Of a DNA stretch of 64,000 nt, positions 1 through 64,000 are shown one piece after another. Origin of the DNA: a bacterium. Its GTDB lineage: Bacteria > SAR324 > NAC60-12. The notes under the pieces were generated by a model. The model saw only the letters and a program-made list of their open reading frames with translations, did not search any database and was not told the origin of the DNA. The first letter of the stretch is position 1. Every line of letters begins with the position of its first letter. A program made the translations under genes and the position numbers. The stretch is taken from positions 124,884 to 188,883 of the forward strand of contig CBDBHR010000023.1 of assembly GCA_965205865.1 (NCBI GenBank). Direction: 5' to 3'.

Positions 1-469
1 GGCGCTCGTCAACAAAAACTGAGAGTTCCGGAAAGAACACTTTACAATGCTCAATGGGATGCATGGGTCGCTGTTGGAGAGACCTAGATCCTTTGTTTCA
101 CTCCAGTGGAAACGTTTTGCTGAGATGTCGATCTCCAAATCGAGGGAGAAGTACGTCTTGAATCTTGTGCCCGCGAAAGCGGGTATCAGATCATCACAAA
201 ATATGACGATCAAATGGAGGGCGGAAAAACCTTTATGAGCAAGGACTGATGGAAATTCAACTCTCAAATCCTTTTTTTTAAAAAAACCTCTCAAAGAGTG
301 AGGGGAAACTCAATCAAAATATTCAATTGCAGGATTTAGGTGTCATTCAATTATGCCAACCTATAGAAAAACGCACAAGTGCGAATTGTCTTTGAAAAGG
401 AAATTCTTTTTCTCTATTCCTCTTACTCTACGACCATTGACCTTTCCTTCCTACTCTTTCTCTACCCAA

Positions 470-1110
470 AGTTCAACGAGGACCAGCTGGGGAACCTCGG
501 AGTGTTCCTCATTCCCAGCCTGATTCTGAGAACGGCCTCGGCGACTGCAACCATGCGGATGGGGGAAAGTGGACCTGGCCATGCAGCGCCTGGTCGATGC
601 CTGGATCGCCTTTCCGGGACTGCTGTTGTTGTTGACCATCATGTCCATCGTGGGACAGGAGTTGCTCCAGATCATCATGGTGCTGGGGATCGCCGGTGGC
701 GTCGAAGGCTCCCGAGTCGTGCGGGGCGCGGTGATCGCCATTAAAGAGAATGATTACTTTCTGGTGGCGAAAGCCCTGGGCAGTCCCCTGCCCACCACTC
801 TGAGGCGGCATGTGCTGCCCAATATCATGCCGCCCCTCATCATCATCTTCTCCATCAACATTGGTGCCGTCATCATATCAGAGGCGGCGCTGAGTTTCCT
901 CGGCTTCGGTCTGCCCCCGAACATTTCCAGTTGGGGAGGCATGCTCAGCCGCAAAGGACGTCTCTACATGGAGATAGCCCCCTGGCTGGCGCTCTGGCCC
1001 AGGCTATGCCTGACGATGGTCGTTTTCAGCCTCAACATGTTCGGAGACGCCATGCGTGATCTGCTCGACCCCCGGCTGCGGGGCGGTGAGGGTAGCTACG
1101 GCGCCGTAAA
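470..1110 (+). pseudogene. Deleted dipeptide/oligopeptide ABC permease locus: short DppB fragment joined to the C-terminal two-thirds of DppC
   Basis: EDQLGNLGVFLIPSLIL matches DppB at 8356; the 569 ORF matches DppC at 9370 (HVLPNIM, GDAMRDLLDPRLRG); the 3' end runs into a TIR element. Confidence 0.8.
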
Positions 1111-1125
1111 AATGGGGTCAGAAAT

Positions 1126-1847
1126 GGGGTCAGGCCTTTTATTATTTCATTTGACGTTTCATTCTTCAAATAAACTATCCCGGAGCAAGCTCTCTCGTTG
1201 AGGCTCGACTTTCGTTTCGCTCGAGCGGAGTATTTTGTCGGATTATCTTTTTTTCAACGCAGCAACGGTACGTCGAGCGGCTTCGGCGAGTCAGACCCGA
1301 AAGAGATTAATAGTTTTTCCTCAATTTCTTTCATCCTGTTTACCAAATCTTTGTCTGTTTTGGCGCGTTTTAGCAAAATTCGAATGGCATTGCTTAAGGT
1401 GACGCCATCTCGACCACAACGCTCTCCCCAGACTTCCAATGTTAGATTTTCTGATTTTCGCACTATCCAGGCAACAACCAACCTTGCTTCAAAGGGTTTT
1501 CTTTCTTTCCTTTGGCAAAGAGTTGTTTTTCAGTGATGCGATACAATTGACAAACCGCCTGAATAATTTCTTCCAACTCCAATGTTTTGTGAATGGGCTC
1601 TCCCGCTTGTTGTAAGGCACTTTCCGCAAAGTGATCATCTCCCAAAATCCTTGCTTCTTTATTCCCTTTTTCGAACTCGGGGCGTAGGGTGTCCTCCAGG
1701 GCTTCCTCAACATAGCGACGATACATCCGGCGAGCTTGACCTAGTTTTCTTGCCATTTTTCCTCCCGGTTGCTCTCAAGTCTGGAACTATGCTAACCAGA
1801 GAATTTAACAAAATACAATTTAATCATTTAATCAAAGGCCTGACCCC
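1126..1847 (-). mobile_element. 722-bp non-autonomous RAYT-derived TIR element, copy 1
   Basis: Ends GGGGTCAGGCCTTT...AAAGGCCTGACCCC; ORFs 1463-1756 and 1254-1481 resemble the C-terminus of the RAYT at 52802-53734 (ILGDDHFAESAL vs IIGDDSFAERAL). Confidence 0.8.
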
Positions 1848-1867
1848 TATCAGCGGAGGCCCGGCGG

Positions 1868-2314
1868 TTGATAGAGTTTGCCAAATTCCACCCCGAAGGA
1901 AAGCGTGCGTTTGGCATGTACGGGCCCCCTGATATACCGGCAGCGTGCGTTCACGCTAACGCCAACACGTTGCTCGGCCTTATTCTCGAGACTCCGGAGG
2001 CACTCAAGCACTTGGACGAGATTCTCATCCCCGGGATAGACGTGGTCTGGGTAGGCCATGCCGATCTCTCACAACTGCTGGGTAGAGCCGGCCAGTTTGA
2101 CTATCTCCGGATAATTGAAGCCAGAGACCACGTCCGTGCCATGTGCCAGAGGAAAGGGATAGCGTTCTGTCAGTGGGCTATACCGCCCACTGCAAGCAAG
2201 GTGAAATCATTGTTGGAGAGTGGCATTCGTTGGATAGCGTACGGATCGGATTTATTTTTTCTGGAGCGTGAAGCGCGAAATGCGGTCGATGAGATCGCAG
2301 CTTGGCGCGGTTGA
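1868..2314 (+). pseudogene. HpcH/HpaI aldolase family, N-terminally truncated
   Basis: KFHPEGKR, ILETPEAL..LDEI, GIDVVWVGHADLS motifs; begins right at the TIR junction. Confidence 0.75.
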
Positions 2315-2420
2315 TGAGGTGAGTGAGCAGGGTTATCTCACCCCGGTAATAGCGGAAAAAAGGGGACTGATTTATTTAAAAATGTGAGATCATTTTCTAT
2401 CATCAATGATGAATCCTTTA

Positions 2421-2572
2421 GAAAAGGGGTCAAGTCTTTTTTAGCTTTAAAGAAAAACCTTACCGAATTAGGGAACGGATTTCCAAGTAGAGGGGTATCG
2501 CTTTCCGCTTAAAAACGACTGTCTGTTTGTCGGGAGCCGTTATCGCTTCAGAGAACCGATCTTTCAAAAACC
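2421..2572. repeat. Dispersed repeat, second copy at 63826-64000
   Basis: Closely similar sequence (GAAAAGGGGTCAAGT...CTTTCAAAAACC); the minus strand encodes ITAPDKxTVVFK, like an ABC substrate-binding protein remnant. Confidence 0.8.
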
Positions 2573-2657
2573 AGGCAACGCTGAGTTCACCGGTGTCTTT
2601 TTGCAGAGCGAGGAACGAGCAGCGCAGAAAGGCATCCGGCGCAACGTTTTGTTCGGC
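2573..2657 (-). other. Integron attC recombination site
   Basis: Minus strand: R'' GCCGAAC, imperfect palindrome, R' GTTGCCT; starts 17 bp after the stop of 2675-3217. Confidence 0.75.
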
Positions 2658-2674
2658 ATTTTGTTCCAAGAAGT

Positions 2675-3217
2675 TTATTGAAACGATTTAGGATGAAAAT
2701 TTTCGGGTACTCGAAGTGCAAAAGTCTCATCATGGATCTTAGCTAAGTAAATCCCTGACTGGATCACTCGTTTTTCTAATTCTTCGAGACTATCTACGCA
2801 GGCTAAGATCCCATAGAGTTCTTTGTCTTGATGTTCAGGAAAGAAGGTAGGAAAGGTTTCTAAGTGTTTTAATATTTGTTGCAGCCCCTCTTCACGTAAG
2901 TGGCTTTTTATCTCAACTATATAGGCTTGATGAATATCAGAATTGGCATAAGCCAAGACATCTAATTCCATCGTATGACCATTTTTTTTAGATTTGACTC
3001 GTAGACCAACCACATCCATTTTAAATTGTTCACGCAACAATTTTTCCATCGAAGGGACAGCGATCCCTTCTGTGAAGCTTCCAAATTTTTCTCCAAGTCC
3101 TCCAATTTGTTTGCCAAGTTCTTTCAACTGTTTATCGGTTTGTTCTTGCGATTGTGTCAAACGTTCCTGAACTGTCGCGATCTTGCTCAATAACTCATTT
3201 AGTTCTTGATCTCTCAT
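2675..3217 (-). CDS. DUF3782-like coiled-coil / PD-(D/E)XK-fold protein (cassette gene)
   Basis: ELGKQIGGLGEKFGSFTEG and ELDVL..VEIKS motifs; AGAGGA RBS. Confidence 0.7.
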   Translation of the reverse strand: MRDQELNELLSKIATVQERLTQSQEQTDKQLKELGKQIGGLGEKFGSFTEGIAVPSMEKLLREQFKMDVVGLRVKSKKNGHTMELDVLAYANSDIHQAYIVEIKSHLREEGLQQILKHLETFPTFFPEHQDKELYGILACVDSLEELEKRVIQSGIYLAKIHDETFALRVPENFHPKSFQ

Positions 3218-3327
3218 TATTCCTCTTTAGTATATGATCCAAAAAATATTCTCATAGTATCATATTCTCAGTTGACTACAATTTAATTTCAGAAAGTTTG
3301 CAAAATTTCGATTAAGAATCATGAAAT

Positions 3328-4049
3328 GGTGTTAGGCCTTTGATTATTTCATTTGACGTTTCATTCTTCAAATAAACTATCCCGGAGCAAGCTCTCTCGT
3401 TGAGGCTCGACTTTCGTTTCGCTCGAGCGGAGTATTTTGTCGGATTATCTTTTTTTCAAAGCAGCAACGGTACGTCGAGCGGCTGCGGCGAGTCAGACCC
3501 GAAAGAGATTAATAGTTTTTCCTCAATTTCTTTCATCCTGTTTACCAAATCTTTGTCTGTTTTGGCGCGTTTTAGCAAAATTCGAATGGCATTGCTTAAG
3601 GTGACGCCATCTCGACCACAACGCTCTCCCCAGACTTCCAATGTTAGATTTTCTGATTTTCGCACTATCCAGGCAACAACCAACCTTGCTTCAGAGGGTT
3701 TCCTTTCTTTCCTTTGGCAAAGAGTTGTTTTTCAGTGATGCGATACAATTGACAAACCGCCTGAATAATTTCTTCCAACTCCAATGTTTTGTGAATGGGC
3801 TCTCCCGCTTGTTGTAAGGCACTTTCCGCAAAGTGATCATCTCCCAAAATCCTTGCTTCTTTATTCCTTTTTTCGAACTCGGGGCGTAGGGTGTCCTCCA
3901 GAGCTTCCTCAACATAGCGACGATACATCCGGCGAGCTTGACCTAGTTTTCTTGCCATTTTTCCTCTCGGTTGCTCTCAAGTCTGGAACTATGCTAACCA
4001 TAGAATTTAACAAAATACAATTTAATCATTTAATCAAAGGCCTGACCAC
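3328..4049 (-). mobile_element. 722-bp non-autonomous RAYT-derived TIR element, copy 2
   Basis: Near-identical direct repeat of 1126-1847 at offset 2202, with slightly decayed TIRs. Confidence 0.8.
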
Positions 4050-4625
4050 TTATAAAGCAGCCTGGGTGTCTCCTGCTTCGTAAAGGGCTAATCCTTGTTG
4101 AAAATGTTCCAAGGCTGCGGGGCTTTCAAAGCCGCTGGCGGCTTCGGCCTGCTGCCTGAGATCGTTTGGCTTTGGCGTGGCCGCAAACTGTTCGGCTAGT
4201 TGGCGCTGCTCCGGCCGGCGGATGTCAAAACCACCAAATTTTGTGTAGAAAATCGTTCCCGTCTCATCGAGGAAGACCACGTTGAGCACGGCTTTGAAGC
4301 CGAACAGGATGCTGAGCCGGTTATCTGAATCGATGAGGTTATGATAGGTTGCTTGGGCCCGCTCGACAAAGGGTCGAGCCTTAGCCGCTCCCTGCACGTC
4401 GATGGCGACGGCGACGAGCTCAATGTTCTGAGCCCGATGCGCTTCGTAGAATTCCTGCCTGACCGGCAGCTGCTCGCGACAGGCTCACCACGAGGCCCAC
4501 ATAAAGAGGATAACTTTCCGCCCCTTTAAATCCGATAGATTGATCTCATCGCCGTTTAGTGTAGGCAGAGATATGTCTGGAATTAATTGACCTACCGTAA
4601 GAATGTTCTGGCTTACTTTGTTCAT
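4050..4625 (-). CDS. TlpA/ResA-like redoxin selenoprotein (WASW-U-AC), probably C-terminally truncated
   Basis: ATG at 4625 with GAGGAGG RBS; in-frame TGA at 4485-4487 in the active-site position; frame continues into ORF 4050-4397. Confidence 0.75.
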
Positions 4626-4668
4626 AATTGACCTCCTCTGAAAATAGAAATTTGGTCGAATGGACTCC

Positions 4669-4793
4669 CGCTAACGCCGAGGTCACTTGTGCCCACCCGA
4701 TAATGACCAATGTAACAGAGATGAACTGACAGTCTACCACAAAATTTGGTGAAAAACGCAGGGGTGGGCGTCCAGTGAACCGCCTGGTTGACA
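4669..4793 (-). other. Integron attC recombination site
   Basis: Minus strand: TGTCAAC, TCACTGGACGCCCACCC ... GGGTGGGCACAAGTGA, GTTAGCG. Confidence 0.7.
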
Positions 4794-4849
4794 CTTTTTT
4801 CTTGAGGGGTTATCAGTCGAATCACAATAAACGATAACACCTTGACATC

Positions 4850-5190
4850 AAAGGAAGCAACATAAAATGATTCTCAACTGGGAAAAAGAGGAGGGAGGAC
4901 CCATGCAGGTTGAGGAAGAGGCAAGAGAGATGAAATTCTTCACAAAGCGCTGATGGTTTTGGAACCTTTGGTCTTGGAGAGCCGGGAAGAATTGGCAGAA
5001 AAAATACCTCAATGGAAAGCCACTCTGGAGAGGTTGGATTGCCCGGAGTCCGAAAAGAGGCATTTGATAGAATTGTTAACCTATGCTCTTGTAGAGAAGT
5101 TTTCTAAACTGACGAGAGAGGAGATAGAGAAGATGCTCAAACTGACCCCATTGGACGAAACCGTCGCCGGAAAAGAACTGATCCAAAGAT
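4850..5190 (+). pseudogene. Rpn/DUF2887-like nuclease C-terminal fragment
   Basis: LIELLTYALVEKFSKLTREEIEKML..LDET motif; no intact N-terminus. Confidence 0.55.
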
Positions 5191-5919
5191 GCGCTCTGAA
5201 TCCCATGCTTTTCGTGATGAGAAGGGCAGGATTGCCCCATATTTTCAAGGACTGACACAGAGAACAGCGAGGATCAAGTCCAGGATGAGACAAGCACTCG
5301 CCACTGAGGAGTTAAGAGGAGCAAAAAAAATCGATTGACCTCCTCTGAATATTGTTATATAGAGAGGATACTGAAGGGGATAATGAAATCTACCAGAATA
5401 TTGCCATCATCGTTCTTTTGTGATAGTTTTCAAGAAATCGCCTTTGGCTGAAGGTTTTTAAGAATTTCGGCTTGTTTTTTTGTTTCTTTTTTGATAATTT
5501 TCAACGTAAATGCCTTGGGTTTAAGGTTTTATTTCAATTTCGCTCATATTTCAGCCGAAAGTCATCTAAAACCTCATATCATCCCCAGAGGATTTTTAGA
5601 AACGGTCAACGGGGAATTGAACAGTGCCAAACAAAAATGTTGACTTCCGTATCCCAATATGAAAAACTATTTTAGTTGATCATAAGAATACACTCATGAA
5701 TGAATGAGTCGCCCTATTTAAAAAAATCTTGATACATTTGCAGAGCGATTATAATATTTTATTCCAAGAACGGAAAAGCAATAATGAGATCCTTCGCATT
5801 GCCGCTTTCGGTACACCTGTTTGGGCAAATCTTCAGGATGACATGAAAGTCTGAAAATAACTTGTTTCAAGTAAAAAAACATCTGGACAATGAGGTGGTT
5901 ATGAGAGTAAACTTAAAAG

Positions 5920-5988
5920 CCCAGTTCCCAGTTCCCAGTTCCCAGTTCCCAGTTCCCAGTTCCCAGTTCCCAGTTCCCAGTTCCCAGT
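5920..5988 (+). repeat. Heptamer tandem repeat (CCCAGTT)x9 plus partial
   Basis: Read directly; followed by degenerate 7-mers. Confidence 0.95.
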
Positions 5989-6426
5989 AATAAGTTCCAA
6001 GCAACAAGTCACAAGTCCCCAATCCCAAGTTCTACCCCCTTATATTATCTCGACATCAGGGAGAGATCCTTAAGATCCCTCGTTCCCCGTTCCGAGGACG
6101 GAACGGCAATGGGGAATTTGGAAAATCATCGGCGCCTGAGTGCGTCGGTTTATGGTTCATTGCCCAATCCTGGAGCCAATGAATCGGTTTTTTGATCACT
6201 TGAAAATGAAGGAGACCCAATGTGTAGAGAAATCGTCGAGAACGTGCTTTCGGGGACGAAAGTAGTTTTGAAAGCAACCCGCAATCTTGTTTTTAATCAA
6301 AAAGCAGAAAGGAGCACCATGAATCGTCAAAAAAGTAGAGAAATCTTCGACAACATGCCTTCGGCAACGAAAGCAGTTTTTAAATCAATCTTTAATTTTG
6401 AACATGCAATCGAAAGGGAAAAAAAG

Positions 6427-8241
6427 ATGGAAAATCAAAAAAGCAATTCAACCTTCAGTGTAATCCTGCTTACCCTCATCCTGATGGTGGCCGCCATCTG
6501 GGTCAGCCCGGCAGCCATTGCTGCTGAAAAAGAAATGGTCAGAGACCCGGCCACCGGCGAGATGGTAACCGCGCCGGAATATGGTGGGACACTCACGTGG
6601 GCCGCTGCGAGTCATGCTCCGAATACTGACCCGTGGCACGTTGGTGGCTGGGCGCCTCACTTCATCAGTGGCGTTAACGAGGTGCTAGCCTTCACCGACT
6701 GGGCAACATCTAGGGATATATTTAACTTCGCATTCTGGGACCGACCGCACGAGACCACTAGAGGGAATCTGGCTGAAAGCTGGTCAATGCCCGACGATAC
6801 AACGATGATCTTGAACATCCGCCAGGGCGTTCACTTCGCTCTTGATCCAGACAGTGAGGCCAGCCGCCTGGTAGGTGGTCGGGAGCTCGATGCTTCTGAC
6901 GTCGAATGGAACTATCACCGTATGTTGGGTCTGGGCGATTTCACCGCAGACGAACCTCCCGCCCAAAGTGGTGGTGCCAGTGGGGGGATAGAGATCGAAT
7001 CGGTAACGGCCACCGACAAATGGACGGTTGCGATCAAGCTGACGAAGCCTCAACTCAGTGCGGAGTATAAAACATTGAACAACTGGGCCATGTTAGTGTT
7101 GCCTCGCGAGGTAGTCGAGAAATACGGAGACTATAGGGACTGGAGGAACGTGGTCGGCACCGGGCCCCTTATGCTGACTGAATATGTCGAAGGCGTCTCT
7201 ATTACCTGGGAGAAGAATCCTGACTACTGGGGCTACGACGAAAAATTCCCGCAGAACCGCCTGCCCTATATTGACGAGTACAGGTCCCTGCTGATGAAAG
7301 AACCAGCAGCACGCGTGGCGGCACTGCGCACGGGCAAGATTGATATGATGGGTAACGCCGGAGACGCTAATATAGCCTCTATCGACAATCTGCTGACCAT
7401 CCAGCGGACCAACCCTGAAATCGATGTGTGGCCCGTTTATGGTATGGGAACTGCGCAGTTCGTTTTTAACTTGGCTTTGCCGCCCACTTCCGACCTCAAT
7501 GTGCGCAAGGCACTGAATATGGCAGTGGACCGCGAGACAGTTTCCGCTACCTTCCATAAGGGTTGGGGAGATCCAGAACCTATTGGGTTAATGCTGCCCG
7601 TGGAAGGGTGGAGCTGGCCCTATGATGAGTGGCCCGAAGACGTCAAGCAAGAATATACCTATAACCCGGAAAGGGCCGAGGAGCTCCTTGATGCGGCTGG
7701 ATACAAGCGCGGCGCAGACGGCTATCGATTCAAGATCATGTTAGCCCATTACGACAGGTGGGATACGTCCTATTCAGAACTCGTCGGGGGGTACTTGGAT
7801 GCCATTGGCGTTGACAGCGAGCTTGTTGTGCAGACTTACCCTGAGCATGCGGCGGAGCAATCTCTGGTCACGTCCCGGTTTGCGGCAATCACTACTAATC
7901 ATGGGTACGCCAGCGGTACGCTTCTCCCACTAAGAAGGCAAATCCAAAAGGTTGAGGGCTGGAGCTACACCAAAGTGAATGACCCCCGTCTTCTCGCCCT
8001 GTATGAAGGCGGCAAAGATTCTCTCGACATAGAGGAGATAAAGAGTATTTCTCGACAGACCGATGAGATCTTTGTAAAGGAGCACTTCGCCCTAGCCAAA
8101 GCCCGAATCCCGCAGTTTAGCTTGAGCCAACCGTGGGTCATAGGTTATAGCGGTGAATGGAATATGGGGAGAAATCAACGTAATACCTTGTTTGCCCGCC
8201 TGTGGATTGATAGTGAGCTGAAGGCAGCAATGGGTCATTAG
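6427..8241 (+). CDS. ABC transporter substrate-binding protein, family 5 (DppA/OppA-like)
   Basis: Signal peptide, PEYGGTL, LAESW, VGTGP, VRKALNMAVDR; ORF open from 6220, likely start 6427. Confidence 0.9.
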   Translation: MENQKSNSTFSVILLTLILMVAAIWVSPAAIAAEKEMVRDPATGEMVTAPEYGGTLTWAAASHAPNTDPWHVGGWAPHFISGVNEVLAFTDWATSRDIFNFAFWDRPHETTRGNLAESWSMPDDTTMILNIRQGVHFALDPDSEASRLVGGRELDASDVEWNYHRMLGLGDFTADEPPAQSGGASGGIEIESVTATDKWTVAIKLTKPQLSAEYKTLNNWAMLVLPREVVEKYGDYRDWRNVVGTGPLMLTEYVEGVSITWEKNPDYWGYDEKFPQNRLPYIDEYRSLLMKEPAARVAALRTGKIDMMGNAGDANIASIDNLLTIQRTNPEIDVWPVYGMGTAQFVFNLALPPTSDLNVRKALNMAVDRETVSATFHKGWGDPEPIGLMLPVEGWSWPYDEWPEDVKQEYTYNPERAEELLDAAGYKRGADGYRFKIMLAHYDRWDTSYSELVGGYLDAIGVDSELVVQTYPEHAAEQSLVTSRFAAITTNHGYASGTLLPLRRQIQKVEGWSYTKVNDPRLLALYEGGKDSLDIEEIKSISRQTDEIFVKEHFALAKARIPQFSLSQPWVIGYSGEWNMGRNQRNTLFARLWIDSELKAAMGH

Positions 8242-8355
8242 GGGTTTCACCCCTTGTGGCTGACGAAGCCCCGATAGAATCGGGGCTCGCAATGACAAAA
8301 GAGGAGTGGCAATGACGAAAGAAATGACGAGGGAAATCGTAATGAGGTGTAGCAC

Positions 8356-9360
8356 ATGAGAACCTATCTCATCAGGCGGCTATTGTTGCTCATCCCCACC
8401 TTGTGGATATTGACCATCATAGTCTTTCTCTCGGTCCGCTTCATCCCTGGCGATATGGTAGACACACTGGCGGCTCAGATTATGGCGCAAGGTACGGGTG
8501 ACTATATAGACCGTGAAGCTATGGAGCGTATGCTGGGATTAGACGTGCCTGTCTACGTGCAGTATGGACGCTGGATAGGAGTGTTGCCGACCCCTGACTG
8601 GGTTACCGGTGAGTCCCACTTTAGAGGTCTCCTCCAGGGCACCCTTGGCGAATCACTGTGGGGCGGTTGGCCGGCAGAGAGGAGTCTAATAAGTAGATTG
8701 CCAGTAACCATTGAGCTTGGTGTTCTGTCAATCGTAATCGGGCTCGTCATCGCCCTGCCCGTCGGCATCTACTCGGCGGTTCGCCAGGATACCGCCGCCG
8801 ACTACCTGGGGCGCACCATCGCCATCATCGGCCTGGCCACGCCCAACTTCTGGCTGGCCTTGATGGTCCTGCTCTACCCGGTATTGTGGTGGGGCTGGGC
8901 ACCGCCGCTGGAATGGGTTCCTTTCACCGAGGACCCGCTGGGGAATCTCGAGATGTTCCTCATTCCCAGCTTGATTCTGGGAACGGCCATGGCCGCTGCC
9001 ACCATGCGGATGTCACGCACCATGATGCTGGAGGTGCTCCGGCAGGACTATATCCGAACGGCCTGGTCCAAGGGACTCAAGGAGCGGGTCGTGGTGATCC
9101 GGCACGCCATCAAGAATGCCCTCATCCCGGTAGTTACGCTCGTAGGCCTGCAGCTCCCCCTACTGGTAGGTGGCTCCGTTATCATGGAGGAAATATTTAA
9201 CCTGCCGGGGATAGGTCGTATGTTTCTGGATGCCCTCGATCGAAGAGACTACCCGGTGGTCCAAGGTGTAAACCTGTTTTTATCCGCGTTCGTTATGCTT
9301 AACATTCTACTTATCGACATGATTTATCCTTATTTAGACCCCAGGGTCCGCTACAGCTAA
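8356..9360 (+). CDS. ABC transporter permease, DppB/OppB-like
   Basis: RTMMLEVLRQDYIRTAWSKG, RDYPVVQG, LDPRVRY. Confidence 0.93.
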   Translation: MRTYLIRRLLLLIPTLWILTIIVFLSVRFIPGDMVDTLAAQIMAQGTGDYIDREAMERMLGLDVPVYVQYGRWIGVLPTPDWVTGESHFRGLLQGTLGESLWGGWPAERSLISRLPVTIELGVLSIVIGLVIALPVGIYSAVRQDTAADYLGRTIAIIGLATPNFWLALMVLLYPVLWWGWAPPLEWVPFTEDPLGNLEMFLIPSLILGTAMAAATMRMSRTMMLEVLRQDYIRTAWSKGLKERVVVIRHAIKNALIPVVTLVGLQLPLLVGGSVIMEEIFNLPGIGRMFLDALDRRDYPVVQGVNLFLSAFVMLNILLIDMIYPYLDPRVRYS

Positions 9361-9369
9361 AGGGGGAAC

Positions 9370-10338
9370 ATGAGTGACGTAGGGGTACCATCAGTAGAAA
9401 GCGAGCCCAAGAGACGTTCCCGGCTGGCTGATTTCTTTACCAGGCTGGTGAAGGAGAAGCCACTGGGTATTGCCTGCGGGATTATCATATTGATATTGAT
9501 TTTTGTCGGTATCTTTGGCGGTGTTTTGGCCCCTTATCCACATAGGGAAATACACATGGTAGACAGGCTGCAGGGCGCATCAGCCAAGTATCTGCTGGGT
9601 ACCGACCAGTTGGGGCGAGATTTATTCAGCCGCCTTATCTTCGGGGCTCGTATTTCGTTACTTGTCGGTCTGGCAGTGACCGTGCTCAATGTGCTCATCG
9701 CTGTCCTGATCGGCGGCACTTCCGGATTCCTTGGGGGTAAATTGGACTTGGCGGTGCAGCGCTTTGTTGATGCCTGGATCGCCTTTCCGGGACTGCTGTT
9801 GTTGTTGACCATCATGTCCATTGTGGGAAAGGGGCTCCCCCAGATCATCGTGGTGCTGGGGGTTGCCGGAGGCATCGGCGGCTCAAGAGTCATCAGAAGC
9901 GCCGTGATCGCTATCAAAGAGAATGACTATTTTCTGGCAGCCCGGGCCGTGGGCACCCCCACGAGCCAAATCCTGATCCACCATGTCCTGCCCAATATTA
10001 TGGCACCCGTCATTATTATCTTCTCCATTAACATCGGGGGGGTGATTATGTCTTTGGCTTCTCTGGGCTTCCTCGGATACGGTCTACCACCCAACATTCC
10101 TGACTGGGGCGGCATGCTCAGCCGGGAAGGGCGCAAGTACATGGAGCAGGCCCCCTGGCTGGCGCTCTGGCCGGGGCTCTGCCTGACGATTGTCGTCTAC
10201 GCCTTCAACATGTTCGGCGACGCGGTGAGAGACCTGCTCGATCCGCGGCTGCGGGGTGGAGAGGGCAGTTACGGCACTGCGGTGGTGAAACGCAAACGAG
10301 GTCTCCTGGCCCGACTGGTCAACCCCTTCCATCAGTAG
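9370..10338 (+). CDS. ABC transporter permease, DppC/OppC-like
   Basis: LGTDQLGRD, HVLPN, GDAVRDLLDPR. Confidence 0.93.
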   Translation: MSDVGVPSVESEPKRRSRLADFFTRLVKEKPLGIACGIIILILIFVGIFGGVLAPYPHREIHMVDRLQGASAKYLLGTDQLGRDLFSRLIFGARISLLVGLAVTVLNVLIAVLIGGTSGFLGGKLDLAVQRFVDAWIAFPGLLLLLTIMSIVGKGLPQIIVVLGVAGGIGGSRVIRSAVIAIKENDYFLAARAVGTPTSQILIHHVLPNIMAPVIIIFSINIGGVIMSLASLGFLGYGLPPNIPDWGGMLSREGRKYMEQAPWLALWPGLCLTIVVYAFNMFGDAVRDLLDPRLRGGEGSYGTAVVKRKRGLLARLVNPFHQ

Positions 10339-10465
10339 GAATCTCTTCCTTTGTGGGAGGCCGCGCTGAGCATCCTTGGACTGGGCTTACCACCCGATGT
10401 TCCCAACTGGGGGGATGCTCAGTAAAGGGGTTAAGTCTTGACTTTTGCTTACTTTACTCATATGA

Positions 10466-10700
10466 GCGCATGCCCTGCTCTTCGAGCCTGCGGGGTCGAG
10501 CTTTCGGTGGTGTCCTTGTGCTAGCCCTTTGATGCGCACTCGGACTGCTGCCTTCCGACACTTGAACGCTGTCGGCTTTCCTCCAACATGATCCTTCGCT
10601 TTCGGGGCTCAATGACGAGGTCTACACTCTTGGTTCATCCGGCTTTATACCCCACATTACTGTGAGGCGCGGGGACGCCTGGTCGCGGACTTCTCTACTG
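10466..10700 (-). mobile_element. Degenerate group II intron domain I fragment
   Basis: Minus strand ATTGAGCCCCGAAA...GCCGAC...GGAAGGC...GCATG, the same motif order as in the intron at 53815-54506. Confidence 0.5.
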
Positions 10701-10714
10701 TGAAAGCCAAACTG

Positions 10715-10930
10715 TTAAGTCGCCCGCATGACCGGCGAGGTGTTGGCAAAGGGTCCATGCATCACCTGGCGGTTCATGATCACCACATCGCCCGGTTGAC
10801 ACAGCATCGGGACGGCCCCAGGGAGACGATCCGCCCCCCATTGGCGGATCCGTACGACGATATCGAGCTCGTCCTGCTGGTGGGTCCCGGGAACCACCCA
10901 TAGCGCATTCACCGGATTGCTGGGGTAAAG
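10715..10930 (-). pseudogene. Phytanoyl-CoA dioxygenase family fragment
   Basis: LWVVPGTH, PGDVVIM..HG..ANTS. Confidence 0.65.
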
Positions 10931-10969
10931 CTGATGGTTAGCTCTTTTTAGGAAAGAAGTAAGAGGATC

Positions 10970-11836
10970 TTATAATTTTTCAATCTCCTCCGGAGAAAAT
11001 CCGGAAATTTCACTGATCATTTTTAAATCAATCCCTTTTTGTTTTATTTCTCTTGCCATGTCAGCGATTCCTTTTTCGATTCCTTCTTCTCTTCCCTCTG
11101 CTTTTGCTGTCTCGATGATTCCTCGTTCCGAAACCAAATGCATAAGATACCTTTCATAACGTTTGCGTTCTTCAGAACCCATTTTTAAAAGGTCTAATTT
11201 TTTCCCGGCTTCACGAATGTGCTTCGATTTAAATTCCGACTTGATGGATTCGTGTTTTAACATATAGATCCATTCATCTAAGTCCGCTTCGATCATATCC
11301 TGGAAGCTCTCCACACGGATCAAGTAGTATTCAGGAAAGAGGTTCTTTTTTGCTTGAAGATGAGTGAGATGATCAGGGCCTTTGACTTTCTCACGGATTT
11401 TTAAGAGATCATTGCTATGGATGCCACGAAATTCCGTCTTTCCATAATAAACATAATCCTTTCCCAAACCCAGGTTGAAGTAAAGAATACTGATGGAAAT
11501 GACTTTTTTGATCTGATCGTAGGTCTCTCCGAGTGGCAGGTTTTCGACAATCACCTTCGAGGTTCCGAAGAGCAGTCTTTCCAAATAATCCGCTTCCTGC
11601 TGATTTTGAATTTCAATAATTAAATGACGGTCTTGAGAATCCTTCACCAGTAGGTCCACCCGATTGAACTTTTGTTGTTCCTCCGCGCTATTGCTCTCAC
11701 TCTCTAAAAGGGAAACCACGCGGATCTCTTCCTGGAGGAGAGCCGTCAGAAACCCTTCCAAAATATCAAAATTGGCTTTATCGCGTAGGACCGTTTTGAT
11801 AGCCCAGTCAAAACGGATGATTCGTTTCTCTGTCAT
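10970..11836 (-). CDS. Rpn family recombination-promoting nuclease / PD-(D/E)XK putative transposase
   Basis: FDWAIK, KFNRVDLL..IIEIQ, LDEWIY, EGREEGIEKG tail. Confidence 0.88.
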   Translation of the reverse strand: MTEKRIIRFDWAIKTVLRDKANFDILEGFLTALLQEEIRVVSLLESESNSAEEQQKFNRVDLLVKDSQDRHLIIEIQNQQEADYLERLLFGTSKVIVENLPLGETYDQIKKVISISILYFNLGLGKDYVYYGKTEFRGIHSNDLLKIREKVKGPDHLTHLQAKKNLFPEYYLIRVESFQDMIEADLDEWIYMLKHESIKSEFKSKHIREAGKKLDLLKMGSEERKRYERYLMHLVSERGIIETAKAEGREEGIEKGIADMAREIKQKGIDLKMISEISGFSPEEIEKL

Positions 11837-12001
11837 AGTTTTCGCTCCGATTGGTTGGACATTGGCATTTGAGTATAATCACCTCCTCTCGTTTTTACCA
11901 GTTCTTCATGTGATTTCTCATTTTTTGAAAGGAAACCAATGAGGAAGCTGACCTCATTTTCTTCAGAAGAGGATAAAAAGAGAACCCTCTTTCATGAACT
12001 C

Positions 12002-12161
12002 AGGAACAAACCTTAAATAACCTGTAATTCTTCCAATGGTGTGAGCAAAATTGGGGGACATGTACACCGCTGCGCATCCCAACTCTACTGTTTTATGCCT
12101 GCTGTTACGTGCACCCTAATTTTGCGTATCCATACTTCTAACTTATTTAAATTTCATTCCT
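12002..12161. mobile_element. ~160-bp MITE, copy 1
   Basis: TIRs AGGAAYAAACCTTAAATAA / TTATTTAAATTTCATTCCT; three copies in the window. Confidence 0.85.
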
Positions 12162-12309
12162 AAGTGCTTGGTTTGGGGAGAGAAGGCAGGGAATTTTCTT
12201 GAGGTGAGCGTCTTGCCAAGGATCTCCGGAGTGCGTTCCGTTTGTCGCCTCGCTCTTAAAAATCGAAAATTTTCAAAACAGGGCTGATTGAAAGTGAATT
12301 GGCAACAGT

Positions 12310-12549
12310 TCAGGACAGGCTGTTGTGGGTACCGTCACAAAAAGGTTGGTTGCCAGTATGTTTGCAACCACAAAGCCAGTATTTGTTGGCTTCAGTAATA
12401 GTGACTTTCACTGGTTCGAATTCCGAATCTTTGTGCGAACCGTCGCAATACGGTTGATTTGCAGACTTGCCGCATCTGCACCACCAGTAGTCTCCAGGCT
12501 CCAAATCAATGCCATACGGTTCTTTTTGCGCAATTTGTGGTTCCGCCAT
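12310..12549 (-). CDS. CDGSH iron-sulfur domain protein
   Basis: Two CxCx2(S/T)x3PxCDG(S/T)H motifs. Confidence 0.93.
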   Translation of the reverse strand: MAEPQIAQKEPYGIDLEPGDYWWCRCGKSANQPYCDGSHKDSEFEPVKVTITEANKYWLCGCKHTGNQPFCDGTHNSLS

Positions 12550-12892
12550 TTTTCTTTCTCCTTGATTGGTAAGTTATATTCCTGAGGAATGGTTCGTCAT
12601 TTTACAATTTGCAGTGCAAACGAAATGTATAGGATGCAATTGAAATGCATTCTTACAGAGCATTTGGCCTATATTCAAGTTTGAAACGACTTTGTTGCCA
12701 ATATTCTTTCGGCATCGCATAAAATCCGAATTATCAATCTGATACAAATTTCTCGAACTCCAAGGGTTTCGTGCGCGCAATTGTCATGTTGCGCAACTTT
12801 GGAAGGGGTTGATAAAAATATGAATGTTTATGATAATGGACAATGCTTCAATTAACAATTAAATTTCAGACATTCTCATAGAGGGACCCCTG

Positions 12893-13891
12893 ATGAAAGA
12901 TCACTATCGCATTTTTGGATCCGAACTCTCACCTTATTCGGTCAAAGTTCGTTCTTATTGCCGTTATAAAGACATCCCTCACAATTGGATTATTCGCAAC
13001 GCAGCCGTGAAGGACGAATACGATAAATACGCCAGGATCCCACTCATTCCACTGGTCGTCACGCCCCGAGATAAGGGTATTCAGGACTCGACTCCGATAA
13101 TCGAGCATCTCGAAACCGAGTATCCCGAGCCTTCCATCCACCCTTCTGATCCGGTCACCGGATTTGTTTCAGCCCTACTCGAAGAATTTGGTGACGAATG
13201 GGGCAATAAATGGATGTTTCATTACCGCTGGGCGCGTGAAATTGATCAGCTCTGCTCGGCAGGCCGTATCGCCCGCATGTTGATACCTGCGGCAGAGGAT
13301 AAGGAACACGCGGAACTGGCGGTCCGGGTTCGAGAACGCATGATCAACCGAGTGTGGTTTGTTGGCTCCAATGAGCAGACTGCCCCTCAGATTGAAAAAT
13401 CCTTTTGTGAGGCGATCGATCAACTCGAGACACATCTGAGCGGCCGAGCTTATCTCTTTGGGGGCAGACCGTCTTTCGGAGATTTCGGCCTCTGGGGACA
13501 AATCTATTGCGCTTGGACCGATCCGACTCCAGGTGCGTTAGTGGAGAGTCGCGCCCCCCATGTATTGGCTTGGGTTCATCGCATGCTTTGGGCGCGGGCC
13601 GAAAGCGACTTCGAACCTTGGTCGAGTTTGGAATCAACACTCTTGCCATTTCTTGAAAAGCAGGTCGGCGCCCGCTTTTTCCCCTGGTCGCTGGCCAATG
13701 CAAAAGCGATCGCTGACGGTAAGGAAGAGTTCAGCGTCGAGTTGAATGGCCAAACCTGGACTCAGAAAGCTCAGAAATACCATGCGAAAACCCTGCGAAC
13801 TCTGCGAGGCAAATACGCGTCAGTGGCTGAGAAAAGCAAACTGGATCCTATTTTGGAGCAAGCCAACTGCCTGCTCGGCCTGCAAGCTTAA
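12893..13891 (+). CDS. Glutathione S-transferase family protein
   Basis: SPYSVKVRSY, IP, QDSTPII, YLFGGRPSFGDF. Confidence 0.88.
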   Translation: MKDHYRIFGSELSPYSVKVRSYCRYKDIPHNWIIRNAAVKDEYDKYARIPLIPLVVTPRDKGIQDSTPIIEHLETEYPEPSIHPSDPVTGFVSALLEEFGDEWGNKWMFHYRWAREIDQLCSAGRIARMLIPAAEDKEHAELAVRVRERMINRVWFVGSNEQTAPQIEKSFCEAIDQLETHLSGRAYLFGGRPSFGDFGLWGQIYCAWTDPTPGALVESRAPHVLAWVHRMLWARAESDFEPWSSLESTLLPFLEKQVGARFFPWSLANAKAIADGKEEFSVELNGQTWTQKAQKYHAKTLRTLRGKYASVAEKSKLDPILEQANCLLGLQA

Positions 13892-13959
13892 TAAAAAAAA
13901 ACGCATGATGAATAAACTCGTTTCCTTCTACAGATAAACTGGGGTGAGGTTGGCATTGA

Positions 13960-14382
13960 TCATTCCTGCGGCTGATCGTAATTGATCAACCAGTTGATAG
14001 CGAACTTGTCAGTGAACGATCCGAAATATGATCCCCAGAACATATCCCGCATGGGCATAGAGACGGATCCTCCAGCAGACAACTCGGCAAAGATCCGATC
14101 AGCTTCGGCCTTACTTTCGGGGCTGACGGAAATCGAAAAGTTATTGCCGACAACAGGTGGTGGGCCGAACTGAGATGGCATATCGCTGCCCATCAATGTG
14201 CTGGAACCGATTGGTAATGACACGTGCATGATGTTGTCCAAGTCATCTTCAGCGACTCCCATATCGGGGGGGCCGTTCCTGAAGGTTTGCAAATTCGCGA
14301 ATTCTCCACCGAACACAGAGCGATAGAACTCGAACACTTCACGGCAATTTCCATTGAAATTCAGATAGGTGTCAAGGGTCAT
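13960..14382 (-). CDS. VOC / PhnB family protein
   Basis: YLNFNGNCRE..FY..VFGG, FWGSYFG..DKF..NW. Confidence 0.9.
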   Translation of the reverse strand: MTLDTYLNFNGNCREVFEFYRSVFGGEFANLQTFRNGPPDMGVAEDDLDNIMHVSLPIGSSTLMGSDMPSQFGPPPVVGNNFSISVSPESKAEADRIFAELSAGGSVSMPMRDMFWGSYFGSFTDKFAINWLINYDQPQE

Positions 14383-14517
14383 TGTAGTCTCCTGAGATTT
14401 GATGATTTGAAAAAATGTCTTTTGGGAATTTGTTGAAAAAGCGTATCGAATCTATCTCATTGGTGGTCAAATATCAATTGGAATAAACTATGCTGTGTCC
14501 TTATGGTTAAAATGATT

Positions 14518-14677
14518 AGGAATGAAATTTAAATAAGTTAGAAGTATGGATACGCAAAATTAGGGTACACGTAACAGCAGGCATAAAACAGTAGAGTTGG
14601 GATGCGCAGTGGTGTACATGTCCCCCAATTTTGCTCACACAATTGGAAGAATTACAGGTTATTAAAGGTTTGTTCCT
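14518..14677. mobile_element. ~160-bp MITE, copy 2 (inverted)
   Basis: Reverse complement of 12002-12161; TTA/TAA flanks. Confidence 0.85.
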
Positions 14678-14859
14678 TAAATCGGGCTTTGCCGTTCATA
14701 CGAAGACTTTTGGAATACTCCCTCAGGAAAGCCCGAGAGTATATCCGTCAAGGCGTATTCTATGCGAGAACACCAAATGTTCCCACCGAACCAATCGCCC
14801 CTTCTTGATCAATTTATCCAATCATTGTCAGGAAAAGGGAATAACTGAGGCTACAAACA

Positions 14860-16020
14860 TCAAGGGGATTTGGTGCGGGATCCAGAGCAAAGAGAATGAC
14901 AAAAGCCCTGAATATGTTGGGCCGTACGCTGATAGGCGCCTGGTTTTCCGAGTTGAGCGCGGAGTGACTCGAATTCCTGCTGCATATGCCGGGTGAAGGA
15001 CCGATCTTTCAACAAGCGTATTGTCTCTCGCGCCAGGTTGGAAGCGGTTAGATCGTTTTGCAAGAGTTCAGGAACAATCAGACGCTGGGCTAAAATATTG
15101 ACCAAACCTATATAGGGAACCCGAGACATCTGTTTGGCAAGCCAAAAGGTGAGGGGAGCGAGTTTGTAAATGATTACGAAGGGGGTGAGCGCCAAGCTGG
15201 TTTGCAAGGTGGCGGTTCCTGAAGCCACAATGGCGGCATTCACGGCATGAATGCATTCCAAAAAAGATCCATGAAATGCTGTCACGGCAATAGGACTTTG
15301 CTCCAACTGTTTCCGGATCCAGCCCAACTCGATACTTTCTGACACCGGCATGAGATGTTGAATCCGAATGCCCTCTTTCCGGATCAATAAAAGGGCTTCC
15401 AGCACAATGGGCAGATGATTCTTGACTTCACTGGGACGACTGCCTATTGCCAGGGCGAGAGATGGAATTGTCTCATCAGGGATGTATTGTTGTTTGAACT
15501 CGGAAAGCCGAACGGCAGAAACCGTATCCCCCACGCGAGGATGACCAACTAAGTTCACAGCAATCCCTGCCTTGCGATAAATTGCTTCCTCAAAGGGAAA
15601 CAAAACAAACATTTTGTCCACTACTTTTTTAATCAATCGAATACGCTTTCCACGCCAGGCCCAGACCTGTGGACTGCTGAACCAGAGTACCGGAATGTTT
15701 TGTCGTTTGACATGTGCGGCCAGCTTGAGATTGAATCCCGGGTAATCAATGAGTAAGGCCAGGTCGGGTTGTTCCTCAGATAGCGTGTCACGCATATGCC
15801 AGAGGATTTTATAAAGGCGGGGCAGATGTGGCAAGACCTCCAGCAAACCATGGACTTCGAGTGAATCTAAAGTGTAAACGGCCTGCAATCCTTGCTGCAG
15901 CATAAGAGGACCACCGATACCATATACCGTCAATTGGGGCATTATTTTTTGCAGTTCACCCATCAGAGCGGCGCCGTGAGCATCGCCAGATGGTTCTCCG
16001 GCGACCATTAGAATTTTCAT
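14860..16020 (-). CDS. lpxB: Lipid-A-disaccharide synthase
   Basis: AGEPSGD, IDYPGFN, PQVWAWR, VGHP, SGTATL. Confidence 0.95.
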   Translation of the reverse strand: MKILMVAGEPSGDAHGAALMGELQKIMPQLTVYGIGGPLMLQQGLQAVYTLDSLEVHGLLEVLPHLPRLYKILWHMRDTLSEEQPDLALLIDYPGFNLKLAAHVKRQNIPVLWFSSPQVWAWRGKRIRLIKKVVDKMFVLFPFEEAIYRKAGIAVNLVGHPRVGDTVSAVRLSEFKQQYIPDETIPSLALAIGSRPSEVKNHLPIVLEALLLIRKEGIRIQHLMPVSESIELGWIRKQLEQSPIAVTAFHGSFLECIHAVNAAIVASGTATLQTSLALTPFVIIYKLAPLTFWLAKQMSRVPYIGLVNILAQRLIVPELLQNDLTASNLARETIRLLKDRSFTRHMQQEFESLRAQLGKPGAYQRTAQHIQGFCHSLCSGSRTKSP

Positions 16021-16107
16021 TGATCCTGTCTTTGACTCTATTACTCGGAATGATTGGATTTCTTGGGCGCAAACCATCTTAAAAATCTGCTTCTTTTCCA
16101 GAATCGC

Positions 16108-16899
16108 TCAATCCGGGTGCCAATATTTTAAAGCGCATTGGGTATCACGTTGGACAAGCTCGTAGAAGCGATCATTGTGCGCAAGCCCGGGACTGGCGCG
16201 GTGTCGAAATTCATGGATCAGGGTTTCAATCAACCGGGATTTTTTGGGTTGTCCATAAAACCAGAAGTTGGAACGGTGGATCTTGATCTGAAATTTCCCC
16301 CAATAAAAGCCTGTTTCTCCATACTGGATTTTATTGTGATGAAATACGCTTTCCGGCGTATAAAGAACTGGTACTGTTTGTATTTTTTCCAGCATCCGCT
16401 CGGAAAAGCAAGGCAACTGAGCCAGTTTTTGCGCATACTTCTCAATCATTTGCTGTCGAGCAGTGATGTTCTCCAAGCCGACACCCAATAAGTAATAACG
16501 GTCCATCAGAAAGAAGAGCGTTGCTAAGACCAAGGCCACGATCAAAAAGACAGCCAGCCGTTTTCCCCGTTGCGGAGAAACAGATCTTTGCGGGTAGAGG
16601 TGTCGTTTTTTAAGATAAACCCAATCCTGCCATTCTTTTTGCAATTCGAGCAGTAAAGATTCTTCCAGGTTAGCCCAGTCATGTTCATCAAATTTCAGAG
16701 AATTTGGCAGATCCAATTGTAAAAATGCTTGTTCTTTACATCGGTGGCAAACGATTTTGGCAAACCAGGCCCCATCTTTTCCTTGCAAAGGTGTCAGAAA
16801 GACCATAGCGCTCTGACAATGGGGACAGATCAATCTATGGGCGGGACACCAACTGTTTTCTCTCAAATTGAAAAACCTGCTCAGAGGGAAGGAGTCCAT
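16108..16899 (-). CDS. Membrane protein with N-terminal Zn-ribbon and C-terminal HExxH zincin motif
   Basis: CPHC...CHRC, one TM helix, TLIHEFRH...H...F. Confidence 0.6.
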   Translation of the reverse strand: MDSFPLSRFFNLRENSWCPAHRLICPHCQSAMVFLTPLQGKDGAWFAKIVCHRCKEQAFLQLDLPNSLKFDEHDWANLEESLLLELQKEWQDWVYLKKRHLYPQRSVSPQRGKRLAVFLIVALVLATLFFLMDRYYLLGVGLENITARQQMIEKYAQKLAQLPCFSERMLEKIQTVPVLYTPESVFHHNKIQYGETGFYWGKFQIKIHRSNFWFYGQPKKSRLIETLIHEFRHRASPGLAHNDRFYELVQRDTQCALKYWHPD

Positions 16900-17068
16900 T
16901 CCGGGAAAATAAATCCAAACTCGAGGAATCCCTGGATTTTAGAAACCCGTCGAAATGAAGCAAGGGATGTTCAGTACGCAAGCCGGTTGCGCAACTGTCG
17001 GATTGCTTTATAAATGATGAGTGTTTGATTGAATTCCCGCAAATTTGTGGTAACCTTTCCGGCATGCC

Positions 17069-17899
17069 TTACCACATTACCCAACCGCTTGTATTGATGT
17101 CTTGTCCAGTCATGCTGGCAGAATCCTCCGAAGCGAGAAACAGCGCTAAGGACGCCGTATCTTCTGGCCCTGAATTCTTGTCGATATAGCCTTCATCCGC
17201 GCACCATCGACCTGCGATTACCTCTTTCGTTTTGGACTTTTCAAACTTTTCGCGAAAGACTGTTTCGTCGAAAGGCTGGTTATTGTATAAAGCCCGGTCT
17301 CGCGTCAATTCCAGTTTTCTTTCTTCATGCTCACCGGGGCAGATAGCATTCACATTGATGTTATAACGCCCCACATCGGCAGCCAGTGTTCTGGTGAAAC
17401 CGATCACCCCCATCTTCGAGGTCGCGTAAGGCGTCCGGTGAGAAAGGGGTTGCTTTCCCGTACCGGAGCTGAAGTTGATGATTTTTCCATAATGCTTGCG
17501 GATCATTTCGGGTAGTACCGCTTTGCAACAGATAAAAATCGAATCAAGGTTGACCGCGAGGGTTTGTTTCCATTCGACCAAGCTCATCTTCCAAACGTCT
17601 TTGGTGGGTCCCGCAATACCAACTACATTGGCAAGGATATCGATCGTGCCAAATTGTTTTATAGTTTCCCGGACCATCTGCTTCACAGATTCCTCATTTG
17701 AAACATCGGTCCGGAAGCAGAGCGCCTTTCCACCTTCCTTACGAATTATTGACCCCACTGTCTCTTCCAACCGGGTCAACGGAATAAGATCACAAATAGC
17801 AACCGCGGCTCCTTCTTTGGCGAATCGCCTGGTTACGGCTTCAGCATGACCTCTGCCTGCACCGGTGATCATGGCGACTTTACCCTGTAATTTTCTCAT
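17069..17899 (-). CDS. SDR family oxidoreductase
   Basis: TGAGRG, YATSK, VNAICPG. Confidence 0.9.
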   Translation of the reverse strand: MRKLQGKVAMITGAGRGHAEAVTRRFAKEGAAVAICDLIPLTRLEETVGSIIRKEGGKALCFRTDVSNEESVKQMVRETIKQFGTIDILANVVGIAGPTKDVWKMSLVEWKQTLAVNLDSIFICCKAVLPEMIRKHYGKIINFSSGTGKQPLSHRTPYATSKMGVIGFTRTLAADVGRYNINVNAICPGEHEERKLELTRDRALYNNQPFDETVFREKFEKSKTKEVIAGRWCADEGYIDKNSGPEDTASLALFLASEDSASMTGQDINTSGWVMW

Positions 17900-18055
17900 A
17901 AACTCATTCTTTCTTTATGTGTCGATTTTAATTTGCTTGATTGCGTTATAAAGAAAGATCATCTTTAACATAGGCAATCAATTGAAACAAGGACCTCTTG
18001 TACGCGTCCAACTCGGATTACCAATACCAGAACAATGTTTATTGCAGACCCTCCT

Positions 18056-19237
<1,182 letters not shown>

Positions 19238-21391
19238 TTAGGCGTAGAACCCTTTGGAATCTCTGGCCAAAGCCCGGATTTGCTCGGTTGGGGCATACAG
19301 TGGGTTATCGGTCATAAAGCGTTGCGCTTTTTCGCACAAGGACTGCAGTCCAAAGGAATCGGCATATTTGAGCAAGCCTCCACGGAAAGGAGGAAATCCA
19401 ATCCCATAAATGCAGCCCATATCCACTTCCTGGGGAGTGAGGACGATTTGGTCTTCCAGGCAGCGGGAACTTTCGATGATCATGGGAATCATCATGCGCT
19501 CCACAATTTCATCATCCGAGACCTCCATTTTGTTGATAACCAGGGATTGAAGCAAGGCTTCGACTAGAGGGTCCGGCTTTTTATCCGGTCCCGCTTTCCC
19601 ATTCAGATCTGCTGAATAGAGATAAAATCCTTTCCGGTTTTTTTGCCCATAACGCTTGTTTTCATTGAGAACGACAACTGCGGATTTTGCTCTATTTTTC
19701 ATGCGCTCAGGAAACCCTCCGGCCATCACTTCTTCAACATGAGCCGCCGTGTCCAGTCCGATGACGTCCAGCAAATGGGCAGGTCCCATTGGCCATCCGA
19801 ATTTTTCCATTACCTTGTCGATTCTTTTGAAATCCACCCCCTGTGCCAACAAACCCATGAACCCGGCAAAGTAGGCGGCCAGGATTCGGTTGATTAGAAA
19901 TCCGGGACAATCATTGACCACCAGAGGACTTTTACCCAAGGAGATTGCATATCCGACGGCCTTAGTGATGGCATGCTTGCCAGTTTTCTTTCCGCGAATG
20001 ACTTCGACTAAGGGCATACGGTGAACAGGATTGAAAAAATGCATCCCGCAGAAGGATTCCGGTCGCTTCAATCCTTCTGCAAGCATGGTGATAGAAAGGG
20101 TTGAGGTATTAGTAGTGAGGATCGCGCCGTTTTTCATCCTGCTTTCCACCTCCGTGAGCACCTTTTTTTTCAGCTCGAGATTTTCAACAACCGCTTCCAC
20201 GATTATGTCGGCAAATTTGATATCCTCATAGGAGAGCGTGGTCCGGATCCTGTTTAAAATGTTCGTCATTTTCCAGGTATCGATTCTCCCACGGGAAATT
20301 TGATTGTTGAGTAAAGAGGCTGCTTCGGACAATCCAACTTTGGCTGCCTCGGCATCGACGTCTTTCATCACCACCGGAATCCCTCGGTATGCGGATTGAT
20401 ACGCAATACCGGCACCCATGATACCAGCTCCCAAGACAGCTGCCGATTGGATTGGTACGGTAGATTTTTGATAGTTATTTGCACTTTTCTTCAAATATTG
20501 ATCATTGAGAAACAGGGATACAAGGTTGGCGGCAACGGTAGTTTTTGCCAGTTTCGAGAAACTCTGATGTTCGAGCTTCAACGCTTTATCCCGGCTATGT
20601 GGGGCGGCTGCCTGCATGACTTCTACCGCTTTGAGAGGAGCGGGATAGTGGGGACCTGCTTCTCCGGAAACAAAAATTTTTCCTCCTTCGAAAACCATCA
20701 ATCCCTCCATCGGATCGAGGGTCAAGGGCACAAGTTTTTCTTGACGTTTTGCTTTCCAATCTAAATTTCCGGATATGGCCTGCCGCAACAGATGCAAGGC
20801 AGCCTCCCTCAGCTTTTCCGGTTCAACGACAGCTTCCACTACCCCATTTCGAAAAGCGTCAACCGCATTGTATTCTTTGCCTCCGGCAATCCATTCGATG
20901 GCGTTGTCGGCTCCAATCACTCGAGGCAGACGCACTGTTCCCCCAAACCCCGGGATGACGCCGAGCTTCACTTCAGGTTGCCCCACCTTTGCTTTGGTGG
21001 ACATAATCCGGTATGTCGTGGCCAATCCCATTTCCAGGCCACCTCCCAAAGCATAGCCGTTGAACGCGCTCACACTGGGAAAATCAAGGTCCTCCAAGTC
21101 GCAAAAAATCGCGTTGGCAGTTTTGAGCCAAGCAACGATTTCATCTTCGGAACTGCTGAAATAGTCTGAAAACTCGCTGATATCTGCTCCAACGATAAAA
21201 ACGCTTTTCGCACTGCTCACCAAAAGTCCTTTGATAGACATATCCCCTTTGAGTTGATTTGCAACTTCACGTAATTCTGAAAGTGTCTTCCTGTCAAACT
21301 TATTGACTGGTCCCTCTCTTGCATCAAAAATCAACTCCACCACCCCATCTTCAAGGGATTGACAGCGGATGGTTTCGCCTTCATAATTCAT
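19238..21391 (-). CDS. fadB: Fatty acid oxidation complex alpha subunit
   Basis: Crotonase domain (GGGLE, PEVKLG) plus HAD domain (GAGIMG, GMHFFNP). Confidence 0.95.
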   Translation of the reverse strand: MNYEGETIRCQSLEDGVVELIFDAREGPVNKFDRKTLSELREVANQLKGDMSIKGLLVSSAKSVFIVGADISEFSDYFSSSEDEIVAWLKTANAIFCDLEDLDFPSVSAFNGYALGGGLEMGLATTYRIMSTKAKVGQPEVKLGVIPGFGGTVRLPRVIGADNAIEWIAGGKEYNAVDAFRNGVVEAVVEPEKLREAALHLLRQAISGNLDWKAKRQEKLVPLTLDPMEGLMVFEGGKIFVSGEAGPHYPAPLKAVEVMQAAAPHSRDKALKLEHQSFSKLAKTTVAANLVSLFLNDQYLKKSANNYQKSTVPIQSAAVLGAGIMGAGIAYQSAYRGIPVVMKDVDAEAAKVGLSEAASLLNNQISRGRIDTWKMTNILNRIRTTLSYEDIKFADIIVEAVVENLELKKKVLTEVESRMKNGAILTTNTSTLSITMLAEGLKRPESFCGMHFFNPVHRMPLVEVIRGKKTGKHAITKAVGYAISLGKSPLVVNDCPGFLINRILAAYFAGFMGLLAQGVDFKRIDKVMEKFGWPMGPAHLLDVIGLDTAAHVEEVMAGGFPERMKNRAKSAVVVLNENKRYGQKNRKGFYLYSADLNGKAGPDKKPDPLVEALLQSLVINKMEVSDDEIVERMMIPMIIESSRCLEDQIVLTPQEVDMGCIYGIGFPPFRGGLLKYADSFGLQSLCEKAQRFMTDNPLYAPTEQIRALARDSKGFYA

Positions 21392-21696
21392 CTCGTCACC
21401 TCTTTTAGCCTGGAAACATGCCATTCAATGAAAAATGGAAAGTTGTATAGACTATTTATGGAATTTTTACAATTTCAGTTGCTCCCAAATAAGTTTCAAA
21501 TTAGCCTTTCCCCCGGAATCGTCAAGTTGAACTTCTTTAACAGCAAGCAACAGATCTTTTGATTTTTTTATTGAGAAAGTATTGGGGCCATTCGTTTCCG
21601 AATGGGAAGATGGCTGAACGCGAATCTTTATGCTTTTTCTCAGACAAGGAGAAGGCAGTGGGAATTCGCAAGCGAACGTGAATCATTGCGAGAAAT

Positions 21697-21957
21697 ATGT
21701 CTAGAGGGGGTTTTCGCAAAGGAGCAGGTAGAAAAAGGGAATACCAGGAGCCGGTGCAAAAGATTCTTTTAGGCCTGCCGCGATCGGTCCTGCAAAAACT
21801 CGATGACTATGCCCAAAATCATGGACTCTCCCGGCCAAAAGCCATTGCGCGCCTATTAGAACAACTCCGGGAACAACCTGCAACGGGTATGAAGGAAAAT
21901 CAAAAACAAACGTTTTTGGATGAACTCAAAGCATTGAAAGAGAGTTTGCATTCATGA
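21697..21957 (+). CDS. Ribbon-helix-helix / CopG-like DNA-binding protein
   Basis: RGGFRKGAGRK followed by an RHH-like segment. Confidence 0.6.
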   Translation: MSRGGFRKGAGRKREYQEPVQKILLGLPRSVLQKLDDYAQNHGLSRPKAIARLLEQLREQPATGMKENQKQTFLDELKALKESLHS

Positions 21958-21978
21958 CAAAGATGGGATTGCGCTCTT

Positions 21979-23037
21979 TTAGATGAAAAGGAGTTGCGAT
22001 TGTTCGGGCGGGTGAACGGTTCCGATAATTCGGGCATAAGAAACACCCATGTCATGTAATTGTTGCAAGGCAGCCCTTCCCTGTTTTTCAGGAATGGCAA
22101 CCAACAGGCCACCACTGGTTTGGGGATCTACTAAGATTTCTTCGTACCATTGGGGTAATTCGCGCACAAATTGCGTATCGGGGTTGATCAACTCATGGTT
22201 GGAAAGATTGACTCCGGTCGTTATACCGCGTTTGTACATGTCCAAGGCTTCTTTCATCAGCGGCACCGCATCCACTTCAATTTCAAGAGTCACCCGAGAG
22301 CCTTTTGCCATCTCCAGGGAATGTCCTGCCAGACCGAATCCCGTGATGTCTTTAACGGCATGCACTTCAAAGCTGGTAAGCAATTCACACGCTGTCCTGT
22401 TCAACATGATGAGAATTTGAAGACATTCTTCCAAGGCTTGTGGAGAAACAAGTTTCTTCAGGTTTGCATTGAAGAGCACGCCACTGCCGATGGGTTTAGT
22501 CAAGATCAACACATCTCCCGGTTGTGCTCCGGTGTTACTCCAATAACGCTGCGGATGCACGATCCCCGTGACTGACAAACCAAATTTGGGTTCTGCATCT
22601 TCAGTGGTGTGACCTCCCGCCAACACTGCGCCTGCCTCGGTGATTTTATTCAATGCTCCGTCAATGATGCCGTGCAAGATATCCGGTTTCAACTGATCGG
22701 ACGGGAATCCTACCAGATTCAAACAGGTAATGGGCTTTCCTCCCATCGCGTACACGTCACTGAGCGCATTCGCCGCGGCAATCTGCCCAAACAGAAACGG
22801 ATCGTCCACGGGAGGTGTGATAAAATCTGCCGTGGTCACCAATGCTGTTTCATCGTTTATGCGATAGACAGCAGCATCGTCGCTGGTTTCAAACCCAATC
22901 AATAGGTTTGGATCCTGGTTTTTAGGTAAACGTGCCAGAAGCTCTTTGAGCCCGACCGGACTCAATTTTGCAGCTCAACCACAAGTTTTGGAGAGGCTGG
23001 TCAGCGTAGGCTGTCTAAATAAATGTTTCAATGCCAT
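21979..23037 (-). CDS. selD: Selenophosphate synthetase, Sec-containing
   Basis: ATG at 23037; in-frame TGA at 22975-22977 in CG-U-AAK; DDAAVY, GGHT, DPQTSGGLL. Confidence 0.93.
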
Positions 23038-23176
23038 AATAAATTGATTTTCGACTGTCAATACGAGACAGTCAGTCCAACAATGTGTCTGGAATAAAGA
23101 TTGAATGAAAGAGGTGATTTAACACCACTGCCGCTTAAAACACAAGTCAAGAGGAATTGGATTGACAAACGGATTG

Positions 23177-24139
23177 CTACAAGCGGAAACGCACAAAGGC
23201 CAAGGGGAGCAGGATTAAGATGAGGAACAAACCGATACCAATCACGCCGTAAACAATTTGTCTGACAGGAACGGCATCAATCTGAATGACCAAATGAGGC
23301 TGCTCGAGAGTGGTCATTTCCCATGAGTCCATTTGCAGTTCTCCCAGGTTTTCCACTTGCAAGTATGCAAGCTGAGGAGATGCCAGCTGAAGCAGGCGTA
23401 CCGGAGTGAGAACCCTTCCCGCTTTCAAGACATGACGGTATTGTCTGCTCAGTTCATAGCTTCCAAAAAGGACTGTGAGGGTGTAGCGGAAAATAAGTGT
23501 GGTCTCCCCCGGAGGAAATTGGTGATGGAATTGGAGTTGCCGGCCAATGATTTCATACGTGGTTTCGGATGCGGCACTATGATGAAGCAGATCGAAGTGC
23601 GTGAAGGAATCCGGCAAATCAAAAATCAAAGGATGCTTGCTCGCGTCAATAATATCTTTTGAGAAATTGGTCACACTCAAGACTTCGGTGATTTGCAAAA
23701 AACCCGATCCCGGATCGATGAACAACGCTGCATTGGTCACTTCCAGCGCGTCCGTCTTTTCAGAGATACCGGGAATGGAAAGCCTGACAAGAGCTTCAGT
23801 TTGTCCTGGTTTGAGGAAAAAGAAATCCGAGGAAACAAGACTTCCTTCATAACGGCTGCCGATGCGATATGCGGCGTTGATTGCAAGAGGCATCGGCTTG
23901 AATTTGAATTTTCCGGAAACTGCAGTTTGGATCCGCGCTACAGGACCATCGATCTGCAGTTCTCCCTGCTCATCGAGGACATATTTCAGCAAGACTACAG
24001 GTAGGCCATCATGTGGAATGTCTTCGTCTCCGGGAGGAACAACCTGACCCCGGACTTCCACCATTTCCTGGGCAGAGATGTTTCCGCCATCTAAGGCTCC
24101 CAGAAGCAGGAGGAAACAGAAAATAAAAATATTCCGCAT
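23177..24139 (-). CDS. Exported protein with C-terminal membrane anchor
   Basis: Signal peptide, C-terminal TM helix, 320 aa. Confidence 0.6.
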   Translation of the reverse strand: MRNIFIFCFLLLLGALDGGNISAQEMVEVRGQVVPPGDEDIPHDGLPVVLLKYVLDEQGELQIDGPVARIQTAVSGKFKFKPMPLAINAAYRIGSRYEGSLVSSDFFFLKPGQTEALVRLSIPGISEKTDALEVTNAALFIDPGSGFLQITEVLSVTNFSKDIIDASKHPLIFDLPDSFTHFDLLHHSAASETTYEIIGRQLQFHHQFPPGETTLIFRYTLTVLFGSYELSRQYRHVLKAGRVLTPVRLLQLASPQLAYLQVENLGELQMDSWEMTTLEQPHLVIQIDAVPVRQIVYGVIGIGLFLILILLPLAFVRFRL

Positions 24140-24165
24140 ACGGGAAATTCAGGAGGGAAGGAGAA

Positions 24166-24648
24166 TCAAGCGGATTTCAGAGTCACAGAGGAATCGTGAT
24201 GGTTCAGTTCATGGATGCCGCATGCTTCACATCCTTTGCTCCATTGAGAGGAGCCATCGATGAAATGTTCTTTTTTCCAAATTGGGACACTGTGTTTGAT
24301 AGTATCTATGATAAAGCGGCTGGCGCTATAACAATCTTTACGATGCGAGGTTGCCACAGTAATGGCAATGCTGGATTCTGAAACTCGCATGTAACCCAAA
24401 CGGTGAATCACTTCCACATAATGCGCCTCCCAGCGTCGGCAGGCTTCTGCCACGATTTCGTCGATTTGTTTGAGCGCCATGCTTTCTTGTGCTTCATATT
24501 CCAAGGCAACCACTGCTTTGCCTTCATTATGGTTACGAATGTCGCCACAAAATAAAAGCATCGCGCCTGCCTGAGGATGATGCGCTCGGGCTTGCAAAGC
24601 ATCAAGGTCAATCGTATCACGAGTGATTGTATTCATTTGGTCTCGCAT
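24166..24648 (-). CDS. moaE: Molybdopterin synthase catalytic subunit
   Basis: LEYEA, HRLG, HR, PIWKKE. Confidence 0.92.
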   Translation of the reverse strand: MRDQMNTITRDTIDLDALQARAHHPQAGAMLLFCGDIRNHNEGKAVVALEYEAQESMALKQIDEIVAEACRRWEAHYVEVIHRLGYMRVSESSIAITVATSHRKDCYSASRFIIDTIKHSVPIWKKEHFIDGSSQWSKGCEACGIHELNHHDSSVTLKSA

Positions 24649-24761
24649 TAACGCGAATCATTGTGAAAACACATGTGAATTTTTTCTCAAACTCAGATGA
24701 CATTGACACTAATCTACCTTATTATCGCAGGAAATAAAAACTATTTTTTAAGGAAACACGC

Positions 24762-26564
24762 ATGATTCGGGATACTATTGCAGTTCTGGATTTTGGCAGT
24801 CAATATGCCCACCTCATCGCAAAACGTATCCGGCATTTAGGGGTTTATACGGTAATTTGCTCCCCCATGACGGCTACATGCCAACTGCAATCAATGAAAG
24901 GTATTGTCCTTTCCGGGGGACCGGCTTCAGTTTTCGCCCATGATGCGCCTGCTTTCAATGAGAAAATTTTATCTCTCGATCTACCCATCCTGGGTCTCTG
25001 TTATGGTCATCAGCTGATTGCGCAATACTATGGAGGCACAATCCGGAATACGGGACTGGGAGAATTCGGAAAAACCTTTGTTGACGCGAATAGTTCTTCT
25101 CCTCTTTGGGCAGATATTACTTTTCCATCCCGGGTATGGATGAGCCATCAGGACAGTGTCACGGTCCCTCCTCCGAATTTCGAAGTCATCGGCCATACTG
25201 CCGAATGCCCGGTAGTGGCCCTCCAGCACAATAAACGACGGATATATACCCTGCAATTTCATCCGGAAGTGAATGATTCGGAACAGGGGGAACAGATGTT
25301 GGCCAATTTTATCAAACAATGTGGGGCCCAAGCCAGTTGGTCCATGGAAAACTTTATTCGAGATATTATTTTCGAGATTCAAGAAACCGTCGGAGGCCGA
25401 AAAATATTGATGTTCCTCAGCGGAGGAGTTGACTCGTCCGTGACTTTTGCCTTGCTGAACAAAGCTTTGGGAAAACAACGGGTTTGGGGGTTATTCATCG
25501 ACAATGGCTTTCTGCGTAAAAACGAAGCCGGGGATATCAAGGAGCGCTACCAGCAACTTGGATTCGACAACGTGAGTTTCCGGGATGCGAGTGAAGATTT
25601 CCTCGATGCTTTGAAAGGTCGGGTGGACCCGCAGGAAAAACGAAAACTTGTGGGAGCCATGTTTATTCAAATCCGAAACCATTTTCTCCGGCAAGCAAAG
25701 CTGGATCCGGCCCAATGGATGCTGGGACAAGGAACACTTTATCCTGACATCATCGAATCAGGGGGAACAGAACACGCGCAGGTCATCAAATCTCATCACA
25801 ACCGTGTTCAGGAAGTCGAGGATTTACTGGCAGAGGGACATGTCGTGGAGCCTTTGAAAGACTTATACAAAGATGAAGCGCGAAAAACCGCAAAGCTTCT
25901 CGGTCTGCCCGATTCTATCGTCTGGCGGCATCCTTTTCCGGGACCGGGTCTTTCAATCAGCGTACTCTGCGCCCATGGAGACGAAGTTTTTGAGAACATG
26001 GCATTCCTCTGCGATAAGCTCAGCAAGGTCATTGCTTCCTCCCCTTATGAAGCAGATCTCCTGCCTGTGCGCTCAGTAGGCGTGCAAGGAGATCAACGCA
26101 CGTATACCCAACCTGCCGTTTTGAGTGGCCCCTTGGACTGGAACTTGCTGGAGCAAACGTCTATTCGAATTACTAATGAACTGAGGGCCATCAACAGGGT
26201 CGTCCTTCTTCTCTCTCCTGCCCGCCTGCCTCCATTGACAATCAGAAAAGCTTATTGCACCAGGGAACGTCTCGACCTCTTGCGCAGTGCAGATGCAATT
26301 GCCACTCAAACGTTCACCGCGCATGATCTCATGCGGCAAATCTTCCAACTGCTGGTGATCATTTTACCCCTTTCGGTGAAAGGGACAGGCAACTGTATCG
26401 TCCTACGCCCTGTTTGTTCTGAAGACGTGATGACGGCTCAATTTGCCAAAGTGGACTGGAACATCCTCAAACCCCTGGCAGAACAAATTTTTGAACTCCC
26501 CGGGATTGAAGCGGTTTTTTATGATGTGACCCACAAGCCTCCCGCTACATTTGGATGGGAATGA
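24762..26564 (+). CDS. guaA: GMP synthase (glutamine-hydrolysing)
   Basis: LDFGSQY, GLCYG, QFHPEV, SGGVDS, HPFPGPG. Confidence 0.95.
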   Translation: MIRDTIAVLDFGSQYAHLIAKRIRHLGVYTVICSPMTATCQLQSMKGIVLSGGPASVFAHDAPAFNEKILSLDLPILGLCYGHQLIAQYYGGTIRNTGLGEFGKTFVDANSSSPLWADITFPSRVWMSHQDSVTVPPPNFEVIGHTAECPVVALQHNKRRIYTLQFHPEVNDSEQGEQMLANFIKQCGAQASWSMENFIRDIIFEIQETVGGRKILMFLSGGVDSSVTFALLNKALGKQRVWGLFIDNGFLRKNEAGDIKERYQQLGFDNVSFRDASEDFLDALKGRVDPQEKRKLVGAMFIQIRNHFLRQAKLDPAQWMLGQGTLYPDIIESGGTEHAQVIKSHHNRVQEVEDLLAEGHVVEPLKDLYKDEARKTAKLLGLPDSIVWRHPFPGPGLSISVLCAHGDEVFENMAFLCDKLSKVIASSPYEADLLPVRSVGVQGDQRTYTQPAVLSGPLDWNLLEQTSIRITNELRAINRVVLLLSPARLPPLTIRKAYCTRERLDLLRSADAIATQTFTAHDLMRQIFQLLVIILPLSVKGTGNCIVLRPVCSEDVMTAQFAKVDWNILKPLAEQIFELPGIEAVFYDVTHKPPATFGWE

Positions 26565-26806
26565 TCAACATGGACCGTTTATTGCTTTTAGATCAGGTCG
26601 AAGAGACGGTAAAACCGGAAAAATGAGGGACATGGGCTTGTGCCGAATCTCTCAATTATCAGTGAATGGATTTCTCATTTGAAGGTGGAAAAACGAACCA
26701 CGTGATCTTGTTGATACAATTTGATTTTGATAGGCTGAGATATTATCGCATAGCGACCTGAAACCCGGAGCAATTTTTATAAACCCAAAGAACTTTGAGA
26801 ATGAAG

Positions 26807-27022
26807 ACAATGGACATAATGGATATCAATAAAGAAGAACTCATCAAAAAATACAAAACGAATCCCGTCATCAAGAGTGGCACAATCATAATTTTCTTGC
26901 TGTTAGCCTATATGCTGCCAGGAGGATTCCTCAATTTACTGTTTGCCCTTGCCGGATTGGGATTGGGATATTTGGCTTACAATGACCATGTCGAAAATAT
27001 CGACCATGTCGATTCCCAATAA
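26807..27022 (+). CDS. Small membrane protein
   Basis: Two hydrophobic segments; start uncertain. Confidence 0.4.
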   Translation, partial: TMDIMDINKEELIKKYKTNPVIKSGTIIIFLLLAYMLPGGFLNLLFALAGLGLGYLAYNDHVENIDHVDSQ

Positions 27023-27601
27023 CTGCCAAAGCTGATAAATTACGTCTCCTTGCCTTCCATATAAAACAAATGTGGGCCTTGCCCCAGTTTTCTGGTGTTT
27101 TCGGCTTTCATTAGTTTTGGTTTTACTCTACTGGACTTTGGACATTCGATTTATTCTTTTAATTTTCATTATTCAATAATATCAATTGGTGGAAATTCTG
27201 TAAAAAATTAATACAGGTTACTGTTTTCCATTTTTGATGATACGACCTGTATTAATTCCAATACAGATTCGTAAGACATTGATTTTATTAAACCCAAAAG
27301 TTGAATAAAATGTTCAAAGTCGAGACTCTAATGATCGTTTTTAATATGCGGGACTTTTTCAAAATTGAAAAGGAATAAAGAACAATCTATGTTTCACTCT
27401 CAGTGCTGAGACTCGAAGGTTAACTGGAAAATCCCGAAGATAGAGGTTTCAGTCCTTGTAAATTCGTTCATCAAAGAGTTGAAAATATTATTTAAAATTA
27501 AGAAGATATCTCAAATGGATATCATTTGAACATCTGCAATCGCAAATGGAACCGGCAGCCTGCATTCAGAGGAATGCGCCTGATCTGGCGAAGGAGAAGA
27601 A

Positions 27602-28000
27602 ATGAGGGAAATCGCCCCCAATTTGTTGTATACGAAAGAACACGAGTGGGTCCGTATTGATGGAACGGCTTGTACCGTGGGTATCACCGACCACGCCCAG
27701 CATCTGCTGGGGGACGTGGTCTATGTGGAATTGCCTTTGGTTGACGATGAAATAGATGCCGGCGACGAATTTGGCACCATCGAATCCGTAAAAGCGGTCT
27801 CTTCTTTGTTTATACCCATGTCCGGAAAAATTACGGAGGTCAACACTAACTTGGAAGATGAGCCGGAAATCATCAATGATGACTGCTATGGAGACGGTTG
27901 GTTGATTCGTTTGAATGCATTCAACTTAGAGGAACAAGAATCTTTACTCACGGCAGAAGAGTATGAAACATTTTTATTGGAAGAAGAACCCAACGCCTGA
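27602..28000 (+). CDS. gcvH: Glycine cleavage system H protein
   Basis: HEW, GITDHAQ, ESVKA lipoyl motif. Confidence 0.95.
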   Translation: MREIAPNLLYTKEHEWVRIDGTACTVGITDHAQHLLGDVVYVELPLVDDEIDAGDEFGTIESVKAVSSLFIPMSGKITEVNTNLEDEPEIINDDCYGDGWLIRLNAFNLEEQESLLTAEEYETFLLEEEPNA

Positions 28001-28050
28001 GAGCTGGGGTCGGGTTCTTTTTTCCCCTTAATTTTATATCCCACATTTCC

Positions 28051-29199
28051 TCAGTCAGATCTGGGAAAACAGAGCATCAAGCGGGCCACGCGTTCCCCGG
28101 TCTGCCGCATCAAGCGACCCCCTTGCCGTATTGAATCCTTTAATGCCAGCGGAGTGGAAACTAAAGGCATAGTGGCGGTAATATGAGCGTCATGCAAGAG
28201 ATGGAGGTCTTCCTGCACGATAGACCCTCCAATTGCCAGGAGCGGAACGTGGTGTCGTGCGGCCACCTTGGCAACACCCGCGATTGTTTTTCCTCGAACA
28301 GTCTGTGAGTCAATACGGCCTTCACCGGTGACAATCAAATCTGCTTGTTGGGCAAAGTGCTCAAACCCAACCTGTTCCATCACGATGCCGATGCCACTTT
28401 TTAGCTCCGCCTTCAAAAGAGCGGAAAACATCCCTCCCAAACCACCCGCGGCGCCTGCTCCGGGAAGGGTCGAAATGTCTTGTCCCAAATCACGGCGGAT
28501 TACCTGCGCCAAATTCAACATTCCAACTTCCAGTTGTTCAATCATTTCCGCGTTGGCTCCTTTTTGAGGGCCAAAAATCCGCGCGGCTCCTTGAGATCCC
28601 ACCCAGGGATTGTCGACATCACAGGCAATAGTAAATTGGATTTCCTGCAAACCCGATAAAAGGAACTCGGTGGAGATGCGCGCAATTCGACAAAGGTCTC
28701 TTCCCACCAGTTTATCTTTCAAGAGAGTTCCTTTTTTGTCCAAAAAACGTACTCCCAACGCCTGAGCCATCCCCATCCCACCATCCACAGTGGCACTCCC
28801 TCCGATTCCCATATAAACCCGGTGAACTCCTTGCTCCAATGCCGATTGAATCAATTCACCCGTCCCATAAGAAGTGGTGAGCAAAGGGTTTCTCTGCCGG
28901 GGAGGGACCAGTTCCAACCCCGAGGCAGCCGCCATTTCAACAACTGCTTCTTTTTTTTCAGGTATCAATCCGTAGGAAGCTTCTACCAAAGAATCCAAGG
29001 GACCGGTCACTTGGCGATACTGCAAGCTACCCTGTTGAAAAATCAATGCCTCCACGAACCCTTCACCTCCATCGGACAGCGGAACTGTATCAATCTGCGC
29101 ATCAGGGCGTATCGATGCGAATCCTTCCTGAAAGAATTGGGCGGCTACGATACTACTCATGGATTCCTTGAAGGAGTCAAAGGCCAGTAAAATTCGCAT
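28051..29199 (-). CDS. Glycerate kinase (GlxK/GarK family)
   Basis: DSFKES, DGGEG, GGSAT.DGG, TGEG..D.Q. Confidence 0.93.
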   Translation of the reverse strand: MRILLAFDSFKESMSSIVAAQFFQEGFASIRPDAQIDTVPLSDGGEGFVEALIFQQGSLQYRQVTGPLDSLVEASYGLIPEKKEAVVEMAAASGLELVPPRQRNPLLTTSYGTGELIQSALEQGVHRVYMGIGGSATVDGGMGMAQALGVRFLDKKGTLLKDKLVGRDLCRIARISTEFLLSGLQEIQFTIACDVDNPWVGSQGAARIFGPQKGANAEMIEQLEVGMLNLAQVIRRDLGQDISTLPGAGAAGGLGGMFSALLKAELKSGIGIVMEQVGFEHFAQQADLIVTGEGRIDSQTVRGKTIAGVAKVAARHHVPLLAIGGSIVQEDLHLLHDAHITATMPLVSTPLALKDSIRQGGRLMRQTGERVARLMLCFPRSD

Positions 29200-29440
29200 A
29201 TAAACACCAGTTGTGGATAATTTCGGCTATTTTTTTTTCGCAGTCGCGCATGAACAATTAGCACATCCGCACCCGTCGCTTCAACTCCCGGGTGTGTCCG
29301 GTCGCATCGTAGTAATTGAGCTCCCGTCCATTTCAGGCCATCCACCCCAGGCTGTTTTCCTCAAGGCGTGGAAGCGATATTCCTTAAAATAACGTTCTTC
29401 TCTTTGTGGAATAACAGGGATTCTTTATCGATTGTAGAAA

Positions 29441-29830
29441 TTAAAGAGAAGCGGTGAGTTCCGGACACAGTTCCAGGACTGCGTTTTTCATGAATTTCCG
29501 TGTGTGGACATCTGAATCTACAATGGTTCCGTTCCAAACCGCAATGTCCAAGTCAATAGTGCGTGGACCGGATTTATTGACCGTACCCACTCGACCAAGA
29601 GAATGCTCCAGTTCACGCAACCATTGTTTGAGTTCTGCAGGACCAAGGGACGTCTGAATTAAAAAAGCTCCATTGACAAAATCCGCTTGTTCAGCGTATC
29701 CGATTGGTTTTGTCCGCACAAACTGCGAGACATCGAGCAACATATGCGCATCTGACAACTTCTGCCGAGTTTGTTCGATATGGTGATGGGGATTGATATT
29801 GGATCCCACGGCAATCACGACTCGATTCAT
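29441..29830 (-). CDS. folK: 6-hydroxymethyl-7,8-dihydropterin pyrophosphokinase
   Basis: GSN, F.N, GPRTIDLDI. Confidence 0.92.
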   Translation of the reverse strand: MNRVVIAVGSNINPHHHIEQTRQKLSDAHMLLDVSQFVRTKPIGYAEQADFVNGAFLIQTSLGPAELKQWLRELEHSLGRVGTVNKSGPRTIDLDIAVWNGTIVDSDVHTRKFMKNAVLELCPELTASL

Positions 29831-30180
29831 CCCCGTCTCTCCGAAGTGACGACACTCACTGAATCGGCGAATCTCAAAGAGCGGGGTTTGTCCACTTCCA
29901 CACGCGCAAAAGTCACCTTGGAATCTGCCGCCACAAGGCTCAGCACATGGGCTGCCAGTTTTTCCAGCATTTGAAAATTCGTTTGCTCCACTTCGGCAAT
30001 GATTCGTTTGCTCACGGAACGATAATTGACGGTATCTTCAATGTTGTCGGATTGAGAGACTTGACTGCCGTCGAATTCGATCTCTACGTTGATCACGACT
30101 TCCTGCTTGTTGGTCCGCTCCCAATCATTCAATCCAATGATGGCGCGTAAACGTAAATTTTTAATGTGAATCCACATCAT
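29827..30180 (-). CDS. folB: Dihydroneopterin aldolase / epimerase
   Basis: IIG..WER..KQ, VNY, LEKLA, VDKP. Confidence 0.85.
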   Translation of the reverse strand: MMWIHIKNLRLRAIIGLNDWERTNKQEVVINVEIEFDGSQVSQSDNIEDTVNYRSVSKRIIAEVEQTNFQMLEKLAAHVLSLVAADSKVTFARVEVDKPRSLRFADSVSVVTSERRG

Positions 30181-30916
30181 CTTTTTTATATTGATGGACT
30201 TTGCCCAGATGTTCACCACCATCAAGGAACAAACAGTCTCCGGTGACGAAGTTGGTATCCCGAAAAAAACGAATGGCGCGCACGACGTCTTCCACATTTC
30301 CGTAACGTTGGAGCGGGAGCTCTTTGCATTTCGTTTCAAGAAAACGAGAACCTTCTCCTTCGGGAGGAAGGATCAATCCTGGACAGAGACCATTCACCCG
30401 AATGCGCGGCGCCAATTCCAGGGCTGCCATTTTGGTCGATTCAAAAAGTATCTTCTTGCTCATAGAATAAGCAAAATGGGTGGAGGAGTTTTGAGTAATC
30501 CGAGTGTCGAGTAAGTTGACAATGGATCCTTCCGTTCGGCAAAGGCGGGAAAATCCTTGCATGAGCAATAACGGCGCTTTCAGATTGACCTGCCAGGAAC
30601 GCTCCAGCAAAGCTCCCGTGGTTTCCATCAACGAACCTGCTTCAAACGCGGCCGCATTGTTGACCAGCAGATTACATTGCGGCTCGATTTGAAACGCCTG
30701 TTCAATCAATGTTTTCACCTGGCTGGCATTGGAAAGACTCGCCTTTAGCATATGACAGACGACTCCGCTGGCCTCCATTTGCTTTGCCGTTTCTCTGGCT
30801 GCCTCCTCCGAATGATGGTAATGCAACAGCACGGTATACCCGTCTTGGGCCATCCCCCGGGCAATCGCTTTTCCAATTCTTCGAGACCCTCCCGTGATCA
30901 ATACGGCCGCAGGCAT
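30161..30916 (-). CDS. Pteridine reductase-like SDR (FolM/PTR1 type)
   Basis: TGGSRRIG, YSMSK, LDGG; in an operon with folB and folK. Confidence 0.85.
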   Translation of the reverse strand: MPAAVLITGGSRRIGKAIARGMAQDGYTVLLHYHHSEEAARETAKQMEASGVVCHMLKASLSNASQVKTLIEQAFQIEPQCNLLVNNAAAFEAGSLMETTGALLERSWQVNLKAPLLLMQGFSRLCRTEGSIVNLLDTRITQNSSTHFAYSMSKKILFESTKMAALELAPRIRVNGLCPGLILPPEGEGSRFLETKCKELPLQRYGNVEDVVRAIRFFRDTNFVTGDCLFLDGGEHLGKVHQYKKDDVDSH

Positions 30917-31045
30917 AAACGATTTCTCTGTGGTCTGAAATTTGTAAGAAGCCAGAGTGTATCACTCTCTTTTGGCATGTCAAATGGTTTTCCGACCTCC
31001 CACAGTATTGTTCAATCGATTGTGCGGGAACCCTCAGGAAAAGGA

Positions 31046-31255
31046 AAAAGTCGTCCAATAGGCTCATACCTTGCGGGCAAGGATCACACTGCGGATGATG
31101 ATGGAAAGCAAGACGGTCAATCCTCCAATAAACGCCCAGAACCCCGGAATTTCTCCAATGAGGAACAAGACCCAAACAGGATTGAGAATTGGTTCAAGAG
31201 TCAATATCAAACTGGTTTCCAAAGCGCTCACATATTTGACTTTACCGCAATGGAG
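31046..31255 (-). pseudogene. EamA/DMT transporter C-terminal fragment
   Basis: SLILTLEPILNPVWVFL.IGE.PG. Confidence 0.65.
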
Positions 31256-31404
31256 GTCATGTTTCAAATTTCAACTAAGCATAGGACATTTTCTCCGGAC
31301 AATCTGATGTTTCGTTAATATTGGCATGGATAGCTCCTGGGAATTCAGTTTAGCGGTATCACCACAAAAAAAGGAAAAATAGTCAGCTTCATCAGCTAAT
31401 GTTT

Positions 31405-31560
31405 AGGAATAAACCTTAAATAACCTGTAATTATTCCAATGGTGTGAGCAAAATTGGGGGACATGTACAGCGGCATCCCAACTCTACTGTTTTATGCCTG
31501 CTGTTACGTGTCCCCTAATTTTGCGTATCCATACTTCTAACTTATTTAAATTTCATTCCT
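31405..31560. mobile_element. ~160-bp MITE, copy 3
   Basis: Same family as 12002-12161, with a small internal deletion. Confidence 0.85.
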
Positions 31561-31680
31561 TAAGATGGCTATGCAGGGTAGAAATGAATAGGTGACACTG
31601 GATTGGAAAAAAGGTAATTTATCCTGAAATTTGAGTCCAAAGGAAGATTTTTAAGACAAACCTCGTCACAAGGATCATTC

Positions 31681-31986
31681 ATGATTACCGTTCGCAAGCA
31701 AGAAGTCGCCAATTGGCTTCTGTTGGACTATCAAGCAAAATTGTTCACTCTCCATGAGAAATTACGTTTTTTTGAGCAAAAGTATCAACAATCCTGGAAC
31801 ACCTTTGAACAACAAATAAAAACCGCTTCCAAAGAAAATTTTTCTCAGTGGGATGATTACATGGAATGGAAAGCCTATATAAAAATGGTTGAAGAGATTG
31901 TCACCAAAATTGAGGATCAAAATGAGTACACAAAAGATAGCCATTACAATCCCGATAGGCTTGATTCCGATTATAGATCAAATTAG
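31681..31986 (+). CDS. Hypothetical protein (FEQKY...WDDYMEW type)
   Basis: ORF with RBS; the motif is common in small proteins next to TA modules. Confidence 0.5.
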   Translation: MITVRKQEVANWLLLDYQAKLFTLHEKLRFFEQKYQQSWNTFEQQIKTASKENFSQWDDYMEWKAYIKMVEEIVTKIEDQNEYTKDSHYNPDRLDSDYRSN

Positions 31987-32176
31987 TCGGCAAAAAGGGA
32001 TATCCAGAAGTAAATTTGTCACAAATGTCCTCAAGGAAAAAGTTCAGGAAGAACAGGGACGCTACCTGCAAGATGCGTATAATCGCGTTTTCTCTAAAGA
32101 AGAGGTCAGAAAAGAACAATTAGCGACAGCCATGTGGTTTGAAGGTGCAGAAAGCAAAGAAGGGCAGGAGTGGTGA
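31922..32176 (+). CDS. RHH antitoxin
   Basis: KIAITIP..SRS; overlaps the toxin start. Confidence 0.75.
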   Translation: MSTQKIAITIPIGLIPIIDQISRQKGISRSKFVTNVLKEKVQEEQGRYLQDAYNRVFSKEEVRKEQLATAMWFEGAESKEGQEW

Positions 32177-32517
32177 TACGAAAAGGATCTATATATTGGG
32201 TCGATTTTTCTCCCGGCAAAGGATCGGAGCCTATGGGAAGAAGCCCCGGACTGGTTGTACAAAATAATTATTTGAACGATAGCCAGTTAAATACAGTGAT
32301 TGTCGTCGCAATTACGTCGACTTTAACATTTGGAGAGCTTCCTGGAAATGTTGTATTGAGAAAAGGGGAGGCCAATATACCTAAAAAATCGGTGGTCAAT
32401 GTGAGTCAAATCAAGACAGTGGATAAGAATAGCCTCAAAGAAAAAATTGGCGCAATACCGTCAAATAAATTGACACAGGTGTACGAGGGTATCAAACTGA
32501 TGTTTGGTGAGTCTTAA
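32170..32517 (+). CDS. mazF: PemK/MazF family toxin
   Basis: GSIYWVDF.P..GSE..P.LVVQNN..N, SQIKTVDK. Confidence 0.9.
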   Translation: MVIRKGSIYWVDFSPGKGSEPMGRSPGLVVQNNYLNDSQLNTVIVVAITSTLTFGELPGNVVLRKGEANIPKKSVVNVSQIKTVDKNSLKEKIGAIPSNKLTQVYEGIKLMFGES

Positions 32518-32704
32518 AGCATTTCTCCCGTTATTGGTCGCGCAACGGTCAATGCTTTAGATATGAACCGGCCTTTGATTCTGGCCATCCAAGAGGAAGA
32601 AGTGCTGTCAGGACGTCATGGATCACCATGAAATGATCGTCAAACACTTCGTCAGGCAGGGACGATAAACAAATTGGCTCGCGTGTTCAAACTCAAGGTA
32701 GCGT

Positions 32705-33532
32705 ATGTTCCCGTCGATACTAGAGCTAGAGAGAGTTGATGACAATCGATTCGTGGCCCCCTCCTCACCTGACAAAGGCGAACGGGTGTTTGGCGGGCAA
32801 TTTATGGCGCAGTGCCTTTATGCAGCGCAATGCACGATAGAAGACGGGCGACCTGCGAATTCATTTCACTCTTACTTTTTGCGTCCGGGTAATGTTGAAC
32901 AGAGGATCGACATTATTGTTGACGTTGTTCGAGATGGTCGCACGTTCTCGAGCAGGCAAGCAATCGCCTATCAGAACAGAAAAGAGCTCTATCGAATGAT
33001 CGCGTCGTTTCAAGTCAGCGACCAGTCGCCCGAGTACACCGCCGTCCCGATGCCGGACGTCCCTCCGCCCGAATCGATTGTGATGACCTACGACGATTTT
33101 CACCTGCAACAAACCGGGGAAACTGCGTGGGCTGGTTCTAATCGACCCATGGATATTCGCTATATCAACCCGCCGGGACAGCGTGGTGAAGCGGTTACGG
33201 AAGCGCAGTTAATGTGGATGAAGATCCGCGACCCCATTGCCAGCACAGCTACTGCGCACCAGGCAGGTCTCGCCTATCTTTCCGACAGTTCCTTGGTTGA
33301 CCATGTGATGTTACCGCACGGACTACGTTGGCAAGACGAGGACTTTGCAGGCGCAAGCTTGGACCATTCGATGTGGTTTCATCGCCACGGACGCGCCGAC
33401 GAGTGGGTACTTTTTACACAGTCGGTTGAAACAACTGGTAGCGGTCGCGGGTTAGCAATAGGAAGATTTTTCGACCAGCAAGGAACGTTACTGGCGACTT
33501 GCACCCAAGAGGGCCTGATGCGGTGGTCCTGA
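32705..33532 (+). CDS. tesB: Acyl-CoA thioesterase II
   Basis: VFGGQ, HSYFLRPG, SLDHSMWFH, QEGL. Confidence 0.92.
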   Translation: MFPSILELERVDDNRFVAPSSPDKGERVFGGQFMAQCLYAAQCTIEDGRPANSFHSYFLRPGNVEQRIDIIVDVVRDGRTFSSRQAIAYQNRKELYRMIASFQVSDQSPEYTAVPMPDVPPPESIVMTYDDFHLQQTGETAWAGSNRPMDIRYINPPGQRGEAVTEAQLMWMKIRDPIASTATAHQAGLAYLSDSSLVDHVMLPHGLRWQDEDFAGASLDHSMWFHRHGRADEWVLFTQSVETTGSGRGLAIGRFFDQQGTLLATCTQEGLMRWS

Positions 33533-33656
33533 TGTCAAAATTATCGAGATTTGTGGGCTGCAAGTTTCGTAAAAATATTTTTCAATGGCAAAATTGGCGC
33601 TTTGGATCAGCAGCTTCATTAATTTTCTGTTTCTGCGGAAAAAACGTCAAAAAAGT

Positions 33657-34595
33657 CTACCGCTTTATCTGATCGTTGATCACCGCCCGTTTTTCGCTGT
33701 CGGACAAGGATTCCCAGTTTTTTCGTAACTGGTAGCGGACAGGACCGAACTTCTCTTGCCATCCGTGAGTATCGTCATAATTCATCAGTTGGCGAAACCG
33801 GTCATCGTGGCGTGCCAGCATTTCTTCGCTGAGGCGGCCCTGAAAGTTTTCCTGGATGCGGTAATGCCTGCCGCAGTAATCCGCATTGACCGATAAGCGC
33901 AGGCCGGGATTGTTCCGGGGAAAGGCGCCGTGCCAGACATTGCCGTGAAAGATCAAAACGGAACCGGCAGGAGCTTCCACCGGTACCACGTCTTCAACGC
34001 CTTCCATCGGTTTGGGATGCCGGCAAAGCTTATGGGAGCCTGGTATGATGCAAAAGGCCCCGTTGTCTTTGGTGTAGTCGGTGAGAATCCAATTGGTGTT
34101 GCACTTGTGCACTCCAACGGCAGGCAACACCGGGCCTCGATACAATGCTGTATCGTCGTGCATACCCAGGGTGGGACCATAGCCAACGGGATCCTGCCAT
34201 TTGATGAAACTGGTCAACGAAGACAACTGACAATCCTCCCCCAGATAGTATTCGATCAACGGTAAGGTCATCTTGTGTTGCACGATCTCCTCAAAGACCG
34301 GGTCTTCTTCGAAAAATGTAAAGAGGAGGTACTGACTGTTATTGGTGCCTTCCCCAATGAGAGTGCCGTGCTCGCCGGTTTCGATATCGTGTTTGATGCC
34401 GGTTCGTTCTTCCGCAATTCTCAGGATGGCAGCCCGCATGCGCTCCATTAGGCGGTCCCCTCTTATTTTTTCCGGTGGAATCACCGTCAAGCCATAGGCT
34501 TCCAACTCTTCCAGGTGCTTCATGAGACCTTGCTCCTTAATCCGTTGGTAGGCTGGGGAGACGGTTTTCAGTTGAGACCAGTGTTTAGTGCTCAT
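33657..34595 (-). CDS. Phytanoyl-CoA dioxygenase family protein
   Basis: HDD, NGAFCIIPGSH, WHG..R. Confidence 0.85.
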   Translation of the reverse strand: MSTKHWSQLKTVSPAYQRIKEQGLMKHLEELEAYGLTVIPPEKIRGDRLMERMRAAILRIAEERTGIKHDIETGEHGTLIGEGTNNSQYLLFTFFEEDPVFEEIVQHKMTLPLIEYYLGEDCQLSSLTSFIKWQDPVGYGPTLGMHDDTALYRGPVLPAVGVHKCNTNWILTDYTKDNGAFCIIPGSHKLCRHPKPMEGVEDVVPVEAPAGSVLIFHGNVWHGAFPRNNPGLRLSVNADYCGRHYRIQENFQGRLSEEMLARHDDRFRQLMNYDDTHGWQEKFGPVRYQLRKNWESLSDSEKRAVINDQIKR

Positions 34596-34764
34596 GAGTT
34601 TCTCCTTTTCGAACAAATTGTACTAAAAAAATCCTTGGCGATTGAGACATATCAAACTCTCTGGAAAACCATAGCATCTGTAAACAGGCGCGTAAAGAAT
34701 AAGATTGAACTGTTCACTCAGTTGCCTTTTTTTAATTTCTGAAACTGTGTCAAGCGTTTTAGTC

Positions 34765-35170
34765 CCATACGTGATGTTGACCATCACGCTGGCCTGGAGC
34801 GCCCCCTAGTCAACGTAATGCGCCCCCGCCTGGTGGAAGCCCTGAGGCCGCATCCTTGAGCATAATGGGCAGGGTATAATTTTTATTATTGGACATGAGA
34901 ATCAAGGCAGCCAGGAATTCATTCCACGAATTGATAAAGGCAAAGATGGCCACAGTGATGATCCCTGGGCGCACCGGGATCACCATCACCCGCCAAAACA
35001 TTTCGAAGGAATTGCAACCATCCATCAAGGCCGCATCCTCGATCTCGCGGGAAATGGCGTCAAACGTATTGCGCATCACGAAGACCCCAAAGGGCAGTTG
35101 CCAGGTGATGTAGACCAGCGCGCGTCCTAACAGTGAGTTACTCAACTTCACCTTAACAAATAATAAAAAG
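34765..35170 (-). pseudogene. Carbohydrate ABC permease fragment
   Basis: EDAALMDGC, WNEFLAAL. Confidence 0.75.
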
Positions 35171-35226
35171 ATTTGACCCTTATTTTTTCGTGTAATGGTT
35201 CGATAGCTCATAACCCATTCATAAAT

Positions 35227-35285
35227 GTGTCATTCCGAACGAATGTGAGAAATCTCAAGGATCTCTCCCCGCGGTCGAGATGACA
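35227..35285. repeat. REP pair (TGTCATTCCGAAC...GAGATGACA)
   Basis: Two hairpins; homologous to 40976-41022 (reverse complement). Confidence 0.7.
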
Positions 35286-35418
35286 TCAAGGAGTACAACT
35301 TAACGAACCAAATACGATTAAGCATTAAGGGACATGAAAGACCCCAAGCCTCGCCCGCTGGCCTGGAAGTAATGCGGTTGGATGGGTTTTACGACCTGAT
35401 AGGAGAGAGTGTTTGCCG

Positions 35419-35930
35419 CTAAGAGAAGGGGTTGAGCAGTCTGGCGAGGAAGCCTCGTTTGCGCTTCGCGGCGCCGTAACTGCCCTCTCCGCCGCGCAGT
35501 CTTGGGTCGAACAGGTCCCTGAGGGCGTCGCCAAACATGTTGAGACTGTAAACGATAATAGTCAGGGCAAAACCAGGCCAGAGCGCCAGCCGTGGCGCCA
35601 TCTCCATGAATCGACGTCCTTCGCCGCTCAGCATCCCTCCCCAACTGGAAACCTCAGGGGGCAGACCGAATCCGAGGAAGCTCAGCGACGCCTCACTGAT
35701 AATCACCCCCCCGATGTTGATGGAGAAGATGATGATGACGGGCGCCATAATATTGGGCAGCACATGGCGGATCAGGATTTGGCTCATGGGGGTGCCCACG
35801 GCTTTGGCTGCCAGAAAATAGTCATTCTCTTTGACCCCAATCACGGCGCTTCGGACGACTCGGGAACCGACGATGCCTCCGGCGATCCCCAGGACCACGA
35901 TGATCTGGAAGATACCCTGTCCCACGACAG
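35419..35930 (-). pseudogene. DppC-like permease, N-terminally deleted
   Basis: Paralog of the C-terminal half of 9370-10338. Confidence 0.8.
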
Positions 35931-36565
35931 GGGCTAAAAGTATCTTCACAATACCCATACTAACCTCTTTTAATTGAGGGTGAAGAGAATGATTCACTCA
36001 GCCATTGAGCGAATCGGTTTTTTGTGGCAGACAAGGCGCCTGCCACGTTCAGCCTCACGACGGAGGCGACAAATTTCTGCTTACGTGATTTCAACATAGG
36101 GTTCTCCTTATAAAAAATGAACGAAACAAGGACGCTCTCAGACGTCCATGATTTTCCAAATTCACCCTTGCCTTTCCGTTCCTGGAACTTGGAACGTGGA
36201 ATTTGGGACTGGGAACGAGGAATCTTAAGGGTCTCTTCCCCTCGGACTGGGTGCTTCCGGTACGCTGATGCGCCGTATGAGGACCACCGTGCGCGGATCG
36301 GGCGTACCGACGGGTCCGTCGAGATGAGATAAGGGGGTAGAACTTGGGATTGGGAACTTGTTGCTTGGGGCTTGTGACTTAGAGCTTGAAACTGGAAACA
36401 AGGAACTAGGTGCCGAGTGCTTGATGATACTCTCATATCAACCTTTTGTCAATAATTTTTTATTCTCAAAACAGGTTAATTTCAGACTTTCATGTCATCC
36501 TGATTGACAGCAGACCGCTAAAAGCCATTTCGCGACAGCGACTCTTTAAGGATAATATTTTATAT

Positions 36566-38406
36566 CTAGATCCTAGCCGAAAAGGTATTTTTTAGAATTA
36601 TATCTTTAAACTTGAGGTTAGAAAGTGCCATAATTCATTGAAATAACTGTGAATAACTTCAATATTAAGAATTATGGCACCCAAAATGAAACCATTCATT
36701 CGAGCAGAAAAACATCTTTTTTTAAGCGCTCCTGATACAGAATTTGAAAATTTCTTATCAGAACTTGATCAATTGTCTGAGCGAGAGCCGGAGATATTGG
36801 ACAAAATTGAACAGGATTTGGAGAAATACGCAAGAAATAAAAAGAAAGAGCGTTTAGAGGATAAACGATGGCAGGAAGCCCGGAATCCATGGCTTCCTCA
36901 TCTTCCCGTAGAAGATGAGGAATTGAAGCCGGAAGAACTGAGGCTGGAAATAGGGTGTCCTCGGATGTCGGCTTTTTTAGTCTACCTTTTTATGATGATT
37001 CGGGGATATTTAGGAAGTATCAAATCCCAAACGGCCCAAATATTTCTTTCAGAGTCAATCACACTGCATCTGCTTCTGCTCAACCGTGGATTGAAAATGC
37101 CGGGAGCGAGTACAATCCTTGATAATGTCAATGCTGTCAGCAACGAGACCAGACAGTTTATTTTCGATGCTCAAATTCGAATGGTTCTCGATGAAGAGTT
37201 GGACGATTTTGATATTTTAAAACTGGATAGCACCTCTGTAAAAGGAAATACAGCTTGGCCTACTGATTCGTCGATATTGACTCGTCTCGTGGAGCGAAGC
37301 TACCATCGAGGGCGTTCCCTTGATACATTTGGAATCGCTGAGATCAGTGAAAGAAATTTTGATTTCCTCATCAAGGAGATGAATAAGCTCTCTAAGATGA
37401 TGGCTTTTGAGACAGGTAAAAAGGACAGTAAAACGAAGCGAAAAAAACATTACAAAACCCTATTGAAGAAAGCTCAAAGCGCTCATGGGAAATTTTTAAA
37501 AGAAATGGCAAAGGTGGATATCCGTGCCCAAAAAGCTCTTCTCCCCCCTTCTCGGAAAACGCGTTTGATTCGCCTCATTGAAATGATGAATGAAGATATT
37601 TCTAATTTGCAACGGGTAATCATCTACTGTCATCAAAGAGTTTTTGAAGAAAAGAAGGTTCCTTCCACTGAGAAAGTATTGAGTCTTTCCGATCAGAGCT
37701 CGGCTTATATTCAAAAGGGAGATCGAGAAGCGCTTATCGGATATAAGCCTCAATTAGGAAGGAGCGGAAATGGTTTTATTTCCGTGTTAATTACTCCGGA
37801 GGGCAATGCTGCTGATTCAGGGCAACTCGACCCTGCCCTTGTTGAACATTTGCGATGCACCATCACCATTCCCTCTGAAGTGAGCCTTGATGATGGATAT
37901 GCCAATCAGGCGATCAGAGAAAAGTGGATGGGCAAAGGCGTTAAGGTTTTTAGTATTAGTGGGGCAAAGGGAAAAAAGATGACCCCGATTGAAGAATGGG
38001 AAAGTGAAATCTATTTGGAATCACGAAATGGAAGATCTGCTGCAGAGTCGTTGATGTTTCATCTTAAGCATCGTTTCCATTTCGGACAAGTTATGCGCAG
38101 AGGGATTGAAAACGTTCGGGCAGAGTTGCTGGAAAAAGCATTAACCTATAATTTTTGCAAAATGATTGAGTTGAAAAAAAGACAACTCAAACAAGCGGCC
38201 TGAATATTCAATGGGGGAGTGTGAAATATGAGCAGGGGCGAGGAAAGTATGTCCAAAAAAGATTTTTTCCCTATAAAAACTGTGCTGTGGGCGAATAAAA
38301 AACAAAAATAAATCGTTTTCTCGTCATATTGAATCAAATAGAGAATCCAATAGAATCAAATTGGTTACATTTACTATTTTCGAAACCCTTTTCGGCTAGG
38401 GTCTAG
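36566..38406 (+). mobile_element. Insertion sequence with CTAG-bounded TIRs
   Basis: CTAGATCCTAGCCGAAAAGG ... CCTTTTCGGCTAGGGTCTAG. Confidence 0.8.
36674..38203 (+). CDS. DDE transposase (IS5/ISNCY-like)
   Basis: LDST..N..WPTDS, GYK.QL, LDDGY, R..AE..LK. Confidence 0.85.
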   Translation: MAPKMKPFIRAEKHLFLSAPDTEFENFLSELDQLSEREPEILDKIEQDLEKYARNKKKERLEDKRWQEARNPWLPHLPVEDEELKPEELRLEIGCPRMSAFLVYLFMMIRGYLGSIKSQTAQIFLSESITLHLLLLNRGLKMPGASTILDNVNAVSNETRQFIFDAQIRMVLDEELDDFDILKLDSTSVKGNTAWPTDSSILTRLVERSYHRGRSLDTFGIAEISERNFDFLIKEMNKLSKMMAFETGKKDSKTKRKKHYKTLLKKAQSAHGKFLKEMAKVDIRAQKALLPPSRKTRLIRLIEMMNEDISNLQRVIIYCHQRVFEEKKVPSTEKVLSLSDQSSAYIQKGDREALIGYKPQLGRSGNGFISVLITPEGNAADSGQLDPALVEHLRCTITIPSEVSLDDGYANQAIREKWMGKGVKVFSISGAKGKKMTPIEEWESEIYLESRNGRSAAESLMFHLKHRFHFGQVMRRGIENVRAELLEKALTYNFCKMIELKKRQLKQAA

Positions 38407-38413
38407 CTATAAG

Positions 38414-39694
38414 TTGGGTGTGCCGCGCTATAATATGCCACAATATCAAGGCGTGGAGTCGGTAACAGCTACGGATAGGTACACGGTTACAATAAAGATT
38501 AAAGAATTCATTCCTGAATGGTTTGCTTTCATTGGATACACGCATTCGACTGGGGCGCCGACCATCGTACCTCGTGAGCTGACGGACGAGGCTATGAAAG
38601 ACTGGAAGACTCATGTAGGGCTGGGGACAGGCCCGTTTCATCTCGAGGACGTCGTGGAAGGCAGCACGGTATCTTACGTAAGGAATCCCAATTACTGGGA
38701 CAGTTACGTATTCAATGACAAGAAATACGAGATCCCGTTTATCGACCGCCTGGTAAAAACTTTCATAAAGGATAAATCCTCCCAGGTCGCTGCCTTACGA
38801 ACAGGGAAGATTGACGTGTATGATGTACTCGAAAAAAAGTTCGTCGACTCGCTAAAAAGATCAAGTCCCGAAATGAAGATGATAGAGAGAGCGGCGGAGA
38901 GAACCTGGAGAATCGGCATGAGGCTGGATGTGAAGCCCTTTGACGATCTCAGGGTGCGCAAAGCAATCAGCATGGCTATAGATCGAGAAGCCTTTATCAA
39001 AACCTTGCAGGGAGGTGCTGGAGTGATTTTAAACGCTGAGCTCCATGCAGGACTTCCAGAGACTCTCTTCACTCCTATGGAGAAGCTACCGCGATCAACT
39101 CAGGAAAATTTTGAGTATAACCCTGATCGTGCGAGGCAACTATTAGCCGAGGCAGGCTACCCGAACGGTTTCGAGACTACCATACAAGCATATGCACGGG
39201 AGCCTGAGCGAGATGTGGTGTCTTTTCTGACAGCTATGTGGAAGGATATCGGAATCGACGTTAAAATTGATCTGCGGGATTCGTCTACTTTGGATGGAAT
39301 ACTTCAAAAAAATGAGCATGCGCCGATGACTTTTCTTGCTAACTCAACAGGTATGGGCATTCCGGGATTTTCTGTGGAAGTTTTTATGGTTGATGAGAAT
39401 CAAACTTATATGACCACGATAGTTGATGACCCTGAAATAAACGAGATTTTTGCAAAGTGGTCACAAACAACGGACCCAGTTGAAGCGAACAAGATCATGA
39501 AGGGTTTGAACCAGTTGTGGCTGGCGAAAGCTTATTATGCCTATGCACCATCTCCAATGGTAACCACGGCTTACTGGCCATGGGTGGAGAACTGGGCCGG
39601 CGAAGTCAATGAAACCTGTTGTTTTTCTGTAGGCGCGATTTTCGCTCGTGCCTGGATCAACAGCGATTTAAAGGCAGAAATATTGGGACAGTAA
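38414..39694 (+). pseudogene. Family 5 ABC substrate-binding protein, N-terminus lost at the IS
   Basis: GTGPF, VRKAISMAIDR; no signal peptide. Confidence 0.8.
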
Positions 39695-39764
39695 TGAGCC
39701 CATCGGGGAATGGAGCGATCTCATTCCCCGATTATGAGAGGGTAGAGAAACAAGGGGATACAAA

Positions 39765-40742
39765 ATGCAAGCCTACATCATCAGGCGAGTCCTGCTGATT
39801 ATACCCACTATATTCGTAGTGAGTCTCATCGTGTTCTTTGCCATTCGCTTAATTCCCGGCGATGTCGTGTCCCAGATGGCATCTGGGCTGGGAAATATGT
39901 CAGAAATGACCAAAGAGGAAGTAAGAAAACGCCTGGGACTGGATGCGCCGATCCCTGTCCAATACGGACGCTGGGTAGGAGTGATTCGGGACCAACATGG
40001 CTCTTTTTCCGGACTTTTTCAAGGCAGCCTTGGATTATCCCTATGGACCCAGCTCCCGGTGACTGGGATAGTCCTCAAGCGATTACCATTAACCTTTGAG
40101 CTTGCTCTCTTGACTTTGACAATAGCCGTCCTCCTGGCCCTCCCTATCGGGATCTATTCAGCGATACGGCAGAACACCATGGGCGACTACACCGCGCGCA
40201 GCTTTTCTATGTTTGCTATCGCGATGCCCGACTTCTGGCTGGGGACGCTGGTAATCGTCTTCCCCTCGCTTTGGTGGGGGTGGTCTCCGCCGCTAGAGTA
40301 TACCAGTTTCACGAAGGACCCGCTTAAAAACCTGGGGCAGTTCATCGTGCCCTCTCTTGTTTTGGGTATGCTGATGTCGGGGTTAGTCATGAGGATGACG
40401 CGAACCATGATGCTGGAGATCCTCAGGCAAGATTACATCAGGACAGGTTGGTCAAAGGGACTCAAGGAGAAGGTGGTCATCCTCCGGCATGCGCTTCCCA
40501 ACGCCCTCATTCCGGTGATCACCGTCATCGGATTTATGTTACCGTGGGTGATTGGGGGGACCATTATCATAGAGAGGATATTCGGCTTGCCCGGCCTGGG
40601 TCATTTATTGGTACAGGCCATTAATGATAGAGACTATCCCGTAATCTCCGGAATAACGATATTTGCCGCTATCATTATAATGCTGGCCAATCTAGTGATT
40701 GACTTGACCTACGCCCTTCTGGACCCCAGGATTCGGTATTGA
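39765..40742 (+). CDS. DppB/OppB-like permease
   Basis: RQDYIRT, RDYP, LDPRIRY. Confidence 0.92.
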   Translation: MQAYIIRRVLLIIPTIFVVSLIVFFAIRLIPGDVVSQMASGLGNMSEMTKEEVRKRLGLDAPIPVQYGRWVGVIRDQHGSFSGLFQGSLGLSLWTQLPVTGIVLKRLPLTFELALLTLTIAVLLALPIGIYSAIRQNTMGDYTARSFSMFAIAMPDFWLGTLVIVFPSLWWGWSPPLEYTSFTKDPLKNLGQFIVPSLVLGMLMSGLVMRMTRTMMLEILRQDYIRTGWSKGLKEKVVILRHALPNALIPVITVIGFMLPWVIGGTIIIERIFGLPGLGHLLVQAINDRDYPVISGITIFAAIIIMLANLVIDLTYALLDPRIRY

Positions 40743-40784
40743 TAAGGGGGTTATTGCATTTCCCCATTGAGTGAAACACAAATG

Positions 40785-41022
40785 TGTCATCTCCCTAGTA
40801 CTGCTGTCAGGAAATAGTTGACCCTTTGTTGAGGCAATGATTGTGCCCTATTTGTCATTCCGGGCGAAGACCCGGAATCCAGGGGACTTACCCAAGAACT
40901 CCTGGATCCCGGATCAAGTCCGGGATGACACAGAAAGGGTCAATTACTTCGTAACACCTGTACTAGGCGGGCCCCCTCCGCAGGGAGAGATCTTAAGATC
41001 CCTCACATTCGTTCGGGATGAC
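40785..41022. mobile_element. Nested repeat: REP pair containing a CTAG-bounded MITE (40795-40966) containing a REP pair (40854-40930)
   Basis: TIRs CTAGTACTGCTGTCAGGAAATAGTTGACCCTT / AAGGGTCAATTACTTCGTAACACCTGTACTAG; inner TGTCATTCCGGGCGAAGACCCGGAATCCA. Confidence 0.75.
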
Positions 41023-41050
41023 ACTGCGGTTTAAGCATTTGAGAAACACT

Positions 41051-41992
41051 ATGGTGAAGAACGATACCCTGGAAATCCCACCCGAAATCAGGGAGCCCAG
41101 GCAACGTGCCAGGCCGGTGGTGTTCTTGACCAGGCTGGTCAAGGAGCAACCCCTGGGTCTTATTGGGGGAATTATCGTGCTGCTCTTTCTTTTTACTGGT
41201 ATTTTTGCCGATTGGCTGGCGCCTTATGGAGTGAACGACATTCACCCGAGAGATTACCTGCATCCCCCCTCATTTAAGTATTTCCTCGGGGCGGACAACC
41301 TGGGGCGGGACATTTATAGCCGTATTGTCTTTGGGGCTCGTATCTCGATGATTGTCGGTTTAGGGGCGACTGCTCTGGCGATACTGATTGCCTTATTGAT
41401 CGGGGTCCCTTCCGGGTTTTTCGGCGGTAAGTTCGATATGGTGGCGCAGCGGTTTGTGGATGGCTGGATTTGCTTTCCCCCGTTCATCATTTTCTTATTT
41501 GCGGTCTCTATCGTGGGGCCAGGGATGTGGCAGCTGGTTATCGCGATGGGGTTGGTACAAGGTATCGGCGTTTCAAGGATCATGAGAAGCGCCGTTATCG
41601 CCATTCGAGAGAATATGTATGTAGAAGCGGCGGTGGCGATTGGCAGTCCGACTACGAAAATCATAACCCGACATATCCTGCCCAATATTATGCCGACCAT
41701 CATCATCCTATTTTCGGCAACTGTGCCAAGTATGATTTTAGGGGAAGCCGCCCTCAGCTTCCTGGGTTTGGGCATCCCCCCGCCAGATCCTACCTGGGGA
41801 GGAATGCTCAGTGGCTCCGGACGCTCTTACATGTTCCTATCTCCTTTGATGTCCATCTGGCCTGGTCTTGCTCTGATGATTGTCGTCTACGGCCTCAATA
41901 TTTTCGGCGACGCCCTCAGGGATTTGCTCGACCCCCGGTTGCGGGGCGCTACAGGGCGCTATGGCGGGTCTCGCCAAAAGAGAGCTTCATGA
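41051..41992 (+). CDS. DppC/OppC-like permease
   Basis: LGADNLGRD, HILPN, GDALRDLLDPR. Confidence 0.92.
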   Translation: MVKNDTLEIPPEIREPRQRARPVVFLTRLVKEQPLGLIGGIIVLLFLFTGIFADWLAPYGVNDIHPRDYLHPPSFKYFLGADNLGRDIYSRIVFGARISMIVGLGATALAILIALLIGVPSGFFGGKFDMVAQRFVDGWICFPPFIIFLFAVSIVGPGMWQLVIAMGLVQGIGVSRIMRSAVIAIRENMYVEAAVAIGSPTTKIITRHILPNIMPTIIILFSATVPSMILGEAALSFLGLGIPPPDPTWGGMLSGSGRSYMFLSPLMSIWPGLALMIVVYGLNIFGDALRDLLDPRLRGATGRYGGSRQKRAS

Positions 41993-42029
41993 TTTTTATT
42001 ATTGTGAACGCCTCAAAGGCTATTTATTG

Positions 42030-42270
42030 GGTCCCCCCGAGGGGGCCGGTTCGCTCTCACACAGTGGAAGGTGAGAAAACCCCGGAGGGGTGACAGGGCA
42101 TAGCAGCCATTTATGGCTGGGCTAGGCCACCAAACGGTTTTAGTCCCAGAGGGACGACACTTTTTCTCAGGGCGCTTTCAGTGTCGTCCCTCCGGGACTG
42201 GAACCCTCATCAAAATCGGTCCCCAGCCATCAATGGCTGGGCTATAACCTTTCGTCCCTCCGGGACTAAA
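42030..42270. repeat. REP/BIME-like palindrome cluster
   Basis: Repeated GTCCCTCCGGGAC and CAGCCATYWATGGCTG hairpins. Confidence 0.7.
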
Positions 42271-42470
42271 ATAGGACCGCAGCGCACGGTCAAACCTATA
42301 TGGGTCCCCCGCCAGAGGTGGGGGGTTTATTCAAATTAATGAGAAAAAGGAAACGCAACATGGCAAAAAATTACACACTCCTCATTGGCACCGTCGGCCA
42401 AGGGCTGAACGTGAGTGCCGATGGCGGTGAATCAAAGAAATAATGTAAACTTTTTTCAGGAAAGTAAAAA

Positions 42471-43373
42471 ATGGCTGTACAATTACCAACACCGCAACAA
42501 ATACGAGAACTTGCCGATGAAATGGGTCTGGATTTAACTGATGCGGATGTTGAATCTTATATGGGTCTGCTTCAGGGTAATGTCGATGCTTACAATGTGG
42601 TTGATGCGATGCCTGATAATCTCCCGCTTGTGAAGTATCCACGAACACCCGGCTATCACCCCAGGGGTGAAGAAAATCAGTATAATGCCTGGTATGTGAA
42701 GACAGAAGTTAAAGGGGCTGCTCAAGGAAAACTTCAAGGAAAAACCGTTGTCTTGAAAGATAACGTCATGCTGGCTGGTGTTCCCATGATGAATGGATCT
42801 TCCCTTTTGGAGGGGTATGTTCCTGACATAGATGCGACGATTGTCACACGGCTTTTGGATGCAGGGGCTACGATTGTCGGAAAAGCCCACTGCGAAAATC
42901 TTAGCGCGTCTGGTGGCAGTCATACCAATTCAAAAGGACCGGTACATAACCCCCATAAAAGAGGATATAGTGCTGGCGGATCATCTTCTGGCAGTGCTGT
43001 CCTTGTTGCTACAGGAGAGGTCGACCTCGCGATTGGTGGAGATCAAGGGGGATCCATTAGAATACCTGCGGCTTGCTGTGGGATATATGGAATGAAGCCT
43101 ACCTATGGGCTTGTCCCTTATACAGGCATATGGTCGGGTGCGGTTTATGCAGATCATACGGCTCCTCTGACAAATAATGTCGAAGACAACGCATTAATGC
43201 TGGAAGTGATTGCGGGTGTGGATGGATATGATCCCAGGCAATCTAATGTGAAAACACAGCGCTACACGGAGGCTCTTAAGGGGAAAGACGGTCTAGAAGG
43301 CATGAAGATAGCCGTGGTCAAAGAAGCAACTGATAGCATTTTCACGACAGCGACTAACTTGGAGACAACATGA
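42471..43373 (+). pseudogene. Amidase signature enzyme, C-terminally truncated
   Basis: GGSSSGS, GGDQGGSIRIP; only 300 aa with an abrupt end. Confidence 0.8.
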
Positions 43374-43396
43374 CAGAGATTTGGAGGGCAGACACC

Positions 43397-44281
43397 ATGC
43401 GCAGTTTTGAAGGGAAGGTTGGGCTCGTAACGGGCGGGGGTAGCGGGATCGGCCGCGGCATCTGCCTGGCACTCGCCGACGCGGGAGCCAACCTGATTGT
43501 TGCCGACATCGACCTCGACAACGCGGCACGAGTCGCCGAAGAGGTGACGGGCAAGGGGGTTCGAGGGATTCCCGTGCACGTCGACGTCAGGAAGACGGAT
43601 TCGGTCGCCGCACTCGCCGAGACCGCGACGCGGGAGATGGATGGCGTCGACATCGTGTGCAACAACGCCGGGGTCTTTCTTGGCGGCAAGATGCGCGACA
43701 CCACCGAGGACGACTGGCGCTTCGTCTTGTCAGTGAACCTCGACGGGGTCTTTCGGGTGGGGCAGTGCTTCGCCCAGCTCCTGCGTGAGCAGAACCGAGG
43801 GGGACACATCGTGAACACAGCCTCGGTCGGGGGCTTCCTGTCCTACAGTAACTCCGTCGCCTATCACGTCAGCAAGCACGGGGTCGTCGCCTACAGCGAA
43901 GCCTTGCGTGCCGACCTGGAACCCGATGGCATCGGGGTCTCGACCCTGTGCCCCGGGGAAGTCGTCACCAACCTGGCAGACTGTGATCGACTGCGCGACC
44001 CCGAAGATCAGGTAGGCTTACAGTCCGAAGCCGTGAGGGAATGGGATCGCGATGGATTGCAACCGGAAGAGGTCGGCGCGATCGTCGTGTCGGGCATTCG
44101 TCACAACGCCGCCTACATCTATACCCACGACTTTAGCGAGCCCTTGGCCGACCGGCTCCAACGGGTGCTGAAGGACTTGAAGGACGGATTGCCCCTAGTA
44201 AAAGGTGCTTCCGGCTCATGGTACCAACGGGTGCTGAAGGGCTTCGAGTTTAAGGATTTGAAGCCGCCTCGGAAGAAGTGA
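43397..44281 (+). CDS. SDR family oxidoreductase
   Basis: TGGGSGIG, NNAG, YHVSK. Confidence 0.9.
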   Translation: MRSFEGKVGLVTGGGSGIGRGICLALADAGANLIVADIDLDNAARVAEEVTGKGVRGIPVHVDVRKTDSVAALAETATREMDGVDIVCNNAGVFLGGKMRDTTEDDWRFVLSVNLDGVFRVGQCFAQLLREQNRGGHIVNTASVGGFLSYSNSVAYHVSKHGVVAYSEALRADLEPDGIGVSTLCPGEVVTNLADCDRLRDPEDQVGLQSEAVREWDRDGLQPEEVGAIVVSGIRHNAAYIYTHDFSEPLADRLQRVLKDLKDGLPLVKGASGSWYQRVLKGFEFKDLKPPRKK

Positions 44282-44351
44282 TCGACTGGGCTCCCGCTTC
44301 GCCTGCCTTTGGGTCAACCGGGTGGGCTGATTAAATTTAATCGAGAGGCTC

Positions 44352-45191
44352 ATGAAAGTTTCTGAAAAAATCGCCATGATCACAGGAGGAGGCACCGGAG
44401 TGGGGAGAGCCACTGCTTTGCAACTCGCATCCAAAGGATGCTCTATCTTGATCAATTATAGCCGTTCCCACCAGGAAAAGGTACTCAAAGAGGCAGAAGG
44501 TCTCACCGGCGAAATTGCGTATAAAAAGTGTGATGTCATGAAAAAAGAGGACATCACCGCCCTGGTTGAATTCACTCTGGAGCAATATGGGAGAATTGAC
44601 GTTATGGCAAACAATGCCATCATCGATAATCCTGGTGGGCTGTTGGAGGATGTCACGCTGGAAGACTGGGAAGACGGGCTTTTTTGCCATCTGACGGCGC
44701 CCCTTTTGTTCTGTAAGGAGGTGGTTCCTTCTATGATAAAGCAGGGCGGTGGGAGCATTATTAATGTCTCATCAGGCAACGCTCTTTTCGGAAGTCTTAG
44801 TATTTCATCGTATGGCCCGGCAAAGGCGGGCATGATCAATTTCACCATGAGTCTGGCTGTTACCTATGGCCCCTATGGGATTCGGGCCAATACGCTTACC
44901 CCTGCCCGAATGCTCACTGAGAAAAAACTCGAAATGCTCAAGGGTAATCCGGCAGAAGTCAGAAGGCAGAAATATGTCTATCCCATGGGCAGCCCCGCCC
45001 AGCCAGAACAGGTAGCTGATGTCATGCTCTTTCTCGCTTCCGATGAATCAGCAGCTATCACTGGGCACAACTTAGTCGCGGATCGAGGAGTTGCGGCATT
45101 CCACCCTCACGGCGTGCCTGGACGACTGGAAGCGAATATCCGGGACGAGTTGGAAGCTCAAGGATCAGAATGGATAAAGGGTGAAAAATGA
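44352..45191 (+). CDS. SDR family oxidoreductase
   Basis: TGGGTGVG, YGPAK. Confidence 0.9.
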   Translation: MKVSEKIAMITGGGTGVGRATALQLASKGCSILINYSRSHQEKVLKEAEGLTGEIAYKKCDVMKKEDITALVEFTLEQYGRIDVMANNAIIDNPGGLLEDVTLEDWEDGLFCHLTAPLLFCKEVVPSMIKQGGGSIINVSSGNALFGSLSISSYGPAKAGMINFTMSLAVTYGPYGIRANTLTPARMLTEKKLEMLKGNPAEVRRQKYVYPMGSPAQPEQVADVMLFLASDESAAITGHNLVADRGVAAFHPHGVPGRLEANIRDELEAQGSEWIKGEK

Positions 45192-45534
45192 ATGAACAAC
45201 AGCTTTATTTTTATCCGAACAACAGAAAAGGAGCCCTCATGAAAGTCGGATCGCGAAAGCAGCTATTTATAGATCGGCGATTCTTTGATACCGCCTCCGG
45301 TATAAAGCTATGGATGAATCGCCACATAGGAAAATCAAAAATTTTCAGAAGACCTTACCATTTGAAGAGGGGTGTGTAAAGGGAAATTGAGGAAGGATTT
45401 TGTTTTTTTTGGCAGGTTTCTTGACGGGATGGGGGAGCTATTGAATGTTTGGCTGCTGGCGGTCCGCCGGTGCGGCCGGTACGCCGAGCGGGCACCCCGC
45501 TTTTTTCTGGGTGTGCTTAAAAAAAGCCAGATTG

Positions 45535-45748
45535 GCGTCAGCCTCTGGAACAGCGCGGGAGAATTACTGACGCGCTGGGGAGGAGAGGACACTTTAGAAC
45601 CTGGCAACTTCTGCATCCCCCATGCGATATGCGTGGACTCGCGAGGGGACATCTATGTCGGCGATCTCCCAGGGAGAGGCATGATGCCCACAGGCTATAA
45701 CACCTTGCAGAAATTTGCCAGGGTAGTCTAGCTGGAAGCGCGGTTCTA
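45535..45748 (+). pseudogene. Duplicated C-terminal fragment of the NHL-repeat gene
   Basis: Near-identical to about 52490-52702. Confidence 0.8.
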
Positions 45749-45865
45749 TTTTGTTATCTTATTCTTTGATTTTTTGATTTTCCTATATTTTCCCTCTGTT
45801 GACAGTCGGCAGAGGGCTTAAGAGTTAAGACAAAATGACAGATCTTTCAAAAGGGAGATATTCGT

Positions 45866-46432
45866 ATGAACTCATCCAATGAGCAAGTGATTTTCGAGGA
45901 CAACTTTGACGGTCAGCTGGAGGAAGGATGGTCCTGGCTACGCGAAAATTCGGACCGATGGCGCATCCAAAACCGAGGGTTGGAGATTTGCGTGGAACCC
46001 GGCGCGGAAGATACCGTTAAGAACGCCTTGCTGAGGGCTGCGCCGGATCGGGCACAGAGCAGGTTTGCCATTGAGGTCACGGTGACGAACCATTCGCTAC
46101 CGACGCAACCCTACGAGCAGGCCGGCATTACCTGGTATATTGATGGCAAACCGGTCTTTAAGGAAGTCAAGGAACTGATCGACGGCGAACTCTACATCAT
46201 CCCCGGACAGCCGCCGATGTCGACGAAAAGCGTCCGACTTCGGTTGGTGGTTACCGCTAATTCATGGGAGGCCCAGTATCGCCCGGAAGGCGCCACCGAA
46301 TTCCAAACCGCAGCGACAGGCGAATTGCCTCCGCCGAACAACGACCAGGTGAGTATTCAGTGCTATCATGGCCCGCCGGATGAGGAACATTGGATTCGCT
46401 TCGAGCAGTTCAGCATCAAGCAATTATCATAA
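45866..46432 (+). CDS. Concanavalin-like beta-sandwich protein (DUF1349-like)
   Basis: FEDNFDG.L..GWSWLRE, YEQAG. Confidence 0.6.
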   Translation: MNSSNEQVIFEDNFDGQLEEGWSWLRENSDRWRIQNRGLEICVEPGAEDTVKNALLRAAPDRAQSRFAIEVTVTNHSLPTQPYEQAGITWYIDGKPVFKEVKELIDGELYIIPGQPPMSTKSVRLRLVVTANSWEAQYRPEGATEFQTAATGELPPPNNDQVSIQCYHGPPDEEHWIRFEQFSIKQLS

Positions 46433-46923
46433 TGGCCCCAGGGGAAAATCAAAAATGACCACAATTTTTATCTATTCCGGGAACCCCCAAGACGAATGAC
46501 CCCTTGCTTCCTTCCGCTACACTCGTTTTTGTCGTCCATTGCCCCCTTTCCTTCGACTGGGGAGCGGCGCGTGCTGAAGAGTGAACTTCACTTCAAGAAC
46601 CGATCCAAGACATTTCGGGTGATGCGGTCGACATAAGGATTTCCCTCGGCTAACCCCCAAGCCCATTCGGTGGTGCCCACCGAGAAGCTGGCAGGGAAAC
46701 ACCTGAGCGAACCGTTGTTGTGTCAGGTTGGCGCCGCCTACGAAGGGGCGACTGAGTGGCACAATATGCACCCGAATCTTTGAGCAGATGAGCGGAGTCA
46801 GAGTGCGTTCGCCGGATTTTTGACCAATACCGCTCAGCTTGAGGCTCTGCTGCCAGAGCGGTTTGAAGTCGCGGGTGAGCAAGATCAAGTGACGGGCAAC
46901 TTTTGAGAATAGAAAGAAAGAGT

Positions 46924-47793
46924 ATGAGTATTCAGATTGGCGCGTTTTTTCCGACCAATGACATGCCGGCCGACCGCGTCGCGATCCGCGATTGGGCCCA
47001 GGCGGCAGAGGCGATCGGCTTCGATTTTGTTGTGGTCTCGGACCATGTCCTCGGGGCTGACTGGTCAGCGCTACCCGACTTTGATGGGCCGTACGATGTG
47101 GACGACTCGTCCCATGAAATCTTTGTGACCATGGCTTACATTGCGGCGGTGACCGAGCGGGTCGGCCTCGCAAGCGGGGTGTTGATTCTGCCGCAACGGC
47201 AAACCGCCCTGGTGGCCAAACAAGCGGCCCAGCTCGATGTCGTCTCCGGCGGCCGGTTGCGCCTGGGAATTGGGGTGGGGTGGAACCCCGTCGAATATGA
47301 GGCGCTGGGTCAGGACTGGCGCGTGCGGGGGCGTCGCCAGGCGGAGCAGATCGAACTGATGAACAAGCTCTGGACCAACCGCACGGTCACGTTTGATGGC
47401 GAGTTCGACCGGGTGCACCACGCTGGGATCAAGCCACTACCGATTCAACAGCCGATTCCGATTTGGTTTGGCGGTGAAGTGGAGCCGGTTTTGAGACGCG
47501 CTGCGAAATACGGCCAGGGGTGGATTCCAAGGTTTCGGCCGGACGAGCAGATTGAAGGTCCCATGGAACGCCTACGTACCTATCTACAGGCCGAGGGGCG
47601 GGAGCCAAGCGCATTTGGTCTCGAGGGCTGGGTGCGCAGTAACATCGGTGGACCGGACAAATGGCAGACGGAGGCCGAGCGCTGGGTGACTCTTGGGGCC
47701 ACTCATGTAACGTTTTACACCTCGGGGCAAGGCATTGGCGCGATAGAGCAACAAATTGAGGCCATGAAACAATTCTACGATGCCGTGCGATGA
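46924..47793 (+). CDS. LLM-class (probably F420-dependent) oxidoreductase
   Basis: SDHV, SGGRLRLGIGVGW, PIWFGG. Confidence 0.9.
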   Translation: MSIQIGAFFPTNDMPADRVAIRDWAQAAEAIGFDFVVVSDHVLGADWSALPDFDGPYDVDDSSHEIFVTMAYIAAVTERVGLASGVLILPQRQTALVAKQAAQLDVVSGGRLRLGIGVGWNPVEYEALGQDWRVRGRRQAEQIELMNKLWTNRTVTFDGEFDRVHHAGIKPLPIQQPIPIWFGGEVEPVLRRAAKYGQGWIPRFRPDEQIEGPMERLRTYLQAEGREPSAFGLEGWVRSNIGGPDKWQTEAERWVTLGATHVTFYTSGQGIGAIEQQIEAMKQFYDAVR

Positions 47794-47818
47794 GAACCGA
47801 GTTTATCCAGGAGGAAAA

Positions 47819-48754
47819 ATGAACCTACCCACTTGGACCCGCGACGCCGGGACAATGAAACGAGATATCGACGAGCACGGATATTGTCTCGTCAAGGAAG
47901 CACTGACACCGGAACAGCTTGCCGAAGCACGCGGGCGCCTCAGCGAGCAGGCCGAGGCCGGGCGCAAGGCCGGCGTCGCCTTCTTCAGTGACGGCCGGAT
48001 CCCTGATGACCTGGGAACATTTCCGGAACCCGAGTATGGCAACAACCAAGCTGTGAGTTTTCTCGCAAACAAGGGCCGCATCTTTCGCGAGTTGGCTTCG
48101 CTGCCGGACATTCTGGACATTGTGCACCATGTGCTCGGCGAGGAAATCCGTATCCAAAATCTCTTGGCGCTCATCATTCGCAGTGGCGGCCTGGCGCAGA
48201 CGCTGCACCAGGACCAATGGTTCGTCCCATCGGCCGGCCGCTATGACGAGCCGATGCGGGCCGGATCGATCACACGCGCGAATCCTGGGCAGCCCGAGAC
48301 ACCGGGACCGACACTGATGCCGTGCATCGTGTGCAACGTCATGTGGATGCTGGACGACTTCACCAGCCAAAACGGTGCAACCTGGATCGTGCCCGGCAGC
48401 CACAAGCTCGGACGCCGACCGAACAAGGAAGACCTTAAGAACCAGATGCAGGTGACAGGCCCGGCCGGCAACTGCTTCATCTTCGACGGCCGGCTCATTC
48501 ATGGAGCCGGAGCCTACCTCTCTCAGGATCCGACTGGCGAGCGGAAGGGCCTCACCTACGCTTACCAACCGCCCATGTTCAGGCCCTTCGAGAAATATCC
48601 GATGGCGTTGCTTCCTGAGGTGTATGAGGAAGCGTCCCAAGAGCTTCTCGATCTCCTGGGCTTCAAGGTCTGGTTCGGCGTGGGCCATCTGGGCGACCGC
48701 AATGCGAAGCGCATCTCGCGCGACACACCGATCATCGGGGAGCTGAAGCCGTGA
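47819..48754 (+). CDS. Phytanoyl-CoA dioxygenase family protein
   Basis: LHQD, NGATWIVPGSH, HGAG. Confidence 0.87.
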   Translation: MNLPTWTRDAGTMKRDIDEHGYCLVKEALTPEQLAEARGRLSEQAEAGRKAGVAFFSDGRIPDDLGTFPEPEYGNNQAVSFLANKGRIFRELASLPDILDIVHHVLGEEIRIQNLLALIIRSGGLAQTLHQDQWFVPSAGRYDEPMRAGSITRANPGQPETPGPTLMPCIVCNVMWMLDDFTSQNGATWIVPGSHKLGRRPNKEDLKNQMQVTGPAGNCFIFDGRLIHGAGAYLSQDPTGERKGLTYAYQPPMFRPFEKYPMALLPEVYEEASQELLDLLGFKVWFGVGHLGDRNAKRISRDTPIIGELKP

Positions 48755-48889
48755 GCGAGGCTTCGTAATTGGGAGACAGCCAAGGAAAGTGGGATTCATA
48801 GGCCTCGGCGCCATGGGCATGCCTATGGCCATCAATATTACAATCTGCCCTCTTTTTTTAGGGGGTGAGTGAATGAAGAAAGGGACACT

Positions 48890-49670
48890 ATGAAACGTTT
48901 CAAGGAGAAAGTGGCTATTATCACGGGGGGGGGCTCAAGGGATTGGGGAAGCAACCACCCGGAGACTCGCCAACGAGGGCGCCATGACGGCCATTCTGGA
49001 CATCCAGCTTGAGAAAGCACAGGCGGTGGCTGAGGAGATCCTCTCCCAGGGAGGAAAAAAGTCGATCGCGGTGAAGATGGATGTGACCGACAGCCAGGAG
49101 GTGAAGCGCGCAGTCCGGGAAGTGGAGGAGACCTTTGGAAGGGTTGATGTCCTGATAAACAATGTCGGTAGGGAGGAGATGGGGCTTTTTATTGAGAGTA
49201 CCGAGGAGAGCTGGGACTGGAAAATAGCGCTGAATCTCAGGGGACCCATGACGGTGACCAAAGCCGTCCTGGAGGGGATGGTCCCCAGAAAGTATGGCAG
49301 AATTGTCAATATTAGTTCTGATGCAGGTCGGGCCGGGCAATTCGGTGAAGCGGCTTATGGAGCCGCCAAGGCTGGGATCATCGCCTTGACCAAGGTTTGG
49401 GCACGAGAGCTCATGGAACATAATATCACGGTGAACAGTGTTTCCCCTTTCGCCACGACTCCTGGAAGTGACATTTTTATTGAGCACATGCAAAAGGGTG
49501 AGTCAAATGCTTTTAAAAAGAGTCCTCCGAGCCCTCCTAAATTGTATAGAAAGACGGGCAAAGGGAAACCTGAGGAAATGGCCGCTGCTGTGGCTTTCTT
49601 TGCCTCGGACGAAGCCAGCTATATTACCGGACAGACCCTCAGTGTGAATGGCGGGAGGTATATGTTTTGA
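48890..49670 (+). pseudogene. SDR oxidoreductase with a +1 frameshift in a G9 tract
   Basis: With G8 the frame reads MKRFKEKVAIITGGAQGIG and joins ORF 48984. Confidence 0.8.
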
Positions 49671-49701
49671 GGTTTAAGGTAGAGAAGCAAGGGGATACAA
49701 A

Positions 49702-50682
49702 ATGCAAACCTACATCATCAGAAGGTTACTCCTGCTCATCCCTACTATTTGGGTAGCGAGCCTGCTCGTGTTCATCCTGATGCGCCTGATTCCCGGTGAT
49801 TTTGCGGACAAGATAGCAGCTCAGAACCCATTTTTTCAAGCAGAAGACGCAAAGAGGGTGAGACAGGCCATGGGGCTGGATGTGCCCATCTTGGTCCAAT
49901 ACGGACGCTATATGGGAGTGATGGCCGACCACGAAAGCGCTTTTTCCGGAATTTTACAAGGCAGCTTCGGAAGATCGCTGTGGAGCAAGGAACCTGTGAC
50001 GAAGGTAATACTCGATAGATTGGCAGTCACTGTTGAGCTGGGGTTCTTTGCTTTAACGATATCGCTCCTCATCGCCCTACCGATCGGTACCTATTCAGCG
50101 ATACGGCAGGAAACCCTGGGCGACTATGCAGCGCGCAGCTTTGCGATTTTGGCGATTGCCATTCCCAACTTCTGGTTAGGAACGATGTTCGTCGTCTTTC
50201 CCTCGATTTGGTTTTGGTGGTCTCCGGCGATCATGCTGATCCGGTTCACGGAGGATCCGCTGGGAAACCTGGAGCAGTTCCTCATTCCGGCTCTTGTTTT
50301 GGGCGTGTTTTTATCAGGGATGACCATGAGAATGACGCGAACCATGATGCTGGAGGTGTTGAGACAAGATTACATCAGGACGGCTTGGGCCAAGGGACTC
50401 AAGGAGAGGGTAGTCATCCTCCGGCATACTCTTAAAAACGCCCTGATTCCCGTGATCACCGTCGTCGGATATTTAATACCTTACATTGTTGGGGGTTCCG
50501 TTGTCGTAGAGCAGATATTCGGCATCCCTGGCATGAGTTTGCAATTTCTACAGGCGGTCGAAGATAGAGACTATCCTGTCGTCTCCGGAATCATGTTGTT
50601 TGTGGGGGGCGTTGTCCTGCTGTCCAATCTCGTGACGGACCTGGCCTACGCCTACCTGGACCCCAGGATTCGGTTTAGGTAA
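49702..50682 (+). CDS. DppB/OppB-like permease
   Basis: RQDYIRTAWAKG, LDPRIRF. Confidence 0.92.
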   Translation: MQTYIIRRLLLLIPTIWVASLLVFILMRLIPGDFADKIAAQNPFFQAEDAKRVRQAMGLDVPILVQYGRYMGVMADHESAFSGILQGSFGRSLWSKEPVTKVILDRLAVTVELGFFALTISLLIALPIGTYSAIRQETLGDYAARSFAILAIAIPNFWLGTMFVVFPSIWFWWSPAIMLIRFTEDPLGNLEQFLIPALVLGVFLSGMTMRMTRTMMLEVLRQDYIRTAWAKGLKERVVILRHTLKNALIPVITVVGYLIPYIVGGSVVVEQIFGIPGMSLQFLQAVEDRDYPVVSGIMLFVGGVVLLSNLVTDLAYAYLDPRIRFR

Positions 50683-50717
50683 GGGGATTATGGCATTACC
50701 CACCGCAAGGAGAGATC

Positions 50718-51665
50718 TTGAATGATACCATAGAAATCCCATCCGAAATCAGTGAGTCCAAGCGACGTTCCAGGCTGGGGGTGTTCTTTACCAGGCTGGT
50801 CAAGGAGAAACCCCTGGGTTTTGTGGGGGGGATTATCGTGCTGCTCTTTCTGATTGCCGGCATCTTTGCCGATTGGCTGGCGCCTTACGGCGTGAACGAG
50901 TATAACTCCATGGATCACCTGCATCCCCCCTCATTCAAGTACCTCCTCGATGCGGATAACCTGGGGCGGGACATGTTAAGCCGGGTGATCTTTGGGGCTC
51001 GCATCTCCATGATTGTCGGTCTCGCTGCTGCTGCTGTGGCTATATTTATTGCCCTCTTGATCGGCGTGCCTTCCGGTTACTTTGGCGTGAAGCTCGATAT
51101 GGTGGTATAGCGCTTTGTGGATGGCTGGATGGTCTTCCCCGTGTTAATCCTGCTCCTGGGCATTGTCTCTGTCGTGGGAACCGGGATGTTGCAGTTGATT
51201 ATCGTTTTAGGGTTGTTTGAAGGGATTTACGGTTCCAGGATCATTAGAAGCGCCGTGATCGGGATTCGAGAGAATATGTATTTAGAAGCAGCGGTGGCGA
51301 TTGGCTGTCCGACGGTGAGAATCATTACCCGACATATTCTGCCCAATATCATGGCCCCCTTAATCATCGTCTTTTCGTTGAGTGCGCCGACGATCATTTT
51401 AAATGAAGCGGCCCTCAGCTTCCTGGGTTTTGGCATCCCCCCTCCCTCGACCAGCTGGGGAGGGATGCTCAGTGGCTCCGGACGCCGCTATATGTTTCTC
51501 GCTCCCTGGATTGCCTTATGGCCTGGTCTTTCTCTGACGATTGTAGTTTATGGCATGAATATGTTTGGAGACGCCATGAGAGACTTACTGGACCCAAGGC
51601 TGAGGGGCGCTTCAGGGCGCTATGGAGGGTTTCAGGCGAGGTCTCGCCTAAAGAGAGCTTTATGA
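50718..51665 (+). pseudogene. DppC-like permease with an internal TAG
   Basis: TAG at 51108-51110 where paralogs have CAG (QRFVD). Confidence 0.85.
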
Positions 51666-51685
51666 TTTTTGGAAAGGAGAGCATT

Positions 51686-52685
51686 ATGATTTTCGGAGAA
51701 GGTATGTACAGATACAGAGTGGTCGAGGGCTGGGGAAAATTGCCCGAGGGCTGGGATTTCACCGGGACTGCTCCAACGAATTTGGCAATCACACCCACCA
51801 GTGAAATGTATGGTGGAGAATGGATCGGAGTCTATGCTCTCGCCGTGGATTCCGAAGATCGGGTCTATGTCTCGAACCATGGCGATCATCCCGTGATCGT
51901 TTTTGACCACAAGGGGCAACTTCAGTACCTCTTGGGCGGAAGGCTTATTCAGGATTCCTCCCCATGCGTTTCGTATGGGGGCTGACGGGTTGGTCTACTG
52001 CGTCAATATGGAACTGAATTCCATGCAAAAGTTCAGCAGTGACGGGAAATTACTGTTCACGCGGGGAGACAAAGATCAACCATCGGATACCGGGATCGAA
52101 GGCGGGGATTACAGGACAATCAAACGCTCCGGGCCCCCTTTTTTCCGCCCGACGGATGTGGCAGTCACCCCCACCGGTGACATGTATGTCATCGGTGGCT
52201 ACCGCAATGCCCAGGTGCATAAATTTTCTGCCGAGGGGACCCTGCTTTTCTCCTGGGGCGAACCCGGCAGCTGGCCTGGAGAGTTTAATCTCCCTCATGG
52301 CGTTGTTTTAGACAGCGAAGGCAGAGTTTACGTCGCCGACCGCGAGAACAGCCGTATCCAGATCTTCAGCCCCGATGGAGATTTCATCACTGAATGGACC
52401 GGTGTGACTCGCCCACTCGCCCTGGCCATTGACCAAAAGGATATCCTATACGTGACCGAATTGCCTTCTGCAGAAAGCCCGCAGGCGGGTGTCAGCCTCT
52501 GGAACAGCGCGGGAGAATTACTGACGCGCTGGGGAGGAGAGGACACTTTAGCCCCTGGGAACGTCTGCATCCCCCATGCGATATGCGTGGACTCGCGAGG
52601 GGACGTCTATGTCGGCGACCTCCCAGGGAGAGGCATGTTGCCCACGGGCTATAACACCTTGCAGAAATTTGCCAGGGTGGTTTAG
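51686..52685 (+). pseudogene. NHL-repeat beta-propeller protein, frameshifted near 51930
   Basis: VEGWGKLP, GEFNLPHG, VYVADRENSRIQ split across two frames. Confidence 0.8.
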
Positions 52686-52801
52686 CTGGAAGCGCGGTTC
52701 TATGCTGATCAGCTTCAGCTAATAAGGGGTCCTGTGTATACAGGTTCCGAATACCACCAGTTCCGCTGGTGGATGCTGATTTGAATAAGGGTCAGGCTTC
52801 G

Positions 52802-53734
52802 TTATTTCGTTAATTTGTTTCGTATAGTTTCGTATTGCTCCTTCAGTTGAGAATCGACAGATAACTTGTTTTTCAATCTCCCAACCCCTTCGCAAATGGT
52901 CACGATATCCCTATTAAAAAAAAGAGCAATTCCTTGAAATGAAGCCACGGAAAACTATTCAGCAAATAGCGCAACAAAAGCTCTGGCAAGCGCGTTTTTT
53001 CTTTGCCTGCCAAGCATTTTGAGAACCTCAGGATTCACTTGCAAGACTGCTCCGACATCTTGTAGAATATCTTCTCATTTTAATGCAATTTGAACTTTTT
53101 CTTCCGCACTCCGGAGAGCCCTTTCCGCAAAGCTGTCATCACCAATAATATCGGGTTTGGTCTCTCCTTTTCGAAAAAGAGAGGGATCTTCTTCCCTCTC
53201 ATCAAGGAAAGCAGCATATTTTCTGATAGCCACCCGTTTGCTTTTTCCAAACCTTTGATAAACCGTATCTCGATAAACCCAATCCTTCTGCTCACTTTCC
53301 AAATAACAGAGATGGCTGCTGTAGGGATAGTTTTTCAGATCTTTCACCAAATCGGCACGTAAAGGATTTTGATGAATGTAGCGGATCAATCCTAAAAGAT
53401 AACGTTCCTCATCGACCAAGATCGCTTTATATCGCCCCTGAAAAAGATGACCCATCCGTTTTTGTTGTTAATTGATTTGGCGCGTGTAACGAAAGGAGAG
53501 ATTCTGCATTATTTTTGATAAAGTCAGCTCGCCAACTTGAAGAGTAAAATGCATATGAATACTCATCAAATAAAAAGCATGGACTCGATAATCAAATCGC
53601 TCGATTCCTTCCTCCAACAAAGAATAGACCACTTGGCGATCACTATCGGAAAAAAAGATACTTTGACCTCCATTGCCACGAAGCATCACATGGTAGATGC
53701 CTCCGGGGAGATGAATACGGGGTTTACGAGACAT
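52802..53734 (-). pseudogene. REP-associated tyrosine transposase with C-terminal HTH, several nonsense codons
   Basis: YHVMLRGN, HMH (HUH), GHLFQGRYK, YIHQNP, YSS. Confidence 0.88.
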
Positions 53735-53814
53735 AGGATTCCTTCCAAAGATTGGGTGAAAACATTCAAGGAGATCCTACCACAAATATAAAATTTTTAA
53801 TAACGAATTAACGA

Positions 53815-54506
53815 GTCACCGTAAAGAACTGACTTATAGTGGTTTCCAGCCACCTTTCGTCATTCCTCCGGTACAGATCCGGACGTGCGCTGCTAACGCA
53901 TCCGGCTCCTGCTTCGAGTCAGACGCTCAAACGTTGCCGTTTGGCGCACCCTGCTTAAACCGCTCTCTGATTTTACCGGCCTCTGAGTTCCGAACACAGG
54001 AGGGCAAGCAGAATTCCTCTCAGCCAAGTCCCTTTGCTCCACAGGCTCCGTTGATTTCCTTTGCATTATTACTCTCTACAAATGATCTCATTGTTCACCG
54101 CTTCATCGCTACTACGAACTTGTCCGACTTCCTGAAGACGTAGATATCGGGGTTATTTATTAATTTTCCCGATCCGACTACCAATAGAATGTTGACAGTC
54201 GTCTTCAGGATCTCCCAGGTTCCGATCAAGAAACTTCCACACATGCACCGGGTCTTTGACTCCGCCAGGCTCAGCCGAGACTCACGCTAAGGCCTTCGGT
54301 TGATATTGCCTTCCCCACCAGACCACAAGGTCAGCGCCTGAAACTATGATTTCGGAGCTCAATACCGAGCCTATGTTCTCCCCTGTCAACGCTTAGCGCC
54401 TATCCTTGCGAATAACCACTCATGACTCGGGGACTCGGCGGCTCGTTACTGCCTTACCGAGTAAGAGACTTTCACTCTCTATTTCTTGCCAGCTTTCCTG
54501 GCGCAC
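53815..54506 (-). mobile_element. ORF-less group II intron A
   Basis: 5' GTGCG; domain V GAGCCGGATGCGTTAGCAGCGCACGTCCGGATC; 3' AC; removal restores the TIR. Confidence 0.88.
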
Positions 54507-54567
54507 AGCCTGACCCGAACTCAATTATGAATAGGCATTGACCACTTTTTTGAGATATTCCTCAAGG

Positions 54568-54711
54568 GTAACTATTTAGGTGCGAGTTTCCTGGGTTTGC
54601 GGGTATTTTCCTTGGAAAAAGCGCAAAAAATCATTCACTTTTAAGGTATTTTGACGCAATTTAGAGGTTCTGTCGCCCTCTAGCCCAGTGTTTTAGCACC
54701 TAAATAGTTAC
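54568..54711. mobile_element. 144-bp MITE with perfect 16-bp TIRs and an 8-bp target duplication
   Basis: CCTCAAGG|GTAACTATTTAGGTGC...GCACCTAAATAGTTAC|CCTCAAGG. Confidence 0.9.
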
Positions 54712-54816
54712 CCTCAAGGCTAAATATAAGAGTTTCATGACACTCTCATCATGAGGAAATGAACTTCTATTTTTGATGATTTTTCTCAAACTTCGATTGA
54801 CCGATTCATTGGCATG

Positions 54817-55060
54817 AATGGGGACAGGCCGAGTACGCTAAGAATGGGGACAGGCCGATTACGCTAACATAAGACCTGGATTCGGATTAAAAGCCTCATT
54901 GATTTTTCAAGAGCGCCCACAAACCTTCCACCTCGGCCAAGGCTTCTTTCTCTCGTTGCAAGGCGTTCCCCTTCTTTTTCTTTTCGTTCTTTTTGAAAGC
55001 GTTTCAGGAGGAAGGGGCTGTAGAGCGGATCATCGACAAATGTTTCCAACTCAAAGATTT
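54817..55060 (-). pseudogene. Remnant of another RAYT-like element with a tandemly duplicated end
   Basis: GAATGGGGACAGGCCGAKTACGCTAA x2; TRERSLG..RFVGALEK resembles RAYT C-termini. Confidence 0.45.
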
Positions 55061-55186
55061 CCTCCAAATCTTGGAGACGAAAGGCAAATTCCGGCAACGT
55101 TTGCGAGCGAATCACTCCTGCATTGTCAGGAACCATAGGTTGGTAGACGCCTTAAGAGGTCAATCGGTAAAAAGCGGTATGTTTTT

Positions 55187-55690
55187 TTAATCGATCCACA
55201 ATATAATATTCTCGCACTCCCACCGCTTCATATTCTTTTTTTTTGAAAATCGTGTCTCGCTCCATTTCTTTCTTGGTGAAATCCGATAAAAACTCAACGC
55301 AGACATCACAAACACCTCGAAAGGAACGGTCTAAATCTTGAGTGGCAATGGGGTTGGTATGGCGTTAATCACGGCGAGATCCGGTTTGCGAACGCTCACT
55401 TCTTCTCCCATATCCAGCCGAAAGACCATATCCAGCCCCATCAGCCTTCCCACCGGAAAGGTTTTGAGATACTCTTTCAAGAGCTGTAAAAACCATTGGT
55501 ACATTTCGAAGCTCAAATAATCCGACATCGGTTTCTCCTCCAAAAGGCCGTTGTTCCATTCATAGTGAAAGTCCGGATGTTCATAGTAATTTTGCCAATA
55601 ATCCTGCTCACTGATTCGTTTTCCGGCCTCCAAAGAAATAAGTGTTTTCTTCTGGGGTTTCGTTTCCTTTAAGATGTCCGTTGTTTCCAT
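55187..55690 (-). pseudogene. Uma2 family endonuclease, frameshifted
   Basis: YEWNNG.LEEKPM, RKPD, VEFLS, GVREYYIVD across frames. Confidence 0.8.
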
Positions 55691-55964
55691 GAAAATCTCC
55701 TTTGCTCTTGAATGGGTTGTCACTTCCTCACATCAAACTGTAACATATTCCGCTTCCCCTTGTAAACAGACCGACGGAGGATGCTCTGCTGTTTGGTCAT
55801 AATCATAAATCTCAATCAGGGCTTCCATCGTCTTCAACACTTGCCGGGCTTCCGAGTTTTGCCATTGCTCTTTGAGCTTGTTTATTTACCATTTTTCCTT
55901 TTTTCTGCTCCCTTTTCTTTTTGACCTTCTGCACAACTCTATGATGGGCTGTTTTTTTTGCGCA

Positions 55965-56743
55965 CGCGAACGCAAAAGTGAGCCGTTGCTTTTTGCAGAG
56001 CGTAGCGGCGCAGAAAGTAATCGGTCTCCACTGATTTGTGTGTGCCCGGCATGGGCATGAACTTATGGGGTGTGAGTCCCCTGTACATTATCCGAAAAGT
56101 ATACTAGTCAGCTTATGATTACAACTTTAAAAAGTACTAGCCGAGGGCAAGTGCGGGGAGGTGACGAGCCGTGCGGAGGAAGCCTAAGCGCAAACCTACG
56201 AGTCGACGGACAGAAACAGCATATAAGGCTGAACTTCGGGGCGAGCAAGCACAACATTGCGATGTCCACTCGGATTAAGGAGGATGGTAAATGCTGCGAT
56301 TGTGTAGGGAAAGTTCATGCTCTTACCCGGGGAGATCTGATCGTGATGCGGTCGGAGATAGTGAGATGAAGACTAGAAGAGCCAGGAGCGGTTAATTCCT
56401 CTCTTGCGCATCACTCTCCTTCTTCTCGTTTGTCTCAGGTAGCGCGGTGTCGAGTAATCGGCAACGAAGGCGGTCAGAAGTCAGCCGAGGGCATAGTAGC
56501 TCCTGGAGAGTGAAGGCCCGAACCCAAGAGAACGCTCTATCCCATATGCTCTGTACATTGATGAAGCCGACCGGTGGAGATGATTAAAATAGGTGCGTTG
56601 TGGGACGAATAAACGTACAGGTTTGTGGTTGCAAATCTGGTCCGGCTACGGCCCGACACTCTTTGGGAATCGCCCCGTACGGACCCGTATGCGGGGTGGT
56701 GTGGGAGGGAGGGGAGAAAAACCCCTTCCTATCCCGATTCGAT
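55965..56743 (-). other. attC site (about 80 bp when rejoined) interrupted by group II intron B
   Basis: R'' ATCGA|AC, CAGTGGAGACCG...CGGCTCACT, R' GTTCGCG. Confidence 0.8.
56040..56738 (+). mobile_element. ORF-less class C (attC-type) group II intron B
   Basis: 5' GTGTGCCCGGCATGGG; short domain V CGCCCCGTACGGACCCGTATGCGGGGTGG; 3' CCCGAT; TTGT|T insertion site. Confidence 0.9.
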
Positions 56744-57115
56744 TTATGCAATTTTAAGTGCGTTTCTGACAGCATTTGGATTTCGTTCAATTACCTTCAA
56801 TAAGGTTCTTGCGGCCTGATCCGGACGAACCCTTCTTTGCTCCCAATCTCTCAGTGTCGCCAGAGATAAATGAAATGTCTTTGCGAATTCTTGTTGGGTC
56901 ATACTAAGCTTGGCTCGTATCAGTTTGACATCAACAGTGGGGTGTAAGTCTTTCCGTTGGGAGAGGGGAGGTTCAATCAAGGCATCAGGATCATTTAATG
57001 CATTTTGATAGACTTCTTCCTCAGTCATTGAATCAATTCTTTTCCAATCAGTCTTTCCTTGAGGAATCTCCTTTAAAGAATTAACGGTAATAGCTGTAAT
57101 ATTCTTATTCTTCAT
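56744..57115 (-). CDS. HTH (Xre-like) antitoxin
   Basis: TDWKRIDSM, MTQQEFA..TLRDWEQ. Confidence 0.85.
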   Translation of the reverse strand: MKNKNITAITVNSLKEIPQGKTDWKRIDSMTEEEVYQNALNDPDALIEPPLSQRKDLHPTVDVKLIRAKLSMTQQEFAKTFHLSLATLRDWEQRRVRPDQAARTLLKVIERNPNAVRNALKIA

Positions 57116-57350
57116 ACTTTTCTGCCTTTCTTGCTGAAATGATACGAATATTGCTTCATCTCCAAGTCTACACAACATAAAGAATGCGACCTTGAGCCAT
57201 TCCAATGACATTAAACCGTTCCTCATCCCAGGAAGTATCATCCAGTTCAACTCGTAGTTCATCGAAAAAAACAGGAATAGCTTCTTGAAAAGAAAGACCA
57301 TGAGTTTCGATATTCATTTGGTTCTTATTTTCATCCCATTCAAATTTCAA
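57105..57350 (-). pseudogene. BrnT family toxin with in-frame stops
   Basis: MKFEWDENKN..HGLSF, EERF..IG, RIISARKA after TAG and TGA. Confidence 0.85.
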
Positions 57351-57450
57351 ACGCTAAATGTACGGAAATTCCTTAATCACGTCAACAAAGGATTCCATCA
57401 GAATATAATGAGTTTGATCCTATCCGAGAAAGTTTTTTTCTGCATCGAAC

Positions 57451-58410
57451 AACGAGGATGCCGGGGTTCTCTATCAACAACACGCCCTGAAGCAAAAAGC
57501 GAATATGCAAACTTTTTTGGCCGGCGGCGCCGCTGCCGGCGATTATGATAACGACGGCTGGGTTGATCTCTATGTCACCCGCCTGGATGACACGGACCTG
57601 CTCTTTCGCAATCAAGGCGATGGCACCTTTAGCAACGCCACGCTTAACGCGTTTGGCCCGACACCCATCATCGCACCCACAAACGGGGCGCAGTGGGGCG
57701 AAATTGACAACGATGGCGACCTGGATTTGTATGTGACCGTGATCAATGCCAAGCGTCATTATCTGTACATCAATGATGGCCGGGGACACTTTACCGAAGA
57801 GGGCCTGGACCGGGGAGCGGCCATGAGCGGCTGCCACGTCCTCTACGGCTTCAGTGCCAGTTTTGGCGATTATGACCGGGATGGCTTTCTTGACCTGCAT
57901 GTGACGGAATGGTGGCGGCAAAATCAAAACAGCAGCCGGCAGGACTATTACAATATTCGACTGCTGCGCAACCGGGGCGCCGACAAACCGGGCCATTTTA
58001 CGGATGTGACCGAGAGAGTCGGCGTCGGCATGGAAAAGGTCCGTATCAAGCTGGTTGATTCAACAAAGCTTCACGCCGCGGCCGCCTTCAGCACCCGCTT
58101 TACGGATCTGGACCGAGATGGCTGGCCCGATTTGATCATTACCTCGGATTACCGGACCAGCCGCTTGTTCTGGAATAATGGGGACGGCACCTTTAGCGAT
58201 GGCACTGTCTCGGCCGGTGTTGGTCAAGAAGAAAATGGCATGGGATCAACCGTCGGCGATATGGATGGCGATGGTGACCTGGATTGGTTTGTCACCTCTA
58301 TTTGGGCGGGGAATCTTGTTAAAGAATATGTGACGGGTAACCGACTCTATCAGAATAACGGTGACCGTACTTTCAGCGATTTCACCGAGGATGACAACGC
58401 AGAGCAATAA
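57451..58410 (+). pseudogene. FG-GAP/VCBS repeat (CRTAC1/UnbV-like) protein fragment
   Basis: Repeated GDYDNDG..DLYV and LF.N.GDGTF; both ends look truncated. Confidence 0.8.
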
Positions 58411-58517
58411 TATAACTGGAAATAGCGAATGTTTATTAACCCATACGTTTGTCAATGAGGTGGAAATAGAAGCGATCGCTCTTTGTGATTCATAATACAC
58501 GGGCTGAGGAGAAACAT

Positions 58518-58616
58518 ATGAAGATTTTAGTCACCGGTAGGACGGGTCGCATTGGGGCCAATTTGGTCAAACAACTGTTGGCCAAAGGGCATGAGATTCG
58601 TAGCTTTGTCTATCCT
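58518..58616 (+). pseudogene. NAD-dependent epimerase N-terminal fragment
   Basis: MKILVTGRTGRIG with RBS. Confidence 0.6.
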
Positions 58617-59112
58617 GTCACCCACCGCAAACAGCGTTTCTTGAATGTGTTTTTCAATTCACCTTGCCCTCCAACCTCCAAATTCTCACCGCTGGGGTTT
58701 CCGAGTTTGATTTGGAAGCCTCTTCGGTGAGGGTGCTCATTCGAGAGCTCTCATCAGCATCGGGCAAATCCGGAAGCCCGGCAGTTGTTATCTGAGACTC
58801 AAACGATAAATCGTTGCTCAGACTCATGAAATACCGGAGGAGGCGTTGTAGAAGCAAAGCGGTCAAATCTCATTTTGTCTTTTAAGCTCCCTTTTCCTCA
58901 AGACCAGCGGGCGGTGCCTTGATTTGACTATTACGGATTACGGGGGTTATGGGTGACACGGCATGAGCTGAAGAATGCGCTGATCCCGGTGCTCACCATG
59001 GTCGGCCTGCGGCGGGCTGTCTTGATTGGCGCCATACACTGTGATACAAAAAGAGAGATTCAGAGCATCTTTCTTAACAAATATTAACCGATGGCATTAG
59101 GAGAGGTTCAGC

Positions 59113-59660
59113 AATGACGATCTTAGCACAACGGCAGATTGGTAACACAGGCACCCACGTCACCCCATTTGGCTTGGGATGCGTCCCCCTGGGCGAACTT
59201 ATTGAGGCCATCAGCGAGGAGCAGGTCCAGCAGACCCTGCAGGCCGCCTAGGATACCGGGGTCCGCTGTTTTGACACCGCACCCTTGTATGGCTACGGCA
59301 AAAGCGAACAACTGGAATTGAAGGATTTGTTGCTTCTCGCTCTCCAAGAATCCGGGTTGGTCCGGACAACTCGCAATCACACAGCATTTAAAAGGAGTAA
59401 AACAAATGGAAACGGTGACAGCGGAAAGGGGAAAGTGATTCGTGCGGATCCCCACCGGAGAAACCGTCTTTGAAGTATTGGCGCCCCAGCTCCGGAGGTC
59501 ACCTCCTGTGCTTTCGGCGGCAAAGCTTGGTACGAGCTCTACATCACCACGGCTGCCTCGAACAAGATCGACGACGATTGGGAAACCCATCCCCATTCCG
59601 GAGGCTTGTTCTGCGCTAAAGTGCCCTTCCATGGGGTACCCTCTGCCCGATTTCAAGGGT
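59113..59660 (+). pseudogene. Adjacent fragments: aldo/keto reductase N-terminus and SMP-30/gluconolactonase C-terminus
   Basis: FDTAPLYGYGKSE; QVTSCAFGG..LYITTA-like in shifted frames. Confidence 0.6.
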
Positions 59661-59728
59661 AGGGTAGCCCACTGCTCCCTAAAAGCGAAGGGTATTTGTC
59701 CTACGCGGTCCGGCCCATCCTACGAGGC

Positions 59729-60718
59729 CTAGCCCAGCCCATCCTGCTTCAGTCTGCTGCCATACCCTTCTTTATCCGGCGTGCTAATCTGGCCTAACTT
59801 TCTTCGATTGTAGTAGTCATCAATCACCGCCTTCTTTTCTGTATCATTGAACGTATCCCAGATTTTCTCACGCATGTACCAGGAGATTGGCCCCCGGGAA
59901 TCCTGCCACCCCCAGGGATCGTCATAGTTGAGCAATTCCCGGAACCGGGCATCATTGCGTGCCAGCATTTCTTCATTGATGCGGCCGTGAAAGTTTTCCT
60001 GAAGCCGGTAATGCGGCCCGACATAATGGCAACTGACCGAGAGGCGCAGACCAGGAGTGAGCTTGGGAAACGCTCCATGCCAGACATTGCCATGAAATGC
60101 CAGCACCGAGCCGGCCGGAGCTTCTACGGGAATTGCATCCTCCACCCCTTCGCCGGGTTCAGGATGGCGGCAGTATTTGTGAGAACCGGGCACAATGCAA
60201 AAGGCTCCATTCGCTTTCGTGTAGTCCGTGAGAATCCAATTGGTGTTGAAGACATGCGGAATCGCCGGTAGTGAGCTATACCCCGGATACATCCCCGTAT
60301 CGTCGTGTAGCCCCAGGTTTTCTCCATAACCGACAGGATCCTGCCATTTGATGAAACAGGTGAGCGAAGACAGCTGGCAATCCTCCCCGAGATAGTATTC
60401 CATCAGCGGTAAAGCCAACGGGTGTTGGATGATCTCCTCGAAGACCCGGTCTTTCTCCAGAAACGCAAAGAGCAGATGCTGACCGTTATTGGTGCCCATA
60501 TTCATTTGCGTACCATGGGCGCCTGTCTCGATGTCATATTTCGCTCCCGTATCTTCCTCAGCAATACGGAGAACCGCTTCGCGCATACGCTCCAGGATAC
60601 GGTCCCCTCCTATCTTTTCAGGAGGAATCACAGTCAAGCCATAGGCATCCAGCTCTTCCAGATGGTCGGTCAGTCCCCGCTCTTTGATCTCATGGTAGGC
60701 TGGGGAGATATGCTTCAA
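59729..60718 (-). CDS. Phytanoyl-CoA dioxygenase family protein, paralog of 33657-34595
   Basis: Shared CQLSSLT, KWQDPVGYG, HDD, PGSH; the original ATG appears to be followed by TAG. Confidence 0.8.
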   Translation of the reverse strand: MKHISPAYHEIKERGLTDHLEELDAYGLTVIPPEKIGGDRILERMREAVLRIAEEDTGAKYDIETGAHGTQMNMGTNNGQHLLFAFLEKDRVFEEIIQHPLALPLMEYYLGEDCQLSSLTCFIKWQDPVGYGENLGLHDDTGMYPGYSSLPAIPHVFNTNWILTDYTKANGAFCIVPGSHKYCRHPEPGEGVEDAIPVEAPAGSVLAFHGNVWHGAFPKLTPGLRLSVSCHYVGPHYRLQENFHGRINEEMLARNDARFRELLNYDDPWGWQDSRGPISWYMREKIWDTFNDTEKKAVIDDYYNRRKLGQISTPDKEGYGSRLKQDGLG

Positions 60719-60869
60719 TTGTGTCCAATTTTTCTACATCGGAAAATCAAAAATTATGTAAGTCATGTTACCGTGAAAATATCTGGTGGCTGAGGGCGCA
60801 CTTAGAGTGAGTGGGCCTGAAGTCCACGTTTTAGCCACAATCAGATGGATTTTCTAGGTGATGCGCTTC

Positions 60870-62096
60870 TCAGTTTGAGTTTTTTGGCAAATACCCATAT
60901 TTACTAAGCGCCTTCAACCATCTGGGAGCATTTTTTTTGACAACGAGTGCCTCATAATCAATTTGAGGATCTCGATAAGGTTCTTGCTTCTTGAGAACAA
61001 TGTAAATTATTTGAAGCATTTTATGAGCAATGGCAACGATACTACGCTTGTGTCCCCGGCGAATCACAAGGCCTTGATATCGTCCTTTAAATTGCGATTT
61101 GGTTTTGATGGCAGCATTAGCACATTCACATAATAATGAACGAACATATGCATTGCCTTTACGAGTTTTACCGGTTTTGCGTTTTCCTGCACTTTCATTG
61201 TTTCCAGGCGAGAGTGCCGCCCATGAACAAAGATGGTGTTTATTGGGAAAAGCACCCATATCGGTGCTAAGCTCGGCCAGTAACATCGTGGCAGAGATGT
61301 GGTCAATTCCAGGAATGGTTTGCAATAAGTGATATTGCTCCTGATACGGGACCATCGCCGCAACGAGCTGCTCATCGATTTGCTCTATCCTGGATTCGAG
61401 CCATACCATATGGGCCTGAATCTGTTTGAGCAAAAAACGTTGGCGCTCACTCAAAGAAGTGGACAATGATTTTTCAATCAGAGCCAACTTCGGAAGCAAC
61501 CTACCATGTAAAAGGGAGGCAAGTTTATCCGGCTGAATCCCGCCACTCTCAATGAGAGTAGCGATCATTCTTCGTGCCGAAACGCCATCGATGTCACTGA
61601 GCACGAGCCCTAATTTGATACCACAACTTTCAAGGATTTTGTGCAAGCGATTTTTTTCGCTACTCAAAACGCCTGAAAGTTTTTTACGGTAACGTGTCAA
61701 CAAACGAAGTTGACGAAAATCTTTTGGAGGAACAAAACTGGCTTTGAGTAATCCACAACGGGCAAGTTCTGCTAACCATTCTGAATCCTGTACGTCGCTC
61801 TTTCGACCAGGAACTTTTTTGATATGGTAGGCATTGACCACCCAAGGAATAATTCCCACATTTTCGAGAGACTCATAAACTTGTTTCCAGTAAATGCCTG
61901 TGGATTCCATGACCACTAACTCTGGGTTTAACTGCTTTAACCACTGAGCGAGTTCTTCCAAATCTTGTGAAAAGGTCTCGAATTCTTTGACCTTTTTGCT
62001 TATTTGTCCATCGCGATTCTCATGAAGCACTGTGGCCACAATCACAGCGCGATGAATATCTAGACCAGCACTACTTTGAGCTAAGGGTTGAATCAT
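60870..62096 (-). CDS. IS110 family DEDD recombinase
   Basis: GLDIH, VMESTG, KSDVQD, TIPGI, ESAGK. Confidence 0.95.
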   Translation of the reverse strand: MIQPLAQSSAGLDIHRAVIVATVLHENRDGQISKKVKEFETFSQDLEELAQWLKQLNPELVVMESTGIYWKQVYESLENVGIIPWVVNAYHIKKVPGRKSDVQDSEWLAELARCGLLKASFVPPKDFRQLRLLTRYRKKLSGVLSSEKNRLHKILESCGIKLGLVLSDIDGVSARRMIATLIESGGIQPDKLASLLHGRLLPKLALIEKSLSTSLSERQRFLLKQIQAHMVWLESRIEQIDEQLVAAMVPYQEQYHLLQTIPGIDHISATMLLAELSTDMGAFPNKHHLCSWAALSPGNNESAGKRKTGKTRKGNAYVRSLLCECANAAIKTKSQFKGRYQGLVIRRGHKRSIVAIAHKMLQIIYIVLKKQEPYRDPQIDYEALVVKKNAPRWLKALSKYGYLPKNSN

Positions 62097-62109
62097 CTTC
62101 TCCTCCTTT

Positions 62110-62330
62110 CCTGAATGTAGTAGTTGGCTTCACTCGTAAAGGAGGCTGAAAAATCACTTTCTTGGGTTACCTGCCTCCATGAATCAAAATTGAATCCTGA
62201 AGTCGGTCTTCTTACCGTACCTTCTGTAGAAATACTACGAAACACTCCGGGGTGCGAACCAATGAAAGCTACGCTCAGGTTACGTGACAGGATCAAGTCG
62301 CTAACGTGAGAAACGAGCGCTTCAGCCTCT
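62110..62330 (-). ncRNA. Candidate bridge RNA
   Basis: Contains CACGTAAC (target match), then ACGGTAA and CATGGAGG (donor matches); boundaries approximate. Confidence 0.65.
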
Positions 62331-62444
62331 ATTGAGTTCTAACATATTTTCATCTTCCGGGGTGAAAGCATAAGTTTTCATGAAGGTTACGTGTATATTT
62401 TTTGCATTCAGCGGTTTCCATGAATACGTTTTCCCACAAGTGTG

Positions 62445-63359
62445 ATAGGGGTCAGGAAGGCATTAGCCTCCCTGCCCTCCGAACCGTGCGTGCGGTTCTC
62501 CCGCACACGGCTCTCCAGTCGTTGGTTTCCTCATCGGGATTGGCTCGCTACCCATCGGACTTCTTTTCCTGCCTGTCAATTTAGGTTCGTGTTTGTTTTC
62601 CCTGTTAGCCATCTGGTTTCCCGATGGTGTCACAATATCCTCACCTTGTTGACAGACACAACCATGGTGAAAAGTCCGAGTTGTGCGAAGAAGAGATCTC
62701 CTTTGACTCCGTTACCCAGAGCCGCCAACATACGTTCGATCCATATCGTTGTTTCCACCCATCTCCAATGAGGAGAGGCTTCTGTTTCCAGGTTAGTCAT
62801 CTCCGACACTTTGGAAACTCCTTTTCTTGAGGATCAACTTGATGAACTGCTCGTATCCAACTTCCTACCCCGCTTCCCTCTTCGGGATTTTGCTTCTCCC
62901 GCCTTTCATGAAGCCTGCCTGTCAATTTAGGTTCGTGTTTGTTTTCCCTGTTAGCCATCTGGTTTCCCGATGGTGTCACAATATCCTCACCTTGTTGAAA
63001 GACACAACTCCATTACGGTACTATCAGGGTTCTGACTCCTCTACCTCTCACCAAAGGCAGAGGTCTCCCTGCTTCTCTCGCTTAACCTTCCTGATGTTCC
63101 GTCCCCAACCACGTTATGCGCCTGACCCTCGTTTTATCCACCACCGCAACGGGATCAGTGAGTTTCAGACTTCGCCACGAATGAGCAAGCTCGTCGCTAA
63201 CATGCCGCCGAATCGGGTTCGTTCTCCTACGGACCACCATTTCGCCTCCGGTTGCTCCCCACCCCGCCTCATGGCGACGCAGTTACCTTCGGCTACATGG
63301 CTGTGGTTTACCATGGCACGGACTTCCACCGCGCTGATTAAGCGCCTTCCCAGGCGCAC
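62445..63359 (-). mobile_element. Group II intron C with internally deleted RT
   Basis: 5' GTGCG; domain V GAGCCGTGTGCGGGAGAACCGCACGCACGGTTC; 3' CCTAT; RT remnants WVETTIWIERMLAAL and FFAQLGLFTM. Confidence 0.9.
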
Positions 63360-63734
63360 TCATTCCTGGCGAAGACCAGGAATCCAGGAGTCGCCATCAT
63401 GAAAACCTACTACGTTTATATCTTAGCAAGTAAAAGAAATGGCACTTTATATATTGGAGTGACCAATGATCTTCTTAGAAGAGTTTATAAACATAAAAAC
63501 AATCTCATAGAAGGATTTACCAGTAAATACCAAGTACGTCAATTGGTATACTATGAGACCACTTCAGAGGTAACAACTGCTCTCCGGAGAGAAAAACAAC
63601 TTAGGAAATGGAAACGAGCTTGGAAAACCGAACTCATTGAGAAAAATAATCCTCAATGGATAGATTTATATGAAACGTTTTAGTCACCCTGGATCGCTAG
63701 CATAGTGGATTCCTGATCTTCGCCAGGAGTGACA
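63360..63734. repeat. Inverted REP pair flanking the GIY-YIG gene
   Basis: (TG)TCATTCCTGGCGAAGACCAGGAATCCA and TGGATTCCTGATCTTCGCCAGGAGTGACA. Confidence 0.85.
63399..63683 (+). CDS. GIY-YIG nuclease family protein
   Basis: YYVYIL..LYIGVT..RR..H, REKQLRKWKR. Confidence 0.92.
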   Translation: MKTYYVYILASKRNGTLYIGVTNDLLRRVYKHKNNLIEGFTSKYQVRQLVYYETTSEVTTALRREKQLRKWKRAWKTELIEKNNPQWIDLYETF

Positions 63735-64000
63735 ACTCGATGAGACGCATAACTGCAAAAATCGTTCGCGGTAACATCAGTTAATCAATCATCTTCGTTT
63801 TCATCACGTTATAAAGAATTGCATGGAAAAGGGGTCAAGTTTTTTTAGCTTTAAAGAAAAACCTTACCGAATGAGGAAACGGATTTCCAAGAAGAAGGAT
63901 TTGCGGACTCGCTGTAGAGGGTATCACTTTCCGCTTAAAAACGACGGTCTCTTTGTCGGGAGCCGTTATCGCTTCAGAGAACTGATCTTTCAAAAACCTG

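Follow-up and report, generated by a model that had tools for sequence, protein, structure and literature searches.

The three ORF-less group II introns that lie within 10 kb of one another in the 64,000-nucleotide stretch of DNA analysed here (the window) very probably represent an accumulation of selfish DNA, in which degenerate retroelements from three different lineages each occupy the type of site that their lineage habitually uses, with introns A and C in the ends of repeats and intron B after the tetranucleotide TTGT (Table 1). The original prediction had placed A in the terminal repeat of a RAYT element, B in an attC site and C in a REP; the sites of A and C hold up, and that of B does not. 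It had also described the introns as non-autonomous ribozymes specialised on the multicopy ends of mobile DNA. All three are non-autonomous, and specialisation of this kind is seen for A and C but not for B. Had other copies been found at unrelated sites the prediction would have been weakened; the copies of A and C instead recur at the ends of multicopy palindromic repeats.

Identity and boundaries of the introns

The boundaries of A, B and C were set at the points where the likeness between genomic copies stops. The ends read off the sequence are GUGCG...AC for A, GUGUG...AU for B and GUGCG...AU for C. Rfam was scanned at the gathering threshold and then below it (cut-offs of 40 bits for RF00029 and 32 bits for RF02001). 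Intron A matches RF02005 at the gathering threshold (54250–54472, minus strand; 166.7 bits), and its domain V/VI scores 31.0 bits with RF00029 (53815–53910, minus), which is under the cut-off. Intron B matches RF02001 (56155–56321, plus; 110.9 bits) and RF01998 (56443–56518, plus; 53.7 bits), with a domain V/VI that reaches 39.0 bits with RF00029 (56668–56738, plus) against the cut-off of 40. Domains V/VI of intron C are above this cut-off (62445–62515, minus; 54.3 bits) and its match to RF02001 (63121–63278, minus; 25 bits) is below that of 32. The domain V alignments give the catalytic triad as AGC in A and C and as CGC in B. None of the ORFs inside the three introns has an RT match, and C retains only N-terminal and C-terminal remnants of an RT. 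By blastn (E ≤ 1e-5) each intron matches its own family only, with no nucleotide similarity detectable among the three lineages. The prediction of three ORF-less group II introns is borne out by the Rfam matches, the conserved ends, domain V and the lack of RT matches, and their description as unrelated by the blastn result.

Table 1. Features of the window around introns A, B and C.
Feature	Positions	Strand	Details
Right terminal inverted repeat of RAYT-like element	52789–52812	−	Plus strand reads GGGTCAGGCT then TCGTTATTTCGTTA; 900 nt past start of Y1_Tnp match
RAYT-like Y1 (HUH) transposase gene	53075–53734	−	One in-frame TAA, giving ORFs of 88 and 126 aa
Inner left terminal inverted repeat (3′ exon of A)	53791–53814	−	TCGTTAATTCGTTATT...
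Intron A	53815–54506	−	692 nt, ORF-less; domain V/VI 53815–53910; EBS1 loop GGUCUG at intron nt 183–188
Head of left terminal inverted repeat (5′ exon of A)	54507–54516	−	GGGTCAGGCT; last six bases CAGGCT are IBS1
Palindromic repeat, ∼140 bp	54568–54706		∼13 genomic copies; 12 further copies, 88–100% identity
Intron B	56038/56040–56738	+	∼700 nt, ORF-less, predicted class IIC; domain V/VI 56668–56738; CGC instead of AGC
IS110-family element	60767–62385	−	1619 bp; transposase gene 60870–62096; NF033542 271 bits
Last two bases (CA) of interrupted REP, start of 3′ exon of C	62443–62444	−	
Intron C	62445–63359	−	915 nt, ORF-less with RT remnants; domain V/VI 62445–62515; AGC triad
REP hairpin, left REP of GIY-YIG unit (5′ exon of C)	63360–63387	−	CTGGATTCCTGG-TCTTCG-CCAGGAATGA
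Small GIY-YIG nuclease gene between inverted REPs	63399–63683	+	94 aa; PF01541 59.5 bits; second REP ∼63705–63745

Intron A and the ends of RAYT-like elements

Genome-wide blastn found 16 copies of A of 692 nt (96–100% identity) and a further nine that diverge at nt 571, which is the RT insert point; four of these nine carry intact RT frames of 473–477 amino acids. The RT-encoding parents of A, in the same genome, are 1957 nt long. Comparison with PDB entries places the RT of this family at equal distance from the IIA, IIB and IIC examples, and it is not close to the IIC RTs. The RT appears to encode no endonuclease. The 692-nt form is probably a derivative that arose by loss of the RT gene; it would be mobilised in trans, its copying most likely depending on the RT of full-length copies in the same cell. 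A tandem A–A pair and rearranged copies of A are also present in the genome.

In the window, A splits the left terminal inverted repeat of a RAYT-like transposon with a broken gene. An empty paralog of this site (contig position C3:112253) reads GGGTCAGGCT followed immediately by TCGTTGATTCGTTATT. Across the genome, the 5′ junctions of A have the exact motif GGG[TA]CAGGC[CT] in 30 of 41 cases and the motif with at most one mismatch in 37, while four junctions are two or more bases off. This head motif occurs 203 times in the genome, with an intron at 31 of the occurrences, and GGGTCAGGCY is found 164 times against 14.7 expected. Inverted pairs of the motif less than 400 nt apart number 20, in size classes of ∼50–85 and ∼365 bp. 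An inverted mate lies within 1250 nt of 23 of the 36 3′ junctions of A, compared with 135 of 5000 random sites; 14 of the 36 are in miniature elements, with the mate within 130 nt, and 13 have no mate within 1400 nt. The 140-bp palindrome at 54568–54706 was ruled out as the target, since it is a separate repeat 61 nt distant from A.

Fifteen Y1_Tnp matches were found in the genome, ten of which are bracketed by the motif, which in intact elements stands 118–148 nt before and 873–1068 nt after the start of the match. The transposase scores 52 bits with Y1_Tnp, 34.3 bits with the DnaA_C HTH model and 70.3 bits with NF047646 (80-bit equivalog cut-off). The copy in the window gives 30.6 bits with Y1_Tnp, with the single TAA inside the match, and its two pieces give 28.1 and 34.1 bits with NF047646, under the same cut-off. 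Bertels and Rainey are said to have found RAYT genes usually single-copy in a genome. The genes here are multicopy, although they agree with RAYTs in having inverted paired palindromes and a repeat-flanked Y1 gene; given 15 matches, at least ten of them repeat-flanked, and the behaviour of a multicopy transposon, we call them ‘RAYT-like’. Intron A occupies the left end of five of the ten repeat-flanked genes and the right end of none, the left motif being shifted by 692 or 1957 nt, and all of these insertions are sense to the RAYT gene.

The EBS1 loop of A (GGUCUG) pairs with CAGGCY. Covariation was scored at the inferred junctions of 14 relatives: nine of them, with five different exon sequences between them, have a loop that complements the 5′ exon. 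Candidates for EBS1 chosen by plain complementarity (the 6-mers AGCCUG and CUGACC, and GACCC) lie in Rfam-predicted helices or show no covariation, and GGUCUG was preferred. No EBS2 or δ pairing was found for A, the candidate segments showing no covariation. We suggest that CAGGCY is recognised as the final hexamer of a ∼16-nt conserved head, RAAANGGGGTCAGGCY, which ends the terminal inverted repeats of the RAYT-like Y1 elements and of the miniature elements derived from them. Intron A would reverse-splice directly 3′ of this head, which splits the repeat at the DNA level.

The neighbourhood of A and the RAYT-like genes recurs in other taxa. In a sister species, pieces of RAYT lie just downstream at four of the six loci having a 3′ junction. 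RAYT-like ORFs are also found downstream of related introns at locus L030 (Y1_Tnp 31.1 bits), in Psychrobium (L039) and in Thiodiazotropha (L027), the latter two matching NF047646 with E values of 1e-5 to 2.5e-9; among the distant loci only three of 30 have such an ORF. In Psychrobium an A-run/T-run hairpin has the same head as its arm, and none of the five strongest Y1_Tnp genes lies close to the motif. We tentatively raise the possibility of a long-standing partnership between this endonuclease-less lineage, with its RF02005-type domain I, and RAYT-like Y1 transposons, with the intron in sense at the outer head of the left end; it would have been kept in the SAR324-like genus, another deltaproteobacterial MAG, Psychrobium and Thiodiazotropha.

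It is unlikely that, as in a stronger form of the original prediction, the introns form a guild on mobile palindromes that rides with the DNA element or inactivates its ends. The geometry is suggestive, as A lies inside the element, 10 nt from the outer edge, so that it would travel along whenever the unit moved as a whole, and its insertion parts the conserved head from the inner palindrome; the restriction to left ends in sense, the insertions in miniature elements and the repeated adjacency of intron and RAYT in other taxa point the same way. However, intact RAYT frames of 335 amino acids are found both with an intron (C29:725125 and C29:732023) and without (three loci), at about equal frequency, and there is thus no sign of disabling. 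Outside the heads the copies of A differ in sequence, as independent homing predicts, and intron B does not fit at all.

It is improbable that the introns spread mainly by duplication or recombination of repeat-rich segments of DNA rather than by retrohoming, the motif being simply a shared part of the segments. Five RAYT copies do lie within 23 kb on contig C29, where two with an intron share a 3′ flank, the tandem and rearranged copies of A could have such an origin, and two B-family sites (C24 and C26) have a 90-nt 5′ flank in common. Against this, most of the 41 5′ flanks of A bear no relation to one another upstream of the head, junctions are exact to the base, intact empty sites exist, the EBS1 loop covaries with the exon in relatives and one RAYT subfamily hosts either the 692-nt or the 1957-nt form.

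Intron C in a REP hairpin

Intron C splits a REP between GGAATGA and CA at the edge of the repeated GIY-YIG unit, and the same site is uninterrupted in eight of the ten other GIY-YIG units. All five copies of C stand directly after the REP hairpin, which shows compensatory changes in its stem. GGRATGACA occurs 346 times in the genome; GGAATGACA is found 285 times, where 37.4 would be expected. A candidate EBS, UCAUUC at nt 176 of the intron, is complementary to GAAUGA of the 5′ exon. Intron C would home in the same manner as A, between GGAATGA and CA at the foot of a second, unrelated family of REP hairpins.

RT-encoding relatives are present in the same genome for A and B; for C no cognate RT was found in the assembly (92% complete), and a fourth RT gene (C30:878514–879902) was rejected because it shares nothing with C. 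As no cognate RT is left for it, C may be a fossil.

The window was also compared with the assembled contigs of four runs, two from RNA libraries and two of unknown kind. Intron C contains a 96-nt internal duplication that is absent from its other copies, and a 96-nt skip within C (62566>62663) is present in all four runs. The C-less joint 62444>63360 is confined to the two runs of unknown kind, and empty paralogous sites account for it. None of the four runs has an exon–exon joint of A or B, and assembled contigs cannot show absence. In contigs of two RNA-library runs the IS110 element is found with 62385 joined back to 60767.

Intron B at non-repeated sites

Relatives of B of 1955 nt encode an RT that matches the GsI-IIC RT (PDB entry 6ar1) over the full length (4.3e-118), and B has 99–100% identity to RT-bearing relatives over the compared stretches only (nt 1–100 and nt 33–302). 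Judged from sequence, by the RT of these relatives and the CGC triad, B is a class IIC intron. Its three copies (99.4–100% identity) are at three unrelated sites. A pattern search for B-type 5′ ends in the genome (n = 10) found only TTGT in common upstream; all ten family members, one of them divergent, read TTGT-GTGTGCCC, and the 5′ end is ambiguous by 2 nt. The 70 nt upstream fold into a local hairpin (z ≤ −2) at four of the nine sites folded, the nine compared sites share no palindrome and the search for EBS complementarity to the 5′ exon of B gave nothing longer than 4 nt. The insertion sites of intron B would be non-repeated ones directly after TTGT, frequently with a small hairpin alongside.

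Class IIC-attC introns insert at attC sites of integrons, with TTGT as their IBS1. It is hardly credible that B does so, even though it is class IIC, is antisense to small neighbour genes, directly follows the stop of an HTH gene (56744–57301), has a 5′ exon ending in TTGT and lies 20 nt downstream of an imperfect 62-nt hairpin: a motif search found neither RYYYAAC nor GTTRRRY cores within 140 nt on either side of B on either strand, the best integron-integrase match in the 92% complete genome (TIGR02249) is 43 bits against a cut-off of 265, on par with 14 control genomes, the 200-nt 5′ flank has no second copy in the genome, and the family sites, as noted, have no common palindrome. The attC reading was rejected on these grounds.

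Comparison with known systems

The closest parallel to family A in numbers is provided by the ORF-less TeI3/TeI4 families of Thermosynechococcus elongatus, as outlined by Mohr, Ghanem and Lambowitz (2010; PMC2882425). In both genomes there are many near-identical copies, most without an RT gene, with the RT presumably supplied by a few full-length copies, and introns nested in introns occur. Unlike TeI3/TeI4 as outlined there, the main family here targets the terminus of a DNA transposon, together with the miniature derivatives of that transposon, and at least five families coexist.

Class IIC introns insert after terminator hairpins (introduction of PMC12584367). Intron B resembles them in RT similarity and in its CGC triad, and the sites of C and of the A lineage are likewise at DNA hairpins, at the foot or in the arm. 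However, the IBS1 recognised by A is a hexamer inside a longer conserved head, the RT of A is not close to the IIC RTs, C has AGC rather than CGC, and A and C need a specific repeat sequence and not just any hairpin. RmInt1 of Sinorhizobium meliloti reportedly homes into the insertion sequence ISRm2011-2, inside a DDE transposase gene. Like RmInt1, A is a high-copy intron with no apparent endonuclease domain and with a natural homing site in another mobile element; in contrast, its target is the terminal repeat of a Y1 (RAYT-like) element and of gene-less derivatives, at ∼200 sites.

REPs are known as insertion targets of IS elements (Tobes and Pareja, 2006; PMC1525189). In the counts given there for Pseudomonas putida KT2440, a group II intron is associated with REPs in two of nine copies, ISPpu9 in seven of seven and ISPpu10 in seven of seven. 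The window has a comparable landing pad in the IS110 element, ∼60 bp from the REP that holds C. Compared with the intron counted in that paper, the repeat association extends here to nearly all junctions (37 of 41 for A and five of five for C) and is exact to the base, a precision that EBS1 pairing accounts for.

Here, as in the IStron, a self-splicing ribozyme is in physical linkage with a Y1/HUH-type transposon; in the IStron a group I intron is fused with an IS200/IS605-type transposon into one chimeric unit that is moved by the transposase. In contrast, the family of intron A and the RAYT-like element possess separate enzymes, and any joint movement is hypothetical. Open-access full texts yielded no description of group II introns that home to the ends of RAYTs or REPINs.

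Bacterial group II introns persist by landing harmlessly, and terminators and other mobile elements are their known havens. To these the present data add the end sequence of a REP/RAYT-type element as the address of a whole intron family, with ∼200 harmless sites in one genome; safe landing sites in many copies would be of advantage to the intron. The genome has at least 50 matches to domain V compared with ten RT genes, and this ratio of ORF-less to RT-encoding introns makes it a useful natural case of non-autonomous intron proliferation. The head motif offers a natural, sequence-defined target for studying how endonuclease-less introns choose their sites. If the pairing across distant bacteria is true, it would link the two major classes of selfish DNA, retroelements and single-strand DNA transposons, both of which work at replication forks, and a retroelement with such a transposon as its niche, and possibly its vehicle, would be the group II counterpart of the IStron.

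Boundaries of the three introns and the genomic census

The ends of introns A, B and C were set by reading the sequence and comparing genomic copies. No RT frame is present among the ORFs of the three introns, and in blastn each matches its own family only; together with the Rfam matches, this bears out the original prediction that they are ORF-less and unrelated, and the coordinates proposed for them. Exons joined without A (53814/54507) would read GGGTCAGGCT-TCGTTAATT, and those joined without C (62444/63360) would read GGAATGA-CA. The assembly (4.74 Mb, 30 contigs, 92% complete; the window corresponds to C23:124884-188883) contains at least 50 matches to the domain V model at E ≤ 0.01 (150 of 331 candidates scored) versus only ten RT domains above the Pfam cut-off, so that ORF-less introns are the rule in this genome. 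ORF-less intron proliferation and twintrons are reportedly already known from Thermosynechococcus.

Features of the window and, where a contig is named, of the same assembly
Feature	Position	Strand	Details
Acido-Lenti-1 RNA (RF01687)	42222-42267		52.1 bits, cut-off 37
RAYT-like element	52789-54516		right end GGGTCAGGCT-TCGTTATTTCGTTA; left end GGGTCAGGCT-(intron A)-TCGTTAATTCGTTA
Intron A	54506..53815	-	692 nt, GUGCG...AC
Intron A, domain V/VI	53815-53910		31.0 bits, below cut-off (permissive scan)
Intron A, RF02005	54250-54472	-	166.7 bits, above Rfam curated threshold
Intron B	56038 or 56040..56738	+	~700 nt, GUGUG...AU
Intron B, RF02001 and RF01998	within 56155-56518	+	110.9 and 53.7 bits, above Rfam curated thresholds
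Intron B, domain V/VI	56668-56738		39.0 bits, below cut-off 40 (permissive scan)
IS110-family (RNA-guided) element	60767-62385		1619 bp; NF033542, 271 bits
Intron C	63359..62445	-	915 nt, GUGCG...AU
Intron C, RF00029 (domain V/VI)	62445-62515	-	54.3 bits, above Rfam curated threshold
Intron C, RF02001	63121-63278		25 bits, weak, below cut-off 32 (permissive scan)
ORF-less families nested in A copies	C28:263297-264204 and C28:326614-327516		3 and 2 further copies, respectively

Intron A lies at the ends of RAYT-like elements

The sequence preceding the A family is a repeated target motif, or head. Exact GGG[TA]CAGGC[CT] stands before 30 of 41 A 5' junctions, and 37 of the 41 have it with at most one mismatch. 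The motif (longer consensus RAAANGGGGTCAGGCY) occurs at 203 genomic sites, and GGGTCAGGCY alone was observed 164 times against 14.7 expected. Inverted pairs of the motif bound elements of ∼50-85 bp and of ∼365 bp, the latter containing, as read from the sequence, the start of a RAYT-like gene (REP-associated tyrosine transposase). There are 15 Y1_Tnp matches in the genome; the usual RAYT-like frame of 335 residues (312 from the first ATG) has both a Y1_Tnp domain (52 bits) and, at the C terminus, an HTH of the DnaA type (34.3 bits), and scores 70.3 bits against the NCBI REP-associated tyrosine transposase model, below its 80-bit cut-off. Ten RAYT-like genes are flanked by the motif left and right. 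Measured from where the Pfam match starts, intact elements have it 118-148 nt upstream and 873-1068 nt downstream. An A intron has shifted the left motif outward in five elements, by 692 or 1957 nt; the right motif is shifted in none. An inverted copy of the head (the mate) is found within 1250 nt of 23 of 36 A 3' junctions, compared with 135 of 5000 random sites.

In the window, the transposase gene of the RAYT-like element is interrupted by a TAA. A paralogue whose terminal repeat is not split by an intron, at C3:112253, confirms that taking out A restores a RAYT terminal repeat, and this extends to the whole A family. Since A is located within the RAYT element and divides one of its ends, the intron might hitch-hike in this element or disable it; RAYT frames look alike whether or not an intron is present. 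At 54824-54870, GGGGACAGGCCGAKTACGCTAA occurs twice in direct orientation, 4 bases apart; both are unoccupied variants of the head. A palindromic repeat of ∼140 bp (54568-54706) has 12 other genomic copies with 88-100% identity.

Site recognition by the A family

Domain I of A was aligned with that of 14 relatives found in other genomes. In nine of the 14, a hairpin loop of nine bases can pair, by Watson-Crick or G-U pairs, with the six bases that end the intron's own 5' exon at the inferred junction; the exon sequences include CAGGCA, CACCCA, CGTTAA, CGCTCA and CGCTTA. The GGUCUG of the A loop pairs alike with CAGGCC and CAGGCU, which accounts for C or T at the last target position. Target choice by A, as judged from these complementarities, is ordinary EBS1-IBS1 recognition. 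A search for EBS2 of A by complementarity and by covariation among the relatives found none; a putative EBS2 might recognise the GGGG(T/A) that lies upstream, or these bases may be conserved simply through target homology.

The family comprises 16 copies of 692 nt that are 96-100% identical; nine A copies part from the rest at nucleotide 571, the site of a 1265-nt insert that codes for an RT lacking the endonuclease domain. Of the RT frames, four are intact (473-477 residues) and two are shortened. Two EBS1 variants occur among the copies, GGUCUG (n = 23) and AGUCUG (n = 10). A copies also host two more ORF-less group II families (∼830-910 nt), nested at nucleotides 400 and 396, and at C26:239009-240180 two A introns stand in tandem. 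Intron C holds GAGGGTCAGGCG, similar to the A target, at ∼63120-63131; another C copy (C28:322040-322281) reads GGGTCAGGCC at the matching place, and there an A intron is nested in C.

The A lineage in other genomes

A search with the A-family RT gave 38 loci in many phyla, the highest identities being 81% over the full length (L001) and 86% over residues 273-470 only (L023). The A family itself was found in two of 30 relatives. In a congeneric genome, six loci have a 3' junction: at four of them RAYT pieces lie immediately 3', and at a fifth the inverted mate is 51 nt from it. Among the 38 loci, tblastn detected RAYT-like sequence downstream of the intron at three. The downstream ORF scan covered the longest ORFs of each of 30 loci, 40 of the 210 with at least 70 residues. 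The ORF at L030, from a deltaproteobacterial MAG, has a Y1_Tnp match above the cut-off (31.1 bits) and that at L034 one below it (19.7 bits). Against the NCBI RAYT model, three loci give matches that are sub-threshold but significant: L027 (Thiodiazotropha; 37.2 bits, E = 2.5e-9), L039 (Psychrobium; a gene split by a frameshift, whose halves score 16.2 and 25.2 bits) and L030 (22.7 bits).

The 5' exon is GGGACAGGC in a Psychrobium genome and in one MAG each of Spongiibacteraceae and Planctomycetaceae. In Psychrobium the motif has 15 sites versus one for the control. Because it forms an arm of an A-run/T-run hairpin there, and because the five strongest Y1_Tnp genes of that genome lie away from it, the link between intron and RAYT across taxa is suggestive and not proven. 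At another Psychrobium locus (L041, G001:C1:1250300-1257500), elements of 108 bp are made up of nucleotides 1-79 of the related intron, enclosed by the hairpin A7-GGGACAGGCA...TGCCTGTCCC-T8; these look like internally deleted intron stumps remaining in the target.

Intron B is of the IIC type

Intron B has three copies, 99.4-100% identical, at three unrelated places. Over the stretches compared (nucleotides 1-100 and 33-302) it shares 99-100% identity with three relatives of 1952-1955 nt, whose RT matches that of Geobacillus GsI-IIC at E = 4.3e-118. Domain V of B has CGC, typical of class IIC, in place of AGC. TTGT precedes all ten family members, and the 70 nt upstream of B-type sites fold markedly (z ≤ -2) in four of nine. 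The proposed attC site of B, judged by motifs, did not stand: no attC core motif occurs within 140 nt of the site, no integron integrase was found (best genome score 43 bits versus a cut-off of 265) and the 200-nt 5' flank has no second genomic copy. What was taken for attC may be an imperfect hairpin of 62 nt, located 20 nt upstream. B is an ordinary member of class IIC, and its site is probably one usual for that class.

Intron C splits a REP

A hairpin of the form GGAWYCC-stem-loop-stem-GGRATGA precedes the 5' end of C in all five copies, its stems varying by compensatory changes, and CA directly follows every full copy. GGRATGACA occurs at 346 genomic sites, 152 of them with a perfect 8-bp hairpin; GGAATGACA alone was observed 285 times against 37.4 expected. 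At 63360-63745 the REP split by C is the left member of an inverted REP pair of the GGAATGACA family around a 94-residue GIY-YIG gene. Counting that of the window, there are 11 near-full copies of this unit, in which the outer flanks too are conserved, and REP and outer flank are uninterrupted in eight of the ten others, which are exact empty sites. The hairpin before all copies and these uninterrupted paralogous sites confirm the REP predicted at C. The GGAATGACA family, which also has >150 solitary hairpins, looks like a REP system partnered by GIY-YIG instead of RAYT.

C retains only short N- and C-terminal pieces of an RT and has a 96-nt internal duplication that is missing from other C copies; no RT of the C family is found in the 92% complete assembly. 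Its domain V triad is AGC, and domain I has a UCAUUC that might base-pair with GAAUGA. The IS110 element lies ∼60 bp from the 3' end of C and the CA that closes the split REP. In contigs of two RNA-library runs its ends are joined, 62385 back to 60767, with five shared bases; such a joint would be expected of a circular excised form or of two copies in tandem.

A probable account: three non-autonomous elements at their homing sites

It is already known that introns insert into other mobile elements and that IIC introns do so at hairpins (PMC12584367); also known are REPs as IS targets and a weak REP association, two of nine, of a Pseudomonas putida intron (PMC1525189). In open-access full texts we found no description of RAYT or REPIN ends as the homing site of a group II intron family. 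Spread through DNA duplication alone is unlikely, as the outer flanks of the A copies are mostly unrelated, empty sites exist and EBS1 covaries. Near-identical ORF-less copies occupy many sites beside intact parents, and we infer from this that the ORF-less copies were made with RT from full-length relatives. The best account of these sequences is that A, B and C would be three non-autonomous retroelements, each at the homing site typical of its lineage, with A and C taking the ends of multicopy repeats as presumably harmless addresses.

Follow-up and report, generated by a model that had tools for sequence, protein, structure and literature searches.

An RT-deleted group II intron at REP hairpins, and relatives that combine hairpin-adjacent insertion with class E/F ribozyme features

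In the published view, only class C (IIC) group II introns recognise DNA hairpins, and introns of other lineages insert at sequence-defined sites (Zimmerly and Semper 2015, PMC4424553; Waldern et al. 2020, PMC7306698; Gomes et al. 2025, PMC12584367; these and the sources below are cited for the portions of them available to us). The same review (PMC4424553) distinguishes three target specificities, describes homing in every lineage except class C, and regards ORF-less introns as uncommon in bacteria, with a related intron-encoded protein (IEP) alongside in nearly every case. The target of the IIC introns B.h.I1, GsI-IIC and E.r., and of IIC-attC introns, consists of a DNA stem-loop, an IBS1 and a single IBS3 base (PMC10190682, PMC4424553). 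The target stems of IIC introns measure ~12 bp (PMC10190682), their EBS1/IBS1 pairing is 3–4 bp long (PMC7923331), and part of EBS1 and all of EBS2 are missing from their RNA (PMC3753933).

Two idiosyncrasies set apart class E and F introns such as Cl.be.I2, Pe.th.I2 and Ge.ur.I1 (Nagy et al. 2013, PMC3753933): the loop of domain V has 5 nt, and alpha' sits at the tip of a DId3 stem-loop. The same account gives them a size of 450–700 nt without the ORF, an IEP without endonuclease and a clear EBS2/IBS2 pairing, and its available portion leaves hairpin targeting unmentioned. REPs are landing sites for several insertion sequences, which are DNA transposons (ISPpu9, ISPpu10, ISPa11 and IS1397), and a P. 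putida group II intron has two of its nine copies at REPs (Tobes and Pareja 2006, PMC1525189). The accessible part of Toro and Martinez-Abarca (2013) holds no target or motif data. As far as its accessible text goes, the literature searched contains no non-IIC lineage that homes to hairpins or REPs, and what it offers on such targeting is the P. putida entry (PMC1525189) and speculation in PMC7923331; Simon et al. 2008, the intron database and supplements lie outside this scope and may bear on it.

We describe here intron C, which is very probably a non-autonomous, RT-deleted and structurally intact group II intron, from an endonuclease-less lineage with class E/F features whose target is a composite of hairpin, IBS1 and IBS3. 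The window, the whole stretch of DNA analysed, comprises 64,000 nt (C23:124884-188883) of a 4.74-Mb assembly in 30 contigs. On its minus strand, the 5' exon terminates in ...CCAGGAATGA at 63360, the intron opens with GTGCGCC at 63359 and closes with ...CCCCTAT at 62445, and the 3' exon opens with CACACTTG at 62444; written as exon/intron/exon, the junctions are ...CCTGGATTCCTGGTCTTCGCCAGGAATGA / GTGCGCCTGGG ... CCTGACCCCTAT / CACACTTGTGGG. The termini conform to GUGYG...AY and are the same in four other copies. The Rfam model for domains V and VI (RF00029) matches positions 62445-62515 of the minus strand with 54.3 bits, against a gathering score of 40, and the D1-D4-3 model matches intron positions 82-239 with only 25 bits, under its gathering score of 32. 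Aligning the relatives yields a domain I fold with 79 consensus pairs, 53 of which carry compensatory changes. The features of the locus are collected in Table 1; the internal duplicate listed there is present in this copy only, and contigs skip it in all four of the sequencing runs compared.

Table 1. Features of intron C and its host element, in window coordinates
Feature	Positions	Strand	Evidence
Intron C, ORF-less group II intron, 915 nt, GUGCG...CUAU	62445..63359	-	sequence, Rfam, further copies
Domain V, 33 nt, 5-nt loop GAGAA	62481..62513	-	alignment
Domain VI, bulged candidate branch-point A, 8th base from 3' end	62452	-	sequence and alignment
Internal duplicate, 96 nt, of intron positions 352-446 (window 63008-62914)	62567..62662	-	blastn
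Relic ORF, 59 aa, RT N-terminus in-frame with C-terminus	62630..62809	-	
EBS1 UCAUUC, domain I hairpin loop, intron positions 176-181	63179..63184	-	covariation
Candidate EBS3, G251, partner of 3' exon C at 62444	63109	-	covariation
alpha ACCA, intron positions 53-56	63304..63307	-	covaries with alpha'
alpha' UGGU, intron positions 217-220	63140..63143	-	covariation; supported stem
5' exon REP hairpin	63360..63388	-	sequence, REP searches
REP hairpin, 5' stem ATTCCTGG	63383-63376	-	
REP hairpin, loop	63375-63370	-	
REP hairpin, 3' stem CCAGGAAT	63369-63362	-	
REP hairpin, foot GA	63361-63360	-	
IBS1 GAAUGA	63365-63360	-	
Host element, ~475-bp multicopy unit (intron excluded)	62386..63775	+	

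With the 915 nt excised, the plus strand reads TGTG+TCATTCCTGGCGAAGACCAGGAATCCAGG. This element recurs at 40854 as the REP TTTGTCATTCCGGGCGAAGACCCGGAATCCAGGGG, whose upper stem is a compensated variant with CGGG/CCCG instead of CTGG/CCAG; the joined flanks thus agree with the earlier note's claim that excision restores a REP like this one. The strongest empty-site evidence comes from paralogous copies of the host unit, since at 12 other loci in the genome the GIY-YIG/REP unit carries the uninterrupted sequence ...CACAAGTGTG^TCATTCC... (also given as ...CACAAGTGTG^TCATTCCTGG...), and these concur with the claim. Orthologous empty sites were sought in the congener G001, where no clean orthologue could be named: the flanks of the copies on C30 and at C23:121 kb are ~40-copy repeats, and the paralogous units were consequently used as the empty-site reference instead.

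The sequence that we identify as EBS1 lies inside an 11-nt loop of a domain I hairpin whose pairing is supported by covariation, and it is complementary to the GAAUGA at the end of the 5' exon. The earlier note had picked out this loop by its match to the exon, and covariation between EBS1 and IBS1 in the relatives backs its identity. Across 39 distinct combinations, 19 pair at 6/6 positions, 12 at 5/6 and 8 at 4/6, with pairs as different as CGUUCC/GGAACG, AACUGA/UCAGUU, GAACGC/GCGUUC, UAGGUC/GACCUA and UGGAUU/AAUCCA. Mean pairing is 5.28/6, versus 2.74 ± 0.22 (maximum 3.51) in 2000 shuffles that permuted exons among introns. Two rows were left out of this comparison, one that lacked sequence and one for the second intron of a head-to-tail pair (L039). 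At the candidate EBS3 position, a G accompanies an exon +1 C in 45 rows. A U accompanies an exon +1 A in 14 rows, 12 of them from a single Desulfatiglandales record and 2 from Burkholderiaceae plasmid introns, which makes two independent EBS3 changes; two exons with +1 T retain the G.

Upstream of IBS1, the sites share a hairpin in a narrow register. When Watson-Crick stems of 4 bp or more were counted over distinct upstream sequences, 53/63 sites had one with its 3' strand ending 5–7 nt before the site, against 52/640 control positions drawn at random from the same loci; the sites are phylogenetically non-independent, many coming from few genomes, and the loci were found through the relic peptide. 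The spacer peaks at 6 nt (46/63 sites), and from 8 nt upward the count is down to five or fewer; at the 10 sites that miss, the stem contains a single mismatch or a G.T pair. Stems of 5 bp or more that end within 9 nt precede 45/64 sites and 44/659 controls, and the 30 nt upstream of the sites fold as DNA with a mean energy of -7.1 kcal/mol, compared with -2.4 kcal/mol in controls. The rule also holds in two plasmid introns of cultured strains. When all domain I 5-mers were compared with exon offsets -1 to -25, no covarying EBS2/IBS2 pair was found; the highest paired fraction, 0.65, came from segments that hardly vary, and gapped columns lay outside the scoring. The register of the hairpin suggests that it is actively recognised, in which case it would replace the EBS2/IBS2 pairing.

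It is unlikely, in our estimate, that the hairpin is incidental and that EBS1 has simply drifted to abundant palindromic intergenic repeats, which would then be read by sequence only. EBS1 and EBS3 do specify seven bases, REPs and similar repeats would be safe and abundant sites, and at REP-type sites four stem pairs must melt before IBS1 can pair; however, the spacer is fixed as described, the register holds over ~20 IBS1 motifs, unrelated hairpins, non-REP sites and plasmids, and the variable upper stems of the five occupied REPs differ on both strands in ways that leave them paired.

With active recognition of the hairpin as the preferred reading, the target would be tripartite, made up of a short G+C-rich hairpin with the end of its 3' strand at -7, a six-base IBS1 (GAAUGA here) recognised by the EBS1 loop, and a single IBS3 base, C, recognised by G251. 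Four A/T-rich pairs of the 8-bp stem coincide with IBS1 in the REP branch; after EBS1 pairing, the G+C upper stem that is left would end at -7, in line with the rest of the lineage. EBS1 of this branch would be tuned to the conserved A/T-rich REP foot (YGG-ATYCC-variable GC stem/loop-GGRAT-GA|CA), so that every REP would offer a site and its upper stem would be irrelevant. The most likely mechanism of insertion is reverse splicing into single-stranded DNA, in which a particle with a borrowed RT, supplied in trans, would act at a target composed of a hairpin up to -7, then 6 nt, then 1 nt.

The distribution of copies in the genome can be compared with this rule. Searches with blastn located three other complete ORF-less copies (C23:120929-121742, C29:587335-588492 and C30:745113-745928), a fourth copy at C28:322040 that is truncated at nt 240, and internal fragments. 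All five 5' junctions adjoin a REP-type hairpin ending in G(A/G)ATGA, the five occupied REPs have five different upper stems, and the 3' exon begins with CA in all four complete copies. Under a looser hairpin definition, 600 of the 8088 G(A/G)ATGA sites in the genome have a REP-type hairpin, and 5 of those 600 are followed by the intron; were insertion blind to hairpins, five of five junctions at hairpins would have a chance of ~2e-6. The UCAUUC loop is present in all copies, and two GGAUGA sites pair with it through G.U. The copies are 97.4–98.7% identical to one another and 93–94% identical to those of a congener.

Potential targets are abundant. On both strands of the genome, perfect stems of at least 7 bp that start with AT(T/C)C(C/T/G) number 398, and 175 of them are followed by GA, most commonly within GACAAC, GACACA or GACAAG. 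The element is thus a short multicopy palindrome with a conserved foot, compensated stem variants and ~175 perfect-stem copies, as expected of a REP. The earlier note had proposed a REP-homing lineage with many targets per genome, and both the five junctions and this census of REPs favour it. As a landing site, the REP is shared with the REP-targeting insertion sequences; unlike these transposons, the element here is an intron, all five of its copies stand at REPs, and a base-pairing rule is identified.

Relatives were sought at two levels. A DNA search of 41 genomes (this one and 40 relatives) gave matches in 9. The closed chromosome of G001 has two copies with the same deletion, within a local duplication; a copy in G017, 85% identical and at a contig start, reads GGAATGA|GTGCG; and a truncated copy in G007 is preceded by ...GGCATGA|. 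Scanning species genomes for the relic peptide gave 425 pattern matches, of which 93 were confirmed with tblastn and 79 were kept as distinct loci, with intron ends mapped by nhmmer. Their hosts include Betaproteobacteria, Desulfobacterota, Chlorobi, Gammaproteobacteria and others. Most are full-length introns of ~1.85–2.0 kb, several are ORF-less minis of 777–875 nt, and in Limnohabitans sp. WS1 the two forms occur together.

Relatives with the same loop inserted outside REPs would have spoken against REP homing, as the earlier note had itself pointed out. Outside the genus, UCAUUC is carried by six introns (L026, L030, L031, L061, L063 and L090), and all six follow a hairpin ending in GAUGA. 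The flanks of L030, L031 and L090 contain unoccupied REPs of this design, as do those of L013 and L084; in the flanks of L026, L061 and L063, no such REP was found beyond the occupied one. The REP-homing interpretation is supported and is widened to hairpin-adjacent insertion across the whole lineage.

We now consider the class of the ribozyme. The alpha' sequence occupies the terminal loop of the stem-loop just 3' of the EBS1 hairpin, as it does in E/F introns, and covaries with alpha (GCCA/UGGC, GUCAU/AUGAC, GUUAU/AUAAC and UACCA/UGGUA). In each of the 44 distinct 3' ends, domain V has a 5-nt loop and takes the form GAGCCGUGUGCGG-GA(G/A)AA-CCGCACGCACGGUUC. Because of these two features, we file the ribozyme as E/F-type, a class call that comes from the ribozyme and not from the ORF. 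The likeness extends to the size of the ribozyme outside the ORF, ~600 nt (1923 nt minus 1317 nt in L030, within the published 450–700 nt), and to an IEP without endonuclease (PMC3753933). The E/F introns described have an EBS2/IBS2 pairing, whereas the scan of this lineage found no EBS2 covariation and a hairpin occupies the position of IBS2. Among the plasmid matches listed (40 of 4997), there was no record of N. hamburgensis or of another named class F intron.

Hairpin targeting in this lineage is IIC-like behaviour, and intron C might be an ordinary IIC intron for which a REP stands in for the terminator hairpin; we judge this improbable. The lineage does resemble IIC introns in its stem-loop just 5' of the insertion site, with IBS1 and a single IBS3 base, in an IEP without an endonuclease domain, in many loosely specified intergenic sites, and in the place of EBS1 (nt 176-181, near nt 184-188 in the E.r. 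intron; PMC10190682), and the scan found no EBS2 signal. However, its EBS1/IBS1 pairing spans 6 nt and covaries along that full length, with 31/39 combinations pairing at 5 positions or more where IIC introns pair over 3–4 bp (PMC7923331), and it abuts stems mostly of 4–8 bp, with no T-run, compared with ~12 bp at IIC targets (PMC10190682). The 5-nt domain V loop, in place of the 4-nt loop of class C, and the alpha' terminal stem-loop are E/F idiosyncrasies (PMC3753933), and the ribozyme is larger than the ~410 nt of class C (412 nt). Although the best PDB matches of a full-length relative's RT are IIC RTs (GsI-IIC 215, E.r. 198, TeI4h 165 and LtrA 138 bits), this ranking cannot discriminate class, since the PDB holds only IIC, CL and ML RTs and none of class D, E or F. 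The hairpin targeting is best described as IIC-like behaviour in a lineage whose RNA is not IIC.

Finding a strict hairpin register and a full-length EBS1 together with E/F-type RNA would extend the reading of DNA shape beyond the minimal IIC ribozyme. The lineage would also offer a simple retargetable rule (hairpin, 6 nt and 1 nt), with full-length members available in cultured strains such as Paraburkholderia aromaticivorans BN5 (pBN3) and Cupriavidus taiwanensis STM 8555.

Intron C encodes no complete RT/maturase and is an ORF-less derivative. Its relic ORF aligns to the 438-aa IEP of L030 at residues 13-48 (22/36 identical) and 418-427 (8/10), and ~370 RT/maturase residues are consequently missing. 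The fused N- and C-terminal remnants that the earlier note had reported are thus residues ~13-44 joined to 418-427. In the full-length relatives, the protein has RVT_1 and GIIM domains and no endonuclease, and scores 395.6 bits to TIGR04416; plasmid members are 63% identical within the lineage, and the next best among the matches listed are ~42% identical. Seven other records, from other bacteria, hold independent ORF-less derivatives with nearly these bounds, in which the N-terminus up to residue 44-55 is joined to residue 406-416 onward; the N-terminal retention is partly an artefact of locating loci by the relic peptide. Each of these derivatives has an EBS1 and a domain I like those of the full-length introns in its branch. 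In the G017 copy, a longer RT remnant spans residues 6-141; it is broken and carries a TGA stop. The codons kept at the two ends of the ORF may persist as domain IV RNA, in which they would form the protein-binding site and closing stem; the L030 ORF stops just 88 nt short of the intron 3' end.

The relic peptide, compared with this genome, matches only copies of intron C. No cognate RT was found in this genome, which is 92% complete and has at least 10 RT genes 30–39% identical to the IEP of a full-length relative, or in the closed chromosome of G001 (best match 42%), or in G007 and G008. A comparable case is that of the ORF-less TeI3-type introns of Thermosynechococcus elongatus (Mohr et al. 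2010), which are said to be RT-deleted and multiplied within the genome and reportedly share it with related IEP-encoding introns. Intron C is like them in having lost its RT and multiplied, and unlike them in that a cognate RT was not found in its genome or in G001; a related IEP-encoding intron in the same genome is present in Limnohabitans sp. WS1.

The copies of intron C have one common deletion and unrelated flanks, and must therefore have moved after the RT was lost. Their movement depended either on a heterologous RT or on one that was lost afterwards. Since no RT of the lineage was found, the present-day mobility of intron C is unproven and the copies may be fossils. We give close to an even chance, slightly on the lower side, to the explanation that the family is now immobile in the genus, having spread with a cognate RT that was later lost. 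The missing cognate RT and copies that differ by 1.3–2.6% are consistent with such a history, as are the duplication in intron C, a duplicated 3' part in the C29 copy, the truncated copy and the absence of domain V from the G017 copy. The same explanation has to contend with EBS1, domain V and branch site being intact in all four full copies, and with the RT genes of other group II introns noted above, which might act in trans, in a genome of which 8% is unassembled.

A broader reading is possible, though we would stop short of calling it probable: that structure-guided DNA targeting arose or persisted in a second, non-IIC lineage of E/F type, in which recognition of a short hairpin next to a full 6-bp IBS1 replaces EBS2/IBS2, one branch tracks a REP family across phyla, and the RT has repeatedly been shed at nearly the same bounds to give SINE-like minis. 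On this reading, the minis of this genus would have multiplied without a cognate RT, so that a heterologous RT may mobilise them. The natural series of non-autonomous derivatives would provide material for studies of trans-mobilisation.

Three metatranscriptome runs, belonging to two studies, have contigs that cover the intron and continue into several different REP exons, a coverage that cannot show transcription or splicing. A skip of the 915 nt was considered as splicing; it occurs only in run X1, whose kind is unclear, and is explained by the paralogous empty sites.

The host element ends in imperfect ~21-bp terminal inverted repeats, GTTACGTG...TTTTTGCA. An association with RAYT was not found, in that none of the 15 Y1_Tnp matches has a REP of the intron C type within 900 bp. 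Within the element, two inverted REPs flank a gene for a 94-aa GIY-YIG protein (63399-63683), and intron C is located in the left REP, antisense to this gene.

The unit that hosts intron C, an ORF-less group II intron inserted at the foot of the unit's left REP (a multicopy short palindromic hairpin), looks like a REP/RAYT unit in which the transposase has been swapped for a GIY-YIG nuclease. Its 94-aa GIY-YIG gene (Pfam PF01541, 59.5 bits) is bordered directly on either side by a REP, the two REPs are mutually inverted, and the AGGAG ahead of the ATG is contributed by the flank of the left REP. Imperfect terminal inverted repeats of about 21 bp lie at both ends of the unit, which is present in nine full-length copies, the window's own included, and in fragments besides. 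The unit's REP was found near none of 15 Y1-transposase matches, and none of the papers listed by a literature search combining GIY-YIG with REP, REPIN or RAYT joined both.

Because the unit's ends abut a second repeat (...GTGAAAATAATTTACATGAAG) in several copies, including the window's (62340-62385) and those on contigs C27, C3, C28 and C24, we suggest that the unit is a nested insertion into another multicopy element. Other intron C copies are likewise flanked by repeats, each of which occurs about 40 times in the congener G001.

Among relatives of intron C in other bacteria, a Desulfatiglandales chromosome (OY759599.1) contains at least 13 copies of a lineage member, every one located after a GTTCCCACGC-loop-GCGTGGGAAC-type hairpin. 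Two full-length members of 1903 nt each are arranged there head to tail (locus L039, 3460-7265), and the second begins immediately after the ...CCCCTAT of the first. A single REP architecture seems to be common to distant phyla, since unoccupied REPs of the design CTGG-ATTCC-GC stem-GGAAT-GAC recur beside the intron in the flanks of loci L013, L030, L031, L084 and L090, whose hosts are Sulfuricella, Gallionellaceae, Comamonas and other MAGs.

The region around intron C is a mobile-element pile-up.

Features annotated in the window
Feature	Window position	Strand	Remarks
Acido-Lenti-1 RNA	42222-42267	plus	52.1 bits vs gathering score 37
Y1_Tnp match with internal TAA stop	53366-53698 (C23:178249-178581)	minus
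Group II domain I-IV Rfam match	54250-54472	minus	strong
Group II domain I-IV Rfam matches	56155-56321; 56443-56518	plus	strong
IS110-family transposase	60870-62096	minus	NF033542, 271 bits
Host unit of intron C, GIY-YIG core	62386-63775	plus	multicopy, ~475 bp
96-nt duplicate of intron positions 352-446	62567-62662 (source 62914-63008)		intron C copy of window

The domain I-IV matches (RF02005, 166.7 bits; RF02001, 110.9 bits; RF01998, 53.7 bits) had no domain V match close to them in the Rfam search of the window, and contig C23 had no match to the group II maturase domain (GIIM). Consequently, they are further intron fragments, or ORF-less introns from other lineages.

Two intron C copies contain internal duplications that look like products of template switching or slippage. 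In the window's copy the duplicate immediately follows the relic ORF, and an ATGG/TTGTG microhomology marks its insertion point. Another copy in the same genome (G000 C29:587335-588492) has positions 583-697 plus 794-915 present twice, and therefore two domain V/VI ends. The IS110-family transposase lies about 350 nt past the 3′ exon of intron C.
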